The notes under the pieces were generated by a model. The model had not been told where the DNA came from and did not search any database. It worked only from the letters and a program-made list of their open reading frames with translations. A stretch of 64,000 bases of DNA, taken from NCBI GenBank assembly GCA_017412115.1, contig JAFPYR010000053.1, positions 62,815-126,814 of the forward strand. The letters run 5' to 3'. Positions 1 to 64,000 of this stretch are shown here, in pieces. The stretch comes from Bacteroidales bacterium (lineage in GTDB: Bacteria > Bacteroidota > Bacteroidia > Bacteroidales > UBA3824). Position 1 is the stretch's first letter; the number at the start of each line of letters is the position of its first letter. The translations under genes were made by a program, and so were the position numbers.

Positions 1-1
1 A

Positions 2-493
2 ATTAGAGCCGTAATTTTGAGAGATACCGGCGCAACAATAAGCCCGTTCAACGCATGGATTTTGTTGCAAGGTGTAGAATCATTGCCACTTAGAATAGAA
101 CGTCACACTGAAAACGCTTTGAAAGTAGTTGAATTCTTGAAAAACCACCCCAAAGTAAAAGCAGTTCATCACCCCTCACTTGCTACGCATCGTGACCATG
201 AACTCTACAAAAAATACTTCCCGAAAGGTGGTGCTTCAATTTTCACTTTTGAAATCAACGGCACTCAGGACGAGGCTTGGAAATTCATCGACAATTTGAA
301 AATATTCTCGCTTTTGGCTAACGTTGCCGATGTTAAGAGTCTTGTAATTCACCCTTACACGACCACACACTCTCAGCTTTCAGCCGAAGAACTCAAAGCT
401 CAGCATATTACGCCTTCAACCGTAAGACTTTCTATCGGTGTTGAACACATAGATGACATTATTGATGATTTGAAACAAGCTTTAGATTTTTAA
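2..493 (+). CDS. metY: O-acetylhomoserine sulfhydrylase (PLP Cys/Met-metabolism family), C-terminal fragment running off the 5' window edge
   Basis: The frame is open from base 2. The motifs ANVADVKSLVIHPYTTTHSQL and RLSIGVEHIDDIIDDL are typical of the OAH-sulfhydrylase C-terminus. A hairpin plus T-run follows. Confidence 0.8.
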   Translation: MRAVILRDTGATISPFNAWILLQGVESLPLRIERHTENALKVVEFLKNHPKVKAVHHPSLATHRDHELYKKYFPKGGASIFTFEINGTQDEAWKFIDNLKIFSLLANVADVKSLVIHPYTTTHSQLSAEELKAQHITPSTVRLSIGVEHIDDIIDDLKQALDF

Positions 494-530
494 TTTAGAT
501 GTTTTTTTTTCTGATAATGGTTATTAATAA

Positions 531-561
531 AAAGCCGGCTTAAAAAGGTCGGCTTTTTTTA
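531..561 (+). terminator. Rho-independent terminator after metY
   Basis: Stem aagccggc / gtcggctt (one mismatch) followed by a T7 run. Confidence 0.6.
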
Positions 562-600
562 TTGCCTTTTTTTTTACGACTTGATAATGAATAAATAAAA

Positions 601-634
601 TAAAAAAAGGTTATCCGCTTTGGGACAACCTTTT
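601..634 (-). terminator. Rho-independent terminator after the MORN-caspase gene
   Basis: On the minus strand: aggtt, a 14-nt loop, aacct, then a T7 run, immediately 3' of the stop at 657. Confidence 0.5.
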
Positions 635-656
635 CTTTTATTATTATTATGAAATG

Positions 657-3065
657 TTATTTTATAAAATAGAAGTCAGCAAAGATTGATGAATTTTCCC
701 ACGGAATTTGTTCGTTACCTTCACCGTTGAGTTCGCTTGAAATTCTATAAACCTCGTTTCTGACTTGTTTGAAAACGTCCTCAATTCTTGCACCCGGTGT
801 TAAAACTGCTTTTGCTAACTGTTCGGTGTAAAGACCGTTTTCTCCGTTACCGTCCGAAGCAGTTTTGCCCGGAGAGGTTGAAAACGCAATAAAAGTACCT
901 TTAGGAGCATTCAACTGAGCAAGACCACCGCCCTCACCTTTTACTGCACGGCTCGTATTAGCAAAAGGATTATCACGACAAGCGTCCAAAATCACGATGT
1001 TCAAATCGTTTTTAGCAAAGGTCATCTGTCCTAAAACTTTTTCAATAGAGAAACATTCCTCATCAACGTCTTCTTTTCTCTTAATATTAGCCGTAATAGG
1101 CACTAAATAGTTGATACCATCAACCTGAATACCGTGTCCTGCATAGAAAAACAAACCGACAGCTTTTTCTTCTGCGATTTTATCACCGAACTCATAAACT
1201 TTGTTACGCATAATTTCACGATCGGCGTCAATAGCAGTGATAACGGTAAAGCCAAGGTTTTTCAATGTTTCTGACATTAATTTAGCATCGTTAGCAGCAT
1301 TTTTTAGCGGTGCTACGTTTTGATAAGCACTATTACCGATTATCAAAGCAACACGTTTTTGATTAGTTACTGCATCACCGATTTCAAGATTTACGATTCT
1401 CGAATCAGAGGCCGACATACCGCCTTCGTTTTTAACAACGGCACGCAATTCGTTTCTGCCAGGAGTCAAAGGAATTGTAAACTCGTATGTGTAATCACAT
1501 TGCGAATTAACAACTGAAAAGGCTCTTGAGGCTTTTTTAGCTTTAACGACATTATTATCGTAAATGATTACCTCATCGGGAGTTACACGAGAAGAAACAC
1601 AAAGCGAAACTTTAAACTCCGTTTCTGAAACCGTTGTTGTAAAAAGTTGCGGTTTTGACCATGAAACCGTCGGTTTTTGAATCGATGCCGTAACTTTCTC
1701 TCTTGACAATACGCCGTCTTTGAAATAACCTCTTTCTTTTCTGCCGTCAGGATAATACATAATACCTTTTCCTGTCATCGCATCGTCCATAAATTCGCCG
1801 ACATATTTCTGACCCGTATTACGATCCTCTGACATACCGTCGCCATTTGCCACACCGGCCGCAAATTCACCGACATACAAAAGACCCGAATAATAATCCA
1901 TCATACCCATTCCGTGAGGAATACCGTTTTCGAGGTTGCCTTGATAACGTCCGTTTTGTGTTAATTTGATACCGTAACCGTTTTTGGAACCGTAAATCAA
2001 ATCCAACTCTTTTTCGTCCAAAGGTTGAGATAATTGGTTGTTACGGAAAACACCGGCTTTTTTGGTATTATCTTTCATGTCAATCAAAACGCCTTGTCCA
2101 TTGAAAGCGTTATGCTCGAAATGTCCGTAATAAACAGAACCGTCTTTGAAAAACATAGCTCCGTAACCGTTGGCATCTCCACCAAAAACCTCACCCGTAT
2201 ATTTAATCAGACCGTCCGGTCTTAAACTGTCAGGGTAAGTAATCGTGGCATAACCCTCAAGATTGCCTCTTACAAAACTGCCCTCGTAAACCATACCGTC
2301 TTTTTGAACGAGTCTACCCATACCGTGCTGTTTACCTTCCTTAAACTCACCGAAGTAAGTTTTTTCGTTGTCTGCTAAAACACCGTAGCCGGAATAACAA
2401 TCACCGCTGATACAACCGTTCTGATTCTTGAGCGCACCGGCAAAACGTCCGTGTTCAAAAAGGCCTTCGACTTTGTTTCCGTCAGGTTCGGTCAAAACGC
2501 CGTAACCCTCAAAACGGTCTTTTTGAAACTCACCTTGATAAATAGAGCCGTCCGTCATCGTATACTTGCCGTATCCGTCTTTTTCTCCGCGTTTGAAATA
2601 ACCCTCATAAATAGAACCGTCATCATAAATGTAAACGCCCCAACCGTTTTTAACATCACCGTTAACACCGCCTTTTTTTACGGTTTCGTCAATATTGCCA
2701 TCAACGTAAATATCCGTGTTAGTGGTTCCGTCCGATTGAATCTCAATACCTACACCCTGACGCTTACCGTCTTGCCAATGTCCGATGTAACGAGTACCGT
2801 CATTCCAAAAATAAGTTCCTGTCTTAGAGAATTTTCCGTCAGAGAATTGTCCTATATACGAGGCTCCCGAAACATAATTTTTTACACCGTAGCCATCCGG
2901 TTTCATATTAGAATTGAAAAAACCCGTATAACGTTGTTTTGCATCTTGATACGTTCCGTAACCGTCCTTGCAGTTACCGGAAATACACTGGGCATAACTG
3001 CCTTGGGCAGCTGCTAAAAAAACTGCCGCCGCCACATAGTTTTTGTTAATAGTCATTTTTTTCAT
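657..3065 (-). CDS. Secreted MORN-repeat protein with a C-terminal caspase-like (peptidase C14) domain
   Basis: Signal peptide (MKKMTINKNYVAAAVFLAAAQGSYAQ). Two blocks each open with a CxSGxC motif and together carry about 18 MORN-type YxGxxxxGxxxGxG repeats. An Ig-like linker follows. The C-terminal domain has YAGHG (His codon 1134-1136) and ILDACRDN (Cys codon 978-980). The first ATG is at 3065; the track start at 3074 is TTG. Confidence 0.8.
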   Translation of the reverse strand: MKKMTINKNYVAAAVFLAAAQGSYAQCISGNCKDGYGTYQDAKQRYTGFFNSNMKPDGYGVKNYVSGASYIGQFSDGKFSKTGTYFWNDGTRYIGHWQDGKRQGVGIEIQSDGTTNTDIYVDGNIDETVKKGGVNGDVKNGWGVYIYDDGSIYEGYFKRGEKDGYGKYTMTDGSIYQGEFQKDRFEGYGVLTEPDGNKVEGLFEHGRFAGALKNQNGCISGDCYSGYGVLADNEKTYFGEFKEGKQHGMGRLVQKDGMVYEGSFVRGNLEGYATITYPDSLRPDGLIKYTGEVFGGDANGYGAMFFKDGSVYYGHFEHNAFNGQGVLIDMKDNTKKAGVFRNNQLSQPLDEKELDLIYGSKNGYGIKLTQNGRYQGNLENGIPHGMGMMDYYSGLLYVGEFAAGVANGDGMSEDRNTGQKYVGEFMDDAMTGKGIMYYPDGRKERGYFKDGVLSREKVTASIQKPTVSWSKPQLFTTTVSETEFKVSLCVSSRVTPDEVIIYDNNVVKAKKASRAFSVVNSQCDYTYEFTIPLTPGRNELRAVVKNEGGMSASDSRIVNLEIGDAVTNQKRVALIIGNSAYQNVAPLKNAANDAKLMSETLKNLGFTVITAIDADREIMRNKVYEFGDKIAEEKAVGLFFYAGHGIQVDGINYLVPITANIKRKEDVDEECFSIEKVLGQMTFAKNDLNIVILDACRDNPFANTSRAVKGEGGGLAQLNAPKGTFIAFSTSPGKTASDGNGENGLYTEQLAKAVLTPGARIEDVFKQVRNEVYRISSELNGEGNEQIPWENSSIFADFYFIK

Positions 3066-3238
3066 AATTTGCAAATTATTTTGTTACAAAGAAAAACATT
3101 TTTTTTATAAAAAGAAAAAAAAATCAATATTTTCCATATTTTTTTTACAAAAAAAAGACGATTTTTGCACTCAAAAAACTATGTTTTTTTGTTATTTGAA
3201 GTGATTTTTTTATTTTTGCAAAAAAATCATCAACTATT

Positions 3239-4423
3239 ATGTTAGAGATAGGAACAATTAACAAATCAAAAGGTAAAAAAGCCGTTCTCTTGGGCTCGGG
3301 AGAATTAGGCAAAGAAGTAGCAATTGAACTTCAAAGATTTGGCGTTCAGGTAATTGCCGTTGATAAGTACGAAAACGCTCCGGCAATGCAAGTTGCTCAC
3401 AAAAGTTATGTTTTGTCGATGTTAGACGGAGAAAAAATCCGTAAAATCATAACCGAAGAAAAACCCGATTTTATAATTCCCGAAGTAGAGGCAATTGCAA
3501 CTCAAACTCTCGTAGAATTGGAAAAGGAAGGTTTCAACGTTATTCCGACGGCAAATGCAACTTATCTTACGATGAACCGCGAGGGCATCAGAAGACTTGC
3601 CGCAGAAAAATTAGGAATCAAAACCTCTCCTTACCGTTTTGCCTCAACAAAAGAAGAATTTGAAAAAGCCGTAAAAGAAATCGGCATTCCTTGCGTTGTA
3701 AAACCAATAATGTCGTCTTCAGGACACGGTCAGTCCGTTATTAAAACCGAAAACGATATTCAAACCTCTTGGCAAACGGCTCAAGAAGGCGGAAGAGCAG
3801 GCGCAGGAAAAGTTATCGTTGAGGGTTTCATAAAATTCGATTATGAAATTACGCTTTTAACAGTAAGACACATCGGCGGTACAAGTTTCTTAAAACCGGT
3901 AGGACATTATCAGAAAGACGGTGATTATCAGGAATCTTGGCAACCTCAACCAATGAAACCCGAAGTTTTGGAAAAAGCGGAAAAAATAGCCGAAAAAATT
4001 ACAACCGCTCTCGGCGGCAGAGGTATTTTCGGTGTTGAAATGTTCGTAAAAGACAACGATGTGATTTTCAGCGAAGTATCGCCCCGCCCGCACGATACGG
4101 GAATGGTAACGATGATTTCACAGGATTTGTCGGAATTTGCACTCCACGCAAGAGCCGTTTTAGGACTGCCGATACCGAACATCGCTTTTCACGGTGCATC
4201 AGCCTCCAAAGCCGTCGTTGTTGAAGGTAGCAGCGACAACATCGTTTTTTCGGGCATGGAAGAGGCTCTTTCGATACCCGATACCTCAATGAGAATTTTC
4301 TCAAAACCCGATGTTAACGGACACAGACGCATGGCGGTACTTTTGGCAAGAGCGGAAACTGTAGAAGAGGCTCGCAAAAAAGTTTGTCAAATGGCTGAAA
4401 AAATCAAAATAGAATTGTTATAA
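3239..4423 (+). CDS. purT: Formate-dependent phosphoribosylglycinamide formyltransferase (GAR transformylase 2)
   Basis: 394 aa, ATP-grasp. The N-terminus [29 protein letters not shown] and the motif [15 protein letters not shown] are characteristic of PurT. A TAttTTTG -7 box lies upstream. Confidence 0.9.
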
Positions 4424-4459
4424 ACATTTTCTAAAAAAAAAATTGCCCCGCAAAATCCA

Positions 4460-5827
4460 ATGACAGAAAGACGGATAGGACTTTATTTGCTGAGTTTTTT
4501 ATTTGTTATCTCACTGATTTTCATGATGTATTTGGAAGATTCTAAATACGGCGGGGGCATTTTGCTCGTTTTTTTAGGAATACTTATAACAATCCTCATC
4601 AATTGCGAAGGCGAAGAAAACGCTCAAAAAATTCCAAGCAATCCAAGACGTGAAACAGGTTTAAGAATCAACAATAGGATTCAAGTTCTCGCCAAAAAAG
4701 ATTCAAATTTTTCATTGCCCGTTTTTTTGGATTATGTTAAAATCATTTTCTTAAAAACATACGTTTCGTACACTGACGAGGAAAAAATAAACGAAATCAC
4801 ACCGTTTTTTGAATACGATATTAACAAAATCAAGAAAGTTCCGTTTACTCATGTTTTTGTTGATAAGACGGAAATTTCCGATATAAAAACTTTCGGCAAC
4901 AGATGTAATGTTTCGGTGGATTTCAATGCATATTTTCAAACGAAATACAAGGGCGAGGTTTTGCATTGTAAAAGCGAAGAAAGATGGGTCTTTTCGCGTA
5001 AAGCCGATGCCGTTTCGGTCATTCCAAACGGTTTCGGACTTTTAAGATGTCCTTCCTGCGGACGGATTTATGATTTTTCGCCTTCGGGAATTTGCCCGCA
5101 CTGCAAAGGTCGGCAAAATTTTGAATCAGGACAATGGATTGTCTCAGATGTTAAACGTCTGAAAATCTCACAAACCAATCCAAAAAAAGATTTTCTGAAA
5201 TACAGACCTGAAATCGGAACCTCAGACCCATCGATTGTGGCGCCAAATATCAAAAAAGCGGAAGAGGTTTTCTCAAAACTTCATAGCTACCGTTATCCGA
5301 GTTTCAAAATTTTTGAAAGCAGAATCGCAAAACCGTATTTCATGAAAATTTGTTCGTGCTTTGCCTCTGATACTTGGAACAAAGCCAGACATCTTATTTA
5401 TGAGAATAGTTGGCAAAACATAAAATTCAAATTAAGTCTTTATAAATCATACGGTTACAAACGTATTTTTGACTCGTTGGAAATCAAAAAAACCGAAACC
5501 GTAAATTATGAAGCCGACAATTTTTATCAATCCGTAACGGTGAGAATTTTTGCGGAATGTTATGACTACATCATCAACTACGAGGACGGAATAATCGGCG
5601 GGACAAACCGTCAAAAACGTTATTTTTCGCAATATTGGAAATTCGTTTCGTGCATAGGTTTTATAGGAAAATACGAAGACCTTGAGGTTTGTCCTTGCTG
5701 CGGATTAAGTGTCGGCGACGTTGATAATTCGGGCGTGTGCCCATACTGCATGAACAAAGTAAATGACGGAAATTTTTCATGGGTTTTGTATTCTATCACA
5801 GAAGATGAAGATTATTGCGGACAATAA
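4460..5827 (+). CDS. Hypothetical membrane protein with two repeated (alpha/beta module + zinc ribbon) units
   Basis: Two N-terminal TM helices. An internal duplication follows, with each half ending in a CxxC...CxxC ribbon (CPSCG...CPHCKG and CPCCG...CPYC). A Tim44/NTF2-like fold for the modules is only a guess. Confidence 0.5.
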   Translation: MTERRIGLYLLSFLFVISLIFMMYLEDSKYGGGILLVFLGILITILINCEGEENAQKIPSNPRRETGLRINNRIQVLAKKDSNFSLPVFLDYVKIIFLKTYVSYTDEEKINEITPFFEYDINKIKKVPFTHVFVDKTEISDIKTFGNRCNVSVDFNAYFQTKYKGEVLHCKSEERWVFSRKADAVSVIPNGFGLLRCPSCGRIYDFSPSGICPHCKGRQNFESGQWIVSDVKRLKISQTNPKKDFLKYRPEIGTSDPSIVAPNIKKAEEVFSKLHSYRYPSFKIFESRIAKPYFMKICSCFASDTWNKARHLIYENSWQNIKFKLSLYKSYGYKRIFDSLEIKKTETVNYEADNFYQSVTVRIFAECYDYIINYEDGIIGGTNRQKRYFSQYWKFVSCIGFIGKYEDLEVCPCCGLSVGDVDNSGVCPYCMNKVNDGNFSWVLYSITEDEDYCGQ

Positions 5828-6722
5828 AATTTTGCTGGTATTTTTGCTGATTTTAACGCTTTTTACGGCGTGTGATTCTCAAGTTGAAATCATTTTGACA
5901 GGTGATGTACTTTTGGACAGAGGTTTAAGACCGATGGTCGAAAAATTCGGAACGGAATACATTTTCAAAGACGTTTCAAAGGTTTTCAAAGAAGCGGATT
6001 TCGTCTTAATAAATCTTGAAGGACCTATAACGGACACTGTTAGCCCCGTAAACAAAAAATATATTTTCAGATTCGATTCCAAGACAGCCGAAGGGTTAAA
6101 AAAATCCGGCGTAACGCATTGTCTTTTAGCCAACAACCACACAGTAGACCAAGGATGCTCAGGACTTAGAAACACAATTAAAAACCTTGAAAAAGCCGGT
6201 CTTAAATATTCAGGCATCGGCTACAACAAAGAGCAACGGTTGAAACCTATGATTTTAGAAAAAAACGGAATCGAAATTGCCGTTTTCAATTGTTGCCTTC
6301 TAAAAATCGAAAATTGGATTTCTAACGATAACAATTTGAATATCACGGCTGAAGATTTTACGTTTTTGGAGGCTGCCGTCCAAAATTTCAAAAGCAAAAA
6401 TCCGAAAACACATATTCTCTGCGTTTTGCATTGGGGGTATGAATTTCGGGACAAACCTGAGTTTTTTCAACGCATTCAAGCCCAAAGACTTATCTCTGCC
6501 GGTGCTGACATTATCATCGGACATCACCCGCACGTTGTACAAACCACGGAACTGATAAATTCAAAATTAGTGGTTTATTCCTTGGGAAATTTTGTTTTCG
6601 ACCAGAAAAACCCAAAAGGCAGAAAAGCTCAAATCGCAAAACTGAATTTTTCAAAAGACAGCATTAAATACGAACTCATTGACATCGACATTCAAAGAAA
6701 CTGTCCAAAAATCAAAAACTAA
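5805..6722 (+). CDS. CapA-family (PGA_cap metallophosphatase-like) lipoprotein
   Basis: The ANNHTVDQG and IIGHHPHVVQ motifs are present. The likely true start is MKIIADNKILLVFLLILTLFTAC (lipobox) at 5805, which overlaps the upstream gene by 23 nt. Confidence 0.75.
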   Translation: MKIIADNKILLVFLLILTLFTACDSQVEIILTGDVLLDRGLRPMVEKFGTEYIFKDVSKVFKEADFVLINLEGPITDTVSPVNKKYIFRFDSKTAEGLKKSGVTHCLLANNHTVDQGCSGLRNTIKNLEKAGLKYSGIGYNKEQRLKPMILEKNGIEIAVFNCCLLKIENWISNDNNLNITAEDFTFLEAAVQNFKSKNPKTHILCVLHWGYEFRDKPEFFQRIQAQRLISAGADIIIGHHPHVVQTTELINSKLVVYSLGNFVFDQKNPKGRKAQIAKLNFSKDSIKYELIDIDIQRNCPKIKN

Positions 6723-7951
6723 TCCTTAGAAAAAATAATATCATCAAACTTCACGGCATTGTACATCTCGTCATGAATTTTGGTTCTGACATCAAGTTTT
6801 GAAAGCATAGTTCCGCGCTTAGGGAAAGTGCTGTTAGTTAAAAAAACAAACAAAAGTCCGTTTTCGGGGTCAGCCCAAACAAAACCGCCGGTAAAACCCG
6901 TATGTCCGAAACTTTTTTTACTTGCCATTTTTGAAGGCGTTCCGTTAAGAGTGGAATCTATCACGGGTTTGTCGAAAACCAATCCCCTACGATTACCCTC
7001 AAAAGCTTGAGAAGTAAAAAGTTCCACGGTTTGAGGTCTTAAAAAAAACTGTCCACCGTAAGAGCCTTTGTCCAAAAGCATTTGCATCAAAACCGCCAAA
7101 TCTTTAGCCGAAGAAAACAATCCCGCATGACCTGAAACTCCTCCCATCAAATATGCGCCCTCATCATGGACTTTGCCTTTAACAATAGTTTTGCGCCAAA
7201 GAGAATCCTTTTCGGTCGGAGGAATATTTTTTTCTAATTCTTTATTCGGATTAAAACAAATTTTCAAACCCAAAGGTCTGTAAAAAGTATCGTACAAAAA
7301 TTCGTCAAAATCCTTTCCGTAAAACTTTTTCGGGAAAAGCGTATAAAGATAAAATCCAAGGTCGGAATACAAATAATTTCCTTTGTCGTTAAGAGGTTGT
7401 TTTACAATCTGTTCCGTGATTTGTTTGCGGGCTTTTTTTTCGTTGTATTTTTCGGGTGATAACAAAATCTTACGGCTCAAATCCTTGTTCAAACGCTTCA
7501 AATCTATCCAAGACTTAAAACCTGCTTGATGAGCCAAAGCTTCTCTCAAGGTTGCCCCGTTGTCGGTAATGCCTTTGAAATAGTCCGTTAAAGGCAAATC
7601 CAAGCCGATTTTGCCGTGTTCATACAATTTCATCAAGACAAGCGAAGAGGCGGCAATTTTAGTTATTGAAGCTAAATCATAAACCGTATTAGTATCAACT
7701 TTTCGGATACTGTCGTATGTAAAATATCCGTAACATTTGTCAAAAAAAACATAATGATTAACAGATGCCAAAATACGGCAGCCCGGCATCGCCTTTTGTT
7801 TTATCGCATCAGAAACGATACTGTCAATACGGCTTTCCCTTTCTGTTGAGATTTTAGCGTTGTTAAAAACTAATGTATTAATTTCCTGACCTTTGCAACC
7901 GTTAATAAAAATAACGGCTGCAAACAAAAATAATATTTTTTTCATTTTCAT
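6719..7951 (-). CDS. Serine hydrolase, beta-lactamase (class C)/PBP4-like family
   Basis: Signal peptide, an SxxK motif (ASITK), and an HTGFTG box near the C-terminus. Confidence 0.8.
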   Translation of the reverse strand: MKMKKILFLFAAVIFINGCKGQEINTLVFNNAKISTERESRIDSIVSDAIKQKAMPGCRILASVNHYVFFDKCYGYFTYDSIRKVDTNTVYDLASITKIAASSLVLMKLYEHGKIGLDLPLTDYFKGITDNGATLREALAHQAGFKSWIDLKRLNKDLSRKILLSPEKYNEKKARKQITEQIVKQPLNDKGNYLYSDLGFYLYTLFPKKFYGKDFDEFLYDTFYRPLGLKICFNPNKELEKNIPPTEKDSLWRKTIVKGKVHDEGAYLMGGVSGHAGLFSSAKDLAVLMQMLLDKGSYGGQFFLRPQTVELFTSQAFEGNRRGLVFDKPVIDSTLNGTPSKMASKKSFGHTGFTGGFVWADPENGLLFVFLTNSTFPKRGTMLSKLDVRTKIHDEMYNAVKFDDIIFSKD

Positions 7952-7977
7952 TTACGGGAAAAGTTTTTTCCCCGAGG

Positions 7978-10900
7978 TTATTTAATCAAAAATACGTGTC
8001 CTTTTTGTTGAAAAAACGATTTGTCCCTAAGCGTTGAAGTTGATTTCCAAACGTACATTCCCGGTGGACAAGGTCTGCCGTTACGAGTACCGTCCCAGCC
8101 CTCATTGATGTTTTCCGTCCTGAAAACGATAACACCTCTACTGTCAAGTACCACAAGTTTGAATTTAGCAATATCACCGTGAATAGGCATAAAAACATCG
8201 TTTTTACCGTCGCCGTTCGGAGAAAATGCCGTCGGAAAAACAACTATCGGGTTTGAAATTACCGTTATCGCATTTTTTACCGTTGTCGTATCAGAACAAT
8301 AATTTGCCGTCAAAACGGTAAGTGAAATATTAAATGTCCCGTCAAATTCGTATTTATGGTCTACGCTGCGTCCCTCGCCGAAAGTACCGTCACCGAAATC
8401 CCAATGGAAAGACTGGTCAGGACCGGAAAGTGATTCCACTTTCAAATATTGTCCGGCATATAAAGTATCAAGATTTTGTTCAAAATCCGCCGTCGGTTTT
8501 ACAAAAACATTAACCTTTTTGGTCGTAACGGCTTGAACACCGCAATCGCCGTAAATAGTCAAAGAAACAACAAATTCACCCGCCGCTTCGTATTTGTGTT
8601 CCAATTTCGCAACGTTGTAGACTGGGGCGCTTCCGTCACCGAAATCCCATTTGCAAGAATCGGAATTCAACGAAACATTTTCAAGCGAAACTGTTATCGG
8701 CTGACAACCCTCCATGTTTTGAGAATTGAAAGCGGCAATCAGCGGACGACCCTCTATCACGAAACGCTTTTCTAACTTATTTTCACAAATGCCGTTGCTA
8801 ATATCAATTATAATATTGTAATTACCACAAGATTCGTATTCATGTCCCGAAATATCAATATCTTCAGAAGTTGTTCCGTCACCGAAATCCCAATGAACAG
8901 AAGTTAAATCTTTGTTCATCAATTTGAAATAAGCTGTATTTTCAGGCCATGTTATCGTATCGACAGGCATTCTTAAATCAACCTGCGGCTGAGGAAAAAC
9001 CGTTACATAGGTTGAGGCGGTATCCGTACAACCGATACCGTTGTCAAAAAGCAAAGAAGAGGTAATTTTATATTTTTTAGTTTCATCGCTCGTGTTTTCA
9101 AAAGTATACTCGGTAGGTCCTCTCCTATCCCAAATAAAATCACCGTTGCTGATTTCATAGTTAGCAAGTCCTTGATAATCTTGTGTTATAACGATTTTCA
9201 AAGGCGAACAACCCGAAGTCTGAGAAACGGTAAAACCGGCTCTGTTTTCGGGACGGGATATTGTTAAAGGCTCAGTCTCGGCCGTACAACCGTTAATATC
9301 TTTGACTTTAACGGTGTAAACGCCGTCAGAAAGATTTTTGAAAACGCCTGAGCGGTCTTGCCATACCACACCATCCAAAGAATATGACAAAAGCGATGTG
9401 CCTCCACTGCCGCTCGCTGCAATTTTGCCCGTGTTACCCTCGTAACAAATCACGTCATAAACCTCCGCCTCTACGGTCAATAACGCCGGATTGATAATTC
9501 TAAGATCAACAGAATAATCACGAACACATCCATTATTATCCTTAACCCTTATCTTATATTCTCCTGCTTCAAGACCAGTTATCTCAGAAGTTTCATAATT
9601 ATAATTAACACCGTCGTCAATAGAATATTTATACGGCCTTGTACCGCCTCTTGCAGTTATTGTAAGCTCGCCAGAGCCTTCATCATGACATGGAATTTCT
9701 TTAGTAACTTCCGCTAAATAAGAAAGTTGTGTGGGCTGGTCTACCCTTATGTCATCCACTAACGTACAACCGCGTTCATCCTTTACAACAGCCTCGTAAC
9801 TTGCAGCAGAAAGTCCATCAAAAAAACCTGTTTCACTCTCCTGCATTTCCGTTGAACCGATAGAACCTAAATAATATTTCAAAGTACCCGTTCCGCCCTC
9901 GGCTTTAATATCTATACTTCCCGTATGGTCACCGTAACATTTTACGATGTCCACTTTCTCGAATTTCGTAATTTTATACTCCGCCGGTTGTGTAATATCA
10001 AACTCTCCCGTAAGAGTACAATTATAGTGATCAACAACCCTAAACGTATAATGTTTAGGCTCCATAAATTCAAAAAAATCATTATACGAAGGATCTTCCT
10101 TTTCATCAAGAAAATATTTGTATTTGGCACTTGCTTGTATAATTTGACCGCCACTAACTTTTATTTTAGCCGTACCGGTATGTTTGCCGTAACAAAGAAC
10201 ATTTTCGACATCAACGCCTTCCAAAACAAATTCTTCCGGTTCAATAATTTTCACCGCTGCAAGATTCTCTCCCGCCGAACAACCGCTTTTATCTGTAACC
10301 AAATACGTGTAAGTTCCTGCTTTAAGATTATCAAAAAGACCGGTCTTGTTATTAATGTTCGTTTCGCTTACACCATTTAAATTAGGTTCTGACTTCAAAT
10401 AATAAGTATAATCTCCTTTACCACCAGAGGCATCAAGTTGTATAAAACCGTTATTATCACCCTTGCAGCCTCTTACCTCCTGATAATTTTTTAAATTAAG
10501 TTCTACTTTCGTAGGTTGCGACAACGGAACGGTTAACGGCATAGTAACAACACAACCGTGAGCATCTTCAACACTCGGCAAATACATAGTTGATGCCGGA
10601 AGGTTTTCAAACAAAGCATAAGTTTCATTCGTAGTAATAATAGCATCATTATCACCACCGATAGTATATTTGTAAGGCACAACACCACCGCTGACTTTTA
10701 TTTTCATTGAACCGTTCGTTGCACCGTAACAAGTAGTTATATCTTTTACCTCCGGCTCAAACATTTCCAATTCTTCAGGCTCATCAATTACATATCCTTC
10801 TGAATTTCCGTAAACTACGCAATTATTTTTGTCCTTAACGGCAACTAAATATTTTCCTTTGTGCAAATTAGAAATTACAGAAGACCCCAAAGCTAAATAC

Positions 10901-13182
10901 GAATCAATTCCTCCGCTTTCACCGAACTGCTTATAACAATAACTATAACTAAGCGTTCCGCCTTCAACGTCAATTTCAATACTGCCCGAACCATCACCGT
11001 AACACTTTACATCATTAGCAGCGACACTTTTGAGTTTCAACTCTTCCGGCTCTGTAATTTTAATTTGATAAGTTTTATCAGCCGGACATCCGTTATCATC
11101 TTTTAACGAAACAATATAATTACCGGCAGGCAAATCATCAATTGTACCAAGCTCATCGGAAAACGTTACCGTTTTTGAAAAATTATTATCATCCTCAACC
11201 GTAAAAGACCAAGGAGATTTACCGCCGGAATATGCTAAAATAATTTGACCGTTTTGATCACCGTAACATAAATTTAAAAGACTATTTGAAAGAGCACTTT
11301 GAAACAAAAGTTTTTCGTAAGCATCTGCCAATTCATAAACATCTTCAGTTGCAAATGAGCAGCCTTTTTCATCAACAACATAAGGTTGATAATTTCCGGA
11401 ATGTAAATTTGTAAAAATATTTTTAGTTTGAAATTCCGTCTCTTCCCCCTTAAAATTCAAAGAATATTTCAAAGCACCCGTACCGCCCGTTGCATTAATT
11501 GTCAGCGAACCTGTATTATCTCCGAAACAAGTACTGACATCTGAAATTTCTACATTTTTAATCTCCAAAGCCTCAGGCTCTGAAATCGTAACAGATTGAG
11601 AATAAACGGTTTTGCAACCGTATCCGTCAATAACATAAGGAGTATATTTTCCTGCTGCAAGAGCTGTTATTGTAGACTCCGTATAATTAGCCGGACCTTC
11701 TTTCGGGGCAAATCTAAAAGGTGCCGTACCGCCTTCAATATCAAATATCAAAGCACCCGTTTCATCTCCCGTACAACCCTCAACATCAACAGGAGTAATA
11801 TTTTCAATTACCAATTCTTCAGGCTCAGTAATTTCAACCTCCTCGGATAATTTACACCCGTTTGCATCTTTAACATAAACACTATATGTCCCCGCTCTAA
11901 GTTCAGTAAAATCTTTTGTCATTGTATAAGAAGTACTCTTATCGCCCTCAATTGAATATGAAAGAGGCTGTTTTTTAGCACTTGCATTAATGGTAATAGC
12001 TCCAGTCCTATCTCCGTAACATTTTGTAATATTAGTTACCTCAATATCGCTGATTTCAAAAAATACATCATCACCAACAACGACTTCATACTTTTGGGTT
12101 TGACAACCTTTTGAATTTTCAACAACAACCGCATACTCTCCGCCAGGTAAATCAACAAAAGTATTAGTAGTAACAAAAGTCCCGCCACCGTTTATAGAAT
12201 ATTTGTAAGGCGCGTTGTTTCCTGTGATTTCAGAGGGAGTAATGATAATTTTACCATTAACGTCCTGATAACATTTTATATCAGTAGTCTCAATCTCAAG
12301 TTCAATTTCGCTCGGTTGCGTAATAGTAACGGCATTTCCTTCAACATAAGCCGCACAACCCGACAACGCATCAACAACATAAGCATCATAACCTTGTGCA
12401 CTTAAATTCTCAAAAATATGACTATAAGTTGCTGTCCCGGGTGCGTATTCTTCTGTTCCTAAATAATATTCATAAATAGGACCTGCTCCGCTCGGTGTTA
12501 ATTTTACTTTACCGTCATCATAATCATAACAAGTTGCATTCGTGACTTCAGCCTCAACAACAAAATCCTGAATTTTAATATTATCAACGGCTATATTTGC
12601 GAAAGAACCGTTAGAAGCAAAATAACGGAAACTAATTTCAACAGAAGATTTTTTTGCAAATTCGTCAAGACAAATATTTACTTTTTGCCACTCAGAACTC
12701 GAAGAAGCATCACTCCTATACTTGGAAGCCATAGAATAATCCGGTTGATCTGAAGATTTTACCAACACTTCTAAATAAGCATAATCACCTCCAATAAAAA
12801 GAGTATGCATATAAAAACTCAAGATAGGATATGACAAATTGCTAAAATCAAAAGTCTTAGAAATATATGTTTCACCGCTTGAGGGTAAACCGTAAGGATT
12901 AGAACATTTATCAACATACACACACCAAGACCCATCTTGAGCAAACTCCGTTCCCGTTGCTTTAAATTCCAAATCCGTTCCCTCTCCTCCCATAGAGTAA
13001 AACTTAGGAGTCCCCACGACCCAATGCAATTTGCTCGCTGATACACCATCAACGACCCAGCCGTTCAATCCCCCTTCAAAACTCTCGCTATAAGGGAACG
13101 AAGCAACTTGTGAGACTGCACGTCCAGAGAATACCAATATCAGAAAAACGGTTAATATATGTTTTAATACAGTTAATTTCAT
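7978..13182 (-). CDS. Giant T9SS-secreted adhesin: N-terminal MAM/choice-of-anchor-like domain, about 14 SprB-type repeats, about 4 PKD domains, and a type-B (gliding-associated) C-terminal sorting domain
   Basis: Signal peptide. The repeated unit is C(Y/F)GDxxGxI...GGxxPYxYS...G(x)Y...D..GC. PKD WDFGDG motifs occur 4 times. The C-terminus contains FPTAFSPNGDGKNDVFMP. The ATG is at 13182; the track start at 13188 is TTG. Confidence 0.85.
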   Translation of the reverse strand: MKLTVLKHILTVFLILVFSGRAVSQVASFPYSESFEGGLNGWVVDGVSASKLHWVVGTPKFYSMGGEGTDLEFKATGTEFAQDGSWCVYVDKCSNPYGLPSSGETYISKTFDFSNLSYPILSFYMHTLFIGGDYAYLEVLVKSSDQPDYSMASKYRSDASSSSEWQKVNICLDEFAKKSSVEISFRYFASNGSFANIAVDNIKIQDFVVEAEVTNATCYDYDDGKVKLTPSGAGPIYEYYLGTEEYAPGTATYSHIFENLSAQGYDAYVVDALSGCAAYVEGNAVTITQPSEIELEIETTDIKCYQDVNGKIIITPSEITGNNAPYKYSINGGGTFVTTNTFVDLPGGEYAVVVENSKGCQTQKYEVVVGDDVFFEISDIEVTNITKCYGDRTGAITINASAKKQPLSYSIEGDKSTSYTMTKDFTELRAGTYSVYVKDANGCKLSEEVEITEPEELVIENITPVDVEGCTGDETGALIFDIEGGTAPFRFAPKEGPANYTESTITALAAGKYTPYVIDGYGCKTVYSQSVTISEPEALEIKNVEISDVSTCFGDNTGSLTINATGGTGALKYSLNFKGEETEFQTKNIFTNLHSGNYQPYVVDEKGCSFATEDVYELADAYEKLLFQSALSNSLLNLCYGDQNGQIILAYSGGKSPWSFTVEDDNNFSKTVTFSDELGTIDDLPAGNYIVSLKDDNGCPADKTYQIKITEPEELKLKSVAANDVKCYGDGSGSIEIDVEGGTLSYSYCYKQFGESGGIDSYLALGSSVISNLHKGKYLVAVKDKNNCVVYGNSEGYVIDEPEELEMFEPEVKDITTCYGATNGSMKIKVSGGVVPYKYTIGGDNDAIITTNETYALFENLPASTMYLPSVEDAHGCVVTMPLTVPLSQPTKVELNLKNYQEVRGCKGDNNGFIQLDASGGKGDYTYYLKSEPNLNGVSETNINNKTGLFDNLKAGTYTYLVTDKSGCSAGENLAAVKIIEPEEFVLEGVDVENVLCYGKHTGTAKIKVSGGQIIQASAKYKYFLDEKEDPSYNDFFEFMEPKHYTFRVVDHYNCTLTGEFDITQPAEYKITKFEKVDIVKCYGDHTGSIDIKAEGGTGTLKYYLGSIGSTEMQESETGFFDGLSAASYEAVVKDERGCTLVDDIRVDQPTQLSYLAEVTKEIPCHDEGSGELTITARGGTRPYKYSIDDGVNYNYETSEITGLEAGEYKIRVKDNNGCVRDYSVDLRIINPALLTVEAEVYDVICYEGNTGKIAASGSGGTSLLSYSLDGVVWQDRSGVFKNLSDGVYTVKVKDINGCTAETEPLTISRPENRAGFTVSQTSGCSPLKIVITQDYQGLANYEISNGDFIWDRRGPTEYTFENTSDETKKYKITSSLLFDNGIGCTDTASTYVTVFPQPQVDLRMPVDTITWPENTAYFKLMNKDLTSVHWDFGDGTTSEDIDISGHEYESCGNYNIIIDISNGICENKLEKRFVIEGRPLIAAFNSQNMEGCQPITVSLENVSLNSDSCKWDFGDGSAPVYNVAKLEHKYEAAGEFVVSLTIYGDCGVQAVTTKKVNVFVKPTADFEQNLDTLYAGQYLKVESLSGPDQSFHWDFGDGTFGEGRSVDHKYEFDGTFNISLTVLTANYCSDTTTVKNAITVISNPIVVFPTAFSPNGDGKNDVFMPIHGDIAKFKLVVLDSRGVIVFRTENINEGWDGTRNGRPCPPGMYVWKSTSTLRDKSFFQQKGHVFLIK
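9318..12558 (-). repeat. Tandem array of coding repeats (SprB-type, about 80 aa each) inside the adhesin gene
   Basis: Periodic CYGD/CYG...GG..PY.YS motifs. The boundaries are approximate. The array generates spurious antisense ORFs such as 9925..10380. Confidence 0.6.
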
Positions 13183-13347
13183 AATCAAATAAAAATTTAA
13201 GAAAAAAATTTCCCACGATGCAAATTTATAAAAAAGACGTGAATTTTGTATTTTTTGTTGTCAGAATTAACAGAAAAATCAAAAAAATTTTTATTCTTCG
13301 TTTTTTTTATTAACTTAGAGGCTCAAAAATTGAAAATTTAACCGTTT

Positions 13348-14265
13348 ATGTCATTATCAGTCAAAATATTAGGCTGCGGGTCAGCTCTTCCGACAACTGT
13401 AAGAAACGCCTCAGCCCAAATTTTAAAACACAACCAAAAACTATTTCTAATTGATTGCGGAGAGTCTACGCAAGTTTTAATGCGCAAATACGGAATACGT
13501 TTTTCCGCATTAAAACATATTTTTATCTCACACCTTCACGGGGATCATTTTTACGGGATTTTCGGGCTATTGTCATCGCTAAGTCTGATGGGCAACACGG
13601 GTGAATTGCATATTCACTGCCCTGAAAAACTAAAATACATGTTAGAATCAGAAAATTCACCTCTGGATACCACAGTTTTAGGTTATCAACTTTGTTTTGA
13701 CGCATTAAACCCCTCAGAGGTAAATCTTGCATACGAGGATCAAAAAATCGAAGTTTACTCCGTACCGTTAAAACACAGAATCCAAACATGGGGATTTATT
13801 TTCAAGGAAAAACCTGCTGAACTAAAAAACATCAGAAAAGAATGTATTGAAAAATATTCTTTATCGGTTTCGGAAATTGTCAGAATAAAAGAAGGCTGCG
13901 ACCTAAGATTAGAAGACGGCACGGTGATAGAAAACTCTGAATTAACTTTAGAGCCGCCGCCAACCAAAAGTTATGCTTACATTTCGGACACAATGCCCTC
14001 ACAAAGCGTTTGCAAAGCCGTTGAAGGCGTTGATGTGCTTTATCACGAGGCGACTTACGATGGCACATTAGCAGAAAGAGCCTCTCAAACGTTTCATTCT
14101 ACGAGTCTGCAAGCCGCCGATATTGCCAAAAACGCAAATGTCGGAAAACTTGTTTTAGGACATTTTTCAAGCCGTTACACCAGCACGGAACTACTTGAAA
14201 ACGAGGCTAAAACTATTTTTCCGAACACGATTTGCGCATACGACGGTTTGGAATTTGAAATCTAA
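13348..14265 (+). CDS. rnz: Ribonuclease Z (tRNA 3' endonuclease)
   Basis: 305 aa metallo-beta-lactamase fold with HLHGDH. The N-terminus ILGCGSALPT and the C-terminal GHFSSRY motif are typical of RNase Z. Confidence 0.9.
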   Translation: MSLSVKILGCGSALPTTVRNASAQILKHNQKLFLIDCGESTQVLMRKYGIRFSALKHIFISHLHGDHFYGIFGLLSSLSLMGNTGELHIHCPEKLKYMLESENSPLDTTVLGYQLCFDALNPSEVNLAYEDQKIEVYSVPLKHRIQTWGFIFKEKPAELKNIRKECIEKYSLSVSEIVRIKEGCDLRLEDGTVIENSELTLEPPPTKSYAYISDTMPSQSVCKAVEGVDVLYHEATYDGTLAERASQTFHSTSLQAADIAKNANVGKLVLGHFSSRYTSTELLENEAKTIFPNTICAYDGLEFEI

Positions 14266-14274
14266 AAAAAGACG

Positions 14275-16392
14275 TCAAAAATTACCGTCTTTTCTAAAAA
14301 GCAAATAATCCAAAATCATGTTTGTCTGCTTTAAGGTTTCCTCTGAAGAATCTTCGTTGTAATCAGCCTTGATTGCATCTTCAAGTTTTTCAACGGTATA
14401 ACCCTCAAAATTAAGGGCTTTGAGATAATTTTCGTATGCGGTTTCTTTGTCGCCCAATTTGCGCAAAGCATGACCTGCCAAAACAAAATCCTCAGCAAGA
14501 GAATCCTCTTTCGGGATTTTGTTACAATATTTCAAAGCCTGTTCGTATTTTTTCAACTGATAACAACACCAAGCAATAGGACGGAAAATCTTTTTGTTTT
14601 TAACGTCCAAATATTCGACCTTGAAATAATATTTTAACGCCTCTTGATAATTTTCCAATTCCAAAAGGCAGCGTCCGATTGATGTCGCAACTGACAAATT
14701 GTCAGAATCCTGAACCTCTGCCAATTTATAAAACTCCAACGCCTTTTCGGGATTGTCAAGTTTACGATAACAATAGGCAATCTTTTTAAGATTCCACAAC
14801 TGCGAATCGTTGAAAAGCTGCGCTTTGAGAAAACAATCCAAAGCTGACTGATAATCAGAGAGTTTCTGATAAGCATAACCCATTTTTTGGAAAAGTTCAA
14901 AATCGGGTTCTTCTTTGGAAACCGCTTGAAAAAACTCAACTGCCTGACGATAATACTCGTTAGCAAAAAAATACTCTCCGACAGTACGTTTGTCAGAAGC
15001 GGAAGAAAGCGTTGAATCAAAAAGTTTCGTGCCTATCGGTGAAAAATTCTTGTCAAAAATATCAGGAAAAATATTGCCCGTCCTATTGAGTTTGAAAAAA
15101 CGATAAATGTCCTGAATATATTGAGTCATAAGTTTATAACTATACTCCTTGTTATGAAGAAGTTTCATATCGTCGGTGATTTCACTCATCTGAGCAAGTT
15201 CGTTGCTAAAATAAGAATTAAGAGTGTTGCTCTGATCTTTTGGCATATTTGAAACGCTGAAAATCATCGAATATTTGTCAGAATTACAGAAAAAAGGAAC
15301 TTTTGCAAATTTCATGGCAAACTCCTTAAAATTGAACCCCGAATTTTCAGTTGCTTTTGCAACCTCTTTAACATATTGATTTTCAGGATAAAACGGCATA
15401 AACCAATTCTCAATACTGTCAAAAAACCTAAAATTTTTCAAAGCGGCAAACGTATTTATAAAAACGTCGCTACCTTCCATCTGAAGTTTTGAAATTTCTG
15501 ACATTTTGTCAAGCAGTTCGGGATTTTTCTGAAAATAATCACCCCAAGCCGGATTCGATTCGTCAAAATTTTCGATATTAAAAGCATCAGATTTCATTTT
15601 ATCCTTTATTCCGGGAACCATTTTGTTGATTTCCGGAATAATTTTATCATTAACGACTTTGGAAATTCTGTCGGTGTTAATAGCCTTAATCAACTGAATT
15701 ATAATCGTTTGATAACGCTCTTTAAAATTTGGGGAATCCGTAAGTTTCTTTAAAAGCTCAGGAATCTCGGGATAAAATTTCAAACGCTTATTGAAACGGT
15801 ACGAAATTATGACAATGCCTGCCAACGCCCTCTGCCAAACCTGCTGCTTGTTTTCCAAATAAAAATCCACAAGCATATTGAATTTTCTAAAATCAAAAAA
15901 CAACAGACAACTAAGCGTTAAAGCACTGATAATCATCGAAGTATAAACCCATGCAAGTTTTTTTTCGGTATCTTGGGCTTTAATCAAGTCCTCCGCCTGA
16001 GGCGATAATTCCTCATTATTAACCAAATACTTAAACCACTGCGATATTGAGGATTTCTCCGGTGGCTCTATAGGCATAGGAGAGGTTTTCAACGAAAAAA
16101 ATTCCGAAGAATAAAACTTTTTTAAAAGCGAATTTTTGAGATTGTCAGCACTTTTAAGAAGCGTTAATTGAAGATCATTAAAAATATTATCCCTGTTACT
16201 ATCCGAAATTCCTTGCACAGAATACTTCAACATCAAGCTGTAAGTCTCCTGAGCTGAATTCAGTGCAGGAAAAATACCTAACTGATTTTCAGTAGCTTGT
16301 CTTTTAATCAAAGACATGGCATTGTAAAGTTTGCCAGAATATGTAAATTTAACCGCTTGTCGGTGCAAAGCGTTAATTTGTTTTTTGTCCAT
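14275..16392 (-). CDS. TPR-repeat protein with an uncharacterised N-terminal region and internal TM helices
   Basis: The C-terminal ~220 aa show TPR periodicity (AxxxYxKAL-type helices). Two hydrophobic segments lie around aa 150-200. I recognise no catalytic motif. Confidence 0.55.
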   Translation of the reverse strand: MDKKQINALHRQAVKFTYSGKLYNAMSLIKRQATENQLGIFPALNSAQETYSLMLKYSVQGISDSNRDNIFNDLQLTLLKSADNLKNSLLKKFYSSEFFSLKTSPMPIEPPEKSSISQWFKYLVNNEELSPQAEDLIKAQDTEKKLAWVYTSMIISALTLSCLLFFDFRKFNMLVDFYLENKQQVWQRALAGIVIISYRFNKRLKFYPEIPELLKKLTDSPNFKERYQTIIIQLIKAINTDRISKVVNDKIIPEINKMVPGIKDKMKSDAFNIENFDESNPAWGDYFQKNPELLDKMSEISKLQMEGSDVFINTFAALKNFRFFDSIENWFMPFYPENQYVKEVAKATENSGFNFKEFAMKFAKVPFFCNSDKYSMIFSVSNMPKDQSNTLNSYFSNELAQMSEITDDMKLLHNKEYSYKLMTQYIQDIYRFFKLNRTGNIFPDIFDKNFSPIGTKLFDSTLSSASDKRTVGEYFFANEYYRQAVEFFQAVSKEEPDFELFQKMGYAYQKLSDYQSALDCFLKAQLFNDSQLWNLKKIAYCYRKLDNPEKALEFYKLAEVQDSDNLSVATSIGRCLLELENYQEALKYYFKVEYLDVKNKKIFRPIAWCCYQLKKYEQALKYCNKIPKEDSLAEDFVLAGHALRKLGDKETAYENYLKALNFEGYTVEKLEDAIKADYNEDSSEETLKQTNMILDYLLFRKDGNF

Positions 16393-16563
16393 TTTCTTCG
16401 TTAAAAAAAACTTGAAACATTAAAAAAGTGCGTAAATATAATAATTTATTTTCAATTTTAAGACCGTTATTTTAAAAACTGACAAATTGTCATGCAATTT
16501 TTTTCCATTTTTATTTTTTATCATAATACTTTTGTTTTAAATTTGCAAAAAATATTTTGAATT

Positions 16564-17376
16564 ATGTCGAATGAAACTCAAACAAGTAACACAACGGTTA
16601 CACAAAACACAAAGGAAAAATCAGGTTCTAAATTTTGGGCATGGCTTTTGGCTGCGCTGCTTATAGTCTTGGCTGCATTTTTTGTCTGGGACAAAATCCG
16701 CTCCAACAAAAAATACAAAAACCTTGAAACAGAACATCAGCAGACTGCGGAAGAATTTTTGAAATATAAAAGCGAAAACGAAAGCATGGAGGCCAATTAT
16801 TCCGACCTTCAAAGACGTTACGACGCCCTCAATTCGCAATTAGGCGGCACTCAAAGCGAAAATGTTTCGCTAAAAAAAATAGTTGCTGACCAAGATTCCG
16901 CATTAAAAGCGTTGAAAGCATTGAAATCGGACGTATCAAAAGCGTTGTCGAATTTTACCTCTGATGAACTCAAAATTCAAGAAAAAGACGGAAAACTTTA
17001 CGTTCTTTTGATGGACAAACTTTTGTTTAAATCAGGAAGCGCAGACATCGAGAAAAAAGGACGTACCGCAATTACCAAAATTGCTAAAGAATTGGCTAAA
17101 AATCCGGATTTCGGAATTTTGGTTGAGGGACACACTGACAATCAACCGATTAAAAATTCCGTTTTCAAAGATAACTGGGATTTGAGTACGGCTCGTGCTA
17201 CAACGGTAGTAAGATTTTTGAGCGAAAGCGGTCTTCCGCAAAAGCGTTTGACAGCTGCCGGAAGAGGTGAATATTCACCAATTGCATCAAACGGAACTGA
17301 TGCGGGCAGAGCTCAAAACCGTAGGACAGAAATCATTTTAACACCGAATTTCGTCCGCACGAACACCGCTAAATAA
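16564..17376 (+). CDS. OmpA/MotB-family protein (N-terminal TM, coiled coil, C-terminal peptidoglycan-binding domain)
   Basis: FKSGSADI...VEGHTDNQPI...NWDLSTARA...NRRTEIIL is the OmpA_C-like signature. Confidence 0.85.
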   Translation: MSNETQTSNTTVTQNTKEKSGSKFWAWLLAALLIVLAAFFVWDKIRSNKKYKNLETEHQQTAEEFLKYKSENESMEANYSDLQRRYDALNSQLGGTQSENVSLKKIVADQDSALKALKALKSDVSKALSNFTSDELKIQEKDGKLYVLLMDKLLFKSGSADIEKKGRTAITKIAKELAKNPDFGILVEGHTDNQPIKNSVFKDNWDLSTARATTVVRFLSESGLPQKRLTAAGRGEYSPIASNGTDAGRAQNRRTEIILTPNFVRTNTAK

Positions 17377-17419
17377 AAAGTTTTAAATTTTTCATAGTGC
17401 AATATTTTTTTTGTTTTTG

Positions 17420-17467
17420 CGCCCCGTAAATTTTTTTTCAAAGAAATTTGCGGGGTTGCTTTTTTTC
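17420..17467 (+). terminator. Rho-independent terminator after the OmpA/MotB gene
   Basis: Stem ccccgtaaattt / aaatttgcgggg (one G-U position) followed by a T7 run. Confidence 0.65.
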
Positions 17468-17508
17468 AACTGAGGTTAAACTTTTTTTTCAAAAAAAAAT
17501 ATATTGCA

Positions 17509-18135
17509 TCAGAAATTCCATTTATTGCCGCAAATATCGCATTTATAAGTTTTTGTGTGATTCTTAAAACCGAAAAATTCGGCGAGTTTTGTTCCGAATG
17601 TAGTATCAAAATTCTCAGAACCGCAATAAGGACATTTTATACTGAGATCATCTGGGTTTTCTTGTTCTAAATTTTCCTCTTTAATTTCAACCTTTGAGTC
17701 CTGATTTTGAAGTTTTTTTGCCGATAATAAAAGCTTCACCTGCTCGTCATCAACCGAAATTTTATATTGAAGCATTTCGTGCGGAATCTTAACGATGTCA
17801 AAATAATCTTTGCCACCGTCTTCAATGTCGCCGTCGTTGTGAGGATAATACCACTTAACGAAAACTTTGTGTCCGTTACGGTAAATATCTTCCAACTTTA
17901 AAAGTACTTCCATAAGATATTTTGAAGAGGCAGTGTTGTAATACAACATTTTGAACACAAAAACGGTTTCCTCCAACGGCGCTTCGGCATAAGAGGTCAA
18001 CCAATCTAAAATAGGATTATAAAAGTCCATGACGTTTTCCGGAATGGAACGTCCTGAAATTTCAAAAATATTGTTTTCTTTATCAAGTGTTACGGAAGGT
18101 GTATCGTCCGCACCTTCTAATTTAAAAACGTTCAT
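17509..18135 (-). CDS. DUF1987 (SiaC-like) domain protein with a C-terminal double zinc ribbon
   Basis: TPSVTLDKENNIFEISGRSIPENVMDFYNPILDWL...FVFKMLYYNTASSKYL matches the SiaC/DUF1987 pattern. The C-terminus has CPYCG...CDICG. The probable start is MNVFKLEG at 18135, with its own TAaaTTTG box upstream. Confidence 0.75.
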   Translation of the reverse strand: MNVFKLEGADDTPSVTLDKENNIFEISGRSIPENVMDFYNPILDWLTSYAEAPLEETVFVFKMLYYNTASSKYLMEVLLKLEDIYRNGHKVFVKWYYPHNDGDIEDGGKDYFDIVKIPHEMLQYKISVDDEQVKLLLSAKKLQNQDSKVEIKEENLEQENPDDLSIKCPYCGSENFDTTFGTKLAEFFGFKNHTKTYKCDICGNKWNF

Positions 18136-18226
18136 AATTAGATAACTTTTTTTCAAACTGCCAAGTAAATAATTTTCTTGCAAATTTACAAAGTTTTTTT
18201 AATATTTTTTTCAAAAAAAAATCCGA

Positions 18227-19273
18227 TTAACTCTCCAAATATTTATATTTGTTTTGACGGATTTTCCAACGCTCACGGGCATATTGCTGCATATCGGCAA
18301 CGGTATCTTTTTCGTCAAGAATTTCGATTCCGAGCAACGTTTCGATAATATCTTCAAGCGTTACGATGCCGTCCATACCGCCGTATTCATCAACAACCAA
18401 AGCGATTTGTTCTTTTTTTCTCAGCATATCCTCCCAAAGCGAAAAAACAGGTTTAGTATTCGGAACAATCAAAATATTTCGTCTTAAATCCTTTAATTTC
18501 AACGTATTATGATCCTCCGCAAGACTCTCCATAACTTGCTGACGAAAAACATATCCCGTAATGTTTTCATCTTTTTGGGCATAAACAGGAATCCTTGAAA
18601 ATCTTAAATAATTTTTTCCCGCCAAAAACTCTCCCAAAGTCATCTGCTCGTCGGCCGAACAAACCACGACTCTCGGTGTCATCACGTCAGAAACACGGTA
18701 ATTTTTCAATTTCATAAGATTCTGAATGATAGCGTTTTCGTTAGCTTTAAAAATGCCTTCCTCCGCTCCGATGTTAGCAAGTGCCGAAATTTCTTCCCTC
18801 GAAGTCGTATGTCCTGAATCCTTTTTCTTAAAAAGTCTTGTAAGTTGTTGTGCCATAACAACTAACGGATATGTCAAAACATAAATCACACTGATTAAAT
18901 GTCCGACCAAACCGGCAAGTTTTTCCCAATTGTTAGTGCCTAAAGTTTTGGGCATTATCTCCGAAAAAATCAAAATTAAAACCGTTAATAAAGCCGAAAC
19001 TACCCCTAAAGATTCCGAACCTAAAACCTCAGAGGCTTGTGCACCAACCATAGCCGCACCCGCCGTATTTGCAATTGTGTTTAAGGAAAGAATGGCAGAC
19101 AAAGATTTGTCTACATTATTTTTGAATTTGACAAGTTTTCTAACTCCTTTTTTGGAAGAATTTTCGTTAAGTTTTACAAAAATCGGGGTCGTACTAAGCA
19201 AAACGCTTTCCATCAAAGAACAAACAAACGATATAAAAAGCGTAAACGAAAAATATAAAACGAGAAGAGCCAT
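18227..19273 (-). CDS. CNNM/DUF21 + CBS pair + CorC_HlyC transporter-associated protein (HlyC/CorC family)
   Basis: An N-terminal multi-TM DUF21 region is followed by two CBS-like segments and a C-terminal EYGGMDGIVTLEDIIETLLG motif. The start is set at MALLVLYF (19273) because the longer track ORF reads through the heptad repeat. Confidence 0.85.
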   Translation of the reverse strand: MALLVLYFSFTLFISFVCSLMESVLLSTTPIFVKLNENSSKKGVRKLVKFKNNVDKSLSAILSLNTIANTAGAAMVGAQASEVLGSESLGVVSALLTVLILIFSEIMPKTLGTNNWEKLAGLVGHLISVIYVLTYPLVVMAQQLTRLFKKKDSGHTTSREEISALANIGAEEGIFKANENAIIQNLMKLKNYRVSDVMTPRVVVCSADEQMTLGEFLAGKNYLRFSRIPVYAQKDENITGYVFRQQVMESLAEDHNTLKLKDLRRNILIVPNTKPVFSLWEDMLRKKEQIALVVDEYGGMDGIVTLEDIIETLLGIEILDEKDTVADMQQYARERWKIRQNKYKYLES

Positions 19274-19285
19274 AACTTTTTTTAA

Positions 19286-19362
19286 ATTGACAATTGATAA
19301 TTGACAATTGACAATAAAAAAAGCATTGTCAATTGTCAATTGTTAATTGTCAATTATCAATT
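19286..19362. repeat. Inverted array of tandem heptads (AATTGAC/AATTGAT x4, a 9-nt A-rich spacer, then ATTGTCA/ATTGTTA/ATTATCA x5)
   Basis: Read directly: aattgacaattgataattgacaattgacaat-aaaaaaagc-attgtcaattgtcaattgttaattgtcaattatcaatt. The inner 17-18 nt of the arms are perfectly complementary. The array lies between the asd stop and the CNNM start. Confidence 0.85.
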
Positions 19363-20371
19363 ATTTCACGTTTCCTACTTTGATTAAATATTCAGCAATT
19401 TGAACGGCGTTGAGAGCCGCACCTTTACGAATTTGATCGCCAGAAAGCCAAAGTGTTAAACCGTTTTCGTCAGAAATATCCTTTCTAACCCTTCCTACGA
19501 AAACATCGTCTTTTCCGGCTGTTTCCAAAGGCATAGGATAAACCAAATTTTGAGGATCATCAACCAACGTACAACCATCTGCCGAGGCAATAGCTTTTTG
19601 AGCCTCCTCTACAGAAATCGGTTTTTCGGTTTCAATCCAAACTGATTCCGAGTGAGAACGAAGCGATGAAACCCTAACACAAGTTGCTGAACATTTTACG
19701 TCAGAGTGCATGATTTTACGGGTTTCGTTGTACATTTTCATTTCCTCTTTCGTGTAACCGTTAGGCTGGAAAACATCAATCTGAGGAATAACGTTATAAG
19801 CCAACTGGTGAGGAAATTTTTTAACGGTAACAGGTTGATTGTTAATAATTTCCTTGTACTGTTGTTCCAATTCTGCCATCGCTGCCGCACCCGCACCCGA
19901 TGCCGACTGATAACTCGATACATGAATGCGTTTGATATGAGAGATTTTCTCCAAAGGTTGCAAAACAACAACCATCATAATCGTTGTACAGTTAGGATTA
20001 GCAATAATGCCTCTCGGACGGTTCAAAGCGTCCTCCGCATTACATTCGGGAACAACGAGCGGCACATCTCCGTCCATACGGAAAGCTGAGGAATTATCAA
20101 TCATTACCGCACCGTATTTCGTAATATCCTGAGCAAATTCTTTTGAAGTGCCGGCACCTGCTGAAGTAAAAGCAATATCAACATCTTTGAAATCATCGTT
20201 ATGTTGAAGAAGTTTTACTTCGTATTCTTTACCTCTAAAAGTGTATTTTTTGCCCGCGCTCCTTTCTGAACCGAACAAAACCAAATCATCCATAGGGAAA
20301 TTTCTCTCGTCAAGGATTCTCAAGAATTCCTGACCAACTGCGCCTGAAGCACCTACAATTGCTACTTTCAT
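19361..20371 (-). CDS. asd: Aspartate-semialdehyde dehydrogenase
   Basis: [16 protein letters not shown] Rossmann N-terminus and the active-site NPNCTTI motif. The ATG at 20371 was checked in the DNA. Confidence 0.9.
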
Positions 20372-20482
20372 GTTTTTCTTAAAAAAATTTTTTTGGTTTA
20401 ATAATGCGCAAAAATAATAAAAATTTTTCGCTGCCAAAAAAAAAATTCAATTTTCAAGACAGCGAAAAATTTTCTTTTGTTT

Positions 20483-22756
20483 CTAATATTCAGCCTCAAG
20501 CTCTACTCTACGGTTAAGAGCTCTGCCTTTAGGCGTAGAGTTGTCGGCAACAGGTCTAATATCACCAAAGCCTTTTGCGGTAAGACGGTTAGCCTGAATA
20601 CCGTGTTTTACCAAATAATCTTTTACGGCATCAGCTCTTTCCTGTGAAAGAACTCTGTTCTTTTCGGGATCGCCCGAACTGTCAGTGTGTCCGAAAATAT
20701 TAAGTTTATAATCCGGATTTTCTTTCATTACGGTTACAACCTGATCCAAAATCGTAAACGATGTAGATTTAATCGTTGATTTGCCCGACTCAAACTGTAT
20801 ACCGTTAAGAGCCTTCTTAAAGATTTGTTTTACCTCCTGTTTGATTTCAGGACAGCCGTTATTAGTTCCGGGAACATCAGGACATTTATCCAAATAATCC
20901 GGAACACCGTCTTGATCAGAATCAAAAGGACAACCGTTTTCATTAACTCTAACTCCATTAGGAGTATCAGGACATCTGTCGTTGATGTCCCAAACACCGT
21001 CTTTGTCAGCATCTGAAGGACAACCGTTTTCATCAACATTAACATCTTCGGATGTTTCAGGACAGTTGTCTTTGTAATCGGGAACACCGTCTTTGTCAGT
21101 ATCTAGCGGACAACCGCTTTCATCAACAGGAGCACCTTCAGGAGTGTCAGGACAATTATCAACATAATCCGCAACACCGTCTTTGTCGCTGTCTATCGGA
21201 CAACCGTTTTTATCTACAACAACACCTTCGGGCGTATTAGCACAACGGTCAAGAGTATCAACAACACCGTCGTTGTCAGAGTCCAATATTTCAACTTTTT
21301 CGGCTTGGATAGGCTCGTCATCCAATTTATCTTTCTTGTTGCGTCCCTTAAAGCTGAATCCCATACCAAAATTAACCCTTACATAACTCGTATTAGAGGG
21401 AATAACAAAATTATCAACTTTGGCATATTTCAAAGAAACATTGTCTACGGCAGCATAAAAATTCAAAATGCCTAACACGAAATTAACGCCCAAACCGATA
21501 TTCGTCCAATGTTTGTCGAAAATCGTATAAGTCAAAGATGTTGAAAATCTTTTAAAAGGACGGAAATTTGCCGTCAAGAGCATCTCCTCAAACGGAGCTT
21601 TTTTGTAAAACGTGGTTTTTGACAAAACACCTAAACCCAATCTATCTTCCCAAAACTCATATTCGCCTCCTAAATAAACTTTAGGCGTAAGAGTTGAAGT
21701 GTATTTATGTTTACCGCTGACTTCATAAATCTCTTCCAACGAAGGCAAATCCTCAAAATAATCACCGTTTTCATCACCGCCCATTTCATATTTTACACCG
21801 GTGTAAGAATAATCAGAAACAGCGTTTAAGACAACAACTTCGTCGTCTTTCCAACGGATAAAACCTAAATCAAGAATTGATGCTGAAAGTTTTAAATTCG
21901 GTAAAATGTAATAATTAGCACCCAAATCAATGCCCGCTCCTGAACGGCCTGCCATAGAGAATTTCGCATCCTCAATATCAACGTCAGAATCTTTAATTCT
22001 ATGATTTTCATCTTCGGTAATAGTCAGACCAGGAATTCTCGCATAAGCAGAACCGTCTACTTTGGCAACCCATTCGTTTTCGTCAGCGGTGATTTTAACC
22101 TTTGACAAATCAGTTTTAACATTTGCCAAACCGTAAAGGTATTTCAATGTTGCACCTACGGAAAGTTTTTCGTTCACTTGTCGCGCGTAACCGACACCGA
22201 ACTCCATCCAACCCGTACCATGTACGCCTAATTTTTTCATTTTAAGGTCATACGTCTCACCCTCATCCATTCCGTCAAAAGCAAAATTAAAAAATTTGCT
22301 CGGAATTGTTGAATAAACATCAGCTCTTACCGCCAAATTAAAAGACAAATAACCGCTATTCTTAGTTCTAAAACCAAAATCTATAATATCGGATCTAAAA
22401 GATGAAAAAACTCTTTCGGTTTTACCAAGTGCATCCAAGAAATTAGGAATGCCTTCCTTAGAATCCTTGTCGCAAAAAAGTACTGTTTTTTTCTGTCCGT
22501 CAGCTCCCTTAACATTATAAAAAATGTCACTGAAACTAAGATGTGAAATTCCGCCTTCAACACCTACATTAGAAATACAGGGCAACCAGCCGAAATAAAA
22601 TTTTCCGTAATAAATATTAGCAGGATTTGCCAAATGATTACGATAATTGTTTTTGTCGAAAAACAAGGTCGTCGAAATCTGCGCTTTAGCACCCGCAGCA
22701 CTCATCAAAACTGCCGCTGAAACCGCCGCAAATGATTTTAATATCGTTTTTTTCAT
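20483..22756 (-). CDS. Outer-membrane protein: N-terminal beta-barrel, thrombospondin type-3 (Ca-binding) repeats, C-terminal OmpA domain
   Basis: Signal peptide. Beta-strand-rich for ~480 aa. There are about 7 repeats of DxDxDGVxDxxDxCPxTPxG. The OmpA_C signature is FESGKSTI...GHTDSSGD...NRRVELE. Confidence 0.85.
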   Translation of the reverse strand: MKKTILKSFAAVSAAVLMSAAGAKAQISTTLFFDKNNYRNHLANPANIYYGKFYFGWLPCISNVGVEGGISHLSFSDIFYNVKGADGQKKTVLFCDKDSKEGIPNFLDALGKTERVFSSFRSDIIDFGFRTKNSGYLSFNLAVRADVYSTIPSKFFNFAFDGMDEGETYDLKMKKLGVHGTGWMEFGVGYARQVNEKLSVGATLKYLYGLANVKTDLSKVKITADENEWVAKVDGSAYARIPGLTITEDENHRIKDSDVDIEDAKFSMAGRSGAGIDLGANYYILPNLKLSASILDLGFIRWKDDEVVVLNAVSDYSYTGVKYEMGGDENGDYFEDLPSLEEIYEVSGKHKYTSTLTPKVYLGGEYEFWEDRLGLGVLSKTTFYKKAPFEEMLLTANFRPFKRFSTSLTYTIFDKHWTNIGLGVNFVLGILNFYAAVDNVSLKYAKVDNFVIPSNTSYVRVNFGMGFSFKGRNKKDKLDDEPIQAEKVEILDSDNDGVVDTLDRCANTPEGVVVDKNGCPIDSDKDGVADYVDNCPDTPEGAPVDESGCPLDTDKDGVPDYKDNCPETSEDVNVDENGCPSDADKDGVWDINDRCPDTPNGVRVNENGCPFDSDQDGVPDYLDKCPDVPGTNNGCPEIKQEVKQIFKKALNGIQFESGKSTIKSTSFTILDQVVTVMKENPDYKLNIFGHTDSSGDPEKNRVLSQERADAVKDYLVKHGIQANRLTAKGFGDIRPVADNSTPKGRALNRRVELEAEY
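20880..21290 (-). repeat. Coding tandem repeats (TSP3 type) inside the OmpA-family gene
   Basis: Periodic gacaaagacggtgt / ggacagcc-type units. The coordinates are approximate. Confidence 0.6.
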
Positions 22757-22764
22757 ATTTTTTT

Positions 22765-23508
22765 CTAATTATTATCTAATTCTTTAATCAAAAATCTTCC
22801 GCTTATGAAAGTTTTAATATCAAAAGCGATTGAATCCTCTTTGTTGTCGATTTCAAAAGTTTGAGTCTCTGGAGCAACGTCCATGTGGATTTTAAGCTTT
22901 TTGGTCAAAAGTAAATCCTTTGTATCCGCATAAGTTAAAACAACATCATGTTTTTTCTGTTTTTCGTCAGCAGAAAGCCTCATTTTGAGAGTTTCGTTTT
23001 TGGTAGGAACTACGATTGCAGTATCCGCTTGAGTTAAACGGAATTCGATGTTAGTAGCAAAAGGCATACTCTTGGTAATGGTAATTGATAATTTCAATTT
23101 ACCCAAAGAATCCACCAAGCCTCCCTCTTCAAAATATTTTGAAGGCGTAAAATCTTCAACAACCTGATTGTACTGAAAACCAGATTTTACAACGTGTCCC
23201 GTTTGAACACCATCAACAGTCTCCTCTGCTTGTGAAGCTAAATGAAGAGGAAATTTTATTGTATCCAAAACCTTTTCGCTGAATTTATAACGAACCCCGT
23301 CTGAAGAGATAAACTGTCCCTTAATCTCCTCATACGTAAAAATATCAGTAATATTAAGATGACATTTTGTTATAGGACCTTGAATTGACGGCGTGATAAC
23401 AATATTATCAGTATCAACGTCTTTTAAACTATAATCGTCGTCCTTGCAACCGGCAAACCATGCACACGCCGCAAAAAAAACGACAAAAAACAAACTTTTT
23501 TTCTTCAT
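22765..23508 (-). CDS. Hypothetical lipoprotein, probably co-transcribed with the TSP3-OmpA gene (8-nt gap)
   Basis: Signal peptide with lipobox FFAACAWFAGC. No recognisable family. Confidence 0.55.
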   Translation of the reverse strand: MKKKSLFFVVFFAACAWFAGCKDDDYSLKDVDTDNIVITPSIQGPITKCHLNITDIFTYEEIKGQFISSDGVRYKFSEKVLDTIKFPLHLASQAEETVDGVQTGHVVKSGFQYNQVVEDFTPSKYFEEGGLVDSLGKLKLSITITKSMPFATNIEFRLTQADTAIVVPTKNETLKMRLSADEKQKKHDVVLTYADTKDLLLTKKLKIHMDVAPETQTFEIDNKEDSIAFDIKTFISGRFLIKELDNN

Positions 23509-23556
23509 AATAAACCTAAAATTAATTAATATTATGCAATTTTAAGGAATATATGT

Positions 23557-23611
23557 TAAAAAAAAGAAGAATCCGTTTTAACTTTACTTTAAAATTAAAA
23601 CGGACTCTTCT
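23557..23611 (-). terminator. Rho-independent terminator after the M13 peptidase gene
   Basis: 17-nt stem agaagaatccgttttaa / ttaaaacggactcttct (one mismatch) with a T-run on the minus strand. Confidence 0.65.
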
Positions 23612-23637
23612 GAAAAAAAACTCTAAAAAAAATTATC

Positions 23638-25674
23638 TTACCAAATATTTACCCTTTTTTCTTTAGGAATAAACATCGGAGAATCTTCCTTGATGTCAAA
23701 AGCATCGTACCAGAACTGAAGTTGCGGTAACTGACCATTAACACGTGCCTTAATCGGTGAATGAGGATCGGTTTTAAGTCTTAAACGTGCGGCTTGTTCC
23801 CTAATGTTTCCCGCCCAAATAAAGGCATAAGAAAGGAAAAATCTTTGCTCGGGAGTAAATCCGTCTTTAACACCTAAGTCCTTGTTTTTCAAAACGTTTT
23901 TCAATGCTAAAAATGAAATTTTAATACCGCCGTTATCAGCGATGTTTTCGCCGACGGTAAGTGCGCCGTCAATGTGTTCGCCCGGCAAACCCTCCAAGGT
24001 ATTGAAATAATCAATTATAACTTTAGCTCTTGAATCAAATTCTTTTTTGTCGCTTTCCGTCCACCAGTTTTTCTGATTTCCGAATTTGTCGAACTGACAG
24101 CCCTGATCATCAAAACCGTGAGTCATTTCATGTCCGATAACACAACCTATACCGCCGTAATTAACTGCCTCGTCAGCCTGTGAATTATAAAAAGGAGGTT
24201 GCAAAATACCGGCGGGGAAAGTAATTTCGTTAGTCGTAGGATTATAATAAGCATTAACGGTTTGAGGTGTCATGTGCCATTCGTCCTTATCAACGGGTTT
24301 ATTAACACGGGTTTTAATAATATAATCCGCTGCAAATTTGCGTGATGCTAAAACATTATCCAACAAGGTTTTAGACTCATCAACGGTTAAATCCGAATAA
24401 TCCTGCCATTTGTCAGGATAACCGATTTTGATGTAGAAATTACTCAACTTGTCAAGAGCCTGAGCCTTTGTAGAATCGCCCATCCAAGTAGAATTTTGAA
24501 TTTCATCAGCCAATGATTTCTGAAGGTTGTGAACCATGTCGATAACCGATTGTTTTGAAGATGCAGGGAAATATTTTTCGGCATAAATCTTTCCGATAGC
24601 CATTCCCATTGCTTCATTAACAACATTGATTGCACGTTTCCATCTCGGTTTCTGAACTTGAACACCCGACAAAACTTTCTGAAATTCGTGGCTTATATTG
24701 CTAAAATTATCGTCCAAATAATTTGCCGAAGAGTTCAAAACCTTAAACTCAAAATATGATTTTAAGTTTTCGATTTTTTCGGTTTCAATAATTTTTTCGA
24801 TATTGTGAATAACGTCGATTTGTCCCACAGAAAGTTCCTCAAAATCCGGAAATCCCAAACCTTTGAAAAATTTGTCCCAATTGATTTTGCTGAAATTTTT
24901 CTTCAAATCGCTGTAAGTCATTTTGTTATAATTTGCACTGACATCTCTCAGCTCAACTTTTGTATGATTGACTTTAGCAATTTTTTCCTCAATTTCATAA
25001 ACGGCTTTTGTCTTGTCTTGAGAAGTTTTTTCGTCATAACCGGCAAGAACAAAAAGCTCAGTGATATACTTTTTGTAAGCATTAACGATTTCAACAGAGG
25101 CCGAATCATTGCTTTCGTAATAACTTTTGCTCGGAAGCGAAAGACCACCTTGCCAAAGTTCTACGATGTTCTTTTGCGAATCTTTAATATCAGAGCCGAC
25201 ACCATAATCAAAAAGCAATCCGCTGATACCGTAGCCCTGAAGAAGTGAAAGAACCTCCACCAAAGTTTCTTTATCTTTTATACCATTAACCCTCTCAAGA
25301 TAAGGTTTTACAGGGGCGACACCGCTTGAATTTCTCGCAGTGGAATCCATATATTGTGTATAAATAGCAGCTATTTTTTTGCCGTCAGAGTTGTTCTTAT
25401 CACCGCTATCAACAAGCTCTTCGATAATTTTCCTTTGACGGTCAAGATTATCAAGATCGAGTTTCTCGAATTGTGAATAACGGCTCATTTCGGGACTTAT
25501 AGGATTGGCTTCCAACCATTTACCATTAACATAACGATAAAAATCCTCACCGGGTTTTACAGAAAGGTCCATATTGTTTTTGTCAATACCCGAAAACTGT
25601 GATGACGTTTGTTTTTCGCTCATATTGCAGGCCGATAAAAGTAAACTGATTAATACTAAATTAATTTTTCTCAT
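23638..25674 (-). CDS. M13-family zinc metallopeptidase (neprilysin/PepO-like), secreted
   Basis: HEMTHGFD (HExxH), ENIADNGG, a C-terminal W, and an N-terminal signal/lipobox (LLLSAC). Confidence 0.9.
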   Translation of the reverse strand: MRKINLVLISLLLSACNMSEKQTSSQFSGIDKNNMDLSVKPGEDFYRYVNGKWLEANPISPEMSRYSQFEKLDLDNLDRQRKIIEELVDSGDKNNSDGKKIAAIYTQYMDSTARNSSGVAPVKPYLERVNGIKDKETLVEVLSLLQGYGISGLLFDYGVGSDIKDSQKNIVELWQGGLSLPSKSYYESNDSASVEIVNAYKKYITELFVLAGYDEKTSQDKTKAVYEIEEKIAKVNHTKVELRDVSANYNKMTYSDLKKNFSKINWDKFFKGLGFPDFEELSVGQIDVIHNIEKIIETEKIENLKSYFEFKVLNSSANYLDDNFSNISHEFQKVLSGVQVQKPRWKRAINVVNEAMGMAIGKIYAEKYFPASSKQSVIDMVHNLQKSLADEIQNSTWMGDSTKAQALDKLSNFYIKIGYPDKWQDYSDLTVDESKTLLDNVLASRKFAADYIIKTRVNKPVDKDEWHMTPQTVNAYYNPTTNEITFPAGILQPPFYNSQADEAVNYGGIGCVIGHEMTHGFDDQGCQFDKFGNQKNWWTESDKKEFDSRAKVIIDYFNTLEGLPGEHIDGALTVGENIADNGGIKISFLALKNVLKNKDLGVKDGFTPEQRFFLSYAFIWAGNIREQAARLRLKTDPHSPIKARVNGQLPQLQFWYDAFDIKEDSPMFIPKEKRVNIW

Positions 25675-25769
25675 TTTTTAATTAACTATAAGATTTTTGT
25701 AAAATACGGTTGCAAAAATAATACAAAAAATCGTCAGTGACAATAAAAACAATGAAATTTCAATTTTTA

Positions 25770-26468
25770 TTAAAACGTGCCTCCAAAATCAACTGCAATT
25801 CTTATAGAATATGCCCCCTGCCATTTTACTTCCTTATAATTATAACTTCCGTTTTCAAATTCCAAAAAATGCCACGGACGGTCTAATTTTACGGCATTAT
25901 AACCGAAAGAAATGTTAGCTCTGAAAATTCTGATTCCAAGGTTTGCGGCACAATAAAGTCCCGAATAACTGTTGTTTCTATCGTCGGTTGCCGCATATCC
26001 GAGTCCGAAATCCAAAAACGGTGTAACTTTCTTATTCAAAACATCATAACGGAAATTTGAATACAACGGCAAAACAATAGCCGCTGTACTTTGAGAGGCA
26101 TATTGACCGTAATACCAATGATCGAAATACGCCTCCTCCGAAAATCCTAAACCTAAATACAAATAAGGATTAAACTGCCACCCCAAAGACATATAAACTT
26201 CAAAAATATCGCAGTTATAACGATCCTGAGCAGAATAAAATCCAAATCCGCCAAAAGCCCGCCAGCCTTTGGAAAGCAGCGGTGAAAAAAGTTCTTTCAA
26301 AGGATTCGTTTCGGAAAATTTATGAATCTCACCGTAATCCTCGTCAGAAAGTTTTATCTGAGTGCTATCCCCTGAATCCTCATAAAATATTTCAACACCT
26401 CCGTCATTTTGCGAAAACACTGAAATACTGAATGTTAATATCAAAATTAATAGTAATATCTTTCTCAT
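25770..26468 (-). CDS. Small outer-membrane beta-barrel (porin-family) protein
   Basis: Signal peptide, alternating aromatic/Gly beta-strand pattern, and a C-terminal F. Confidence 0.6.
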   Translation of the reverse strand: MRKILLLILILTFSISVFSQNDGGVEIFYEDSGDSTQIKLSDEDYGEIHKFSETNPLKELFSPLLSKGWRAFGGFGFYSAQDRYNCDIFEVYMSLGWQFNPYLYLGLGFSEEAYFDHWYYGQYASQSTAAIVLPLYSNFRYDVLNKKVTPFLDFGLGYAATDDRNNSYSGLYCAANLGIRIFRANISFGYNAVKLDRPWHFLEFENGSYNYKEVKWQGAYSIRIAVDFGGTF

Positions 26469-26626
26469 AATATACTTTTTTAGTTTACAAAATTATTTTT
26501 TTTGTCAATAATAACAAAAGCAAAAACAAATATCAACAAAAAATTATTCAAAAAAAAACTATTTTTTATTGTTTTTTTAAATCTTTTTGTTTAAAATTGC
26601 ACTTTGAAATAATACAAAAAAGAAGC

Positions 26627-27346
26627 ATGAAAATTTGTGTCAATTGCAATATTGAATATGAAAGCGGCAATTTTTGTTTGAATTGCGGTAAACAACTGAC
26701 AAACAAAGAAATAAAATCTAATGTGTGCAACATTTGCGGTGAAAGTATTCCTCAAGGAGCTATCTGCTGTCCAAAATGTGGTAATAGGATTTATGCGCCC
26801 TCATGCTTAAACTGCGGTAATATTATAAGTGCCGAAGACGAAAATTGCAGTTTTTGCGGAAAAACTTTAACGAGGGAGGATTACAACAACGTTATCAGTA
26901 CAAGATATTCCATAAAAAAATCTCCCGTCATCATTGCGCAATATCCTGAGCCAATGTACATCGCCGGCACGGAATATATTCCTAACGTAAAATTAGACAG
27001 AGATAACGGTATTTTTGAAATTTCAGGAAAATCAATTCCCGAAGATGCAGTAAAATTTTACGAGCCTATTATTGAATGGATTAAAAATTATATTGAAGAT
27101 CCGTTGGAAAAAACGGTTTTCAGTTTCAAAATGACTTATTTCAATACCACGACTTCAAAAATATTTCTCGGCATCGTTCAAAAATTGGAAAAAATTAATC
27201 CTCGAGCACAAGTTCATCTCAAATGGTATTATGCCGAAGAAGACGAAGAAATGGAAGAATTCGGTGAGGTAATCAGCGAAATTCTAAACATTAACATCGA
27301 AATGATTCCCGTTGAATACAACGACGAAGAGGAATTAGACTCTTAA
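26627..27346 (+). CDS. Multi-zinc-ribbon + DUF1987 (SiaC-like) domain protein
   Basis: The N-terminus has five or more CxxC pairs (CVNC..CLNCG, CNICG..CPKCG, CLNCG..CSFCG). The C-terminal half, IPNVKLDRDNGIFEISGKSIPEDAVKFYEPIIEWI...FSFKMTYFNTTTSKIF, is paralogous to 17509..18135. The ATG at 26627 was verified; the track start is TTG. Confidence 0.75.
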   Translation: MKICVNCNIEYESGNFCLNCGKQLTNKEIKSNVCNICGESIPQGAICCPKCGNRIYAPSCLNCGNIISAEDENCSFCGKTLTREDYNNVISTRYSIKKSPVIIAQYPEPMYIAGTEYIPNVKLDRDNGIFEISGKSIPEDAVKFYEPIIEWIKNYIEDPLEKTVFSFKMTYFNTTTSKIFLGIVQKLEKINPRAQVHLKWYYAEEDEEMEEFGEVISEILNINIEMIPVEYNDEEELDS

Positions 27347-27389
27347 AAAAAAGCAAAATCTCTTTTTTTTCTTTTTTAAAAACTTTTTT

Positions 27390-28859
27390 TTATAATACTT
27401 TGGCTAATTGACGCATTTCTTCGATGGATTTCATGCGTTTTTTGTAGATGCAAACCGAAATTATCACTGTTATAACAAGAGCCACAAGACTCGACCAAAT
27501 AAACAGCAAATCAGGACTTGCAATTGTAATATTAAATGCCATAGAAACCGAATCCACAAGTTTTTTAACACCCAAAATAAGAGTAACCCAAGTAACGATT
27601 ATCATCATCAGATTAGAGAATTTACCGTTTAAATGTTCGATTCCCATTACTTTGGCATTGTTGATAACCGTAAACAAAAACACGCAAATAAAAGGCAAAA
27701 TCAAACCGTTGAAAGCTTGAGCAGCTACAATTGCCGGCACGGGTTTTACTTGCAAAAATCCCAAAACCACACCGACAGCCAAAACCATATAAGCAATCCA
27801 TTGAAAAGAATTTGCTTTTTCGGGAGTTCCGTCCGCTTTTTTTCTTTCAAAAATGCTTCTTGCCGTTAAAGTCGAGACAAGCGAAGAGGTAATGGCACTC
27901 GTAAAACCGGCGGCAAACATTCCGAAACCGAAAATATAACCTGCCCACTGACCGATTTGTTTTGCTAAAGTCTGTGTTAAAAGTAAATACGAAAAGTCCA
28001 TGTTTTCAACGACTTCCGGCGTTAAACCTCTTGTCATTTGAGTTCCTACAACCAAAATAGCCATCGAAATTATACCGCCCAAAATCACTGAAACGCCGAT
28101 TCCCACACGCATATCTCTTACCGTAGTATCCTTTTGAACAACGTTAGAGCCCAAAAACAAATCATACGGCACAACCGTCGTACCAACTAATCCCAAAACC
28201 AAAAGTCCCGCTTCAGGCACGTCAGGAAAACTCGGAACAAATAATCCGTGAGCCAACTCCCCTACCGGCGGGTCAGCCAAAAAAGCCGTCGTTATAAAAG
28301 TAATTCCCATTATAAAAACGAAAATACCCATGAAATTAGCCGTCGAACGCAGAGATTTCAAACTCAAGGCAACACCAACAACAAGGGCTATCGTTGTAAC
28401 AATCAAGCGTTTACCTAATCCGGGGAAAATAAGGGCAAGACCTTCGGCGGCTCCAAGAATATTGCCAGCCTCATACGCCGTACAACCGAGAATTATGGCG
28501 CCGACAATCAAAACCAAAACAGGAATTTGTCCGCGGCTGCCTTGAAAATGAAGTTTTATCGCCTGACCTAAATTCATTTTGGAATAAATAGCAGCCCTTG
28601 CGCTCGCCTCCTGCAAAACAAGACAGGCAATCGTAGCAAAAACCAACGCCCACAACAGCTGGAACTGAAAATCAGCACCCGCTTTGGTTGCAGTCGTAAC
28701 TGTACCCGGTCCGATAAAGGCCGCAGAGATAATAGACCACAGTAGGATATTCATAAACCTACTTTTAAATTTTGTCAGTTTTTCGCCCATCTTTAGTTTG
28801 TATTTTGTTAATAATACTATAAAAATTATGCCAAAAACAAAATAAACGTATTTATCCAT
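27390..28859 (-). CDS. NRAMP-family divalent metal (Mn/Fe) transporter
   Basis: Polytopic protein. The motif AFIGPGTVTTATKAGADFQFQLLWAL resembles the NRAMP N-terminal signature. The start is uncertain: ATG at 28859 or 28790, and the track start at 28877 is TTG. Confidence 0.75.
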   Translation of the reverse strand: MDKYVYFVFGIIFIVLLTKYKLKMGEKLTKFKSRFMNILLWSIISAAFIGPGTVTTATKAGADFQFQLLWALVFATIACLVLQEASARAAIYSKMNLGQAIKLHFQGSRGQIPVLVLIVGAIILGCTAYEAGNILGAAEGLALIFPGLGKRLIVTTIALVVGVALSLKSLRSTANFMGIFVFIMGITFITTAFLADPPVGELAHGLFVPSFPDVPEAGLLVLGLVGTTVVPYDLFLGSNVVQKDTTVRDMRVGIGVSVILGGIISMAILVVGTQMTRGLTPEVVENMDFSYLLLTQTLAKQIGQWAGYIFGFGMFAAGFTSAITSSLVSTLTARSIFERKKADGTPEKANSFQWIAYMVLAVGVVLGFLQVKPVPAIVAAQAFNGLILPFICVFLFTVINNAKVMGIEHLNGKFSNLMMIIVTWVTLILGVKKLVDSVSMAFNITIASPDLLFIWSSLVALVITVIISVCIYKKRMKSIEEMRQLAKVL

Positions 28860-28931
28860 ATTTTTTTTCAAATTCAATTTTTTAGGTTAAATTTGCAGTG
28901 TTAAAAACACAATTAAAAAACAGTTATATAT

Positions 28932-30869
28932 ATGAAAAAAATAGTTTTAATGTTTGCCGTGCTTTTTCTTGCACTATATGTTAAAGCCGGTGAAATCAAG
29001 ATTACAAGTCCCGACGGTAAAATCACCGTTATCGTAGAAAATGACAACGGAAAACCGTCGTACAAAGTTCTTTTAGAGAACAAAATTTTTATAAAAAATT
29101 CGCCTTTAGGAATAAAAACCAATATCGGCGATTTTTCACAAAATCTCAAAACATTAGCACCGGAAATCTCTAAAACCTCAAAAGAATACCGCCTGAAAAA
29201 CATAAAACAAAGTCTGGTTAATTTCAATGCTACAACAGCCGTAATCCCGTTTGAACAAGAAGGCAAAAAAGTTATGGAAGTAATTTTTTCGGTTTCTGAC
29301 AAAGACGTTGCCTTCAGATACAGAATTTTACCTAAAGGCGAAACAAGAGTTTGCGTTGTAGAGGAAGAATTAAGCGGTTTTTCACTCCCGGAATCCACCA
29401 CGACATTTCTCTGCCCGCAGTCAAAACCGATGGGCGGATTTGCCAGAACTTCACCGAGTTACGAAACTCCTTACAGTCTGGACGAGGCCACAGGCAAAAA
29501 CGGTTGGGGCGAAGGTTACACTTTCCCGTGCCTTTTCAAAAATGCCTCTGACGGGTGGATTTTAATCAGCGAAACCGGCACTGACGGCGGTTATGTAGGT
29601 TGCAGACTTCTCAACAAATCAAATGCCGATTACAAAATCGGTTTTCCACAGCAAGGAGAATGTAACGGTATCGGTTCTATAACGCCCGCAATGTCGCTGC
29701 CCGGCGAAACACCTTGGCGCACAATCACTTTGGGCAAAACCTTAAAAAATATCGTAGAAACCACGGTTGCATTCGATTTAACGGAGCAAAAATACAGAGC
29801 CTCAAGAGATTACACCTACGGCAAAGGTTCATGGAGTTGGATTATCGGTATGGACGGCAGCTGCAATTATGACGAGCAAAAACGTTACATTGATTTTTCC
29901 GCAGCAATGGGCTACCAAAGCGTTTTGATTGACGCATTTTGGGACAAACAAATCGGTTATGACAAAATCCGCGAACTTGCTGATTACGGAAGAGAAAAAG
30001 GCGTAGGATTGTTTTTATGGTACAATTCTAACGGAAGTTGGAACGATGCTTTTCAAACTCCTATCGACAAAATGAACAATTCCCTTAACCGCAGAAAAGA
30101 GATGAAATGGCTTCAAGAAACCGGTATCCGTGGCATCAAAGTAGACTTTTTCGGCGGTGACAAACAAAACATGATGCAACTTTATCAAGACATTTTGTCG
30201 GATGCCAACGATTTCGGTTTGTTGGTAATTTTCCACGGCTGCACTCTGCCCAGAGGTTGGGAAAAAATGTATCCTAACTATGCGGCTTCTGAGGCTGTTT
30301 TGGCGTCAGAAAACTTACATTTCGGACAAGGCTCATGCGATAACGAAGCTAAAAATGCCACTATCCATCCTTTTATCCGCAACACAGTCGGCTCTATGGA
30401 CTTCGGCGGAAGCACTTTGAATAAGTTTTACAGCGCTGACAATCAGCACGGAACAAAACGCATGACATCAGATGTTTTTGCACTTTCAACGGCAGTTTTG
30501 TTTCAGAGTGCGGTTCAGCATTTTGCACTTGCTCCCAACAATTTAACCGATGCACCCGCTTGGGCAATCGACTTTATGAAAAAAATTCCCACAGTTTGGG
30601 ACGAAGTTAAATTTATCGACGGTTATCCGGGCAAATACATTATTTTGGCACGCCGCAGCGGTGATAAATGGTATATTGCCGGTGTTAATGCCGAAAACCA
30701 AACGTTAGTAAAAACGATTGATTTGCCGATGTTAAAAGCCGAAACTACGGTAAAACTTTACAGCGACGATGCTAAACTCAACGGCTCACTGAAAGAAGTT
30801 AAAACCTCAAAAAAACAGCAACTTACAATCACTATCCCCTGCAATGGCGGTGTAGTAATCATGAACTAA
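28932..30869 (+). CDS. Glycoside hydrolase family 97 (alpha-glucosidase/alpha-galactosidase type), secreted
   Basis: Signal peptide. The length and the motifs GSWSWIIG, GIRGIKVDFFGGDKQ and FHGCTLPRGW fit GH97. No SusC/SusD neighbours are present. Confidence 0.8.
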   Translation: MKKIVLMFAVLFLALYVKAGEIKITSPDGKITVIVENDNGKPSYKVLLENKIFIKNSPLGIKTNIGDFSQNLKTLAPEISKTSKEYRLKNIKQSLVNFNATTAVIPFEQEGKKVMEVIFSVSDKDVAFRYRILPKGETRVCVVEEELSGFSLPESTTTFLCPQSKPMGGFARTSPSYETPYSLDEATGKNGWGEGYTFPCLFKNASDGWILISETGTDGGYVGCRLLNKSNADYKIGFPQQGECNGIGSITPAMSLPGETPWRTITLGKTLKNIVETTVAFDLTEQKYRASRDYTYGKGSWSWIIGMDGSCNYDEQKRYIDFSAAMGYQSVLIDAFWDKQIGYDKIRELADYGREKGVGLFLWYNSNGSWNDAFQTPIDKMNNSLNRRKEMKWLQETGIRGIKVDFFGGDKQNMMQLYQDILSDANDFGLLVIFHGCTLPRGWEKMYPNYAASEAVLASENLHFGQGSCDNEAKNATIHPFIRNTVGSMDFGGSTLNKFYSADNQHGTKRMTSDVFALSTAVLFQSAVQHFALAPNNLTDAPAWAIDFMKKIPTVWDEVKFIDGYPGKYIILARRSGDKWYIAGVNAENQTLVKTIDLPMLKAETTVKLYSDDAKLNGSLKEVKTSKKQQLTITIPCNGGVVIMN

Positions 30870-30876
30870 AAAAAGA

Positions 30877-30925
30877 AAAGGAATTTTCCGAAAAAGTTTT
30901 TGTTTCGGAAAATTCCTTTTTATTT
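30877..30925. terminator. Bidirectional terminator between the convergent GH97 and aminotransferase genes
   Basis: Perfect 17-nt stem aaaggaattttccgaaa / tttcggaaaattccttt flanked by A- and T-runs. Confidence 0.75.
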
Positions 30926-30965
30926 AAAAAGCTTTTTTTAAAAGAAAAAACTTCTTTTTTTCTAA

Positions 30966-32156
30966 TTATTTCAACAATGCCAATGTTTTTCTAAGGCGTT
31001 TGAATGCTTCTTCGATTCTGTCAAAACCGACAACATAACTCATTCTAATACAAGAATCTACACCGAAAGCACCACCGGCAACTGTAGCAACGTGAGCCTC
31101 GTTCAAGAGGAAATCTGCCAATTCAAACGAATTTTCGATTTTTTTGCCGTTAAAACTTTTTCCGATATAAGAGCTGAAATCTGCAAAACAATAGAATGTA
31201 GCTGGCGGAACGTTGAGTTTTACGCCCGGAAGACTACGCAAGCCTTCAACCATCATATCACGGCGTTTCAAAAGGATTTCGTTGTTAGAGGCGATAATTG
31301 ACTGATCTCCGTTAAGAGCCTCAATAGCAGCTCTTTGAGCGATAGAACACGTACCTGAAGTAGTTTGACCCTGAAGTTTTTTAACAGCCTTTGCAATTTC
31401 GGGAGTAGAGGCCATATAACCGATTCTCCAGCCGGTCATAGCGTAAGCTTTTGAAAGACCGTTAATTACAACAGTCTGATTTTTAACGCCTTCAAACTGA
31501 GCAATCGTTTCGTGTTTTCCGTCGTAAGTCAAATGTTCGTAAATTTCATCCGAAATAATAGCAATTTCAGGATGCTTTGCCAAAACATCAGCAAGAGCTT
31601 TAAGCTCCTCTTTCGTGTAAATGCTTCCTGAAGGGTTTGACGGGTCGTTGAGAACGAAACCGTGAGTCTTGTCGGTAATAGCATTTTCCAATTGTTCAGG
31701 CGTAATTTTATAATAATTTTCAGCCTTTCCTTCAATTATTACGGGAGTTGCATTGCAAAGATGTGCTAATTCAATGTACGAAACCCAATAAGGAGTCGGA
31801 ATTATCACTTCATCACCTTCCTGAAAAAGAACTTGAAAAACGTTAGCAAGACATTGTTTAGCACCTGTTGAAACAACGATTTGATTTTCAGCATAATCAA
31901 GATTGTTTTCACGCTTGAATTTAGCTTGAACAGCTTTTATCAAATCCTTATAACCCGGAACGGGGCTGTAAAAAGAAAAGTTCTCGTCGATAGCCTTTTT
32001 AGCAGCTTGTTTTACATTATCCGGTGTAAAAAAGTCCGGCTGACCGACAGTCAGGTTTACTACGTCAACGCCTTTCTCCTTGAGTTCGGCACTTTTTTGA
32101 CTCATTGCAAGAGTCTGCGACTCAGCAACTCTGTTAATTCTTGAAGATAATCTCAT
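30966..32156 (-). CDS. Class I PLP aminotransferase (aspartate aminotransferase type)
   Basis: 396 aa. SKAYAMTGWRIGY carries the PLP lysine. The NPSNPSG motif is present. Confidence 0.85.
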   Translation of the reverse strand: MRLSSRINRVAESQTLAMSQKSAELKEKGVDVVNLTVGQPDFFTPDNVKQAAKKAIDENFSFYSPVPGYKDLIKAVQAKFKRENNLDYAENQIVVSTGAKQCLANVFQVLFQEGDEVIIPTPYWVSYIELAHLCNATPVIIEGKAENYYKITPEQLENAITDKTHGFVLNDPSNPSGSIYTKEELKALADVLAKHPEIAIISDEIYEHLTYDGKHETIAQFEGVKNQTVVINGLSKAYAMTGWRIGYMASTPEIAKAVKKLQGQTTSGTCSIAQRAAIEALNGDQSIIASNNEILLKRRDMMVEGLRSLPGVKLNVPPATFYCFADFSSYIGKSFNGKKIENSFELADFLLNEAHVATVAGGAFGVDSCIRMSYVVGFDRIEEAFKRLRKTLALLK

Positions 32157-32236
32157 TTTTGATGAATTTTTATCAATTTATACTGCGCAAAAATAAAAAT
32201 TTCTTTGAAAATTAATATAAATTAAACGTTATTTTT

Positions 32237-34726
32237 CTAAAGCGGATCAACATTAATGCTGATTATCAATCCCGCTTTCAAAGCCATGGACTTTGTATAA
32301 TTAACGGCGTCAAGAATTATTTTTTTAGCTTGCTGACCGTAATGTTTTCTACTGATTTTCAACATAATTTCTTTAATATAAAGGTTTTGAATCCGCGAAA
32401 CGAGCGGAAATTCCGGTCCCATAACTCCTGAAGAAAAAACTTTCCTCAAATTAGAAGCTAACATCATGGCGCACCGGCTCATTTCAGCCTCGTCCTTGTG
32501 TTTAATCTGAATTTTTATCAAACGGGTGTAAGGCGGATATGCGAAACGGTTTCTCTCTGCAATCAGCCTTGCATACATATTCTTGTAATTATGACTTACG
32601 ACATCTTTAAAAATCTCATTTTCAGGATTTGAGGTTTGAATTACGACCCGTGAGCCCTCAAGATGTCGCCCTACCCTACCGCTGACTTGAGTCAGTTGCT
32701 GAAAAGTTTTTTCTTCAGCCCTGAAATCAGGGAAAAACAACATCGTATCAGCATCAAGTATGCCGCAAAGCGTAAGCCGCTTAAAATCAAATCCTTTTGA
32801 AATCATTTGCGTACCTGTCAAAATGTCAGTTGAGCCGTTTTCAAAATCGTAAATCACTTGTTCAAACTTTGACCTTGAGGTTGTGATATCAGCGTCAAGA
32901 CGGGAAATTTTTGCCTCAGGGAAAAAAATTTTAATTTCATCTTCGACTTTTTCGGTTCCGAAACCCTTGGTAATCAGAACACTATCATTACAAGCCGAAC
33001 ATTTTTTCGGCATATCGGTAACATAACCGCAATGATGACAAACAAGACGGTTTTCCCGCTTATGATAAGTCAAAGTAACATCGCAATTCTCGCAAACGGG
33101 AATCCAACCGCAAGAAGAACACTCCACGTAAGGAGAAAATCCGCGTCTGTTACGGTAAAGTATAGTTTGCTTTTTTTCAGCAATATTTTTTTCAATTCTT
33201 TTAATCAGACCATCATAAAACAAGGACTTCATCTGTCCCCTTTTTTGAGCAGTCCGCGTATTAACAATTTCTATTTCAGGGAGTTTGAAATCTGCATAAC
33301 GGGAAGACAGTTCAACCAAAGAATACTTTCCCGTCGTAGCGTTAAAATAAGTTTCAAAAGAAGGCGTTGCCGAGCCTAAAAGCACTTTAGCAGAATGGAA
33401 ACCCGCTAAAACCAAAGCGCAATCCCTCGCATTATATCTCGGCTGAGGATCGGCTTGTTTGTAAGAACTTTCATGCTCTTCATCCACTATTATAAGTCCT
33501 AAATCGCTGAAAGGCAAAAAGATAGAAGACCTTACCCCGACAATAAGTTTGTAAGAGGAAAGATTATCCTTATCAACAAGATTTTGCCAAATTTCGGAAC
33601 GTTCATAATCCGAAATTTTAGAATGGTAAATTCCGACTTTGGAGCCGAAAACTTTTTGTAAACGTCTGATAATCTGAGAAGTAAGTACAATTTCAGGCAA
33701 AAGATAAAGCACTTGTTTGCCTAAAGAAAGATATTTGTCGATAAGGCGGATATAAATTTCGGTTTTGCCGCTGCCCGTAACTCCAAAAAGCAAAGCTGCA
33801 TTTTTTTCTAAAAAACTGCTTTCTATTTTTTCTAACGCATTTTTCTGAGTTTCAGTAAGTTCATGATAAAGTTCCAAATCGCCCTCATACATGGAAAGAC
33901 GGCTGACTTCACGTTCTTCTTCCAAAAGTATTTGCTTATCAATCAAAGAGTTAAGCGAAGATGACGAAAATTTTGAATCGGAAAATCTTTTTTTATCAAT
34001 TTCTCCGAATGAAACGATTTTAGAATCCTCAGCCAGAAAACCCGATTGAGAAAAATAATAATACAAAATTTCAGCTTGCTTCGGAGCTCTCTTAGACAAT
34101 TCATCCAAAAGCGTAATTATCTGTTTTTCAGAATGGAACAGATTTTTGTTAAGTGATAAAAATTTTTCAGTTTTAGGACGGAATTTTTCCTGAATAACTT
34201 TATCGGCAACAAGATAACCGTTAAAAATAAGATTTTTTACTAAAGAAATATTGTTTTTTAACCCCGTATATTTTCCCACTTTTGAGAGTTCCAACTCTGT
34301 TAAACTCGGAGTAAAAGCTCCCAAAAGCTGAACCTCTTTCGGTTTCAACTCGTTGAAATCCAAAGGTTTAGCAGTTCTAAAAAGTAATGTTTGGGATTCC
34401 AATTTCAACATTGCCGGCACAGCGGCACGATAAACCTCGCCTACCGAACACATATAATAGGAAGCAATCCAATCCCAAAACTTGAGTTGGATTGCATTTA
34501 TTATAGGTTTGGAATCTAAAACTTCTAAGATTTCCTTTATCTCAAAATCGCCTTCGGCAGTATCATCTACAGAATAAACGACAGCCGAATATAATTTGCT
34601 TTTACCGAAGGGTACAACGACACGACTTCCTACAAAGCAAAGATTTTGAAATGTTTCGGGAATTGCATAAGTAAACAATTGCGGTAAAGACAATGGTAAT
34701 ATAACTTTCGCAAATTTCCGAAACAT
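32237..34726 (-). CDS. priA: Primosomal protein N' (replication restart helicase)
   Basis: Walker A GVTGSGKTE, DEEH box, and the Cys-rich zinc module CSSCGW..CENC...CHHCG..CSAC. Confidence 0.9.
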   Translation of the reverse strand: MFRKFAKVILPLSLPQLFTYAIPETFQNLCFVGSRVVVPFGKSKLYSAVVYSVDDTAEGDFEIKEILEVLDSKPIINAIQLKFWDWIASYYMCSVGEVYRAAVPAMLKLESQTLLFRTAKPLDFNELKPKEVQLLGAFTPSLTELELSKVGKYTGLKNNISLVKNLIFNGYLVADKVIQEKFRPKTEKFLSLNKNLFHSEKQIITLLDELSKRAPKQAEILYYYFSQSGFLAEDSKIVSFGEIDKKRFSDSKFSSSSLNSLIDKQILLEEEREVSRLSMYEGDLELYHELTETQKNALEKIESSFLEKNAALLFGVTGSGKTEIYIRLIDKYLSLGKQVLYLLPEIVLTSQIIRRLQKVFGSKVGIYHSKISDYERSEIWQNLVDKDNLSSYKLIVGVRSSIFLPFSDLGLIIVDEEHESSYKQADPQPRYNARDCALVLAGFHSAKVLLGSATPSFETYFNATTGKYSLVELSSRYADFKLPEIEIVNTRTAQKRGQMKSLFYDGLIKRIEKNIAEKKQTILYRNRRGFSPYVECSSCGWIPVCENCDVTLTYHKRENRLVCHHCGYVTDMPKKCSACNDSVLITKGFGTEKVEDEIKIFFPEAKISRLDADITTSRSKFEQVIYDFENGSTDILTGTQMISKGFDFKRLTLCGILDADTMLFFPDFRAEEKTFQQLTQVSGRVGRHLEGSRVVIQTSNPENEIFKDVVSHNYKNMYARLIAERNRFAYPPYTRLIKIQIKHKDEAEMSRCAMMLASNLRKVFSSGVMGPEFPLVSRIQNLYIKEIMLKISRKHYGQQAKKIILDAVNYTKSMALKAGLIISINVDPL

Positions 34727-34756
34727 CAGATGTTATTAAAAATTACAAATCAAATA

Positions 34757-36865
34757 CTAAATTTTAGTTTCAGGATAACCGCCTTGCTTCTTGTAACCTG
34801 AACTCTTATAACCCGGATTCTTCAATCTGTTAGGAACTGACTGAACAGGACGTATCAACAAAGTTTTCGCTCCTTGTTTCAAAACTTCAAATTCCAAACG
34901 CCTATTGAATCTTGTTGACTCTTTATCAACAACACCGTTATATAAATTATAAGTCATCGGATTTTCTTCACCACATGATGCAGCTTCAACTTGAGAAACA
35001 ACATTAACTTTTTTCCCCTTCAAATAATCAACGGCAGCATTTGCTCTCTTGAGTCCGAGTCCGTAGTTGAAAAATGCGGGACCCTCTGAATCGCAATAAC
35101 CAATTATCTGAATTTTAGCAGTTGTGTTTTCGTTCAAGTAATCTGCCAATTTATCCAAATCTTCATCCTTTGAAATAATCATCTTATCATCAGCGAAGTC
35201 GAAATAGATGTCATGAATCTCAATTGTGTAATCATATTTTGATTCATCTCCATCGGTAATTTGTTCGCCCGATACAACAATGTCTTGGGGACATTCAAAT
35301 CCCGGATCAAGTTTCACAGTCTTGTAATCTTGCTCAGGGGCAGCACCAAAGGCAACATCAAAAATTTCAGAGAAAACCTCACTACCATTTTTATAAGCGG
35401 TCAATGTATAATTGTGTCCGCGGTAAGTATTGATTTTATATTCACCAGTTGTATTATCGGGAGTATATTCAAAATCCTCTCCGGTACTATTGTCACGAAC
35501 TTTTATAAGACCTTTATAATACTCTTTTGAACAATCCTCAACTTTTGCGTTAAGAATAGTAGTTTCAGTTTTCATCAAAGCACTCGGTCCGAAAACATAA
35601 AGGTCTGAGGCACCCATACCGTTAGCTCTTGTTGAAGAGAAATAAATCTTTCCGTCAGAGGTTTTGCTCATGAAAACCTCGTCAGCACAAGTATTAACGG
35701 GATAACCTAAATTCTCTGGCTCTGACCAATTTGTTAAATCGCCGGTAGATTTAAACATATCGTAACCGCCCATACCTTTATGACCTTTTGAACTAAAATA
35801 CAATGTACCGTCATCAGCAATATAAGCTCCTTCCTCATCTTGATCAGTATTGATAACACTTCCCAAATTTACGGCAGGACCCCACTCGCCATCTACACGC
35901 TCCGAAACATAAAGGTCTAAACCACCGTAACCGCCAGGGCGATTGCTCGTAAAATACAATTTAGAACCGTCTTTAGAAATGTCTGCGTGAGTTTCACGGT
36001 AATTAGTATTGATATTAGAGTTCAACTCTACGGGTTCGCCCCAAGAATTGCCCTGTTTCTTTGATACCATAATCGTTCCGTTCATCTCATCATTATAAAT
36101 GTACATTTCGTTGCCGTCATTAGAGATGCTAAGAACCGAAATATGCGTGCCTACCAAATTAATGTTAGAATTAAGAGGTTGAGGATCTACAAATGTGCCC
36201 GTTGTATTATCACGCGTACATTTGAAAATATTTTCATCATACGCATTATCATCCTCCATCTCATGTCCTTCTATTTTTTTACGTGAAGTATAATACAACT
36301 CGTTACCAGATTTAGTAACAACAGGCGAATTGTTAGCCTCACTACCGTTTACAAAAGCACCTAAATTGAGCGCAACCCAATCCTTAGGATTAGCTTTGGA
36401 CTCTACTGAATAATTACAAAGGTCAATCTCTTGTTGAACTTTGTCCTTCAAATCTTTTTTCTTAACATTCTCTTTCAAAGGATTAAGTACATTAAGAGCT
36501 TCATTCACCTTGTCTGACTGTCTCAACGCACTTGCTAAATACAACTGCGAGGTCTGAGCAAGAGGCTTTTTTGCCTTCTGCTTGTCAGTATATAAACTTT
36601 CAGCCTTTTTTAATTCCTGAACAGCCAAGTCTTTCTTGCCGGTTTGCAAATAACAATATCCTAATTGTGAATGATAATAAGGATTTTCCGGCTTACTCTC
36701 TGTTAATTGTTTATAATTTTTAACCGCCGTAGCCCAATCATTGCTGTTAAAAGCAACTTCCGCATCATTTATTACCGTCTTGTCCTGCGCCGAAACATTC
36801 TCAGATGAAAGCACCCCGACCGCAGTCATCAATACCAACGATAATGATAAAAGCTTGTTTTTCAT
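34757..36865 (-). CDS. TPR + PD40/WD40-like beta-propeller (TolB-like) + OmpA-domain envelope protein
   Basis: Signal peptide, N-terminal TPRs, repeated S.DG..(L/I)YF(S/T)S motifs, and a C-terminal OmpA-like domain ending NRRLEFEV. Confidence 0.8.
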   Translation of the reverse strand: MKNKLLSLSLVLMTAVGVLSSENVSAQDKTVINDAEVAFNSNDWATAVKNYKQLTESKPENPYYHSQLGYCYLQTGKKDLAVQELKKAESLYTDKQKAKKPLAQTSQLYLASALRQSDKVNEALNVLNPLKENVKKKDLKDKVQQEIDLCNYSVESKANPKDWVALNLGAFVNGSEANNSPVVTKSGNELYYTSRKKIEGHEMEDDNAYDENIFKCTRDNTTGTFVDPQPLNSNINLVGTHISVLSISNDGNEMYIYNDEMNGTIMVSKKQGNSWGEPVELNSNINTNYRETHADISKDGSKLYFTSNRPGGYGGLDLYVSERVDGEWGPAVNLGSVINTDQDEEGAYIADDGTLYFSSKGHKGMGGYDMFKSTGDLTNWSEPENLGYPVNTCADEVFMSKTSDGKIYFSSTRANGMGASDLYVFGPSALMKTETTILNAKVEDCSKEYYKGLIKVRDNSTGEDFEYTPDNTTGEYKINTYRGHNYTLTAYKNGSEVFSEIFDVAFGAAPEQDYKTVKLDPGFECPQDIVVSGEQITDGDESKYDYTIEIHDIYFDFADDKMIISKDEDLDKLADYLNENTTAKIQIIGYCDSEGPAFFNYGLGLKRANAAVDYLKGKKVNVVSQVEAASCGEENPMTYNLYNGVVDKESTRFNRRLEFEVLKQGAKTLLIRPVQSVPNRLKNPGYKSSGYKKQGGYPETKI

Positions 36866-37010
36866 ATTTTTTTTAAGTTAGGACTTTATGATTAAACTCT
36901 TATTTTTTCCTTTAATAATCGCACAAAGATAATAATCTTTTCAATCAACAAAAAATTTTTTTTCAAATCTTTTAAGTTTTTTTAGCAAAAAATCACTATC
37001 TTATCTTAAA

Positions 37011-38168
37011 CTATTCATTATCAGAATAATAAACCTCAGGCAATTTTCTCAAATTGTACTGAGATGCCATAATTTCCCCATATGCACCTGCCGAAGAGAA
37101 CGATAATAAGTCGCCTCTTGAAGTCCCCTTCAGTTCCAAATGTTTCACAAAAACGTCAGTTGATTCGCAAATCGGACCCACAACATCATAAATTTTTGTC
37201 TCTGAAGATTGCGATGTCAAATTCTCAATTTTGTGATATGCGCCGTACAATGCGGGACGGATAAGGTCGGTAAAACCGGCGTCCAAAATCGCAAAATTAG
37301 TTTCTCTGGCAGGTTTAATGTACAAAACCTTTGAAATTAATTTGCCGCATTGCGCAACTACTGAGCGTCCTAATTCAAAATGAACTCTCTGACCTTTACG
37401 CACTTTCAAATTTTGATTTATCAGCGAGAAGAATTTTTGGAATTCAGGTACAGGATTTTCCTCCGGGTTGTAATAATCAATACCTAAACCGCCACCTAAA
37501 TTAATCTCAGGCAACTCGTAACCCAAAGCAAGAAGTTTTTCCTGCATCTCGTTACTACGCTCACAAAGCAATTTAAAAGGCTCAAAATCAAGTATTTGAG
37601 AACCAATATGATAATGAAGTCCGATTAATTTTATGTTTTTGAAACCGGAAATCTCTTTGATGGTATTCTCCAAAAAATTAAAATCTATACCGAACTTACT
37701 GTCAGCCAAGCCCGTATTGATTTTCTGATTGGTGTGTGCGTCAATACCCGGATTAAGCCTCAAAGCTATTTGCGCTGTCTTGCCAAGCGAGAAAGCCAAG
37801 GAATTAATCACTTCGATTTCTTGAACCGACTCACAGTTAAAACAGAAAATACCGCATTTCAAAGCCGAAATTATCTCGCCGTCACTTTTGCCGACTCCCG
37901 CAAAAACTATTTTTGAAGGTTCAAAACCACATTCGGCTGCCTTTAAAACCTCGTTTCCGCTAACACAATCGGCTCCGAAACCATAGGAACTTATAAGACG
38001 CAAAATTTTTTCATTAGCATTGGCCTTAACAGCATAATGAACATTATAACCGTATTTATCAGCCTCTTTTTTTAAGGTTTCAAGAGTAAGGCGCAACAAG
38101 CCTAAATCGTAATAATAAAAAGGTGTTTGAAAAGTTTTAAATTTGTTAATTAAATCGCTGCTATACAT
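37011..38168 (-). CDS. lysA: Diaminopimelate decarboxylase
   Basis: Orn/DAP/Arg decarboxylase family. YAVKAN carries the PLP lysine. HIGSQ, GGGLGI and the SAGAYG C-terminal motif are present. The ATG at 38168 was verified; the track start at 38213 is GTG. Confidence 0.88.
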   Translation of the reverse strand: MYSSDLINKFKTFQTPFYYYDLGLLRLTLETLKKEADKYGYNVHYAVKANANEKILRLISSYGFGADCVSGNEVLKAAECGFEPSKIVFAGVGKSDGEIISALKCGIFCFNCESVQEIEVINSLAFSLGKTAQIALRLNPGIDAHTNQKINTGLADSKFGIDFNFLENTIKEISGFKNIKLIGLHYHIGSQILDFEPFKLLCERSNEMQEKLLALGYELPEINLGGGLGIDYYNPEENPVPEFQKFFSLINQNLKVRKGQRVHFELGRSVVAQCGKLISKVLYIKPARETNFAILDAGFTDLIRPALYGAYHKIENLTSQSSETKIYDVVGPICESTDVFVKHLELKGTSRGDLLSFSSAGAYGEIMASQYNLRKLPEVYYSDNE

Positions 38169-38550
38169 TATTGATTTTTTTTTGACCGACGTTAAATTTT
38201 TTTTATGCAACACTTTGCCGTTAAATATTAAAAAGTGTTTTTAAAAACTAAAAAAAATTTCACGAGGGTTTGGGTTTACGGCTGCAAATTTATACTAATT
38301 TTTCTAAAAATCAGCGTTTTAAATCAAATTTTAAACAAAAATATTTCTTATATATCGTATTAATAACCAACAAATTACAAAAAAAATCAATTAAAATTGC
38401 AATTTATTTTTTAGATTTGTAAAAAAAAAATTAAATTTGAAAACTCTAAAATGCTGTAATCGTGTTAGAAGTTTTTGCAAAAAAACAAAAAAACGGCAAT
38501 AAATTTGATAACAGAATTGTTAAGATAACGGCAGATAATTTAAAGGAAAA

Positions 38551-40479
38551 ATGAAGACACCGGAGAAAATATCCGTCAAACTGAAATTCAGAATAATGCT
38601 GATCTGTTTTGCCGTATATGCGGTATTTACGGGTCTGTCTTTTTTGTATCTGATTAACCGCTACAACTCGGTTGAAAATAGTTACGCTAAAGAAATAAAG
38701 CTCAAAAACGACATTTCAGAATTACGCAACACTCAGTACGAATTGTTTAATTCGTATTCCGGCAAAAAAGACAAGGAAAAAGAAGATTCCCTGTTAAACG
38801 GAATCGGAATAATATGCACAAGTATTGAGGAAGGCATCAAATCATTAGAAGAAAACAAACTTTCAGATAACAGAAAAATTCTTCAATCAATAAAAATCCT
38901 CAAAGAAGAATTTGAAACATACAAGGTAAAAATCAGCGACATAGGAAAAATAGAAAATGAAATCAACGCTTTGACACAAGACGGCGGAAGACTCGCCTCA
39001 AACAGAAAAACCGTTGAAAAAACTATTTTTCAGTTCACTCTTGCCGGTATCAACAAGATGTTTGAAGAGGCAGAAAAATACGAGGCTGAATTTATCAACA
39101 CAAAAAAAATCGAACTTTACAAAAAGTTCAACAAACAGATAGAAAGTATCAACAATAACCTCAAAAGCGTTAATAGTCCTAACATTCTGATACGCTACCA
39201 GATACAAAAACTTATGGACCAATTGTCGGAATACAAAATGACGTTTAACTTATTGTTTTCCAAACAATTGCTAATGGGCTTGGACTCTTACGAAGGTTAC
39301 AAGGGCACTGCTAATGCTCAAATCAAAACGATGAGCGTAAATTTGGAAGAACTCATGGTGGAGGCTGATATTATCAGAGAAAAAATTCACTCGGGAACAA
39401 TTCTCCAAATTATTATCTCTCAAGCAGTTGTAATAATACTCGGTATCTCGTTTTTCTTGATTTTGTTTTGGTCGGTTAATACTCCGATTAATAAGATGAA
39501 CGTTTACCTTCAAAGACTTCTCAAAGGCGAACTCGTAAAACCCGAAGTTGATGAAACAAGCACCAACGAAATGGACGTTATGAGTATCCGTTTGAAAGAA
39601 TTTGTGGAAAACCTCAAAGAAAAACAAATTTTCACAGAAGACATCGGAAACGGCAAAAAAGACAAAGGTTTTAAACTTCTTTCGGAAAACGATGAACTCG
39701 GCAATTCGCTGATTAACATGAAGAAAAACCTTGAAAAAGAAGAAGAGGAACAAAGAAAACGCAGACGTGAAGATGAAATTCAGGATAAAATCAACATCGG
39801 TCTTGCCGAATTCGGTAACATTTTAAGAAAAAACAACAGCGATTTGGACGCTCTGTGCAACGAAACAATCCGCAATTTGATTCATTACATGGAGGCCAAT
39901 TACGGTGCAATTTATATTTACATCGACGAGGAAGGCGAAGAACCTTATCTTGAGATGAAAGCCACTTACGCTGCCGACAGAAAAAAATTCATTCAGAAAA
40001 GAATCAATCTTTACGAGGGAATTGTCGGAACGTGCGCCGTTGAAAAAACAATGCAGATAATTGACGATATTCCAAAGGATTACGTTAAAATAGGTTCGGG
40101 TTTCGGCAACACAGCTCCGGGCAATTTAATTGTAATTCCGCTGATGCTGAACGAAGAGATTTTCGGCGTAATAGAATTATGCAAAACCGAAAAATTTGAA
40201 CCGCACAGAATCAAATTTTTGGAAAGACTTTCTGAGGATATTGCAAGTACGATTTCATACGTAAAAGTCAATACCAAAAACCTTTATAAACTTAAAGAAA
40301 AAGGCAAAAGGCTTGACGATTATACAAAACGTCTGCACAAATCCAAAAACGAGGTCGCTCAAAAAACAGAAGCGATGAAAATTTTACAGGAAGAGGTCGA
40401 TAAACTCAAAAAAGAAAACGCAAGACTTAAAGAAGAAAAACTTGAAGTCGAAAAGAAATTAGTGAGCAAGAAAAGATAA
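38551..40479 (+). CDS. Membrane sensor: TM, four-helix-bundle-like periplasmic domain, TM, HAMP, GAF, C-terminal coiled coil; no enzymatic output domain
   Basis: TM helices at about aa 15-35 and 283-307. HAMP-like PINKMNVYLQRLLKGEL. Linker motif DELGNSLINMKKNL. The GAF-like core runs YGAIYIY...GIVGTC...FGVIEL. The last ~70 aa are a K/E-rich heptad coiled coil. Confidence 0.7.
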   Translation: MKTPEKISVKLKFRIMLICFAVYAVFTGLSFLYLINRYNSVENSYAKEIKLKNDISELRNTQYELFNSYSGKKDKEKEDSLLNGIGIICTSIEEGIKSLEENKLSDNRKILQSIKILKEEFETYKVKISDIGKIENEINALTQDGGRLASNRKTVEKTIFQFTLAGINKMFEEAEKYEAEFINTKKIELYKKFNKQIESINNNLKSVNSPNILIRYQIQKLMDQLSEYKMTFNLLFSKQLLMGLDSYEGYKGTANAQIKTMSVNLEELMVEADIIREKIHSGTILQIIISQAVVIILGISFFLILFWSVNTPINKMNVYLQRLLKGELVKPEVDETSTNEMDVMSIRLKEFVENLKEKQIFTEDIGNGKKDKGFKLLSENDELGNSLINMKKNLEKEEEEQRKRRREDEIQDKINIGLAEFGNILRKNNSDLDALCNETIRNLIHYMEANYGAIYIYIDEEGEEPYLEMKATYAADRKKFIQKRINLYEGIVGTCAVEKTMQIIDDIPKDYVKIGSGFGNTAPGNLIVIPLMLNEEIFGVIELCKTEKFEPHRIKFLERLSEDIASTISYVKVNTKNLYKLKEKGKRLDDYTKRLHKSKNEVAQKTEAMKILQEEVDKLKKENARLKEEKLEVEKKLVSKKR

Positions 40480-40481
40480 AT

Positions 40482-43181
40482 ATGGAGGACAACAAAATAC
40501 ATAAATTAAATACGGTAAGATGGAAAGCCGTTTTTAGCGCGGTATTAGGGGCTGTGTTCCTTTCCGTAGCCATAATGGTTGTCCAAGACAGGATACTTTT
40601 GTCAAGAATTACCGATTACAACAAGCTTAACACCAATATCGTCAATGACAAATACGTCGAAAAATTTGAGTTTATGCTCAATAGGACGATTATAAAACTC
40701 CAAACCGAGGCTGAAAATATTTCGGAACAAACCACTCAGTTCGGATTCGGAGCAAAAAAAATTACGCAAAAAATGTTTCTGAAATTTTTGGAAACCGACC
40801 CCACTGTCAAAGCCGTTTTCATAATTTCGGAACCGTATATTTTTGACAATTCCGACAGTTTGTTGGTCAATACAAATCCCGGTTTTCCCATCGGCTGGTA
40901 TGCAAAATACATTCATCACGAAAATATCGGCACACCGGAGGTTTCTAACGACATTCAAAGCACTTCAATCGAGGTTTACGACCTGTACAGAAGCATCAAA
41001 CACGATTTAACGCCGAAGGTCATAAGCCTTAAAAACGATGCGGATATCTCTAACGTAATCGTCTGCCTCGTACCGATTTTTACAAAAGGTAAATTCAGCG
41101 GAATAGTCGGAATCGACATCGACCAAAAATATCACAGAAATATTCTTGACGAACAAATTCCGGCGGAAAATACGTTTTACATTGCCGACAGCACGGGAAA
41201 TATTTTTTATAGCCGCAACAAAGATTATCAAAACCGAAATATCCATGAAATCCTACGTTTTACGGAAGAAAAACTCAATATTATGCAAAAAACTTCCGAA
41301 AATCTTCAGGTTGATATGGAATACGAACTCGTTGAAAATAACAACGAAAAGGTTTATATTCACAACAAAAAAATATCCCTTGCCTGCAACAAAGATAATT
41401 TTACGATGATTTCCATAACGCCTTGGAAAGCGGTCAGACAAGCTCAAAACCGTGCCGTTACCAAAGCGGTTATCATTATTTTGATTGTCTTGACTATTTT
41501 TATAACGTTTATAACAATAGTATCAAGACACTTGTCAAAACCGATGACTTACATCAGAGAACTGATTGCAAGTCTTTCAAGAGGCGATTTTAATGCGCAG
41601 CAAAAAATTCAGAAAAAATTTCACGGCAGAGTCTCAAAAGAATATGCCCTTATTATCGAAAACATCAACCGCTTGGGCGAATCCTTGAAAGTTACGGCAG
41701 AATTTGCCTCTGCCATCAAAGACGGCAACCTCGAAAAAGATTACGACAAGTCAATCAAAAACAATGCAATCGGTAATGCGCTCATAGGCATGAAAGAAAA
41801 CCTTCTGAACAATAACCGCAAGGAAAAAGAACGTATAGCAGAAGAAAAACGAAATCAATGGGCAACCGAAGGACACTCTATTTTCAGTGATATTTTAAGA
41901 AATAACGTTTCGGACATCAGAAAACTCAGCAATGCCGTTATTGACAAATTAGTACCGTATATTAATGTTATTCAAGGCGGTATGTTTATCAGAACGACAA
42001 TGCCGGAGGACAACAAAACGGAATGTTTTGAACTTTATGCCGTTTTCGCATACGGACACGAAAGATTCCACAAAAAAATCCTCAAACTCGATGAAGGAAT
42101 GATTGGTGCGTGCGCCATGGAAAAACACACGATTATTCTCAATAACATTCCCGAAAACTATACCGACATAAGTTCGGGTTTAGGACAAGCAAAACCGAAA
42201 TCCATAATTTTCGTACCGCTTGTTTACAACGATTATTTGTACGGAGTTTTGGAATTGGCATCTTTCAAAGATTTTCAAGAATATCAAATACAATTCGTTG
42301 AAAGAATTTCTGAAAACATCGCCTCCACAATCGCAAACGCAAAAATCAACGAGCAGACCAATATCCTGCTCAAACAGAGCCGTTTGCAATCAAAACAAAT
42401 GGAGGAAAAAGAAGACCAGCTCAAGAGCGAAATCGAATCCCTGAACAACCTTTTGAACGCTGTTCAGATGGAATTTGACGAACTCGAACAGGTAAACAAT
42501 GCAATGAACAAATCAATGATGGTTGCTATTTTTTCTACAAAAGGCGACACGCTCGAAGCCAACAGAAAATTTGCATTGCGTTATACTCTTGATGTCAATG
42601 ATATACGCAGAAAAAATGTTTACGAAATACTACAATTAACGCTTTCTAAATACGACGAATTCAAGAAAATTTGGGACAGCGTAAAACAGGGTCAAACTGA
42701 AACTTACAACATTGAGTTCAAAATCAACAACTCAACCAGAAAAATCAGAAATATGTTTGTACCCATTTACAACAAAGAAAATGCGATAGAGAGAATTTTC
42801 TGTCTCGCAACCGATATTACCGGTCAACAAAACACCGAATCCGAACTCGAAAAAATGAAAAAACAACTAAAAGACAATGCTACCGAAAACTCTGTTCTCA
42901 AGCAAACTATAAAACGGAAAGATATTGAAATTGACGAACTCAACAAAGATATTTCCGATTTAAGACAACAAAATGTAGACAACAAAAACAAACTTGATAA
43001 AGCCTCTTCAAGCGCACAATTTTTCAAGAGAGAACTCGAAAAACGTATTTCTAAATTCAGAAAAATTGAGGCTTCGCTTAAAGACAAAGTTAAGAATTTA
43101 GAAGGGCGTTTGGGCATCGTAAAAGACAATACGAAAAATGCCGATATTAACAACCCCGAAAACGAAACCAAAAAAGACTAA
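40482..43181 (+). CDS. Membrane sensor: TM, Cache-like periplasmic domain, TM, HAMP, GAF, PAS, long coiled coil; no enzymatic output domain
   Basis: It starts 2 nt after the upstream stop. TM helices at about aa 15-37 and 329-347. The HAMP-linker-GAF module (NAIGNALIGMKENL ... QGGMFI ... GMIGAC ... YGVLEL) is paralogous to the upstream gene. A PAS-like segment (MVAIFSTKGDTLEANRKF...IFCLATDITGQ) is followed by a ~110-aa coiled coil. Confidence 0.7.
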   Translation: MEDNKIHKLNTVRWKAVFSAVLGAVFLSVAIMVVQDRILLSRITDYNKLNTNIVNDKYVEKFEFMLNRTIIKLQTEAENISEQTTQFGFGAKKITQKMFLKFLETDPTVKAVFIISEPYIFDNSDSLLVNTNPGFPIGWYAKYIHHENIGTPEVSNDIQSTSIEVYDLYRSIKHDLTPKVISLKNDADISNVIVCLVPIFTKGKFSGIVGIDIDQKYHRNILDEQIPAENTFYIADSTGNIFYSRNKDYQNRNIHEILRFTEEKLNIMQKTSENLQVDMEYELVENNNEKVYIHNKKISLACNKDNFTMISITPWKAVRQAQNRAVTKAVIIILIVLTIFITFITIVSRHLSKPMTYIRELIASLSRGDFNAQQKIQKKFHGRVSKEYALIIENINRLGESLKVTAEFASAIKDGNLEKDYDKSIKNNAIGNALIGMKENLLNNNRKEKERIAEEKRNQWATEGHSIFSDILRNNVSDIRKLSNAVIDKLVPYINVIQGGMFIRTTMPEDNKTECFELYAVFAYGHERFHKKILKLDEGMIGACAMEKHTIILNNIPENYTDISSGLGQAKPKSIIFVPLVYNDYLYGVLELASFKDFQEYQIQFVERISENIASTIANAKINEQTNILLKQSRLQSKQMEEKEDQLKSEIESLNNLLNAVQMEFDELEQVNNAMNKSMMVAIFSTKGDTLEANRKFALRYTLDVNDIRRKNVYEILQLTLSKYDEFKKIWDSVKQGQTETYNIEFKINNSTRKIRNMFVPIYNKENAIERIFCLATDITGQQNTESELEKMKKQLKDNATENSVLKQTIKRKDIEIDELNKDISDLRQQNVDNKNKLDKASSSAQFFKRELEKRISKFRKIEASLKDKVKNLEGRLGIVKDNTKNADINNPENETKKD

Positions 43182-43183
43182 TC

Positions 43184-43693
43184 ATGTTAAACAAAGTAAT
43201 TATATTATTAATCGGGATTCAGACAATCTTCGGTATAAAACAATACGAGGATCAAACCAAGACTCTGGAAATCGTGCTCAAATTTGCTGAGTTCACAACT
43301 TGGAATCGGCAAATGAGCGAAGATTTCATCGTACTCGTTGCCGAAAATGACGAATCCAAATACGAAAAAGCTGTAAAATATTTTGAAAACCAAGAATTTG
43401 AAGACAAAACAATCAAAACCATAAAACTTACAAATGAAACACAAATAACCGAAGCTGATGTTATTTTTATCGGTAACAATACCGACATCAACTTTGAAAA
43501 ACTATCAGAAAAAATAAAAGAAAAACAAATCTTAACCATAACAACAGACAAAAATATGCTATCCAAAGGCTGTATGTTTTACATCAAAACCGGCGAACAT
43601 GGCGTCGAATATTTGTACAACAGACATGCAGTCATAAAATCGGGACTAATGATTCAAGGCAGTTTGTTAGCCCCGGTTCATGAATGGAATTAA
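43184..43693 (+). CDS. YfiR-family (DUF4154) periplasmic protein
   Basis: It starts 2 nt after the upstream stop. Signal-like N-terminus. The pattern LKFAEFTTW...FIVLV...ADVIFIG...ILTITTD...GCMFYI...IKSGLMIQGSLL fits DUF4154. Confidence 0.6.
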   Translation: MLNKVIILLIGIQTIFGIKQYEDQTKTLEIVLKFAEFTTWNRQMSEDFIVLVAENDESKYEKAVKYFENQEFEDKTIKTIKLTNETQITEADVIFIGNNTDINFEKLSEKIKEKQILTITTDKNMLSKGCMFYIKTGEHGVEYLYNRHAVIKSGLMIQGSLLAPVHEWN

Positions 43694-43727
43694 TAACAAC
43701 AATTAATCAAAAAATAACTGGAATATC

Positions 43728-46001
43728 ATGAATTTTTTTGCAAATCTTTCAATCCGCAACAAGATTTTGGTAAGTTTTCTTGCCATCATGTTGCTGACAA
43801 CGTTGATAATTTCGATTTCAATCGTTAAAATACACAGCGATTACTCCGATGATTATCTCAAAAAAACATATAGTTGCGTAGCCAAAACAATAAGCGAGCA
43901 ATTAATGGGACAAGTCGATCTTCCTGTTAATAGCGAAGAAATAAACCGTGCCCTCAAAAGTCAGCTCGATATTTTGGAAGATGTGGAAAACGCTCAGGTT
44001 TTTAATCAAGCGGACTCCTTAGTTGCCGTTTACAACAAAGGTAACGCACTCTGGGAAAAACAAAAAGTCGAAAAAAATTCCAAAGCATATTATCAAGATG
44101 ACTATCTCTACGTCATAGAACCCGGAATTTATAAAAACAAAATCAGAGTTATCGTCTATCTGAAAGTTTCAACAAAAGAACACACCCTCATTGAACTGAA
44201 ATTTATCAGAAACATAATTTTCGTTTTAATAGGTTCGTCTCTGATGATACTTTTCGTTGTAATCTTGCTTCAAAGATACACCACTACGCCTTTGGTAAAA
44301 TTAACGGAAAACATTCAAGAAATTACTCAAGAACAAAAATTCAATCAAAAAATCCAAACTCCTAAAGGCAACGACGAGATAACGGAACTTTACAATCAGT
44401 TCTCAATAATGCTTGATACAATCAACAAAAGAGAACAAGAGCGTGATGCCGCTAAAAAGAAAGAAGAATTTACAAACGAAATTTTCACCAAAGTCAATAA
44501 AGCTTCTTTCGATGCAATAATCGTGGCTGACAACGAACAAAGAATCAAGTTCTTCAACGTTGCCGCTGAAAAACTTTTCGGTTACAAATTCTCAGAAATC
44601 AAAGACAATTCTTTCATCAATTTAATCGTTCCTTTCGATAAAAGAGAAAGCAGTAAGGAAAGTTTCAGCAAAATTTTAGCAACAGGACAAAGCGTAGAAA
44701 CCTTTGAAACTAAATCAATTAACAAAAATAATGAAAGTTTCGATTCGGAAGTTTCCATCAACTCTTACAAGTATGAAGACAAGAGCGGTGTCGTAATCAC
44801 CGTAAAAGACATCACTGAAAGAAAAAAACGCGAAAAAGAACTCGTTGATGCTAAAAACAAAGCCGAAGAATCCGACAAACTCAAATCAGCATTCCTGGCT
44901 AACATGAGCCACGAAATCCGTACCCCGATGAACTCAATCCTCGGATTTTCAACGCTTCTTACCAAACCAGGTGTCTACGACAAACACAAAGAACAATATC
45001 TGGAATTAATCATCAACAGCGGCAAAAGCCTACTGAACTTGATTAACGATATAATTGATATTTCAAAAATCGAAGCAGGTCAGTTGAAAGTAAAACCAAG
45101 GAAAATAACTCTCAACCCGCTTATGAACGAAGTTTATATGTCGCATTACCAAATCAACGACATGAAAAACAAATCGTTTGAATTAAGGATGAAAAAAGCC
45201 ATAGAAACGGACGACTTCAGCATCGAAACAGACCCGTTCCGACTCAAACAAATCCTCAACAACCTCATCGGCAACGCCATGAAATTTACCGAAAAAGGTT
45301 ACATCGAGTTCGGTTACAAATTCAATAACCCCGAACAACTCCTTTTCTACGTGAAAGACACAGGCGTAGGAATGCCCGCCGATAAACTGAACTTAATCTT
45401 CCAACGCTTCGGTCAAATCGAACAAAAAGACGATAAAAACCAAAGCGGTACAGGGTTAGGCCTGACAATATCTAAAAAACTCGCTGAACTTTTAGGCGGC
45501 CAAATGTGGGTGGAATCAACCGAAGGCGAAGGCTCTACATTCTTCTTCACACTCCCATACGATGCCGACCTCAATACCGGCGACGAATACGGCGCATCAT
45601 TAGTAGAAGATGGTAACGGTAGCCTCGAAAACAAAACTCTACTGGTGGCAGAAGACGAAGAAATGAATATCGTTTACATGAAAGAAATCCTCGCCGATAC
45701 CAAAGCTAACGTCCTTTGGGCTAAAAACGGCGAAGAAGCCGTTAAATTAGCTAAAGAAAACCCATCAATAGATTTAATCCTGATGGATATCAAAATGCCT
45801 GTTATGAACGGATACGAAGCAACTCAAAAAATACGAGAATTCAATAAAAACGTCATAATAATAGCGCAAACAGCTTACGCCCTAACCGGCGAAAAAGAAA
45901 AAACTATCGAAGCCGGTTGCAACTACTACATCACTAAACCTATCGAAATAAAAATCCTTATGAACACAATTCAAGGATTCTTAAACCGAAAAAAATCTTA
46001 A
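43728..46001 (+). CDS. Hybrid sensor histidine kinase/response regulator (2 TM, HAMP, PAS, HisKA, HATPase_c, REC)
   Basis: H-box SHEIRTPMN (His codon 44910-44912). N-box NLIGNAMKFT. G-boxes DTGVGM and GTGLGL. The receiver has LILMDIKMP (Asp codon 45786-45788). Confidence 0.9.
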   Translation: MNFFANLSIRNKILVSFLAIMLLTTLIISISIVKIHSDYSDDYLKKTYSCVAKTISEQLMGQVDLPVNSEEINRALKSQLDILEDVENAQVFNQADSLVAVYNKGNALWEKQKVEKNSKAYYQDDYLYVIEPGIYKNKIRVIVYLKVSTKEHTLIELKFIRNIIFVLIGSSLMILFVVILLQRYTTTPLVKLTENIQEITQEQKFNQKIQTPKGNDEITELYNQFSIMLDTINKREQERDAAKKKEEFTNEIFTKVNKASFDAIIVADNEQRIKFFNVAAEKLFGYKFSEIKDNSFINLIVPFDKRESSKESFSKILATGQSVETFETKSINKNNESFDSEVSINSYKYEDKSGVVITVKDITERKKREKELVDAKNKAEESDKLKSAFLANMSHEIRTPMNSILGFSTLLTKPGVYDKHKEQYLELIINSGKSLLNLINDIIDISKIEAGQLKVKPRKITLNPLMNEVYMSHYQINDMKNKSFELRMKKAIETDDFSIETDPFRLKQILNNLIGNAMKFTEKGYIEFGYKFNNPEQLLFYVKDTGVGMPADKLNLIFQRFGQIEQKDDKNQSGTGLGLTISKKLAELLGGQMWVESTEGEGSTFFFTLPYDADLNTGDEYGASLVEDGNGSLENKTLLVAEDEEMNIVYMKEILADTKANVLWAKNGEEAVKLAKENPSIDLILMDIKMPVMNGYEATQKIREFNKNVIIIAQTAYALTGEKEKTIEAGCNYYITKPIEIKILMNTIQGFLNRKKS

Positions 46002-46017
46002 AGTTATATCGCCTCAT

Positions 46018-46063
46018 GCCGGCGGGGCAGTTCCCTTTTGAAAAAGGGAACTGCCCCCGCGGC
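46018..46063. terminator. GC-rich long hairpin between the convergent HK and PLP-enzyme genes (probable bidirectional terminator, no clear T-run)
   Basis: gccggcggggcagttccctttt-ga-aaaagggaactgcccccgcggc. There are 16 perfect base pairs plus an extended imperfect stem. Confidence 0.5.
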
Positions 46064-46073
46064 TTGAGCGGCA

Positions 46074-47387
46074 TTAACTTAAAATTTTTTTCCAGAGTTT
46101 GAATTCTAAATCTTTGCGGTTGAAAGGTTTGATTTCGTCTGATGAAGTTACAGTGTCGAAATTGTAAGCGAGTTCAGAGAGGAAGAAAGATGCGCGTTCG
46201 AGACCTTCGCCGAGGTTTATCATAACGACATCTCCGTCTTTTAACAAGCCTTTTTTGAGAGATTCAAAATATCCGCCGAGACCGATTGCCGAAGCAGGAC
46301 CTATTTTTTCAAGTGTTTTGAAAGCCACTAAACGTGCGACATCAGCCGTTTTTTCTTCGTCGAAAGTGATGATTTCACCGCCTGAATTTTTGGTTAGGTC
46401 GGCGATAATAGGATATGTTCCGGGCACACCAGTTGCTAAGGTTTGAACTTTGGTTTTCGGATTTTGAATCTTCGGAAAATCTTGTTGCCAACCTTCGGGG
46501 AAGTTTTGACTTTTGGCTTTTTCCCAAGCCTGAGTCATCGGGTCGCAAAGGCTCGGCTGAACAGAAATAAATCTCGGACATTTATAATCGCCGAACTGAG
46601 AAACCTCGTGAATAGCTTTTTCAACCGCAATCGGTCCCGTGCCGCCGCTTAGCGCCTGAATATAAACCGTCGGCAACTCACCCGTTAATCTGAGCCACTC
46701 GTAAACCCAAGTTTTTTTGCTTTCAACCCTCAGCGGATCGGTATTGCCGATTGTCATCAAAATATTGTTTTTAGCGGTAAACTCACCCGCAATTTTTTTC
46801 GCAAAAGCATAGTCGCCTTTACAAATTACGGCTTTCTGTCCGTATGCGCTGACAGAGGCAATATTCTCTTTTACAGCATCTTGCGGCATAAAAACGTAAA
46901 GATTAATTCCCGCTTTTGCAAGATAATGTGAAAATGCGTTAGCCGTATTGCCGGTGCTTGCAACAGCATAATCGGTTACGCAGTTTTCTTTTAGAACCGA
47001 TGCCGCCAACGTTCCGGCGATGTCCTTAAAAGTGCGCGTTCCGTCATTGAAATTATGACGCATAACGTAGACTTTCAACGTTTTGCCGTATTCTTTTTTT
47101 GCGACTTCTTCCAAAAAGTCCCAACGGCTGACGGGAGATACCCCCTCCCCTGCCGAAACGATATTTTTTTCATCGTCAAGAGGTAAAAAGTCGAAATAAT
47201 GCCAAAGATTTTTAACGTCTTTCGCATTGAAAATAAGGTCTTTCAACTTCTCAGGCGAAGTTGTATATTTGGTATCAACAAAATTTTTACCACATTCGGG
47301 ACATTTCTGCCCTAAATCAAACCATTCTTTGAAACTTTCGATTTTGTGTCCGCAGTTTTTGCAGACGAAATAATATTTTTTAGCCAT
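46074..47387 (-). CDS. Threonine-synthase-like PLP enzyme (fold type II) with an N-terminal zinc ribbon; cysteate-synthase-like candidate
   Basis: CKNCG...CPECG ribbon. TFKD carries the PLP lysine. ASTGNTANAF and SGGTG loops are present. The specific activity cannot be read from the sequence alone. Confidence 0.6.
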   Translation of the reverse strand: MAKKYYFVCKNCGHKIESFKEWFDLGQKCPECGKNFVDTKYTTSPEKLKDLIFNAKDVKNLWHYFDFLPLDDEKNIVSAGEGVSPVSRWDFLEEVAKKEYGKTLKVYVMRHNFNDGTRTFKDIAGTLAASVLKENCVTDYAVASTGNTANAFSHYLAKAGINLYVFMPQDAVKENIASVSAYGQKAVICKGDYAFAKKIAGEFTAKNNILMTIGNTDPLRVESKKTWVYEWLRLTGELPTVYIQALSGGTGPIAVEKAIHEVSQFGDYKCPRFISVQPSLCDPMTQAWEKAKSQNFPEGWQQDFPKIQNPKTKVQTLATGVPGTYPIIADLTKNSGGEIITFDEEKTADVARLVAFKTLEKIGPASAIGLGGYFESLKKGLLKDGDVVMINLGEGLERASFFLSELAYNFDTVTSSDEIKPFNRKDLEFKLWKKILS

Positions 47388-47398
47388 TTTTACTCTGT

Positions 47399-48568
47399 TT
47401 AATTATTTCTAAATTTTGCTGCACATTCGTCGGAAATTCTTGTTTTTTCTTTTGCTGCATCGGATTTTGAATAATCAGCACCTTTGCGCAAAAATCTTAA
47501 ACCTGACATAATAAAATCCGGCAACGCTTTTTCGGGGTCGCGTTTTTTAAGATTAAGCCCCAAATGAAATTTTTGAACGATTGGAACGTAGTAAGTTTCA
47601 ACAAATTCGATAAGACTTCCGTCAGGGTCTTCAATATAAGTGAAATGTCCGGAAGCACCGCCCATATCAAAAATTTGCGCTTCGCTGTCGTAAGCCTCCG
47701 GGTTTGAATCGCATTTAAATTCAACGCCGAAATTTTTGCAATACTCCTTCAAATCTTTCATATTTCTGACATCGAAACAAATCTGAATAAATCCCGGATC
47801 GCCCCAAAGATGAGTCGTAAAATCATAAATATGTTTTAATTCACGGTCTGAATCCAGGAGTTGTACGAGTTCTATTTCGGAAGCGTTCAAAAAGTTAGAG
47901 AACGGACCTTTGCGTTTTTGAGAATGTCCGAGAAGGACTCTGCGGTATTTTTCTTCTCCGCCGGGCAGTTTTGCGAAATCCTCAAAAACATCGGTTTCAT
48001 CATAAATTACGGTGTCGTAACCGAGAATATTTTTATAAAATTCTTTTGACTTTTCAATATCGCTGACACCAAGTATCGCACCAAAAGCACCGCCTGTTTT
48101 TGATTTAGTTTCGTTGAAAACAATATCGCTTTCTACGACTTCAAAAATGTTTCCGAAAGGATCTTTTACGAAGAAATGTTCTTTACCGTTAAGAGTTTTA
48201 GAGAAACTCGAAAGTAAAGAAAGATTGTCGTTTTTGAATTTTAAATAAGCGGCAGCAACGTTTTGACATTTGATTTTACCGATAAAAATACCGAGATCAC
48301 CCAATTGCGGTTGAAAATCAAGTTCATGCGGGTCTCTTGAAGTGTATTGCCAAATTTCGAGACCGCCGCCGCCCTGCATATTATAAGCTAAAATAGTGTG
48401 CCGTGATTGCGGCTGATGATTTGTGTAAGGCTGCATTAAAGCGGCTTCACCGGGAGCATCGCTGAGCAGCACGTCAAAACCGAAATATTCTCTGTACCAG
48501 TCCCACGCCTGATAAACGTCAGTAACACCGATACCGAGTTGTTGTATTCCGCTGATTGAAAATGCCAT
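47399..48568 (-). CDS. VOC (glyoxalase/bleomycin-resistance/dioxygenase) superfamily protein with three tandem VOC modules
   Basis: The beta-alpha-beta-beta-beta-type segments repeat (GIGVTDV..., ILGVSDIEKSKEFY..., ICFDVRNMKDL...). An 11-nt gap separates it from the downstream PLP enzyme gene. Confidence 0.65.
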   Translation of the reverse strand: MAFSISGIQQLGIGVTDVYQAWDWYREYFGFDVLLSDAPGEAALMQPYTNHQPQSRHTILAYNMQGGGGLEIWQYTSRDPHELDFQPQLGDLGIFIGKIKCQNVAAAYLKFKNDNLSLLSSFSKTLNGKEHFFVKDPFGNIFEVVESDIVFNETKSKTGGAFGAILGVSDIEKSKEFYKNILGYDTVIYDETDVFEDFAKLPGGEEKYRRVLLGHSQKRKGPFSNFLNASEIELVQLLDSDRELKHIYDFTTHLWGDPGFIQICFDVRNMKDLKEYCKNFGVEFKCDSNPEAYDSEAQIFDMGGASGHFTYIEDPDGSLIEFVETYYVPIVQKFHLGLNLKKRDPEKALPDFIMSGLRFLRKGADYSKSDAAKEKTRISDECAAKFRNN

Positions 48569-48918
48569 TTTTGATAATGAGTTTTTTAATTTTAATTTTT
48601 TTATAGTGCAAAGTAAACAAAAATTTCTGAGAATACAACAGAAAATTAAAAAAAATATATAAATACAGTTTTTTTGCTATGAAAATCTTGAATTTTATTT
48701 TTGCATTTAGTTTTCTTATTAACTCTTTTTAATCCAATTTCAGCATCAATCCGCAATACCAAAAAATATAGGTTCGATGAAAAAAATTAGAGATTTGATT
48801 TTTGGAAGAAAATAATAGTTAAAACTTTGTAAACGCAAATAAAACAAAAAATTAGAACAAAAACGAATAATTTTTTTATTTTTTTTTATAATTTTGTTTC
48901 AAAATTTTTCAATAGAAA

Positions 48919-50214
48919 ATGACAAAACAAACAATCGCAATAATTACCCTCGGTTGCAGCAAAAACCTTGTGGATTCCGAAGACCTTGCAACAAGGCTTT
49001 TTAACAATTATAATGTTCAGTACGATAACGCAGAAAACGCTGATATTGTGATAATTAACACTTGCGGATTTATCCTTGACGCTCAACAAGAAAGTATTGA
49101 CGAAATACTTTTTTATGCTAAGGAAAAAACCGAAGGCAGAATTTCAAAACTTTTTGTATTCGGCTGTTTGTCAGAACGTTATAAAAAAGAATTGGAAAAA
49201 GAAATACCTGAATGTGATGAGTTTTTCGGCGTTAATTCCTTGGATGAAATTCTTAATAAATTAGAAAGCAACAATCCTGTAAAAGATGTCGCCCGAATAA
49301 TTTCAACACCGAAACACACCGCTTACATAAAAGTTGCCGAAGGTTGCAACAGAATGTGTGCTTTTTGCGTAATTCCTTACATAAGAGGACGTTACGTATC
49401 AAGAAAAATCGAAGATATAGTTTCGGAAGTTAGAAAACTCGCTGAAAACGGCACAAAAGAGTTCAATCTCATCGCCCAAGATTTAAGTTATTACGGTTTT
49501 GACCTTTACGGAAAATACGCACTCCCCGATTTATTGAAACAACTTATTGAAATTGAAGGTGTTAAGTGGATTCGTCTGCATTACACTTATCCGAATAATT
49601 TTCCGTTGGAAGTTTTGAAATTGATGAAAAAAAGCGACAAAATATGCCGCTATTTAGACATTCCGATTCAGCACGTCTCTGACAAGATTTTAACAAAGAT
49701 GAAACGCGGACATTCTAAGGACGAGACTGTTGCATTAATCAAAAAATTCAGAGCAGAAATTCCCGATATTGCACTTAGAACCACGTTGTTAGTCGGTTTT
49801 CCGGGCGAAACGGACAAAGACTTTGCCGAACTTGAAGAGTTTGTAAAAGAGGCTCAATTTGACCGTTTAGGCGTTTTTCAATACTCGCCCGAAGAGGGAA
49901 CTTTTTCCGAGAAAAACTACCGCGACAACGTCTCAAAAAAGAAAAAACAAGAACGAGCCGATAGGATTATGCAAATTCAGCAGAAAATTTCGTTGGATTT
50001 GAATGTCAAAAAAATCGGAAAAGTTTTTGAAGTTTTAATTGACAGACAAGAGGGCGAATATTTTATCGGACGTACTCAATACGATTCGCCGGAGGTAGAT
50101 TGCGAAGTTTTAATAAAAATTTCTGAAGCAAAAGATTTAAAAATCGGAAATTTTTATTCAGTGCAAATCACTGATGCTGAGGAGTTTGACTTATATGGCA
50201 AACCAAATGAATAA
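48919..50214 (+). CDS. rimO: Ribosomal protein S12 methylthiotransferase
   Basis: UPF0004 N-terminus ITLGCSKNLVDSE. Radical-SAM CNRMCAFC. C-terminal TRAM domain. A TAatTTTG box lies about 30 nt upstream. Confidence 0.9.
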   Translation: MTKQTIAIITLGCSKNLVDSEDLATRLFNNYNVQYDNAENADIVIINTCGFILDAQQESIDEILFYAKEKTEGRISKLFVFGCLSERYKKELEKEIPECDEFFGVNSLDEILNKLESNNPVKDVARIISTPKHTAYIKVAEGCNRMCAFCVIPYIRGRYVSRKIEDIVSEVRKLAENGTKEFNLIAQDLSYYGFDLYGKYALPDLLKQLIEIEGVKWIRLHYTYPNNFPLEVLKLMKKSDKICRYLDIPIQHVSDKILTKMKRGHSKDETVALIKKFRAEIPDIALRTTLLVGFPGETDKDFAELEEFVKEAQFDRLGVFQYSPEEGTFSEKNYRDNVSKKKKQERADRIMQIQQKISLDLNVKKIGKVFEVLIDRQEGEYFIGRTQYDSPEVDCEVLIKISEAKDLKIGNFYSVQITDAEEFDLYGKPNE

Positions 50215-50233
50215 AAATGAACAAAATGAACGG
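50214..50233 (+). promoter_or_regulatory. Operator-like box AAAATGAACAAAATGAACGG (direct ATGAAC hexamers, 9-bp register), copy 1
   Basis: Identical 20-mer to 50478..50497. It sits about 24 nt upstream of a TAtcTTTG -7 box (50257-50264). Confidence 0.5.
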
Positions 50234-50256
50234 TGCATTTTTCGAGAAAATCGCTT

Positions 50257-50448
50257 TATCTTTGTATCAGCAATAACAGAAAAATGCAATCATTCAAACT
50301 ATTAATGGATTAAATAGTGAAACATTAAATTTTTTTTTCATTTGCAAGTCTTTTTATAATCAGTTTTTGTAAAATGCAAATGCAACCGTTTAATCAAATT
50401 AGAGACGAAGCCTCAGAATCCGAAAAGGTTCTGAGGTTTTTTATTTTT
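50257..50448 (+). ncRNA. Candidate small RNA A (promoter -7 box to intrinsic terminator)
   Basis: TAtcTTTG at 50257-50264. A 33-nt core at 50335-50367 is identical to 50650-50682. The terminator is cctcagaa / ttctgagg + T6 (50411-50442). No ORF of meaningful length is present. Confidence 0.4.
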
Positions 50449-50477
50449 AGAAAAATTCATTTTTTTTCACAAAAATT

Positions 50478-50497
50478 AAAATGAACAAAATGAACGG
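50478..50497 (+). promoter_or_regulatory. Operator-like box AAAATGAACAAAATGAACGG, copy 2
   Basis: Identical to 50214..50233. It sits about 23 nt upstream of a TAccTTTG -7 box (50520-50527). Confidence 0.5.
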
Positions 50498-50519
50498 AAC
50501 ATATTTGAAAAAAACTCCA

Positions 50520-50761
50520 TACCTTTGTAATGTGAAAATCAAAGATGCTTTGGTTTACACGCAGTACTTAAAATTGAACTAAAATACTTGAACTTATAAT
50601 TGATTTAATTGTTTTATTTGTTTTTTATTATTTTATTTTTACATTAATATTTTCATTTGCAAGTCTTTTTATAATCAGTTTTAGTACAAGTAATAACCTT
50701 TATCATATTTTACTCAATAAAAGCTCTTCGGAAGTTTCTTCCGAAGAGTTCTTTTTTTTTA
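50520..50761 (+). ncRNA. Candidate small RNA B (paralog of A)
   Basis: TAccTTTG at 50520-50527. The 33-nt conserved core is at 50650-50682. The terminator is ctcttcggaag / cttccgaagag plus a long T-run (50724-50761), which also abuts the stop of the convergent rluA-family gene. Confidence 0.4.
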
Positions 50762-51436
50762 TTTTAAATCTCCTTCAAAAAATTTCCAAAGTTTATCATT
50801 AGGAACTTCAGCCGTTACGGAGATTTCTTTTTTGCTGACGGGATGAATAAATTCCACTTTTCGTGCGTGCAGTGAAAGTCCACCGTCGGGATTTGAACGC
50901 GGATAACCGTATTTCAAATCGCCTTTTACGGGGCATCCGATATTTGCTAACTGACAACGTATCTGGTGATGACGGCCTGTCAAAAGGTTGATTTCCCAAA
51001 GATAATAACGGTCGGAAACCGAAAGAATTTTATAATTCAAAATTGCTTTTTTGGCTTCCTTGTCCGTTTCTTTGGCGATAAAACTTTTGTTTAGTTTTTC
51101 GTTTTTCTTTAAGAAATTCTCGAGAGTGCCTTCGTCTTCTTTCGGACGGTTAGAGGTGATTGCCCAATAAGTTTTGTGAATTCCACCATCGCGAAACATT
51201 GCATTGAGCCTTGACAAAGCCTTACTTGTCCGCGCAAAAATCACAATACCTGAGGTCGGACGGTCTAAACGGTGGGTTAAACCTAAAAAAACTTCACCGG
51301 GTTTATTGTACTTTTCTTTAATGTACTTTTTAACCTTGTCGATAAGGGTTTGATCGCCCGTTTTATCGCCCTGAACTATCTCATTCACGGTTTTCGAGAC
51401 GATTATAATATGATTGTCTTCGTAAATTACTTGCAT
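50759..51436 (-). CDS. RluA-family RNA pseudouridine synthase (no S4 domain)
   Basis: HRLDRPTSG catalytic Asp motif and GRHHQIRCQL motif. Confidence 0.85.
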   Translation of the reverse strand: MQVIYEDNHIIIVSKTVNEIVQGDKTGDQTLIDKVKKYIKEKYNKPGEVFLGLTHRLDRPTSGIVIFARTSKALSRLNAMFRDGGIHKTYWAITSNRPKEDEGTLENFLKKNEKLNKSFIAKETDKEAKKAILNYKILSVSDRYYLWEINLLTGRHHQIRCQLANIGCPVKGDLKYGYPRSNPDGGLSLHARKVEFIHPVSKKEISVTAEVPNDKLWKFFEGDLK

Positions 51437-51483
51437 TTTGTTTTATAATTATCAAACAAAAGTAGAACATTTTTTTGAAACAG

Positions 51484-51532
51484 TAAAACAAAAACTCGCC
51501 AAATCTGTGATTTTTTTATCAGATTTGGCGAG
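51484..51532 (-). terminator. Rho-independent terminator after the MCP gene
   Basis: Perfect 13-nt stem ctcgccaaatctg / cagatttggcgag with a T-rich run on the minus strand. Confidence 0.7.
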
Positions 51533-51566
51533 TTCTAATAAAATTTTAAGCAATTAAATCTCTCAA

Positions 51567-53066
51567 CTAATCATCATGTTTGAAATAATCCAATATGTAT
51601 AACAAGTTGTCAGACTGCTGTTTAAGTTTATCAGAATTGGCTGCAACCTCTTCTGAAATCGAAGCGAAATGCTGTGTCGTGGTATTAAACCTCTGAACTG
51701 CCGTATTAATTTGGTCGCTGCCTGAGGCCTGCTCCTGACACGCCGCCGCAATTTCCTGAACCAAAGTCGTAGTACGTTGCATTTTAGGCAAAGCCTTTGC
51801 AAAAGCATCTCCGGTTTGAATTGCAACGGATTGACCGCCAGAACTTACAGAATCAATTTCTTTTGCTGCTAATGCACATCTCTCAGCAAGTTTTCTAACC
51901 TCAGCTGCAACAACGGCGAAACCCTTACCGTGTTCACCGGCGCGTGCAGCTTCAACGGCAGCGTTAAGTGCCAAAATATTCGTTTGAAATGCAATTTCGT
52001 CAATAATGCTAATTTTTTCTGCAATATCACGCATTGCCTTTGTAGATTTTTCAGCAGTAACACTATACGCTTGAATTGTCTGAGATGTTTCAACGGCAAT
52101 TTTTTGAGTCTCTTTGGCGTTATCGGAATTTTGCTGAATCGACGATGACATTTCCTCAATCGAAGAGCTGACTTCTTCGGCAGAGGCAGCCTGATCGTTT
52201 GCGGAATTACTCATTTGCTGACTTGCCCGATTCATCTCGGCACTTGTATCGGCAATCTCTGCCGCACAATTTTTAACCGAACTTACAATATTTCTCAAAT
52301 TATCAACAAGATCGGCTACGGCATTGTTGAGTACTGCAATTTCATCTTTATTATCCGAACGCATCGCTTTAATAGTCAAATCACCTTTGGCAAGATTAAC
52401 CGCATTTTTGATACCGGCTTTCAGCGGAATAACAGAACGCTTTCTAAAATCCCGAGACGCCATCAAATACATCAAAACGGAAATTAAAACGCCTATTATA
52501 ATTGTTATCAGACATGATTCCGTATTTTTAGCGAGAGCCTTCGAGGTGTTTTTAATAACTCCTGCCGCAGAGGTCTGAAGTGTTGCCGCCGAAACAGAAA
52601 TTTTTTCACGCAAAGCCGCTAATTCGGAAATATTACTTTCTCCGTTTGCCTGCAAATTAGCATTAACAATGGATAAAAACCTTTCAAACCCCTCCTTACA
52701 AGTTTTATAATCGGTTTGAATGGCCTCTTCCATATCACTGCCAATAAACTCAGATAAAGCATCTAATTTTGTCTGAGCCTTACGACAATTTTCCGAAGCG
52801 GCATTACGGTTTTCAATTTGTCTTGTCTGAGCATACAGTGTAATGTGTTTGTTTGCAGCATTAACGTCAATAACCATAGCGTCAGCCGTCTGCATGACAT
52901 CAACATATTTGTCGGTGAGTTTGTTGGCAAAATCGTCGGCACTTTTTACTTTTACTAATACAATTAAAAGTGTAATCAAAAGCGGAAGCGACACCACCAA
53001 AACTCCCAATGAAACGTTAAACGACAAAGATGCATTTCGTAATTGTTTGTCTAAAATAAAAGCCAT
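51567..53066 (-). CDS. Methyl-accepting chemotaxis protein (TM, 4HB-like sensor, TM, HAMP, short MCP signalling domain)
   Basis: The highly conserved hairpin-tip sequence [39 protein letters not shown] is present. There are two TM helices. No che genes are in the window. Confidence 0.9.
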
Positions 53067-53134
53067 ATTTATTTTTTTTAGTGTTGTTATGTAGTAATTT
53101 ACAAAAATTACACCATTTTTCCCTGCCGAAAAAA

Positions 53135-53761
53135 TTATAACAGACTTTCAATCGCTTTTTCAATTACTTTTATATCCTCGGTAGGTTCAAAACGCTCCAA
53201 GACATTGCCATCTCGGTCAATGAGAAATTTAGTAAAATTCCATTTTATATCGGGATTTTTATCATAATTCGGGTCAGCTTTAGAAAGCATATCAATAAGG
53301 ATTTTTCCGATTTGGTGATTGGGGTCAAAACCCTTGAAACCTTTCTTAGATTTCAAATATGCAAACAGCGGCGACTGCGCCTCTCCGTTAACATCTATCT
53401 TCTTGAACTGCGGGAATTTAGTAGCATAATTCAATTGACAGAATTGATGAATTTCTTCTTCCGTGCCGGGTGCTTGTTGTCCGAACTGATTACACGGAAA
53501 ATCAAGAATTTCAAGCCCTTTTGCGGAGTCCTTCTCATAAAGAGCTTCAAGTTCGGTGTACTGCGGGGTAAATCCGCAACGTGTGGCAGTGTTGACAATC
53601 AACAAAACCTTTCCTTTGTAGTCCGCAAGGCTGACATCATTACCTTTGCGGTCTTTGACTGAAAATTTATATATTTCCATATCTTGAGAATTTTTACAGG
53701 CACCAAGTGCCATTATTAATAAAAAGGTTAATGTAAATATTCTATTGCGCATATTTTTCAT
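53135..53761 (-). CDS. gpx: Glutathione peroxidase family protein with signal/lipoprotein N-terminus (Cys-type, not Sec)
   Basis: [24 protein letters not shown] and [12 protein letters not shown] motifs. Lipobox LGAC. Confidence 0.88.
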
Positions 53762-53876
53762 AACGTGTTATTTTTCGGGGGCAAGGTATGGAAAAAAAAT
53801 ATAATATGCAACTTTTTACGTTTTTTTTAGAAAAAAATTTGTTTGTTACCAAAAAGTAATATAAATATTTTGGATT

Positions 53877-54080
53877 ATGATTAAGGACAGAGACAATACA
53901 GAAAGGCGAATCCTTGACGCTGTGGGCAAGATTGTGGAGCGTGAAGGGTTTGAAGCGGTGGGCATCAACGCCGTTGCCGCTGAGTCGGGCGTCTCGAAAA
54001 TACTTATATTCTTCAAACCGCTGCCCGTCATTATGGCTACAATTCCAATTATATCTACAATGACGGCAAAATCGTTGTAA
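53877..54080 (+). pseudogene. TetR/AcrR-family regulator, N-terminal HTH fragment only (about 43 aa of authentic sequence)
   Basis: RILDAVGKIVEREGFEAVGINAVAAESGVSKILI is a TetR HTH. After about 54005 the sequence is no longer TetR-like and stops at 54078-54080. Confidence 0.65.
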
Positions 54081-54787
54081 CTCTCATAAAACAAGAAGTT
54101 TATAATGACGACCCGCTATTTGAAGCAATCAAAAAGCGGCACACTCACCGCGGCAATTTTACGGGCGAAAAAATCCCCGCAAACCTCCTGCAAAACATTT
54201 CTACAACTTTTTTGCAAGATGTTAATAATGAAAATAATGCATCGATGATGCTTTATGACTCTGAGAGCCGCGAATCCAAAATCATCAAGCAAAAAATCAC
54301 CAATGGCAACGAAATCCAAATGTCTGACACAGCGTTTAGACGCGAACTCATTTCGTGGATGCGTTTCAATAAAAAACAAGTCAATAAAACGCACAACGGT
54401 TTGTGTTACAATGTTTTGGGATTTCCTGCGACGCCCAAGCCCATCGGCAGAAAGATTGTCGGAATGTTCCTCAATCCCAAAGCCCAAAACAAGACCGACA
54501 ACGCCGTCAATGCCTCCGCCTCGCATTTCTGTGTGTTTTGCGTCAAGGAAAACAACGTCCAAAATTGGATTGACCTCGGAGTATTTTTGGAGCGTTTTCT
54601 CCTGAAAATCACTTCGGAAGGCATCGCATATAGTTTCAGCAATCAGCCCTGCGAAATCCCGTCGTTGAAAGAAAATCTTCAACAAGAACTTGCGGTAAGT
54701 CATTATCCGTCAGTGATTATCCGTTTAGGTTACGGCAAAGAGCCGAAAAATTTTGCGCCGAGGGAAGAGGTGATGGTCCACAACTAA
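53984..54787 (+). pseudogene. Nitroreductase-like (two-domain Acg/FMN-binding type) gene lacking its 5' part and lacking an ATG at the head of the open frame
   Basis: The frame is open from 53984. ...LFEAIKKRHTHRGNFTGEKIP is the nitroreductase R(H/S)TxR motif of a second half-domain. The first in-frame ATG is at 54245. The 5' end overlaps the TetR fragment in another frame. Confidence 0.5.
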
Positions 54788-54827
54788 AAAATCTGCAAAA
54801 AGTTACTAAAAATCCCTTGTTTTTGCT

Positions 54828-54872
54828 GCAAAAAGTTACTAAATTTGCGTCGTAAACACTGCAAAAAGTTAC
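54828..54872 (+). promoter_or_regulatory. 45-bp promoter/5'-UTR cassette, copy 1 (contains the TAaaTTTG -7 box at 54840-54847); an extra partial copy lies at 54793-54813
   Basis: gcaaaaagttactaaatttgcGtcgtaaacactgcaaaaagttac ends 4 nt before the ATPase ATG. It is 44/45 identical to 56198..56242. Confidence 0.8.
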
Positions 54873-54876
54873 TACG

Positions 54877-56178
54877 ATGATATTTAAACGAAAGATATTC
54901 AGCGAGATAGAGCGATGGAATAAGAATAGCCACAAAGAGGCATTGTTAATTAAAGGTGCGCGACAGGTTGGCAAAACCACTGCGGTGCGTGAATATGCAC
55001 GTGCCAATTACGATAATTTCGTGGAAATTAACTTTGAACAGACGCCTGAGGCTAAACAGGCTTTTGCCGGAAGCCGCGACGCCAACACCGTCATACAACG
55101 ACTCAGCCTTATGGGTTATGGACCTTTTGTGCCGGGCAAAACTCTCGTTTTCTTCGACGAAATCCAAAGTTGCCCCGATGCACGCACCTCAATTAAATTT
55201 TTGGCTGAGGACGGACGGTTTCAATACATTGAATCGGGTTCTTTGTTGGGCATCAATTACAATGATGTTAGTAGTTATCCTGTTGGATTTGAAAGCCAAA
55301 TAGAAATGTTCCCGCTTGATTTTGAGGAGTTTCTGTGGGCAAAAGGTGTTGGTGAGGATACGATTGATAATCTAAGGCGCACATTGTTGGAACTTAGGCG
55401 TGTGGATGATTTTACACACGAAATCATGATGAAACATTATAGAGAGTACCTTGTTGTGGGCGGAATGCCAAAAGTTGTGTCCACTTTCTTGACTAACAGC
55501 GACTTCAACGAAACTCTTCGTCAGCAAAAAATCATTACGGACAGTTACCGCCTTGATATTGCAAAATACGCCGACGCACAGAAGACAAGAGCAAAACGTT
55601 TTTTCGACGCGATTCCGTCGCAACTCGCCAAAGAGCGTAAACGGTTCATTCTCTCCGACTTGGAGGCAAGTGGCAGTATGCAAAAATACGAGAATTCGGC
55701 ACAATGGCTCGCTGATGCAGGTGTTGCATATTTTAGTTTCAACACTCATTCGTTGCAAATGCCGTTTGAACAATACGAAAACCGTAACTTGTTTAAAGTC
55801 TATCTGTTGGATACGGGATTGCTGTGTTCACTTTGGAGCGGAAAAATTCAATGGGAAGTGATGCAGGGCGACATTGCTGTCAACGAAGGCGCATTAACAG
55901 AAAATTTTGTTGCCGCAGAACTCGTAAGACACGGTCATTCTCTCCATTATTACGACCACAAAAGCCGCAACGAACTTGACTTCCTCATCCGTGAAAAACG
56001 GTTTGTGACAATTTTGGAAATCAAGTCGGGCAGTGATTACAAAAAACACGCCTCCCTCAACAATGTTTTGGAATCATCTTCCGACAGTATCGAGCGTAGC
56101 ATCGTCCTCTGCCGTGGCAATGTAGAAAAACGCGGCGAAATTTTATATTTGCCGTTGTATGCAGCCGGTTTTTTGTAG
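54877..56178 (+). CDS. AAA_14-type ATPase with a C-terminal DUF4143 (restriction-endonuclease-like) domain
   Basis: Walker A GARQVGKTT. Walker B LVFFDEIQ. The C-terminal ELDFLI...ILEIKSG is a PD-(D/E)xK-like motif. Confidence 0.8.
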   Translation: MIFKRKIFSEIERWNKNSHKEALLIKGARQVGKTTAVREYARANYDNFVEINFEQTPEAKQAFAGSRDANTVIQRLSLMGYGPFVPGKTLVFFDEIQSCPDARTSIKFLAEDGRFQYIESGSLLGINYNDVSSYPVGFESQIEMFPLDFEEFLWAKGVGEDTIDNLRRTLLELRRVDDFTHEIMMKHYREYLVVGGMPKVVSTFLTNSDFNETLRQQKIITDSYRLDIAKYADAQKTRAKRFFDAIPSQLAKERKRFILSDLEASGSMQKYENSAQWLADAGVAYFSFNTHSLQMPFEQYENRNLFKVYLLDTGLLCSLWSGKIQWEVMQGDIAVNEGALTENFVAAELVRHGHSLHYYDHKSRNELDFLIREKRFVTILEIKSGSDYKKHASLNNVLESSSDSIERSIVLCRGNVEKRGEILYLPLYAAGFL

Positions 56179-56197
56179 AAAGATGATTGCATTTTTC

Positions 56198-56242
56198 GCA
56201 AAAAGTTACTAAATTTGCATCGTAAACACTGCAAAAAGTTAC
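56198..56242 (+). promoter_or_regulatory. 45-bp promoter/5'-UTR cassette, copy 2 (TAaaTTTG at 56210-56217)
   Basis: gcaaaaagttactaaatttgcAtcgtaaacactgcaaaaagttac ends 4 nt before the NADAR-gene ATG. Confidence 0.8.
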
Positions 56243-56246
56243 GATT

Positions 56247-57224
56247 ATGAATACAGTAATCTTGTTTTGGAATCCTGAAATTTCGAGTTTTAAATACGAC
56301 GATTTAGGATATGCCATTAAGAATATAAACAACGAGACCTTCAATTGGAGTGTCTGGGAGCACGAAAAGGCAAAGAAAGGCGATAATTTCTTCCTCGTGA
56401 AGTGCGGTGGGGAAACAAACAATGGAATCTGCATGAGCGGACATTTTGTTTCCGACCCGTACCTCGGCGAAGATTGGTCAGGCAAGGGGCGCAAGGTCTA
56501 TTACATGAATATGAAAATTGACGTTGCCATCAATCCCAAATATTTCCCCGTCCTAAAGACGGAAGAATTGCAGAAAGTGTTTCCGGATTTTGATTGGACG
56601 GGCGGACATTCGGGACGTATATTGCCGAAAATTTACACGCCGCAGAGCATTTGGAAGCAGTTTCTTGAAAACAACTTGGGTATTTTTGTGCAACAATCAT
56701 ATCTTGATCCCTCAATATTCAAAAAATACACCCGCGAGGATTTTATATTTTTTTGGCACGAGTATCCGCACGACCCTGTTCAGAAAACTTGCCTAAGCCA
56801 ATGGTATGCCTGCAATTTTTGCGTTTCGGGCATAGAGTATTTCACAACCGAGCAATATATGATGGCCTCGAAAGCATTGCTATTCAAGGATTTGGATGTT
56901 TATCAAAAGATATTTCAAGCCAAAACACCCAAAGAGTTCAAGAATTTGGGCAAACTTGTGAAAAATTATGACGATTCCGTTTGGAATCTGCACAAGGACC
57001 GCATTGTCATCGAAGGCAATTATGCTAAATTTTCTCAAAATCCCGAATTGAAAAACTTTTTGCTCTCCACAGGCAACAAGATTTTGGCTGAAGCAAGTCC
57101 CATTGACACTATTTGGGGCATCGGGCTTGAAGAATCCGACGACCGCGTCCTCGACCCTGCGCAATGGCAAGGCGAAAATCATCTCGGCTTTGCACTTATG
57201 AAAGTAAGGGATATGTTGAGATAA
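56247..57224 (+). CDS. Two-domain protein: an uncharacterised N-terminal ~165-aa domain (possibly PUA/EVE-like) fused to a NADAR (YbiA/DUF1768) domain
   Basis: The C-terminal half, FFWHEY...LSQWY...FTTEQYMMASKALLF...NLHKDRIVIEGNYAKFSQNPELKNFLLSTGNKILAEASPIDTIWGIGL, fits NADAR. The N-terminal half, ILFWNPEISS...NWSVWEHEKAKKGDNFFLVKCG...EDWSGKGRKVYYM...FDWTGGHSGRIL, resembles a domain I recall fused to HNH nucleases. That assignment is unverified. Confidence 0.7.
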   Translation: MNTVILFWNPEISSFKYDDLGYAIKNINNETFNWSVWEHEKAKKGDNFFLVKCGGETNNGICMSGHFVSDPYLGEDWSGKGRKVYYMNMKIDVAINPKYFPVLKTEELQKVFPDFDWTGGHSGRILPKIYTPQSIWKQFLENNLGIFVQQSYLDPSIFKKYTREDFIFFWHEYPHDPVQKTCLSQWYACNFCVSGIEYFTTEQYMMASKALLFKDLDVYQKIFQAKTPKEFKNLGKLVKNYDDSVWNLHKDRIVIEGNYAKFSQNPELKNFLLSTGNKILAEASPIDTIWGIGLEESDDRVLDPAQWQGENHLGFALMKVRDMLR

Positions 57225-57317
57225 AATTGCGATATAAAGCCAATGGAATAAAAAAGTATTTTTTGCTTTTGCGGTGAAAAAGCGTTATATTTGCCGCAAA
57301 AATTGCGGTGAATAATT

Positions 57318-58406
57318 ATGTATATTTGGCAGAAAAAAGACTTTCCTAATTTTGTTTGGGACACTTTAACGGTTATGCAAAGGCTGTCTGAGGTGAAATT
57401 CAATGTCGGAAAACTTTCCGGCATTATGGCCTCGCTCGGTTTTGAAGTGAAAGAAACTACGGCTCTTGACTCCATAACATCAGACATAATAATGTCGTCG
57501 GCAATTGAGGGTATTACACTCAACCGCAACGACGTGCGCTCGTCTGTGGCATGGCAGTTAGGAATCGACAATGCAGGCGTTCCGGCCTCAAACCGATATA
57601 TTGAAGGCGTGGTTGAAGTTATGCTCGATGCCGTCAAAAATTGTAATGAATTATTGACAAAAGATAAACTCTTTAAATGGCATACTTTGCTTTTTCCGTC
57701 GCCCTCACGGTTGGAAAAAATCACAGTCGGCACTTGGCGCAATAGTCCGCTGCCTATGCAAGTGGTTTCGGGACGTTATGGCAACGAAAAAGTTCACTAC
57801 GAAGCGCCACCGTCATCGCAAGTGCCTGAAATGATGGACGTTTTACTCGATTTTATAGCAAACGGAAAACTTGACGGCATTTTAAAAGCGGCAATAGCGC
57901 ATTTGTGGTTTGTAACCGTACATCCGTTCAGCGACGGCAACGGACGTTTGGCGCGGACAATTATGGATATGCTTTTGGCTCGTAACGACGGCAGTCAAAA
58001 TCGTTTTTATAGTATGTCAGCCGCCATAGCCGAAAACCGTAAAACGTATTACGAAGTCTTGGAGCGTACACAAAAAGGCGGTTTAGATATTTCGGAGTGG
58101 CTTTTGTGGTTTTTGGATTGTCTTGACAATGCCGTTGAAAAAGCAGTAAATGTTACAAACCGCACACTAAAAAAAGCAGTTTTTTGGAGCGGACATAATC
58201 AAACAGTTTTCAACAGCCGCCAAATAAAAATCATAAATATGCTTTGGGACGGTTTTGAAGGCAAACTTCAAACCGGGAAATATGCAAAAATCAACAAATG
58301 TTCTACCGATACAGCACTCAGGGACATTCAGGATTTGGTCAGCAAAGGCGTTTTAGAAAAAAAAGATTCCTCCGGCAGAAATACGGAATACGGATTGAAA
58401 GAATGA
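57318..58406 (+). CDS. Fic-family protein (class II: N-terminal inhibitory helix, Fic core, C-terminal wHTH)
   Basis: Canonical HPFSDGNGRLAR (57921-57956). Inhibitory motif SSAIEG = [ST]xxxE[GN] (57495-57512). The protein has its own TAtaTTTG box upstream. Confidence 0.9.
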   Translation: MYIWQKKDFPNFVWDTLTVMQRLSEVKFNVGKLSGIMASLGFEVKETTALDSITSDIIMSSAIEGITLNRNDVRSSVAWQLGIDNAGVPASNRYIEGVVEVMLDAVKNCNELLTKDKLFKWHTLLFPSPSRLEKITVGTWRNSPLPMQVVSGRYGNEKVHYEAPPSSQVPEMMDVLLDFIANGKLDGILKAAIAHLWFVTVHPFSDGNGRLARTIMDMLLARNDGSQNRFYSMSAAIAENRKTYYEVLERTQKGGLDISEWLLWFLDCLDNAVEKAVNVTNRTLKKAVFWSGHNQTVFNSRQIKIINMLWDGFEGKLQTGKYAKINKCSTDTALRDIQDLVSKGVLEKKDSSGRNTEYGLKE

Positions 58407-58410
58407 TATA

Positions 58411-58453
58411 AAAAGGGCTGACAAGTCTTTGTGCTTATCAGCCCTAAAAAAAA
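58411..58453 (-). terminator. Terminator hairpin between the convergent Fic and tex genes (T-run on the tex side)
   Basis: Stem gggctgacaag / cttatcagccc (one mismatch). Confidence 0.6.
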
Positions 58454-58455
58454 TG

Positions 58456-60588
58456 CTATTCTTTCACCAACCCTAATCCGATTCTGTTTCTATCAACGTC
58501 CACAGTCAAAACTTTGACCCTTACGGGTTGATTGATTTTCAGAATGTTAGCGGGATTTACGGGGTTGCGTTTTGTGCCGCCGAACTGCGAAATATGAATC
58601 AGTCCGCTCACATGAACGCCTAAGTCCACAAACGCACCAAAATTAGTAACGTTTGTAACAATTCCGTTAAGTTCCATACCTTCTTTCAAATCCGTGATTT
58701 TCTCCACATTTTGCTCAAATTCAGGCACTTTGAACTCACCGCGCGGGTCTCTTCCGGGCTTTTCCAACTCTGTCATAATGTCAGTTAAAGTTGGCAATCC
58801 CGTCTTGTCATCAACGTATTTTTTGACATCGATTTTTTTGCGCATATCGGCATTAGAAATCAAATCTTTGACACCGCAGCCCAAATCTTTTGCCATTTTG
58901 CTAACGATGTAGTATTTTTCGGGGTGAACGGCTGAATTGTCAAGCGGATTTTCTGCGCCTTCAATCCTTAAAAATCCGGCGCACTGTTCAAAGGCTTTTT
59001 CACCCATTCGCGGCACTTTTTTGAGTTCTGTCCTCGTGCCGAAAGGTCCGTTTTCTTTCCTGTAATTGACAATGTTTTGCGCCAAAGTAGGACCTAATCC
59101 AGAAACGTACATCAAAAGATGTTTTGATGCCGTATTAACATTAACGCCAACTTGATTGACACAACTAACTACCACATCATCAAGACTTTCCTTTAATTTT
59201 GTTTGGTTGACATCGTGCTGATATTGTCCGACGCCGATGGATTTCGGGTCTATTTTAACAAGTTCTGCAAGCGGGTCAAGTAGTCGCCGTCCGATTGAAA
59301 CCGCACCTCTTACCGTAACGTCGTATTCGGGGAACTCTTCGCGGGCAACTTCCGAGGCCGAATAAATTGACGCGCCGGATTCAGAGACGATATAAACCTG
59401 AATGTCGCGGTCAAATCTCACTTTTTTAATAAAGCGTTCTGTCTCGCGGCTTGCCGTGCCGTTACCGATAGCGATACAGTCGATTTTGTACTGCTCAACA
59501 AGGGTCGTAACCTTGCTCATCGCCGCAAAAGCCTCTTTCATACCCGAATGTGGAAAAATCGCCTCGTTGTGCAAAAGGTTGCCTTGCTCGTCAAGACAGA
59601 CAAGTTTGCAGCCGGTGCGGAATCCGGGGTCGAGTGCTAAAATTCTTTTCTTTCCTAACGGACTTTGCAACAATAAGTTACGAAGATTTTCCGTAAAAAC
59701 TTTTATCGCCTCTTCGTCGGCTTTTTCTTTTGAAAGGTTTGCAAATTCGGTTTCCATCGACGGTTGCAAAAGTCTTTTGTAACAATCCTCGGCGGCGAGT
59801 TTTATTTGTTTTGCGCCTTCGCCTTTGCCTTTAACAAACTGACGTTCAAGGATATTGAGTGCGTTTTCGTCTTCGGGTTTGATTGTGATTTTCAAAAAGC
59901 CTTCGTTTTCGCCTCTCATCATCGCCATAAGACGGTGCGAGGGAATGCGCGAAAGGCGTTCTGAATAGTCAAAATAATCTTTGAATTTCTGCGCCTCTTC
60001 TTCTTTGTCTTTAACTAACTTACTGAAAATCACCGCTTCACGGCTGTAAAGATTTCGCATACGGTTTCTTGTTTCAACATTTTCGTTGATATGTTCGGCG
60101 ATAATGTCGCGTGCGCCTTGCAAAGCGTCCTCAATGTTCTCAACTTTATCGTTCAAAAACTTCTCTGCTAACGCTTCACAATCAGAGTTTTGCTGCAAAA
60201 GAATCATATTTGCAAGCGGTTCGAGACCTTTTTCTTTGGCAACGGTCGCGCGGGTCTTTTTCTTCTGTTTGTAAGGAAGATAGAGGTCTTCGAGGTCGGT
60301 CATCGAAAGAACTTCGTCGATTTTTTTCTTCAATTCGTCTGTCAATTTTCCTTGACCCTCAATTGACTCCAAAACCGCCGTTTTACGTTTTTCGAGTTCC
60401 TCGTATTTTTTGAGTTCTTCTTTTATCTGACTGACCTGCACTTCGTTAAGCGTTCCGGTTTGCTCTTTACGGTAACGACTTATAAAAGGCACTGTTGCTC
60501 CTTGTGAAAACAAAAATGCTGTATTTTTGACTTGAATGTCTCTGATGCCAAGTTTTGCGGCTATAAGTTTTATGTATTTTTCGTCCAT
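58456..60588 (-). CDS. tex: Transcription accessory protein Tex (YqgF/HhH/S1 domains)
   Basis: 710 aa. The N-terminus IAAKLGIRDIQVKNTAFLFSQGATVPFISRYRKE is diagnostic. A C-terminal S1 domain is present. Confidence 0.92.
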   Translation of the reverse strand: MDEKYIKLIAAKLGIRDIQVKNTAFLFSQGATVPFISRYRKEQTGTLNEVQVSQIKEELKKYEELEKRKTAVLESIEGQGKLTDELKKKIDEVLSMTDLEDLYLPYKQKKKTRATVAKEKGLEPLANMILLQQNSDCEALAEKFLNDKVENIEDALQGARDIIAEHINENVETRNRMRNLYSREAVIFSKLVKDKEEEAQKFKDYFDYSERLSRIPSHRLMAMMRGENEGFLKITIKPEDENALNILERQFVKGKGEGAKQIKLAAEDCYKRLLQPSMETEFANLSKEKADEEAIKVFTENLRNLLLQSPLGKKRILALDPGFRTGCKLVCLDEQGNLLHNEAIFPHSGMKEAFAAMSKVTTLVEQYKIDCIAIGNGTASRETERFIKKVRFDRDIQVYIVSESGASIYSASEVAREEFPEYDVTVRGAVSIGRRLLDPLAELVKIDPKSIGVGQYQHDVNQTKLKESLDDVVVSCVNQVGVNVNTASKHLLMYVSGLGPTLAQNIVNYRKENGPFGTRTELKKVPRMGEKAFEQCAGFLRIEGAENPLDNSAVHPEKYYIVSKMAKDLGCGVKDLISNADMRKKIDVKKYVDDKTGLPTLTDIMTELEKPGRDPRGEFKVPEFEQNVEKITDLKEGMELNGIVTNVTNFGAFVDLGVHVSGLIHISQFGGTKRNPVNPANILKINQPVRVKVLTVDVDRNRIGLGLVKE

Positions 60589-60650
60589 GTTTTTGAGTAA
60601 AAAATTTGCCGTAAAAATAGAAACTTTTTATTTTCCAAACAAGTTAATTT

Positions 60651-61511
60651 TTAAAATCTGTACGTCAGAGCCGTTTCAAAAGTCAGCCCCGCACCGTCAA
60701 TTTCATCACCAGAATTAACATCAGCCCAGGCCTTTGTACCAAATCTGAAACCTATCTTGCAGGGAAATTCAAACCCTTCACCGAGCAAAACACCAAAAGT
60801 TTTGTCAGGAAAAGCATTGTCCCCAACCGTTACCGGCTGATACGAATCCAAGCCGATTTTGTCGGAAACAACAACCTCATAAAGCGGTCCGAACAGAAAA
60901 TACAAACGGCACCGCCCCAAACGGATATTCCATTTGCACAACAATGGAAAACTCAAATAATGAAATTTTCCGTTCATATCATAACTGACAGGATACGAAT
61001 ACAAATACCCGCTTAAATTCAATTCGCCGTTTATCTGCCGCTGATAATACATAACGCCGGTTTCAAAAGCGAACACTTTCGTAAGATTAATGTCCAGATA
61101 CACTCCGCCGTTAAACTGGGTTGTGGTAACCTCACCAAGGCTCACACCTTCGGTAACGTAATAATTGGCTTCATAATCTCCCCAGTTAACATCAAAACCC
61201 GCCTTCAGCCCGAGTTCCACACGACGGAAAGTTTTTTTCGTCAAAACGATTTCAATTTCCTTTCCTTCAACAACCTGTATTTCCACCGGGTTATAACCGG
61301 CAACAGAAACTCTGATAACGTTGCCGTTGTGCAATTTGATAGTGAACTTGCCGTCAGCACCGGAAAGCGTGGAACTCGTAACTCCTTTTTCCTCAATGGT
61401 TGCGCCGACAAGAGGATTGCCGTCAGGGTCTTTGACAATGCCCGTTACAACCTGCGCAAAAAGCTCAACGGAAAAAAGCATTGCAAAAGCTAACAATAAA
61501 ACCTTTCTCAT
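60651..61511 (-). CDS. Outer-membrane protein: carboxypeptidase-regulatory-like N-domain + porin-type beta-barrel
   Basis: Signal peptide MRKVLLLAFAMLFSVELFAQ. VTGIVKDPDGNPLVGATI is the CarboxypepD_reg signature. The C-terminus is a beta-barrel ending in F. The ATG at 61511 was verified. Confidence 0.7.
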   Translation of the reverse strand: MRKVLLLAFAMLFSVELFAQVVTGIVKDPDGNPLVGATIEEKGVTSSTLSGADGKFTIKLHNGNVIRVSVAGYNPVEIQVVEGKEIEIVLTKKTFRRVELGLKAGFDVNWGDYEANYYVTEGVSLGEVTTTQFNGGVYLDINLTKVFAFETGVMYYQRQINGELNLSGYLYSYPVSYDMNGKFHYLSFPLLCKWNIRLGRCRLYFLFGPLYEVVVSDKIGLDSYQPVTVGDNAFPDKTFGVLLGEGFEFPCKIGFRFGTKAWADVNSGDEIDGAGLTFETALTYRF

Positions 61512-61626
61512 AATATTTCTTTTTTTGCCAAATATAAAACATTTTTTTTGAAAACACAAAAACTAAAATCAAATAAAAAAATGCAAAAAATTTTTGATTT
61601 TTTGTAATTTATTCATTTATTTTTTC

Positions 61627-61634
61627 TACTTTTG
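61627..61634 (+). promoter_or_regulatory. Bacteroidota -7 promoter box TActTTTG for the NTPase-WD40 gene
   Basis: Matches the TAnnTTTG consensus, 28 nt upstream of the ATG at 61662. Confidence 0.5.
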
Positions 61635-61661
61635 CATACTCAAAAGAAAACGTTTTTTTAT

Positions 61662-64000
61662 ATGGAAAATCAATATTTTTTAGGCTCAGAAGCTTACCGC
61701 GCCAACGAGGCAGAATTTTTTCCTGCAAGACAAGACGAAACTCAAAGATTAAGTTATATGCTTGATAACGAAAGAGTTAGCGTTTTAACATCGGATGCAC
61801 GCTACGGTAAAACATCTCTTATCAACGCCGGTATTTTGTCAGAAAACAATTTGAAGAAAAAAAATGCCGCTGCGCTGAAATTTGACGTTCCCGTTTTTGA
61901 ATTCGGTGCTAAAGTTCTTGAAAAACAGTTGGTTGATTTCGTTTCTAAATTCTGTCAAAAACCTGAATATATTGATATGTCATTTGAAAACGACGGTTCG
62001 TTGTGGTTTGCAATGAAACGTTTTCAAGCCAATCAAAAAGATAAAAAACGCATTTATCTTATCTTGGACTCTTTTGAAAACTTTTTTACGTACACTCAGG
62101 CCTCAAGAAAAGAATTTTCAAAAGCGTTAGCCGACTTGATTTACGGTGAAATGCCGCAAAAAATCAACGAAGAACTCCAAAACATAATGTTAGGAAAATC
62201 CGACACCGTAATCTCAAAAGAAGGAATGTCAATGATTTACGAGCCGCTGAACATTTCATTACTTTTCAGTGTCTCAAAAGATAAATACGGTTCGCTCGCG
62301 GAACTAAACCAACATATCAGAGGCATTTTCCAAAACGTTATGAATCTTGAGGCTTTTGATTTTTCAACTGCTGCTAATGCTATCCAAATAATTGTAAAAC
62401 AGCCGTTTAACGAGCTTCAAGAAATCGAAATCGACGAAAAACTTTCAGATAAAATTCTTTCGGAAATTTCGTTTAATTCGATGGTTAGCCCACAAGTTTT
62501 AAGAAATGCCGTTTTGTTTTTAAGAAACAACCCACAAGAAAATTATTTTTCCAAAAACGTTTTTTCTTATTTTACGGAGTCGTTGGAGGATAATGTTAAA
62601 GAAAATTTTCAAAGATTTGTCTTCAACGAAATGGTTTTGGAAGGCGAAACACAACCGCTTCCAGCTTACAAAACAATTGCTTTGAGAAACTACTCGTTAG
62701 AGGAAAATATTTTGGACAAGGCAATAAAATACGGCATTCTAAAACGTCATATAACCGATGACGGAAGAATTTTTTATCTGCCTTGCAATGCCGAAATTTT
62801 CAAAGCGATACTTTCTTTAAAAGGTTTTTCCGCTCAGAATAATTTCACAGAAACACCTAAAATTCAAGCCTTTGCAACAATTGAAAAAGAGAAAAAAAGT
62901 TTCAAATCGCAACGCAACAAAACATTGGTTCTCTCCTCAATGTTAATAGCATTAATAAGTGTTGCGTTTGTATTTTTGGCATTTTCGTTGAAAGGCGATG
63001 CCGAACGCAGTGCAAACATGGCTAAAAGTAATATGCTGACGGCTTTTGCATTTCAAAAATTAGAAACCGACCCGACTTTCAGTTTAAGACTTTCACAAAA
63101 AGCCATTGCACTGGACACCTCTAACATTCAGGCTTACAGCGCATTACTAAATTCTTTTTATAATACTGACATTTTTTACAACATAACGGGAAATTTGGAA
63201 GAAAACGTTGTTAAATCCGAAATTTCCTCTGATGCCACATACGTTTTGACATACGTTAAAAATGAGACGGAAGAAAAATATTCAGCACGGATTCTTACCG
63301 CTGACGGAAATATTGTTTTGCAAATTCCTCATAATAAAGAAATTACGTCAATAACAATTTCAAAAGACAAATCCAAAATTTTAACGACCTCATACGATAG
63401 TACGGCAAGAGTTTTCGATTTTTCTGGCAAAGAAATTCTTTCGATAAAAGGTCATAAAGCCATACTTTGGGCGGCGGATTTTTCTTTTGATTCTGAAAAA
63501 ATTCTCACCGCTGGCAGCGATTGCAAAGTAAAAGTTTGGGATTTTTCAGGTAATTGTCTTTCAACACTTTCGGGACATGACACAGATGTCTATTCGGCAA
63601 AATTTTCACCGGACGGAATGTCGATTTTAACATCTTCGGGCGACAATACGGCAAGACTTTGGACTTTGGATGGCAAACTCAAAAAAGTTTTTGAAATCAA
63701 AGAAGACAACAGATTTTGCGTTTCGTTAATTATTTCAGCCGTTTTTTCACCTGACGGAAAATACATTTTGACGGCTTCAAACGATTATCTTAACAAAAAT
63801 CATAAAGCCCGCCTTTGGGATTTGGAAGGCAACGAATTAGTAACCTTTTCCGGACATGACCTTTGGCTCAACTCCGCTGAATTTTCTTCAGACGGCAAAT
63901 ATGTAATAACCTCTTCAAGGGACAAAACTGTCAGAATTTTTCAGCTTAACGGCAAGCAGGACAAGGTTTTACGCGGTCATAACTCCAATGTTTGGAGTGC
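61662..64000 (+). CDS. nSTAND1-like P-loop NTPase + single TM helix + WD40 beta-propeller repeats; 3' end beyond the window (absent from the supplied ORF track)
   Basis: I translated this by hand and found no stop from the ATG at 61662 to 64000 (about 779 codons). The N-terminus YFLGSEAYRANEAEFFPARQDE...VSVLTSDARYGKTSLINAGIL has a P-loop (GKTS = 61806-61817). Walker B-like IYLILDSFEN. TM helix TLVLSSMLIALISVAFVFLAFSL (62922-62990). From about 63330 there are at least 5 WD40 units (GH...WD/FD, e.g. GHKAILWAADFS...VKVWD, GHDTDVYSAKFSPDG...ARLWT). Confidence 0.8.
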   Translation, partial: MENQYFLGSEAYRANEAEFFPARQDETQRLSYMLDNERVSVLTSDARYGKTSLINAGILSENNLKKKNAAALKFDVPVFEFGAKVLEKQLVDFVSKFCQKPEYIDMSFENDGSLWFAMKRFQANQKDKKRIYLILDSFENFFTYTQASRKEFSKALADLIYGEMPQKINEELQNIMLGKSDTVISKEGMSMIYEPLNISLLFSVSKDKYGSLAELNQHIRGIFQNVMNLEAFDFSTAANAIQIIVKQPFNELQEIEIDEKLSDKILSEISFNSMVSPQVLRNAVLFLRNNPQENYFSKNVFSYFTESLEDNVKENFQRFVFNEMVLEGETQPLPAYKTIALRNYSLEENILDKAIKYGILKRHITDDGRIFYLPCNAEIFKAILSLKGFSAQNNFTETPKIQAFATIEKEKKSFKSQRNKTLVLSSMLIALISVAFVFLAFSLKGDAERSANMAKSNMLTAFAFQKLETDPTFSLRLSQKAIALDTSNIQAYSALLNSFYNTDIFYNITGNLEENVVKSEISSDATYVLTYVKNETEEKYSARILTADGNIVLQIPHNKEITSITISKDKSKILTTSYDSTARVFDFSGKEILSIKGHKAILWAADFSFDSEKILTAGSDCKVKVWDFSGNCLSTLSGHDTDVYSAKFSPDGMSILTSSGDNTARLWTLDGKLKKVFEIKEDNRFCVSLIISAVFSPDGKYILTASNDYLNKNHKARLWDLEGNELVTFSGHDLWLNSAEFSSDGKYVITSSRDKTVRIFQLNGKQDKVLRGHNSNVWS

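Follow-up and report, generated by a model that had tools for sequence, protein, structure and literature searches.

Tandem candidate small RNA genes of an undescribed family downstream of rimO in gut and rumen Bacteroidales

The regulatory RNAs of Bacteroidota are poorly charted, and nearly all that is known of them comes from Bacteroides thetaiotaomicron and a few relatives. To our knowledge, these bacteria have neither Hfq nor ProQ, nor do they rely on Shine-Dalgarno-based initiation. Tandem sibling small RNAs (sRNAs) that share an operator are known from PrrF1/PrrF2 of Pseudomonas (Fur box) and OmrA/OmrB of E. coli (OmpR). The closest described systems within Bacteroidales are FopS and GibS, which occur as paralogous copies, are driven by a canonical promoter, have a single-stranded seed and a terminator, and repress translation beside the start codon (PMC11697453, PMC7366714). 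Here, we examined a 64-kb stretch of Bacteroidales DNA (the window), in which two paralogous genes for small non-coding RNAs, members of an undescribed, lineage-restricted family, very probably occupy the gap between rimO and a convergent RluA-family gene. By sequence comparison, this predicted family is limited to a single clade of Bacteroidales from the gut and rumen.

An earlier note on this DNA had described two similarly organized units in the gap, each with a 20-nt box, a TAnnTTTG motif, a 33-nt core, and a terminator. All of these elements lie exactly where the note placed them, and both the box and the core occur exactly twice in the 64 kb. The features of the locus are as follows.

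48919–50214, + strand: rimO, encoding the 30S ribosomal protein S12 methylthiotransferase; upstream neighbour
50214–50233, + strand: box A, AAAATGAACAAAATGAACGG, a direct repeat of AAAATGAAC; putative regulator (activator/operator) site
50257–50264, + strand: −7 motif of unit A, TATCTTTG (TAnnTTTG, Bacteroidota primary-sigma type), 42 nt after the 16-nt box
50271–50446, + strand: predicted sRNA A, approximately 172–176 nt, fold z = −3.26
50335–50367, + strand: core A, 33 nt, identical to core B; the invariant 18-mer AAGTCTTTTTATAATCAG lies at 50346–50363
50407–50446, + strand: intrinsic terminator of unit A, a hairpin (50407–50440) followed by a T-run; 14 pairs, 5 of them G-C, dG −16.7
50447–50477, no strand: spacer between units A and B, apparently unconstrained
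50478–50497, + strand: box B, an exact duplicate of box A
50520–50527, + strand: −7 motif of unit B, TACCTTTG (TAnnTTTG), 41 nt after the 16-nt box
50534–50760, + strand: predicted sRNA B, approximately 227 nt, fold z = −3.43
50650–50682, + strand: core B; the invariant 18-mer lies at 50661–50678
50722–50760, + strand: terminator of unit B, a hairpin (50722–50750) followed by a T-run (50752–50760); 13 pairs, 6 of them G-C, dG −18.9
50759–51436, − strand: RluA-family pseudouridine synthase gene; convergent downstream neighbour

The product of rimO contains the Pfam domains UPF0004, Radical_SAM, and TRAM_2 and scored 480.6 bits against the NCBIfam model TIGR01125 for RimO (cut-off, 357), while the convergent gene carries PseudoU_synth_2 and matched rluA_subfam best among NCBIfam models, at 148.5 bits, under the cut-off of 192.7. 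The rimO gene ends at 50214 and the RluA-family open reading frame (ORF) at 50759, leaving a gap of 544 nt; the rimO stop codon adjoins box A, and rimO has no terminator of its own ahead of unit A. Judged from the positions of the −7 motifs, transcription would start near 50271 in unit A and near 50534 in unit B, which places box A at approximately −57 to −38, with its centre approximately 50 bp upstream of the predicted start site. Four terminator-like sites were detected in 1 kb, compared with 0.5 expected. Terminator B is bidirectional, being scored on the − strand as well, and is common to the convergent RluA-family gene, and the internal terminators lack an upstream A-run and thus would function on the + strand only.

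When up to three mismatches were allowed, the 20-nt box and the 33-nt core each gave only two matches in the window (expectation for the core, 0.00), and two or more copies of the box arose in 0 of 100 shuffles. When the core block was turned into a sequence profile and searched without filters, only the same two copies were recovered (51.3 and 40.6 bits), the next best match scoring 9.0 bits; the search for further copies that the earlier note had suggested thus yielded none in the window. Similarity around the core reaches 40 nt at 95% between units A and B, whereas the 5′ parts of the two RNAs are as unlike as shuffled sequence (0.39 versus 0.34 ± 0.06), so that the reported pattern of conserved blocks in diverged sequence is real.

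For comparison, we used 12 other species-level Bacteroidales genomes (GTDB species representatives) together with metagenome contigs, which yielded 25 distinct units of the same architecture, always located just after rimO. The carriers are Bacteroidales of the rumen and the horse gut whose rimO sequences are 68–95% identical, and the predicted RNAs of the family are approximately 150–315 nt long. Tandem copy number is one, two (the window, L007, L010, and L091), or three (L120), units having been duplicated in tandem and lost repeatedly at one syntenic locus, and the genes downstream are convergent and depend on the species (rluA, aldose epimerase, or UDP-glucose dehydrogenase). A 16-nt part of the box, AAATGAACAAAATGAA, is identical in all 25 units, and TAnnTTTG, the consensus for promoters of the Bacteroidota primary sigma factor, sigma-ABfr (PMC7366714), is present in 24, the exception being TACTTATG in L019. 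Across spacers that are otherwise unalignable, the −7 motif always begins 40–42 nt after the box. No −33 TTTG was found at the expected distance in the unconserved 24–26 nt spacers of the 25 units, the sole TTTG being located in unit B, 12 nt upstream of the −7 motif; this element is often missing in Bacteroidota, being present at 15% of Segatella copri start sites and undetected in F. johnsoniae. A second candidate promoter, TTCATTTG, a one-mismatch −7 motif located just 5′ of the core in one sub-type, was set aside because it is absent from the sub-type comprising L011 and L013–L019. The core 18-mer AAGTCTTTTTATAATCAG is unaltered in 21 of the 25 units, the other four carrying either ATGATCA or a 3′ half that has diverged (L006 and L095); thus, the 33-nt core is identical in units A and B, as had been reported, but the part that is invariant family-wide is limited to 18 nt. 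All 25 units end in a hairpin and T-run on the + strand (dG −7.5 to −22.3), although their terminator stems represent at least nine unrelated sequences, and in general the core is nearly invariant while the terminator stems and the sequence in between have been replaced. The core lies at a stable distance from the 3′ end (mean 93 nt, sd 16) and at a variable distance from the start site (57–192 nt, sd 35). This comparison lends support to the proposal that paralogous sRNAs are encoded at the locus by two modules, each running from promoter to terminator, and that selection has acted on an operator as well as an RNA core.

The juxtaposition of the box and rimO suggests a different arrangement, in which the sRNAs would have no promoter of their own, the conserved blocks would be elements of the rimO 3′ untranslated region (3′UTR) that serve termination, processing, or stability, and an sRNA would arise only by processing. 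The box directly adjoins the rimO stop codon, or overlaps it, in the window and in most relatives; no terminator separates rimO from unit A; and 3′UTR-derived sRNAs are known in Bacteroides, FopS-14 being an example (PMC11697453). However, in unit B and in units 1–3 of L120 the box and −7 motif are complete even though a terminator precedes them; the rimO gene of L120 is followed by a terminator of its own, and units 2 and 3 are separated there by another gene. In addition, the 40–42 nt distance from box to TAnnTTTG is maintained across unalignable spacers, and the box and promoter also occur at loci without rimO (see below). We therefore regard this arrangement as improbable for the units as a whole; nevertheless, because rimO lacks its own terminator, some or all of RNA A could derive from rimO read-through and processing.

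The relative L091 provided a closer view of the constraint. Between the window and L091, nucleotide identity was 91.9% for rimO, 92.8% for rluA, and 98.2% for the 544-nt spacer between them, and only 77.8% of the four-fold sites of rimO were identical. The spacer contained 10 substitutions, none of them in RNA A and three in RNA B, and four of the 10 fell into a 21-nt stretch (50448–50468) located between terminator A and box B; two alignment breaks, at 50559 and 50734/50735, fell inside the coordinates of sRNA B. This comparison indicates that the predicted units are under far stronger purifying selection than the flanking genes, although recent recombination, rather than selection, could account for part of the high identity with L091. 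The distribution of constraint also bears on whether the blocks work as DNA only, bound for instance by a regulator, nucleoid protein, or recombinase, with an incidental transcript. Two observations agree with this idea: the box almost certainly functions at the level of DNA, and the core has no conserved secondary structure. Nevertheless, the strand-specific promoter motif and terminators have been kept despite complete turnover of the terminator sequences, and constraint spans the whole of predicted RNA A and relaxes exactly in the inter-unit spacer. Moreover, the core lacks palindromic symmetry and is unlike any site that we could name; Fur boxes, IHF sites, and dif sites, considered by eye for either the box or the core, did not fit. 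A purely DNA-level role thus appears quite improbable.

The same comparisons address the possibility that the repeats are pieces of a MITE or another dispersed repeat, which the earlier note had named as the finding that would overturn its proposal, or the product of a neutral recent tandem duplication. Two tandem copies in the window and a copy number of one to three among relatives are what such an origin could produce. The units, however, occupy one syntenic locus in all genomes seen, which answers the question about a MITE: in relatives the units follow rimO alone, approximately 220 other loci outside rimO contexts contained none, no further copies were recovered from the 64 kb even by profile search, and no flanking inverted repeats were found. 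A search of viral contigs with a 17-mer of the core gave 48 matches, all attributable to chance and without flank similarity. Furthermore, outside the blocks the two copies have diverged from each other to saturation, yet they are frozen relative to their counterparts in relatives, which is the opposite of what a young neutral duplication would show. This origin is scarcely credible.

The box itself has the character of a binding site for a sequence-specific regulator, which we infer would switch the RNAs on or off. The direct repeat of AAAATGAAC has a 9-bp period. Of the 106 TAnnTTTG sites in the window, only 2 are preceded by the box, and the other 104 score at most 10/16, equal to a control offset; the box is therefore not a generic UP-type upstream element. 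Where it falls with respect to the stop codon and reading frame of rimO varies, and in unit B and the L120 units it is present without an adjoining rimO; it is therefore conserved as DNA and not as peptide. Among the relatives, it is present in L007–L019, with the exception of L012, and absent from L020. A literature search on the box sequence and on promoter motifs of Bacteroides sRNAs found no description of such an element. The same box and promoter (gap, 25–26 nt) were also found at two other loci, G3 (L106, L129, L154, and L155) and G4 (L114, L132, and L127), where they head predicted non-coding units that end in a terminator and are free of ORFs except for one unshared 16-aa ORF in L114; the box is therefore not private to the RNAs of the rimO locus. 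In G3, the 5′ part is variable and the 3′ part conserved, and G3, G4, and the units resembling unit B (B-type) all carry (U4-5 G)n-like tracts; the T/G-rich tract of sRNA B (approximately 50609–50645) is common to the single-copy units of L004, L006, L008, and L009. Since two or more unrelated non-coding units are thus headed by this box and promoter, the box resembles a regulator site common to several sRNAs, and the same regulator probably also controls the other non-coding RNAs that bear it elsewhere. At the three loci, the box-driven RNAs sit behind translation-apparatus genes (rimO, rlmN, and metG). It is conceivable, though doubtful, that the AAAATGAAC box marks the regulon of a Bacteroidales transcription factor consisting mostly of unrelated non-coding RNAs behind translation-apparatus genes. 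If so, this would be a dedicated factor-to-sRNA circuit linking ribosome/tRNA modification status or growth state to post-transcriptional control, and the RNAs might target a translation-machinery protein instead of mRNAs.

The box can also be read as the start of a short translated ORF (MNKMN...), encoding a leader peptide or micro-protein, since it supplies ATG AAC AAA ATG AAC in an A-rich context. Public gene callers annotate a 33-aa ORF at 50481–50582 and call a gene in L001 and L002, and all four G3 ORFs are 16 aa long. Nevertheless, ORFs that begin at the box range from 6 to 36 aa with no conservation past MNKMN, their frame relative to the −7 motif differs by unit (41 versus 42 nt), the box of L011 lies within the rimO coding frame, and no conserved promoter motif is found upstream of the box. 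No conserved ORF was found in the units of either the window or the relatives: changes in T-run length break each reading frame through the core, and ORFs with an ATG on the minus strand through the core are 3–15 aa long and are likewise broken by T-run indels. A coding function for the box is therefore very improbable. The units also match no known RNA family, in agreement with the first impression of the sequence. An Rfam 15 cmscan at the gathering score gave no match in the window or at 10 related loci, and nothing corresponding to FopS, GibS, or 6S was obtained over 50100–50900 even at E ≤ 10; the weak sub-threshold matches were terminator look-alikes (His_leader and similar, ≤25 bits).

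The sequence context of the core suggests how it might be used. The core lies in a long, unstructured, U-rich stretch with U-runs on both flanks, and RNAalifold found no consensus helix around it and no consensus structure in the 25-unit alignment. A helix around core A, CAUUUGCA/UGCAAAUG, is shared with the orthologue L120_1001 alone and is not family-wide. The core paired with the 5′ region of its own RNA no better than with shuffled sequence (z −1.9 to +1.1); in unit B, the 5′ part appears to sequester the core as an anti-core (−13.5 kcal/mol, z −1.6 to −1.9), but this was not seen in other lineages and is not a feature of the family. With neither a consensus helix nor a systematic anti-core, the core is predicted to be accessible. 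As regards its partners, duplexes of the 34-nt core with the initiation regions of the 56 ORFs in the 64-kb window included no outlier (best, −14 kcal/mol; mean, −9.6; sd, 2.7), and a duplex scan of the whole window on both strands returned nothing except the core's own antisense strand.

The absence of an mRNA target within the window leaves room for the proposal that the RNAs are real and act via a protein, with the core, or in B-type units the T/G-rich tract, serving as a platform or sponge for a single-strand RNA-binding protein such as an RRM-type RbpB-like protein or ribosomal protein S1. The position of the core in a long unstructured U-rich stretch between U-runs, the (U4-5 G)n-like tracts of the B-type, G3, and G4 units, and the location of box-driven RNAs behind rimO, rlmN, and metG all agree with protein binding, and Bacteroides RbpB is known to bind sRNAs sequence-specifically and to be titrated by or against them (PMC11697453). 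On the other hand, the exact invariance of the 18-mer fits base pairing with a fixed partner at least equally well, and the neighbourhood link is drawn from three loci only. We consider action through a protein unlikely.

Our preferred reading is that units A and B are two independently transcribed paralogous sRNA genes with a regulator box upstream and the core as the working surface of the RNA, to which we assign a probability of roughly 0.6. Each gene would comprise, in order, the direct-repeat box of 16–20 bp, the −7 motif, a variable, A/U-rich, and fast-evolving 5′ part, the U-rich core, and the terminator. A regulator at the box would turn the predicted RNAs on or off, and the accessible core, approximately 95 nt from the 3′ end, would be the surface through which they act. 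By analogy with FopS and GibS, the core would most likely act as a seed, blocking initiation by pairing with mRNAs at A-rich translation-initiation regions; before that, processing may shorten the RNA to approximately 95–100 nt, with the core at the 5′ end.

The locus adds a well-delimited and strongly constrained candidate sRNA family from uncultured rumen and hind-gut Bacteroidales, with a natural series of one, two, and three tandem paralogues, and the box common to other predicted non-coding RNAs would be a rare handle on a transcription factor and its sRNA regulon in Bacteroidota. Because no new kind of mechanism is indicated and the host is uncultured, the practical impact is moderate; the find is solid yet fairly ordinary in kind. 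Among described systems, FopS and GibS of B. thetaiotaomicron are, like the units at the rimO locus, multi-copy paralogous sRNA genes of Bacteroidales in which a conserved unstructured seed is followed by an intrinsic terminator (here predicted); FopS likewise has a primary-sigma TAnnTTTG promoter, and a transcription factor has been postulated for the control of both. Their proven action is pairing beside the start codon of mRNAs without a Shine-Dalgarno sequence. They differ in having no sequence or covariance-model similarity to the rimO-locus units, for which Rfam was negative, and in carrying their seeds at the 5′ end of RNAs of approximately 65–145 nt, whereas the RNAs predicted here are longer and have an internal core. 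In FopS in particular, the RNAs are approximately 65–70 nt long with the seed at the extreme 5′ end, compared with a core approximately 95 nt from the 3′ end at the rimO locus; the FopS copies are dispersed in the genome, whereas the present units are in tandem at one syntenic locus; and no fixed upstream box of this sort has been described for FopS. In arrangement, PrrF1/PrrF2 and OmrA/OmrB resemble units A and B as adjacent paralogues, each with its own regulator site, promoter, and terminator, and with conservation concentrated in the operator and the seed. Those pairs, however, belong to another phylum, whereas the Bacteroidota host has no Hfq, and their operator overlaps the promoter, whereas the box described here is a direct repeat of 9-bp period located at approximately −57 to −41. 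SrcF of S. copri, likened here by its description, is also a genus-restricted intergenic Bacteroidales sRNA (approximately 270 nt), and like the units at the rimO locus, it has conserved synteny and a terminal stem-loop (bioRxiv 10.1101/2024.04.05.588293).

The earlier note placed two similar modules (units A and B), each with an upstream direct-repeat box, a -7 motif, a conserved core and a terminator, between rimO and a convergent gene of the rluA family. Reading positions 49900-51100 bore out all of its coordinates for boxes, motifs, cores and terminators, and domain matches agreed with its naming of both flanking genes. The predicted transcripts, which it had put at about 175 and 230 nt, came to about 172 and 227 nt in our prediction. 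The features are as follows.

48919-50214, + strand: rimO (Pfam UPF0004/Radical_SAM/TRAM_2; NCBIfam RimO equivalog, 480.6 bits)
50214-50233, + strand: box of unit A, 20-mer AAAATGAACAAAATGAACGG, exact repeat
Starts at 50257, + strand: -7 motif of unit A, TATCTTTG, downstream of box A
50335-50367, + strand: core of unit A, 33-mer TTTTCATTTGCAAGTCTTTTTATAATCAGTTTT, exact repeat
50407-50440, + strand: terminator of unit A, hairpin and T-run (terminator search)
50478-50497, + strand: box of unit B, same 20-mer
Starts at 50520, + strand: -7 motif of unit B, TACCTTTG, downstream of box B
50650-50682, + strand: core of unit B, same 33-mer
50722-50750, + strand: terminator of unit B, hairpin and T-run (terminator search)
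50759-51436, convergent: RluA-family pseudouridine synthase gene, downstream neighbor of unit B

With up to three mismatches allowed, the 20-mer and the 33-mer each matched twice in the 64-kb window, and none of 100 dinucleotide-preserving shuffles contained two matches to either. A repeat finder extended the box similarity to 41 nt (83%) and the core similarity to 40 nt (95%), and a sequence profile of the core block, with all filters off, found only the two copies in the window (51.3 and 40.6 bits; next, 9.0 bits). The kilobase around the units held four terminator-like sites against 0.5 expected. The 5' parts of the two units were only 39% identical (shuffled sequence, 34 ± 6%), in line with the divergence between conserved blocks described earlier; outside these blocks, the units are saturated with change. 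The gene 3' of the units is convergent and varies by species (rluA, aldose epimerase or UDP-glucose dehydrogenase), which rules out that the units are leaders of the downstream gene. The neighbor of the rluA-family gene, at 51567-53066 (-), encodes 499 aa and carries a methyl-accepting chemotaxis (MCPsignal) domain; it is unusual for Bacteroidales to have chemoreceptors.

An identical RimO protein was encoded on three ENA metagenome contigs, which were 99.9-100% identical to the window. Scanning one genome per GTDB species for rimO yielded 76 loci, the source genome not being among them, and the closest relatives were MAGs from goat, sheep, yak and horse gut (rimO 68-95% identical). Among the species representatives, 14 had a rimO of ≥68% identity with sequence available downstream of it, and in 12 of these the same architecture came directly 3' of rimO: AAATGAACAAAATGAA, TAnnTTTG with its start 40-42 nt further on, A/T-rich sequence, AAGTCTTTTTATAATCAG and a hairpin plus T-run. 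It was absent after rimO in L012 and L020 (L-numbers denote loci of relatives or metagenome contigs compared with the window), and about 35 Bacteroidota loci with more distant rimO (≤57% identity) had neither box nor core, even with 5 mismatches allowed. Further units came from metagenome contigs (L091, L095, L118, L121, L130, L137, L157 and L120), giving 25 distinct rimO-linked units in total. A single unit is usual among the species; two are present in the window, L007, L010 and L091, and L120 has three in tandem between rimO and rluA (240-2520), with a terminator of its own for rimO and a 171-aa, membrane-like minus-strand ORF (weak DUF4271 match) inserted between units 2 and 3. The L120 arrangement shows a locus that grows by duplication and tolerates insertions. 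A repeat is among the lesser alternatives, and the earlier note had named fragments of a dispersed repeat or MITE as its refuting case; in the genomes and contigs compared, the units are confined to the locus after rimO, where they form a conserved family, which rules such fragments out. A 17-mer of the core also had 48 matches in viral contigs; since their flanks share no similarity, these are chance occurrences of an A/T-rich word.

L091, which belongs to another species-level lineage, was aligned with the window. rimO was 91.9% identical in nucleotides (77.8% at four-fold degenerate sites) and rluA 92.8%, and the 544-nt spacer was 98.2% identical, with 10 substitutions. No substitution fell within predicted RNA A (176 nt), against about 39 expected from the four-fold-site rate and about 14 from the rimO rate; four fell within the 21 nt that separate terminator A from box B, two were in the unit A promoter spacer, and one changed an "n" position of the unit B -7 motif. 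Recombination could account for part of the high identity, but not for where the few changes lie. Between distant lineages, conservation is limited to the box, -7 motif and core, along with the presence of a terminator, and a DNA-only function of these conserved blocks is a lesser alternative. At short distance, judged from the substitutions, the predicted RNAs are constrained as a whole, and the constraint relaxes exactly at the spacer that the model treats as non-functional.

A micro-ORF is another lesser alternative. Public gene calls include a 33-aa ORF at 50481-50582 (+), with its ATG inside box B (L001 11338-11439 and L002 4449-4550). T-run indels interrupt every frame through the core, and ORFs starting at the box ATG range from 6 to 36 aa; because these have nothing in common after MNKMN, the called ORF is probably spurious.

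The 16-nt box was identical in 25 of 25 units, although the intervening 24-26 nt up to the -7 motif could not be aligned across lineages. That the units are only elements of the rimO 3' UTR is likewise a lesser alternative. The box abuts, overlaps or falls inside the rimO end, in differing frames (L004, L005/L011 and L006), and also occurs far from rimO (unit B and L120). Because of this variation in frame and position, the box must be conserved at the DNA level. The Bacteroidota primary sigma factor has TAnnTTTG as its -7 element (PMC7366714); with a start site inferred about 7 nt downstream of it, the box lies at roughly -57 to -41, and the unit promoters have no canonical -33 TTTG. Only 2 of 106 TAnnTTTG sites in the window carry the box at the unit offset (16/16 match), the others matching at ≤10/16, equal to a control offset. 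The box is thus a specific site, and a general upstream element is ruled out. A direct repeat with a 9-bp period centered near -50, in a promoter lacking a -33 element, suggests an activator site. On an unrelated metagenome contig (L097, about 913-968 of the oriented locus), four consecutive 9-mers, AAATGAAC AAAGTGAAC TAAATGAAC AAAATGAAT, lie upstream of TAnnTTTG, which suggests that the box repeat can also form longer arrays.

A scan of JGI metagenomes for the box followed 22-28 nt later by TAnnTTTG gave 91 stretches, about a third of which were coding or low-complexity chance matches (e.g., MNKMKK signal peptides). Two groups of non-coding units, G3 and G4, had the box and promoter as in the rimO-linked units, with a gap of 25-26 nt.

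L106 8216-8560, L129 1688-2000, L154 8387-8720, L155 12353-12680 (oriented loci, outside the window): G3 units, 224-258 nt
L114 2999-3240, L132 648-900, L127 3794-4200 (oriented loci, outside the window): G4 units, 183-336 nt

These units (183-336 nt) are A/T-rich and have their own terminators; no ORF is conserved among them, the only one being of 16 aa in L114, and the gene after them has its own promoter. G3 lies directly 3' of rlmN (TIGR00048, 369 bits), before an ArsP_1 permease gene, and has an A-rich 5' half that varies and a 3' block, about 100 nt long, that is conserved; G4 lies upstream of a polyprenyl synthetase gene (in L114, directly 3' of metG), its three units having only short blocks in common. 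Neither group contained the 18-nt core or matched Rfam. Both have T/G-rich tracts resembling that of unit B, and G3 shares the 14-mer TTTTTATTGTTTTA with L004/L008/L009. Box-driven RNAs thus lie behind three translation-apparatus genes (rimO, rlmN and metG), which, with three loci only, could be chance. Nine contigs from human-gut and other metagenomes (L083, L102, L104, L108, L119, L124, L126, L134 and L152), which look like one orthologous locus, also have the 16-nt box, with TAnnTTTG 25 nt later, some 30 nt ahead of a restriction-type gene (GmrSD_N, DUF262); this may be a single chance occurrence or use of the box outside the rumen clade. The box and promoter also precede a few other genes. 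Judging from few independent loci outside the window, we conclude that the box is probably a cis element of several promoters, mostly for non-coding RNAs.

Predicted RNA lengths across the family ranged from 148 to 315 nt. RNAs A and B folded better than shuffled sequences (z = -3.26 and -3.43), largely because of their terminators, and RNAalifold found no consensus helix in the family. Terminators were present in 25 of 25 units (ΔG -7.5 to -22.3 kcal/mol), with at least nine unrelated stems; no A-run precedes the internal terminators (those of unit A and of L120 units 1 and 2), so they would be active on the + strand only. The family-wide invariant part of the core, AAGTCTTTTTATAATCAG, was unchanged in 21 of 25 units, the variants being ATGATCA (L004, L008, L009 and L121) and a diverged 3' half (L006 and L095). 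A T-run that varies in length comes before it and YTTTTT after it, and the sequence immediately 5' divides the units into two sub-types (TTCATTTGC and A/T-rich ...TTAG). The core keeps a stable distance from the 3' end (46-123 nt, mean 93, sd 16; inferred start to core, 57-192 nt, sd 35), a hint that the active species could be a 3' fragment, about 95-100 nt long, that begins with the core. Pairing of the core with its own 5' region was no better than with shuffled versions. In unit B only, the 5' segment GUACUUAAAAUUGAACUAAAAUACUUG (50564-50592) is imperfectly complementary to the core region (50657-50687; -13.5 kcal/mol, z about -1.6); the core could be sequestered by its own RNA there, as in the close relatives L010 and L091 but not in other lineages.

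The comparisons show the units to be, on computational grounds, promoter-to-terminator, non-coding and strongly constrained, forming a tandem-duplicating family at one locus with an invariant box and core. The box would be bound by a sequence-specific regulator, and the U-rich core, predicted to be accessible, would be the functional surface of the RNA. In the best-supported model, drawn by analogy with FopS-10 and GibS, the core would pair with A-rich translation-initiation regions and so prevent initiation. Each half of the 33-mer can pair with start-codon contexts: AUGAAAA has UUUUCAU as its reverse complement, and UCUUUUUAU pairs with AUAAAAAGA, or with AUGAAAAGA via one G-U pair. As a sign of mRNA pairing, this is suggestive only, and duplex scans found no core target in the 64-kb window. 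In B. thetaiotaomicron, also an organism without Shine-Dalgarno sequences, FopS-10 and GibS have been shown to block initiation by pairing of this kind (PMC11697453). The main rival to mRNA pairing has the RNAs binding, or acting as a sponge for, a single-strand RNA-binding protein.

Computationally, there is a strong case that these are functional RNA genes, and we rate them as a putative undescribed sRNA family of an uncultured host, to which the promoter box common to several units is a useful extra. The nearest known systems are the FopS/GibS sRNAs, which share paralogy, a canonical promoter, an unstructured seed with a terminator and a postulated regulator. However, the RNAs described here are not members of that family: they match no Rfam model, are 2-4 times longer, carry the conserved element internally and occur as tandem rather than dispersed copies. 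PrrF1 and PrrF2 are tandem sibling sRNAs, each with its own copy of a regulator site, and the arrangement found here resembles tandem siblings of that type.

Follow-up and report, generated by a model that had tools for sequence, protein, structure and literature searches.

A predicted single-pass nSTAND1-WD40 protein of a catalogued architecture, without a nearby effector gene, in an uncultured rumen Bacteroidales bacterium

The nSTAND1 clade of STAND NTPases was named by Kaur, Iyer, Burroughs, and Aravind (eLife 2021), who placed it in counter-invader systems and linked it to EACC1 systems (PMC8195603). The source data of that paper contain 278 occurrences of the string 'nSTAND1+TM+BetaPropeller'; among the entries are effector-less forms (e.g. 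nSTAND1+TM+BetaPropeller+TPR) and the architecture CASPASE+nSTAND1+TM+BetaPropeller, with EACC1 encoded upstream (PMC8195603). More recently, a 2025 preprint counted 'transmembrane STAND ATPases', which are fused to proteases in Pepco modules, among its sensor classes (10.1101/2025.11.14.688446). In sequence data, membrane-anchored STAND proteins are numerous; in the literature that we searched, we found no experimentally studied membrane-anchored STAND protein with an extracytoplasmic sensor.

Here, we describe a gene at the end of a 64-kb stretch of DNA (hereafter 'the window', meaning the whole stretch analysed) that comes from an uncultured rumen Bacteroidales bacterium. In our reading, to which we assign a probability of roughly 0.55, the gene encodes a single-pass nSTAND1 sensor that works with a separately encoded effector, likely as a monitor of the cell envelope in conflict or defence, and the window copy is an orphan that is nevertheless selected.

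The gene lies on the + strand, as do all features located below, and translates without a stop through 779 codons (61662-64000), the length at which the first-pass annotation of this DNA had put the open frame. It is missing from the list of open reading frames because the frame runs past the window end, again as had been supposed. The window thus holds a partial coding sequence, aa 1-779 of 1123, or the 5' 70% of an nSTAND1-TM-WD40 gene cut at the window edge. Extension of the contig, which the first-pass annotation had recommended, yielded the complete gene from 97.6%-identical rumen Bacteroidales contigs (L001-L004) and from P0001 (99% amino-acid identity). The frame is no chance product, given that P0001 and the window protein are 99% identical across all 779 aa and that about 40 full-length homologues exist in Bacteroidales. 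The closest in-frame upstream stop is 19 codons 5' of the ATG, with no ATG in between, and homologues share the same M-E-N start. An upstream extension bearing an effector domain, the presence of which had been put forward as a check, is therefore ruled out. The promoter-type box reported as TActTTTG is present as well: TACTTTTG (61627-61634), read from the sequence 27 nt upstream of the ATG, matches TAnnTTTG, which we take to be the Bacteroidetes -7 promoter motif, and is a putative promoter on that assumption.

The proposal that the N-terminal part is an nSTAND1-type NTPase stands. Pfam PF20703 (nSTAND1) matches aa 7-160 at 47.4 bits, above the gathering cutoff of 27.1, over model positions 3-148 of 379. 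Coverage of this model is partial in the rumen Bacteroidales clade, which aligns only to its first 148 positions. At E<=1e-3, a family profile built on aa 1-535 finds 18,089 cluster representatives; its best matches extend along positions 1-470 of the profile, with E values of 1e-63 to 1e-83. All ten of the best profile matches tested carry PF20703 (97-124 bits), mostly over model positions 2-342 and, in two cases, as far as 376 of 379. The same profile found nothing significant among the sequences of solved structures (best E 0.069), and an NCBIfam search of the window protein returned no match. Because the protein begins at nSTAND1 model position 3, it carries no fused N-terminal effector; it starts directly with the NTPase, as had been claimed.

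The nucleotide-binding domain, predicted to be cytoplasmic, occupies aa 1-230 (61662-62351) according to PF20703, alignment A1, and the AF2 model, in which it has a five-strand P-loop core (pLDDT about 90). An N-terminal G8/R23 motif, with its conserved Arg ahead of the P-loop, is present, and residues G8, R23, G49, K50, T51, and D136 are invariant in A1. Walker A reads S-D-A-R-Y-G-K-T-S in the translation (aa 44-52; 61791-61817), and the Walker B strand (62049-62069) ends at D136. The first P-loop Gly had been described as degenerate. There is indeed a Ser in its place, but, judged by the relatives, this replacement is the family norm: S occupies the position in 25 of the 28 close relatives scored, and the count in broad relatives is S 72, L 23, A 15, and G 8. 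Next come the helical lid and winged helix (aa 231-390; 62352-62831; AF2 and Foldseek), modelled as helices at 234-356 and hairpin strands E360-364/E370-374 with pLDDT 85-94. Of the folded regions, it is the one with the lowest conservation (mean pairwise identity 35%). Across aa 10-390, pLDDT is 85-95, and the AF2 models score 82.9 and, for the full-length protein, 86.9 overall. The top Foldseek match is Apaf-1 (3sfz; E 2.7e-7; sequence identity about 12%), and the other leading matches include PAB2304, Cdc6/Orc1, ZAR1, Avs4, SAMD9, and CED-4, as well as the entry 2qen. On these models, aa 1-390 constitute a complete STAND module, with P-loop domain, helical lid, and winged helix.

The description of this protein as effector-less is apt for the polypeptide but not for the system, since relatives encode effectors in separate genes. 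In 16 of 23 informative species-level sister loci, a cassette of three genes, encoding an unknown protein of 440 aa, a trypsin-like protease, and a lipoprotein, lies directly upstream on the same strand. The protease, predicted to be cytoplasmic, carries a zinc ribbon; its His/Asp/Ser triad and the zinc-ribbon cysteines are invariant in the 16 loci. Searches with the 440-aa protein gave nothing above threshold in Pfam and nothing in PDB, and the cassette has no recognisable EAD. Some cassette loci sit amid integrases, toxin genes, and AlbA_2/PD-(D/E)XK genes, and one cassette copy is located beside a ribosomal-protein/SecY operon. One sub-clade has a ruined P-loop (GGRTW) and retains the cassette, the helix, and the propellers; thus, NTP turnover may be dispensable for the function of the family. 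All four distant relatives examined carry a SIR2_2+EAD11 gene at a distance of 3-139 bp on the upstream side, and in one sister clade three convergent genes follow immediately downstream, the third of which encodes EACC1 (25.5 bits; cutoff 23.6). These separately encoded effectors make it most likely that the family serves as a conflict or defence sensor watching the cell envelope.

The window gene itself has housekeeping genes as immediate neighbours, encoding Tex, an outer-membrane barrel protein, and a MiaB-like radical-SAM enzyme; in L001, it is flanked by the divergent barrel gene and the convergent radical-SAM gene. A functional tie to the barrel gene (60651-61559) was considered and rejected: among loci outside the window's own clade, a homologue occurs at one only, at 31.6% identity and not adjacent. 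On the upstream side, a strain-variable insert of 4.7 kb with genes for Fic, NADAR, and AAA_14 proteins stops 3.2 kb short of the gene. Neither the 64-kb window nor the downstream 3.8 kb of L001 contains a gene for an effector, EAD, trypsin, SIR2, or EACC1, and the window holds no homologue of the 440-aa cassette protein or of EAD11. PADLOC gave no defence-system match, its sole match being HEAT-ARM_XIII, at the level of repeats and confined to the WD40 region. With the effector cassette missing from its vicinity, the gene encodes an orphan sensor subunit, whose partner has either been lost or is encoded at another place in the genome. A search for a partner downstream, as had been advised, looks the wrong way: the effector gene of relatives adjoins upstream, and in the window lineage none is within reach.

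If the family works like other STAND proteins, a ligand bound outside the cell membrane would cause the cytoplasmic modules to oligomerise at the membrane in a nucleotide-dependent manner, and the oligomer would activate the separately encoded effector. In most sister species, this effector would be the zinc-ribbon trypsin-like protease, a candidate partner co-encoded with the 440-aa protein and the lipoprotein; in distant relatives, it would be the SIR2-EAD11 protein.

The predicted sensor half of the protein bears on how this scheme should be read. It begins with a juxtamembrane helical module, predicted to be periplasmic (aa 444-503; 62991-63170), which is delimited by identity, A1, and AF2. 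No other segment of the protein is conserved as strongly (mean pairwise identity 73%). It follows the pattern SN.L.A.AF....DPT.S.RLAQ.A...N..AYSALL..YNT..FY, and its invariant residues in A1 include N457, D470, P471, T472, S474, R476, N488, A491, Y492, and Y500. AF2 models helices at aa 471-484 and 489-500 (pLDDT about 90). The WD40 repeats that had been placed C-terminal to the membrane helix are found from about aa 504 (Pfam WD40, E 6e-38); the window contains the first six to seven blades, likewise predicted to be periplasmic (aa 504-779; 63171-64000). In the full-length AF2 model, 55 strands of >=3 residues lie between aa 504 and 1090, and the blades number about 14, which would suffice for two propellers, followed by a conserved helical C-terminal tail of 33 aa. 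Blade-to-blade identity has a mean of 0.29 and a maximum of 0.51, and this mean rules out a recently amplified, hypervariable WD40 array. Mean pairwise identity is 55-73% in the predicted sensor half (55% in the propellers) versus 35-44% in the NTPase. As the predicted sensor half outconserves the NTPase and the blades are ordinary diverged repeats, the protein is unlike fast-evolving immune sensors.

This conservation is an argument for the best-surviving rival, in which the same architecture has a physiological role, namely that of a housekeeping trans-envelope receptor that recognises a conserved ligand, either self-made in the envelope or environmental, and signals inward, much as propeller-bearing receptor kinases or the hybrid two-component sensors of Bacteroides do. 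The lack of recent blade amplification, the absence of a PADLOC defence match, and the position of the window gene, alone among housekeeping genes and under purifying selection, also fit such a role, as does the cassette copy next to the ribosomal-protein/SecY operon; the cassette lipoprotein would fit a periplasmic co-receptor. However, the wider family is tied to conflict effectors (SIR2-EAD11 in 4/4 examined, EACC1, and trypsin), nSTAND1 was defined within counter-invader systems, and integrases, toxin genes, and AlbA_2/PD-(D/E)XK genes surround some cassette loci. We therefore consider a physiological role unlikely, and a sensor in conflict or defence remains our preferred reading.

A more specific version for the rumen family, which we offer tentatively and regard as unlikely, is an outside-in STAND receptor, in which a highly conserved periplasmic double propeller would sense an envelope event (e.g. 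phage penetration or cell-wall damage), perhaps assisted by the co-encoded lipoprotein, and would signal through the inner membrane to the free-standing zinc-ribbon trypsin in the cytoplasm. The protease would then process the 440-aa protein. Under this scheme, the existence of a selected orphan copy and of a P-loop-dead sub-clade would mean that remote partners, or signalling that needs no NTP turnover, may occur.

Both the preferred reading and its physiological rival depend on the membrane segment. A disordered, Lys/Arg-rich linker, predicted to be cytoplasmic (aa 391-420; 62832-62921; AF2, charge, and identity), precedes it; pLDDT is below 50 at aa 392-416 and aa 390-419 in the two AF2 models, and mean pairwise identity is 16%. 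The flank on the N-terminal side of the helix, TIEKEKKSFKSQRNK, is strongly positive. The helix itself (aa 421-443; TLVLSSMLIALISVAFVFLAFSL) lies exactly where the first-pass annotation had placed a hydrophobic 23-aa helix (62922-62990), and hydropathy, conservation, and charge bias predict it to be a single transmembrane helix with N-in/C-out orientation. Its 23-residue core contains no charged residue and reaches a Kyte-Doolittle mean of 2.69 over the best stretch of 19 residues. A strongly hydrophobic segment recurs at the corresponding place in every one of the 43 closest-family proteins listed. Of the 146 nearest representatives of 50%-identity clusters, 134 have the nSTAND1-TM-propeller layout, helix included; the sequence of the helix is only 40% conserved. 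K+R residues average 4.4 on the N-terminal versus 2.6 on the C-terminal flank in the close family (n=40; N>C in 82%) and 6.3 versus 3.3 in a broad set (n=132; N>C in 93%). These features support the view that aa 421-443 behaves as a true membrane helix and predict a single-pass inner-membrane protein with the NTPase inside and the WD40 repeats outside. The propellers are placed in the periplasm because the NTPase requires cytoplasmic NTP, and the positive-inside rule concurs. The topology had been thought unusual for a STAND sensor; with 134/146 of the nearest cluster representatives and 278 catalogued strings, it is common.

As far as is known, characterised STAND-WD40 proteins are cytosolic. 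Given this precedent, and given that AF2 is unable to model membranes, the segment might instead be buried or peripheral in a soluble cytoplasmic protein like Apaf-1, the alternative that the first-pass annotation had itself raised. Hydropathy, conserved position, and charge asymmetry all counter this: an uncharged core of such hydropathy, kept in place in close and distant relatives alike despite its modest sequence conservation and flanked by a steady charge bias, is hard to reconcile with a buried helix. Furthermore, the 30-residue disordered linker is followed by one long, isolated helix (continuous over aa 420-466 in the full-length AF2 model, with the hydrophobic core inside it), WD40 proteins in the same match list (P0044, P0045, and P0052-P0054) have no such segment, and the authors describing nSTAND1 annotate the same feature as TM. 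A soluble protein is accordingly very improbable.

Equally improbable is that the window copy is a decaying, non-functional remnant left after loss of the effector cassette: the cassette is gone from the window lineage and present in the next-closest clade (L014; 56% identity), and P-loop aa 48 is Tyr in the window allele versus Cys in P0001, but position 48 varies across the family, the 1123-aa frame is unbroken in five independent contigs, every invariant motif residue is kept, and the codon differences from L001 (44 synonymous, 11 non-synonymous) mark the window copy as being under purifying selection.

For the window, the practical value of these results lies mainly in annotation, in that the gene is real and is complete in related contigs. 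The conserved four-gene cassette of sister species is a better entry point for experiments than the window copy. If the predicted topology is true, NLR-like surveillance would extend from the cytoplasm to the cell envelope; if the outside-in receptor is true, surveillance of the extracytoplasmic space by an NLR-like protein would have its first defined example.

Receptor Ser/Thr kinases and Bacteroides hybrid two-component sensors combine a cytoplasmic signalling module, one membrane helix, and an extracytoplasmic beta-propeller. The window protein is predicted to have the same layout, with a STAND NTPase rather than a kinase or a histidine-kinase/response-regulator pair as its cytoplasmic module; a kinase-TM-WD40 protein (P0046) is among its WD40-level matches. 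Apaf-1, the top fold match, likewise has a STAND module followed by two WD40 propellers but is a cytosolic member of the NB-ARC/AP-ATPase clade, with a CARD at its N-terminus and no membrane helix. With the antiviral STAND proteins Avs1-5/bNACHT, one of which (Avs4) is among the fold matches, the protein would share the STAND logic of a sensor and a protease or NADase activated by oligomerisation. Avs proteins, however, sense phage proteins in the cytoplasm and have fused effectors, whereas the sensor of the window protein is predicted to be outside, and PADLOC does not match it.

In the pairs of SIR2-EAD11 and nSTAND1-TM-WD40/TPR proteins of Rapidithrix, Saprospiraceae, and other Bacteroidota, the membrane-anchored nSTAND1 protein is likewise effector-less, and the effector is a separately encoded SIR2-family protein bearing an EAD11 adaptor. 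Those proteins match the family profile from the N-terminus through the helix (E 1e-75 to 1e-81); they are longer (1371-1850 aa) and have TPR besides WD40, and the window encodes nothing alike. The two-gene EACC1 conflict system (Kaur et al. 2020; PMC7159879) has an adjacent EACC1 gene, which the window copy lacks. Many catalogued nSTAND1 proteins have a fused N-terminal caspase, kinase, EAD, or HTH, unlike the window protein, and the usual partner in the rumen clade is the free-standing trypsin/zinc-ribbon cassette, which the window copy does not have nearby. The catalogued nSTAND1+TM+BetaPropeller proteins share both NTPase clade and domain order with the window protein, which belongs to that architecture and represents no new kind of system. 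Because this layout is already catalogued and common, the gene adds to a known family an ordinary member that has no partner nearby.

The open frame at window positions 61662–64000 (+), which the first-pass annotation had translated by hand, is stop-free for 779 codons and is missing from the ORF list solely because it runs past the window edge. The closest in-frame stop lies 19 codons 5' of the start, with no ATG between, and the putative promoter box named in that annotation is present (TACTTTTG, 61627–61634). A protein search returned P0001, a full-length protein of 1123 aa that is 99% identical across all 779 residues, together with ~40 full-length Bacteroidales homologues (31–62% identity). 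The rumen contigs carrying P0001 (L001–L004) place the end of the gene 1.0 kb past the window edge; there, its neighbours are a CarboxypepD_reg/outer-membrane barrel gene in divergent orientation and a MiaB-like radical-SAM gene in convergent orientation, and the nSTAND1-TM-WD40 gene is therefore monocistronic. When one genome per species was scanned, the family turned up only in uncultured Bacteroidales, from the rumen, other gut sites of ruminants, and the faeces of horses; the sheep-rumen MAG RGIG6989 has 98% identity to the window copy.

Residues 7–160 match nSTAND1 in Pfam (PF20703; 47.4 bits vs a gathering score of 27.1) and cover only model positions 3–148 of 379; because the match begins at model position 3, no effector is fused. 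A profile of alignment A1 (aa 1–535 of twelve family members), run against 1.84 billion cluster representatives, gave 18,089 matches at E ≤ 1e-3 and 1,135 at E ≤ 1e-30. All ten of the best matches tested hit PF20703 at 97–124 bits, most of them spanning model positions 2–342 and two extending to position 376 of 379; the whole N-terminal region can therefore be assigned to nSTAND1, of which the rumen clade is simply a divergent branch. The AlphaFold2 (AF2) model of aa 1–533 (pLDDT 82.9) comprises a five-strand P-loop core, a helical lid, and a winged helix, and its best Foldseek match in the PDB is Apaf-1 (E 2.7e-7), with the archaeal ATPase PAB2304, Cdc6/Orc1, ZAR1, Avs4, SAMD9, and CED-4 among the further top matches. 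G49, K50, T51, D136, and R23 are invariant in A1, and the family normally has serine where the first Walker A glycine would stand. The first-pass assignment to nSTAND1 had drawn on an N-terminal motif, found here around G8 and R23, and on the P-loop SDARYGKTS, which is read in the translation; Pfam score, profile matches, and predicted fold support it.

In 16 of 23 informative species-level sister loci, the family gene closes a cassette of genes on the same strand, which encodes, in order, a ~440-aa protein of no Pfam family, a Trypsin_2 protease, and a small lipoprotein. Contigs with this cassette are L005 (3481–6776), L006 (1344–4529), L008, L009, L014, and L016–L031. A zinc ribbon and a weak YbjN-like C-terminal region accompany the protease domain in this cytoplasmic enzyme of ~365 aa; in 16 loci, neither the His/Asp/Ser triad nor the zinc-ribbon cysteines vary. 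The protease domain resembles that of PADLOC ‘RT-Protease_XI’. The clade of P0003, closest to that of the window, is without the cassette; immediately downstream of its family gene lie three conserved genes in convergent orientation (L007 10414–11618, −; also L011, L012, L013, and L015), encoding a 55-aa membrane protein, an LptC/OstA-like lipoprotein, and an EACC1 protein (25.5 bits vs a cutoff of 23.6) bearing a Gly-rich helix. All four distant membrane-anchored nSTAND1 relatives examined, effector-less nSTAND1-TM-WD40/TPR proteins of Bacteroidota, have a SIR2_2+EAD11 gene 3–139 bp upstream (L035 4758–5861; L036 4867–5967; L037 3231–4328; L038 3915–4988). Two of these loci also carry a divergent stand-alone EAD11 gene, and in the paired NTPases there is no space for an EAD11 at the N-terminus. 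The term ‘effector-less’ is thus true of the polypeptide but not of the family, which would work with effectors encoded in separate genes. Neither the 64-kb window nor L001 contains the cassette, the EACC1-type downstream genes, or SIR2_2+EAD11, and the window copy is an orphan.

One sub-clade within the cassette-bearing loci (P0032, P0033, P0035, P0036, P0039, and P0042; loci L026, L028, L029, and L030) has a ruined P-loop, with GGRTW for GKTS. Its proteins lack the first ~25 residues and have a cytoplasmic part ~100 aa shorter. Membrane helix and propellers are retained, as is the trypsin cassette upstream of the gene, and the sub-clade probably represents a pseudo-NTPase form of the sensor.

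We favour, at a probability of about 0.55, a single-pass inner-membrane nSTAND1 sensor of the conflict or defence type, with a separately encoded effector and no adjacent partner here. Periplasmic propellers would pick up an envelope-level signal, upon which the cytoplasmic module would oligomerise and switch on the effector. The WD40 repeats noted at first pass begin at ~aa 504, and the full-length AF2 model (pLDDT 86.9) has 55 strands of ≥3 residues over aa 504–1090, corresponding to about 14 blades. That many blades would suffice for two propellers, and a short, conserved helical tail comes after them. The blades are ordinary diverged repeats (mean identity 0.29). Mean pairwise identity is 0.44 in the nucleotide-binding domain, 0.35 in the helical lid and winged helix, 0.16 in the linker, 0.40 in the transmembrane helix, 0.73 in the juxtamembrane module, 0.55 in the propellers, and 0.60 in the C-terminal tail. 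Conservation is therefore highest in the half predicted to lie outside, which argues for a conserved ligand over an arms-race target. The main rival, that this machinery serves physiology rather than immunity, is possible, if on the unlikely side; it draws on this conserved ectodomain, the housekeeping gene context, and the lack of PADLOC matches.

That the helix stays out of the membrane is very improbable. The hydrophobic segment annotated at first pass comprises 23 uncharged residues (aa 421–443, exactly nt 62922–62990), and a strongly hydrophobic segment occupies the equivalent position in all 43 closest-family proteins listed, including partial ones; the best 19-residue Kyte–Doolittle mean is 2.3–3.1 in nearly all and 1.86 in P0043, the most divergent. 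No comparable segment was found in unrelated WD40 proteins from the same list. Of the 146 best cluster representatives that the profile search newly returned, 134 contain a single such segment, at aa 330–560, and most of the others are much shorter proteins, probably fragments. In both AF2 models, the segment is part of a single long helix (415/420 to 465/466) that follows a disordered linker of 25–30 residues. A single helix would put the NTPase on one side of the membrane and the WD40 half on the other. In the close family, Lys+Arg counts are 4.4 for the 15 residues before the helix and 2.6 for the 15 after it, with an N-side excess in 82% of proteins; in the broad set, they are 6.3 and 3.3, with an N-side excess in 93%. 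As the NTPase needs cytoplasmic nucleotide and these charges agree, a periplasmic location is predicted for the WD40 part. The original observation is confirmed, and its structural interpretation supported. Elsewhere among the matches, P0046 combines Ser/Thr kinase Pfam domains, a hydrophobic segment (aa 464–482), and WD40 repeats, which suggests that the TM+WD40 module also joins a kinase instead of an NTPase.

Decay of the window copy is equally improbable: it differs from L001 by 44 synonymous and 11 non-synonymous codons and, non-synonymous sites being ~3 times as numerous, the implied ratio is near 0.1, indicating clear purifying selection.

Elsewhere in the window, ~4.7 kb (53762–58455) between the glutathione peroxidase gene (53135–53761, −) and Tex (58456–60588, −) are not in L001, a contig of 97.6% identity in which these genes lie 175 bp apart. 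This stretch, which looks like a small strain-variable island, encodes a 195-aa ORF without family, an AAA_14+DUF4143 ATPase, a 325-aa protein with a C-terminal NADAR domain, and a DUF4172+Fic/DOC protein. At 51567–53066 (−), this Bacteroidales genome encodes a 499-aa protein with a methyl-accepting chemotaxis signalling domain (MCPsignal, E 5.5e-37), also conserved in L001.

The first-pass annotation had considered the topology unusual, which does not hold for the nSTAND1 clade. In the source data of Kaur et al. (PMC8195603), who named nSTAND1, the string ‘nSTAND1+TM’ occurs 412 times and ‘nSTAND1+TM+BetaPropeller’ 278 times; the architectures listed there include nSTAND1+TM+BetaPropeller+TPR, EAD7+nSTAND1+TM+FGS, and CASPASE+nSTAND1+TM+BetaPropeller with an upstream EACC1 gene. 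The papers that could be searched hold no lengthy discussion of, and no experiments on, nSTAND1+TM+BetaPropeller. A 2025 preprint (bioRxiv 10.1101/2025.11.14.688446) counts ‘transmembrane STAND ATPases’ among the sensors joined to protease-effector modules; given this and the strings in the source data, the architecture is already catalogued.
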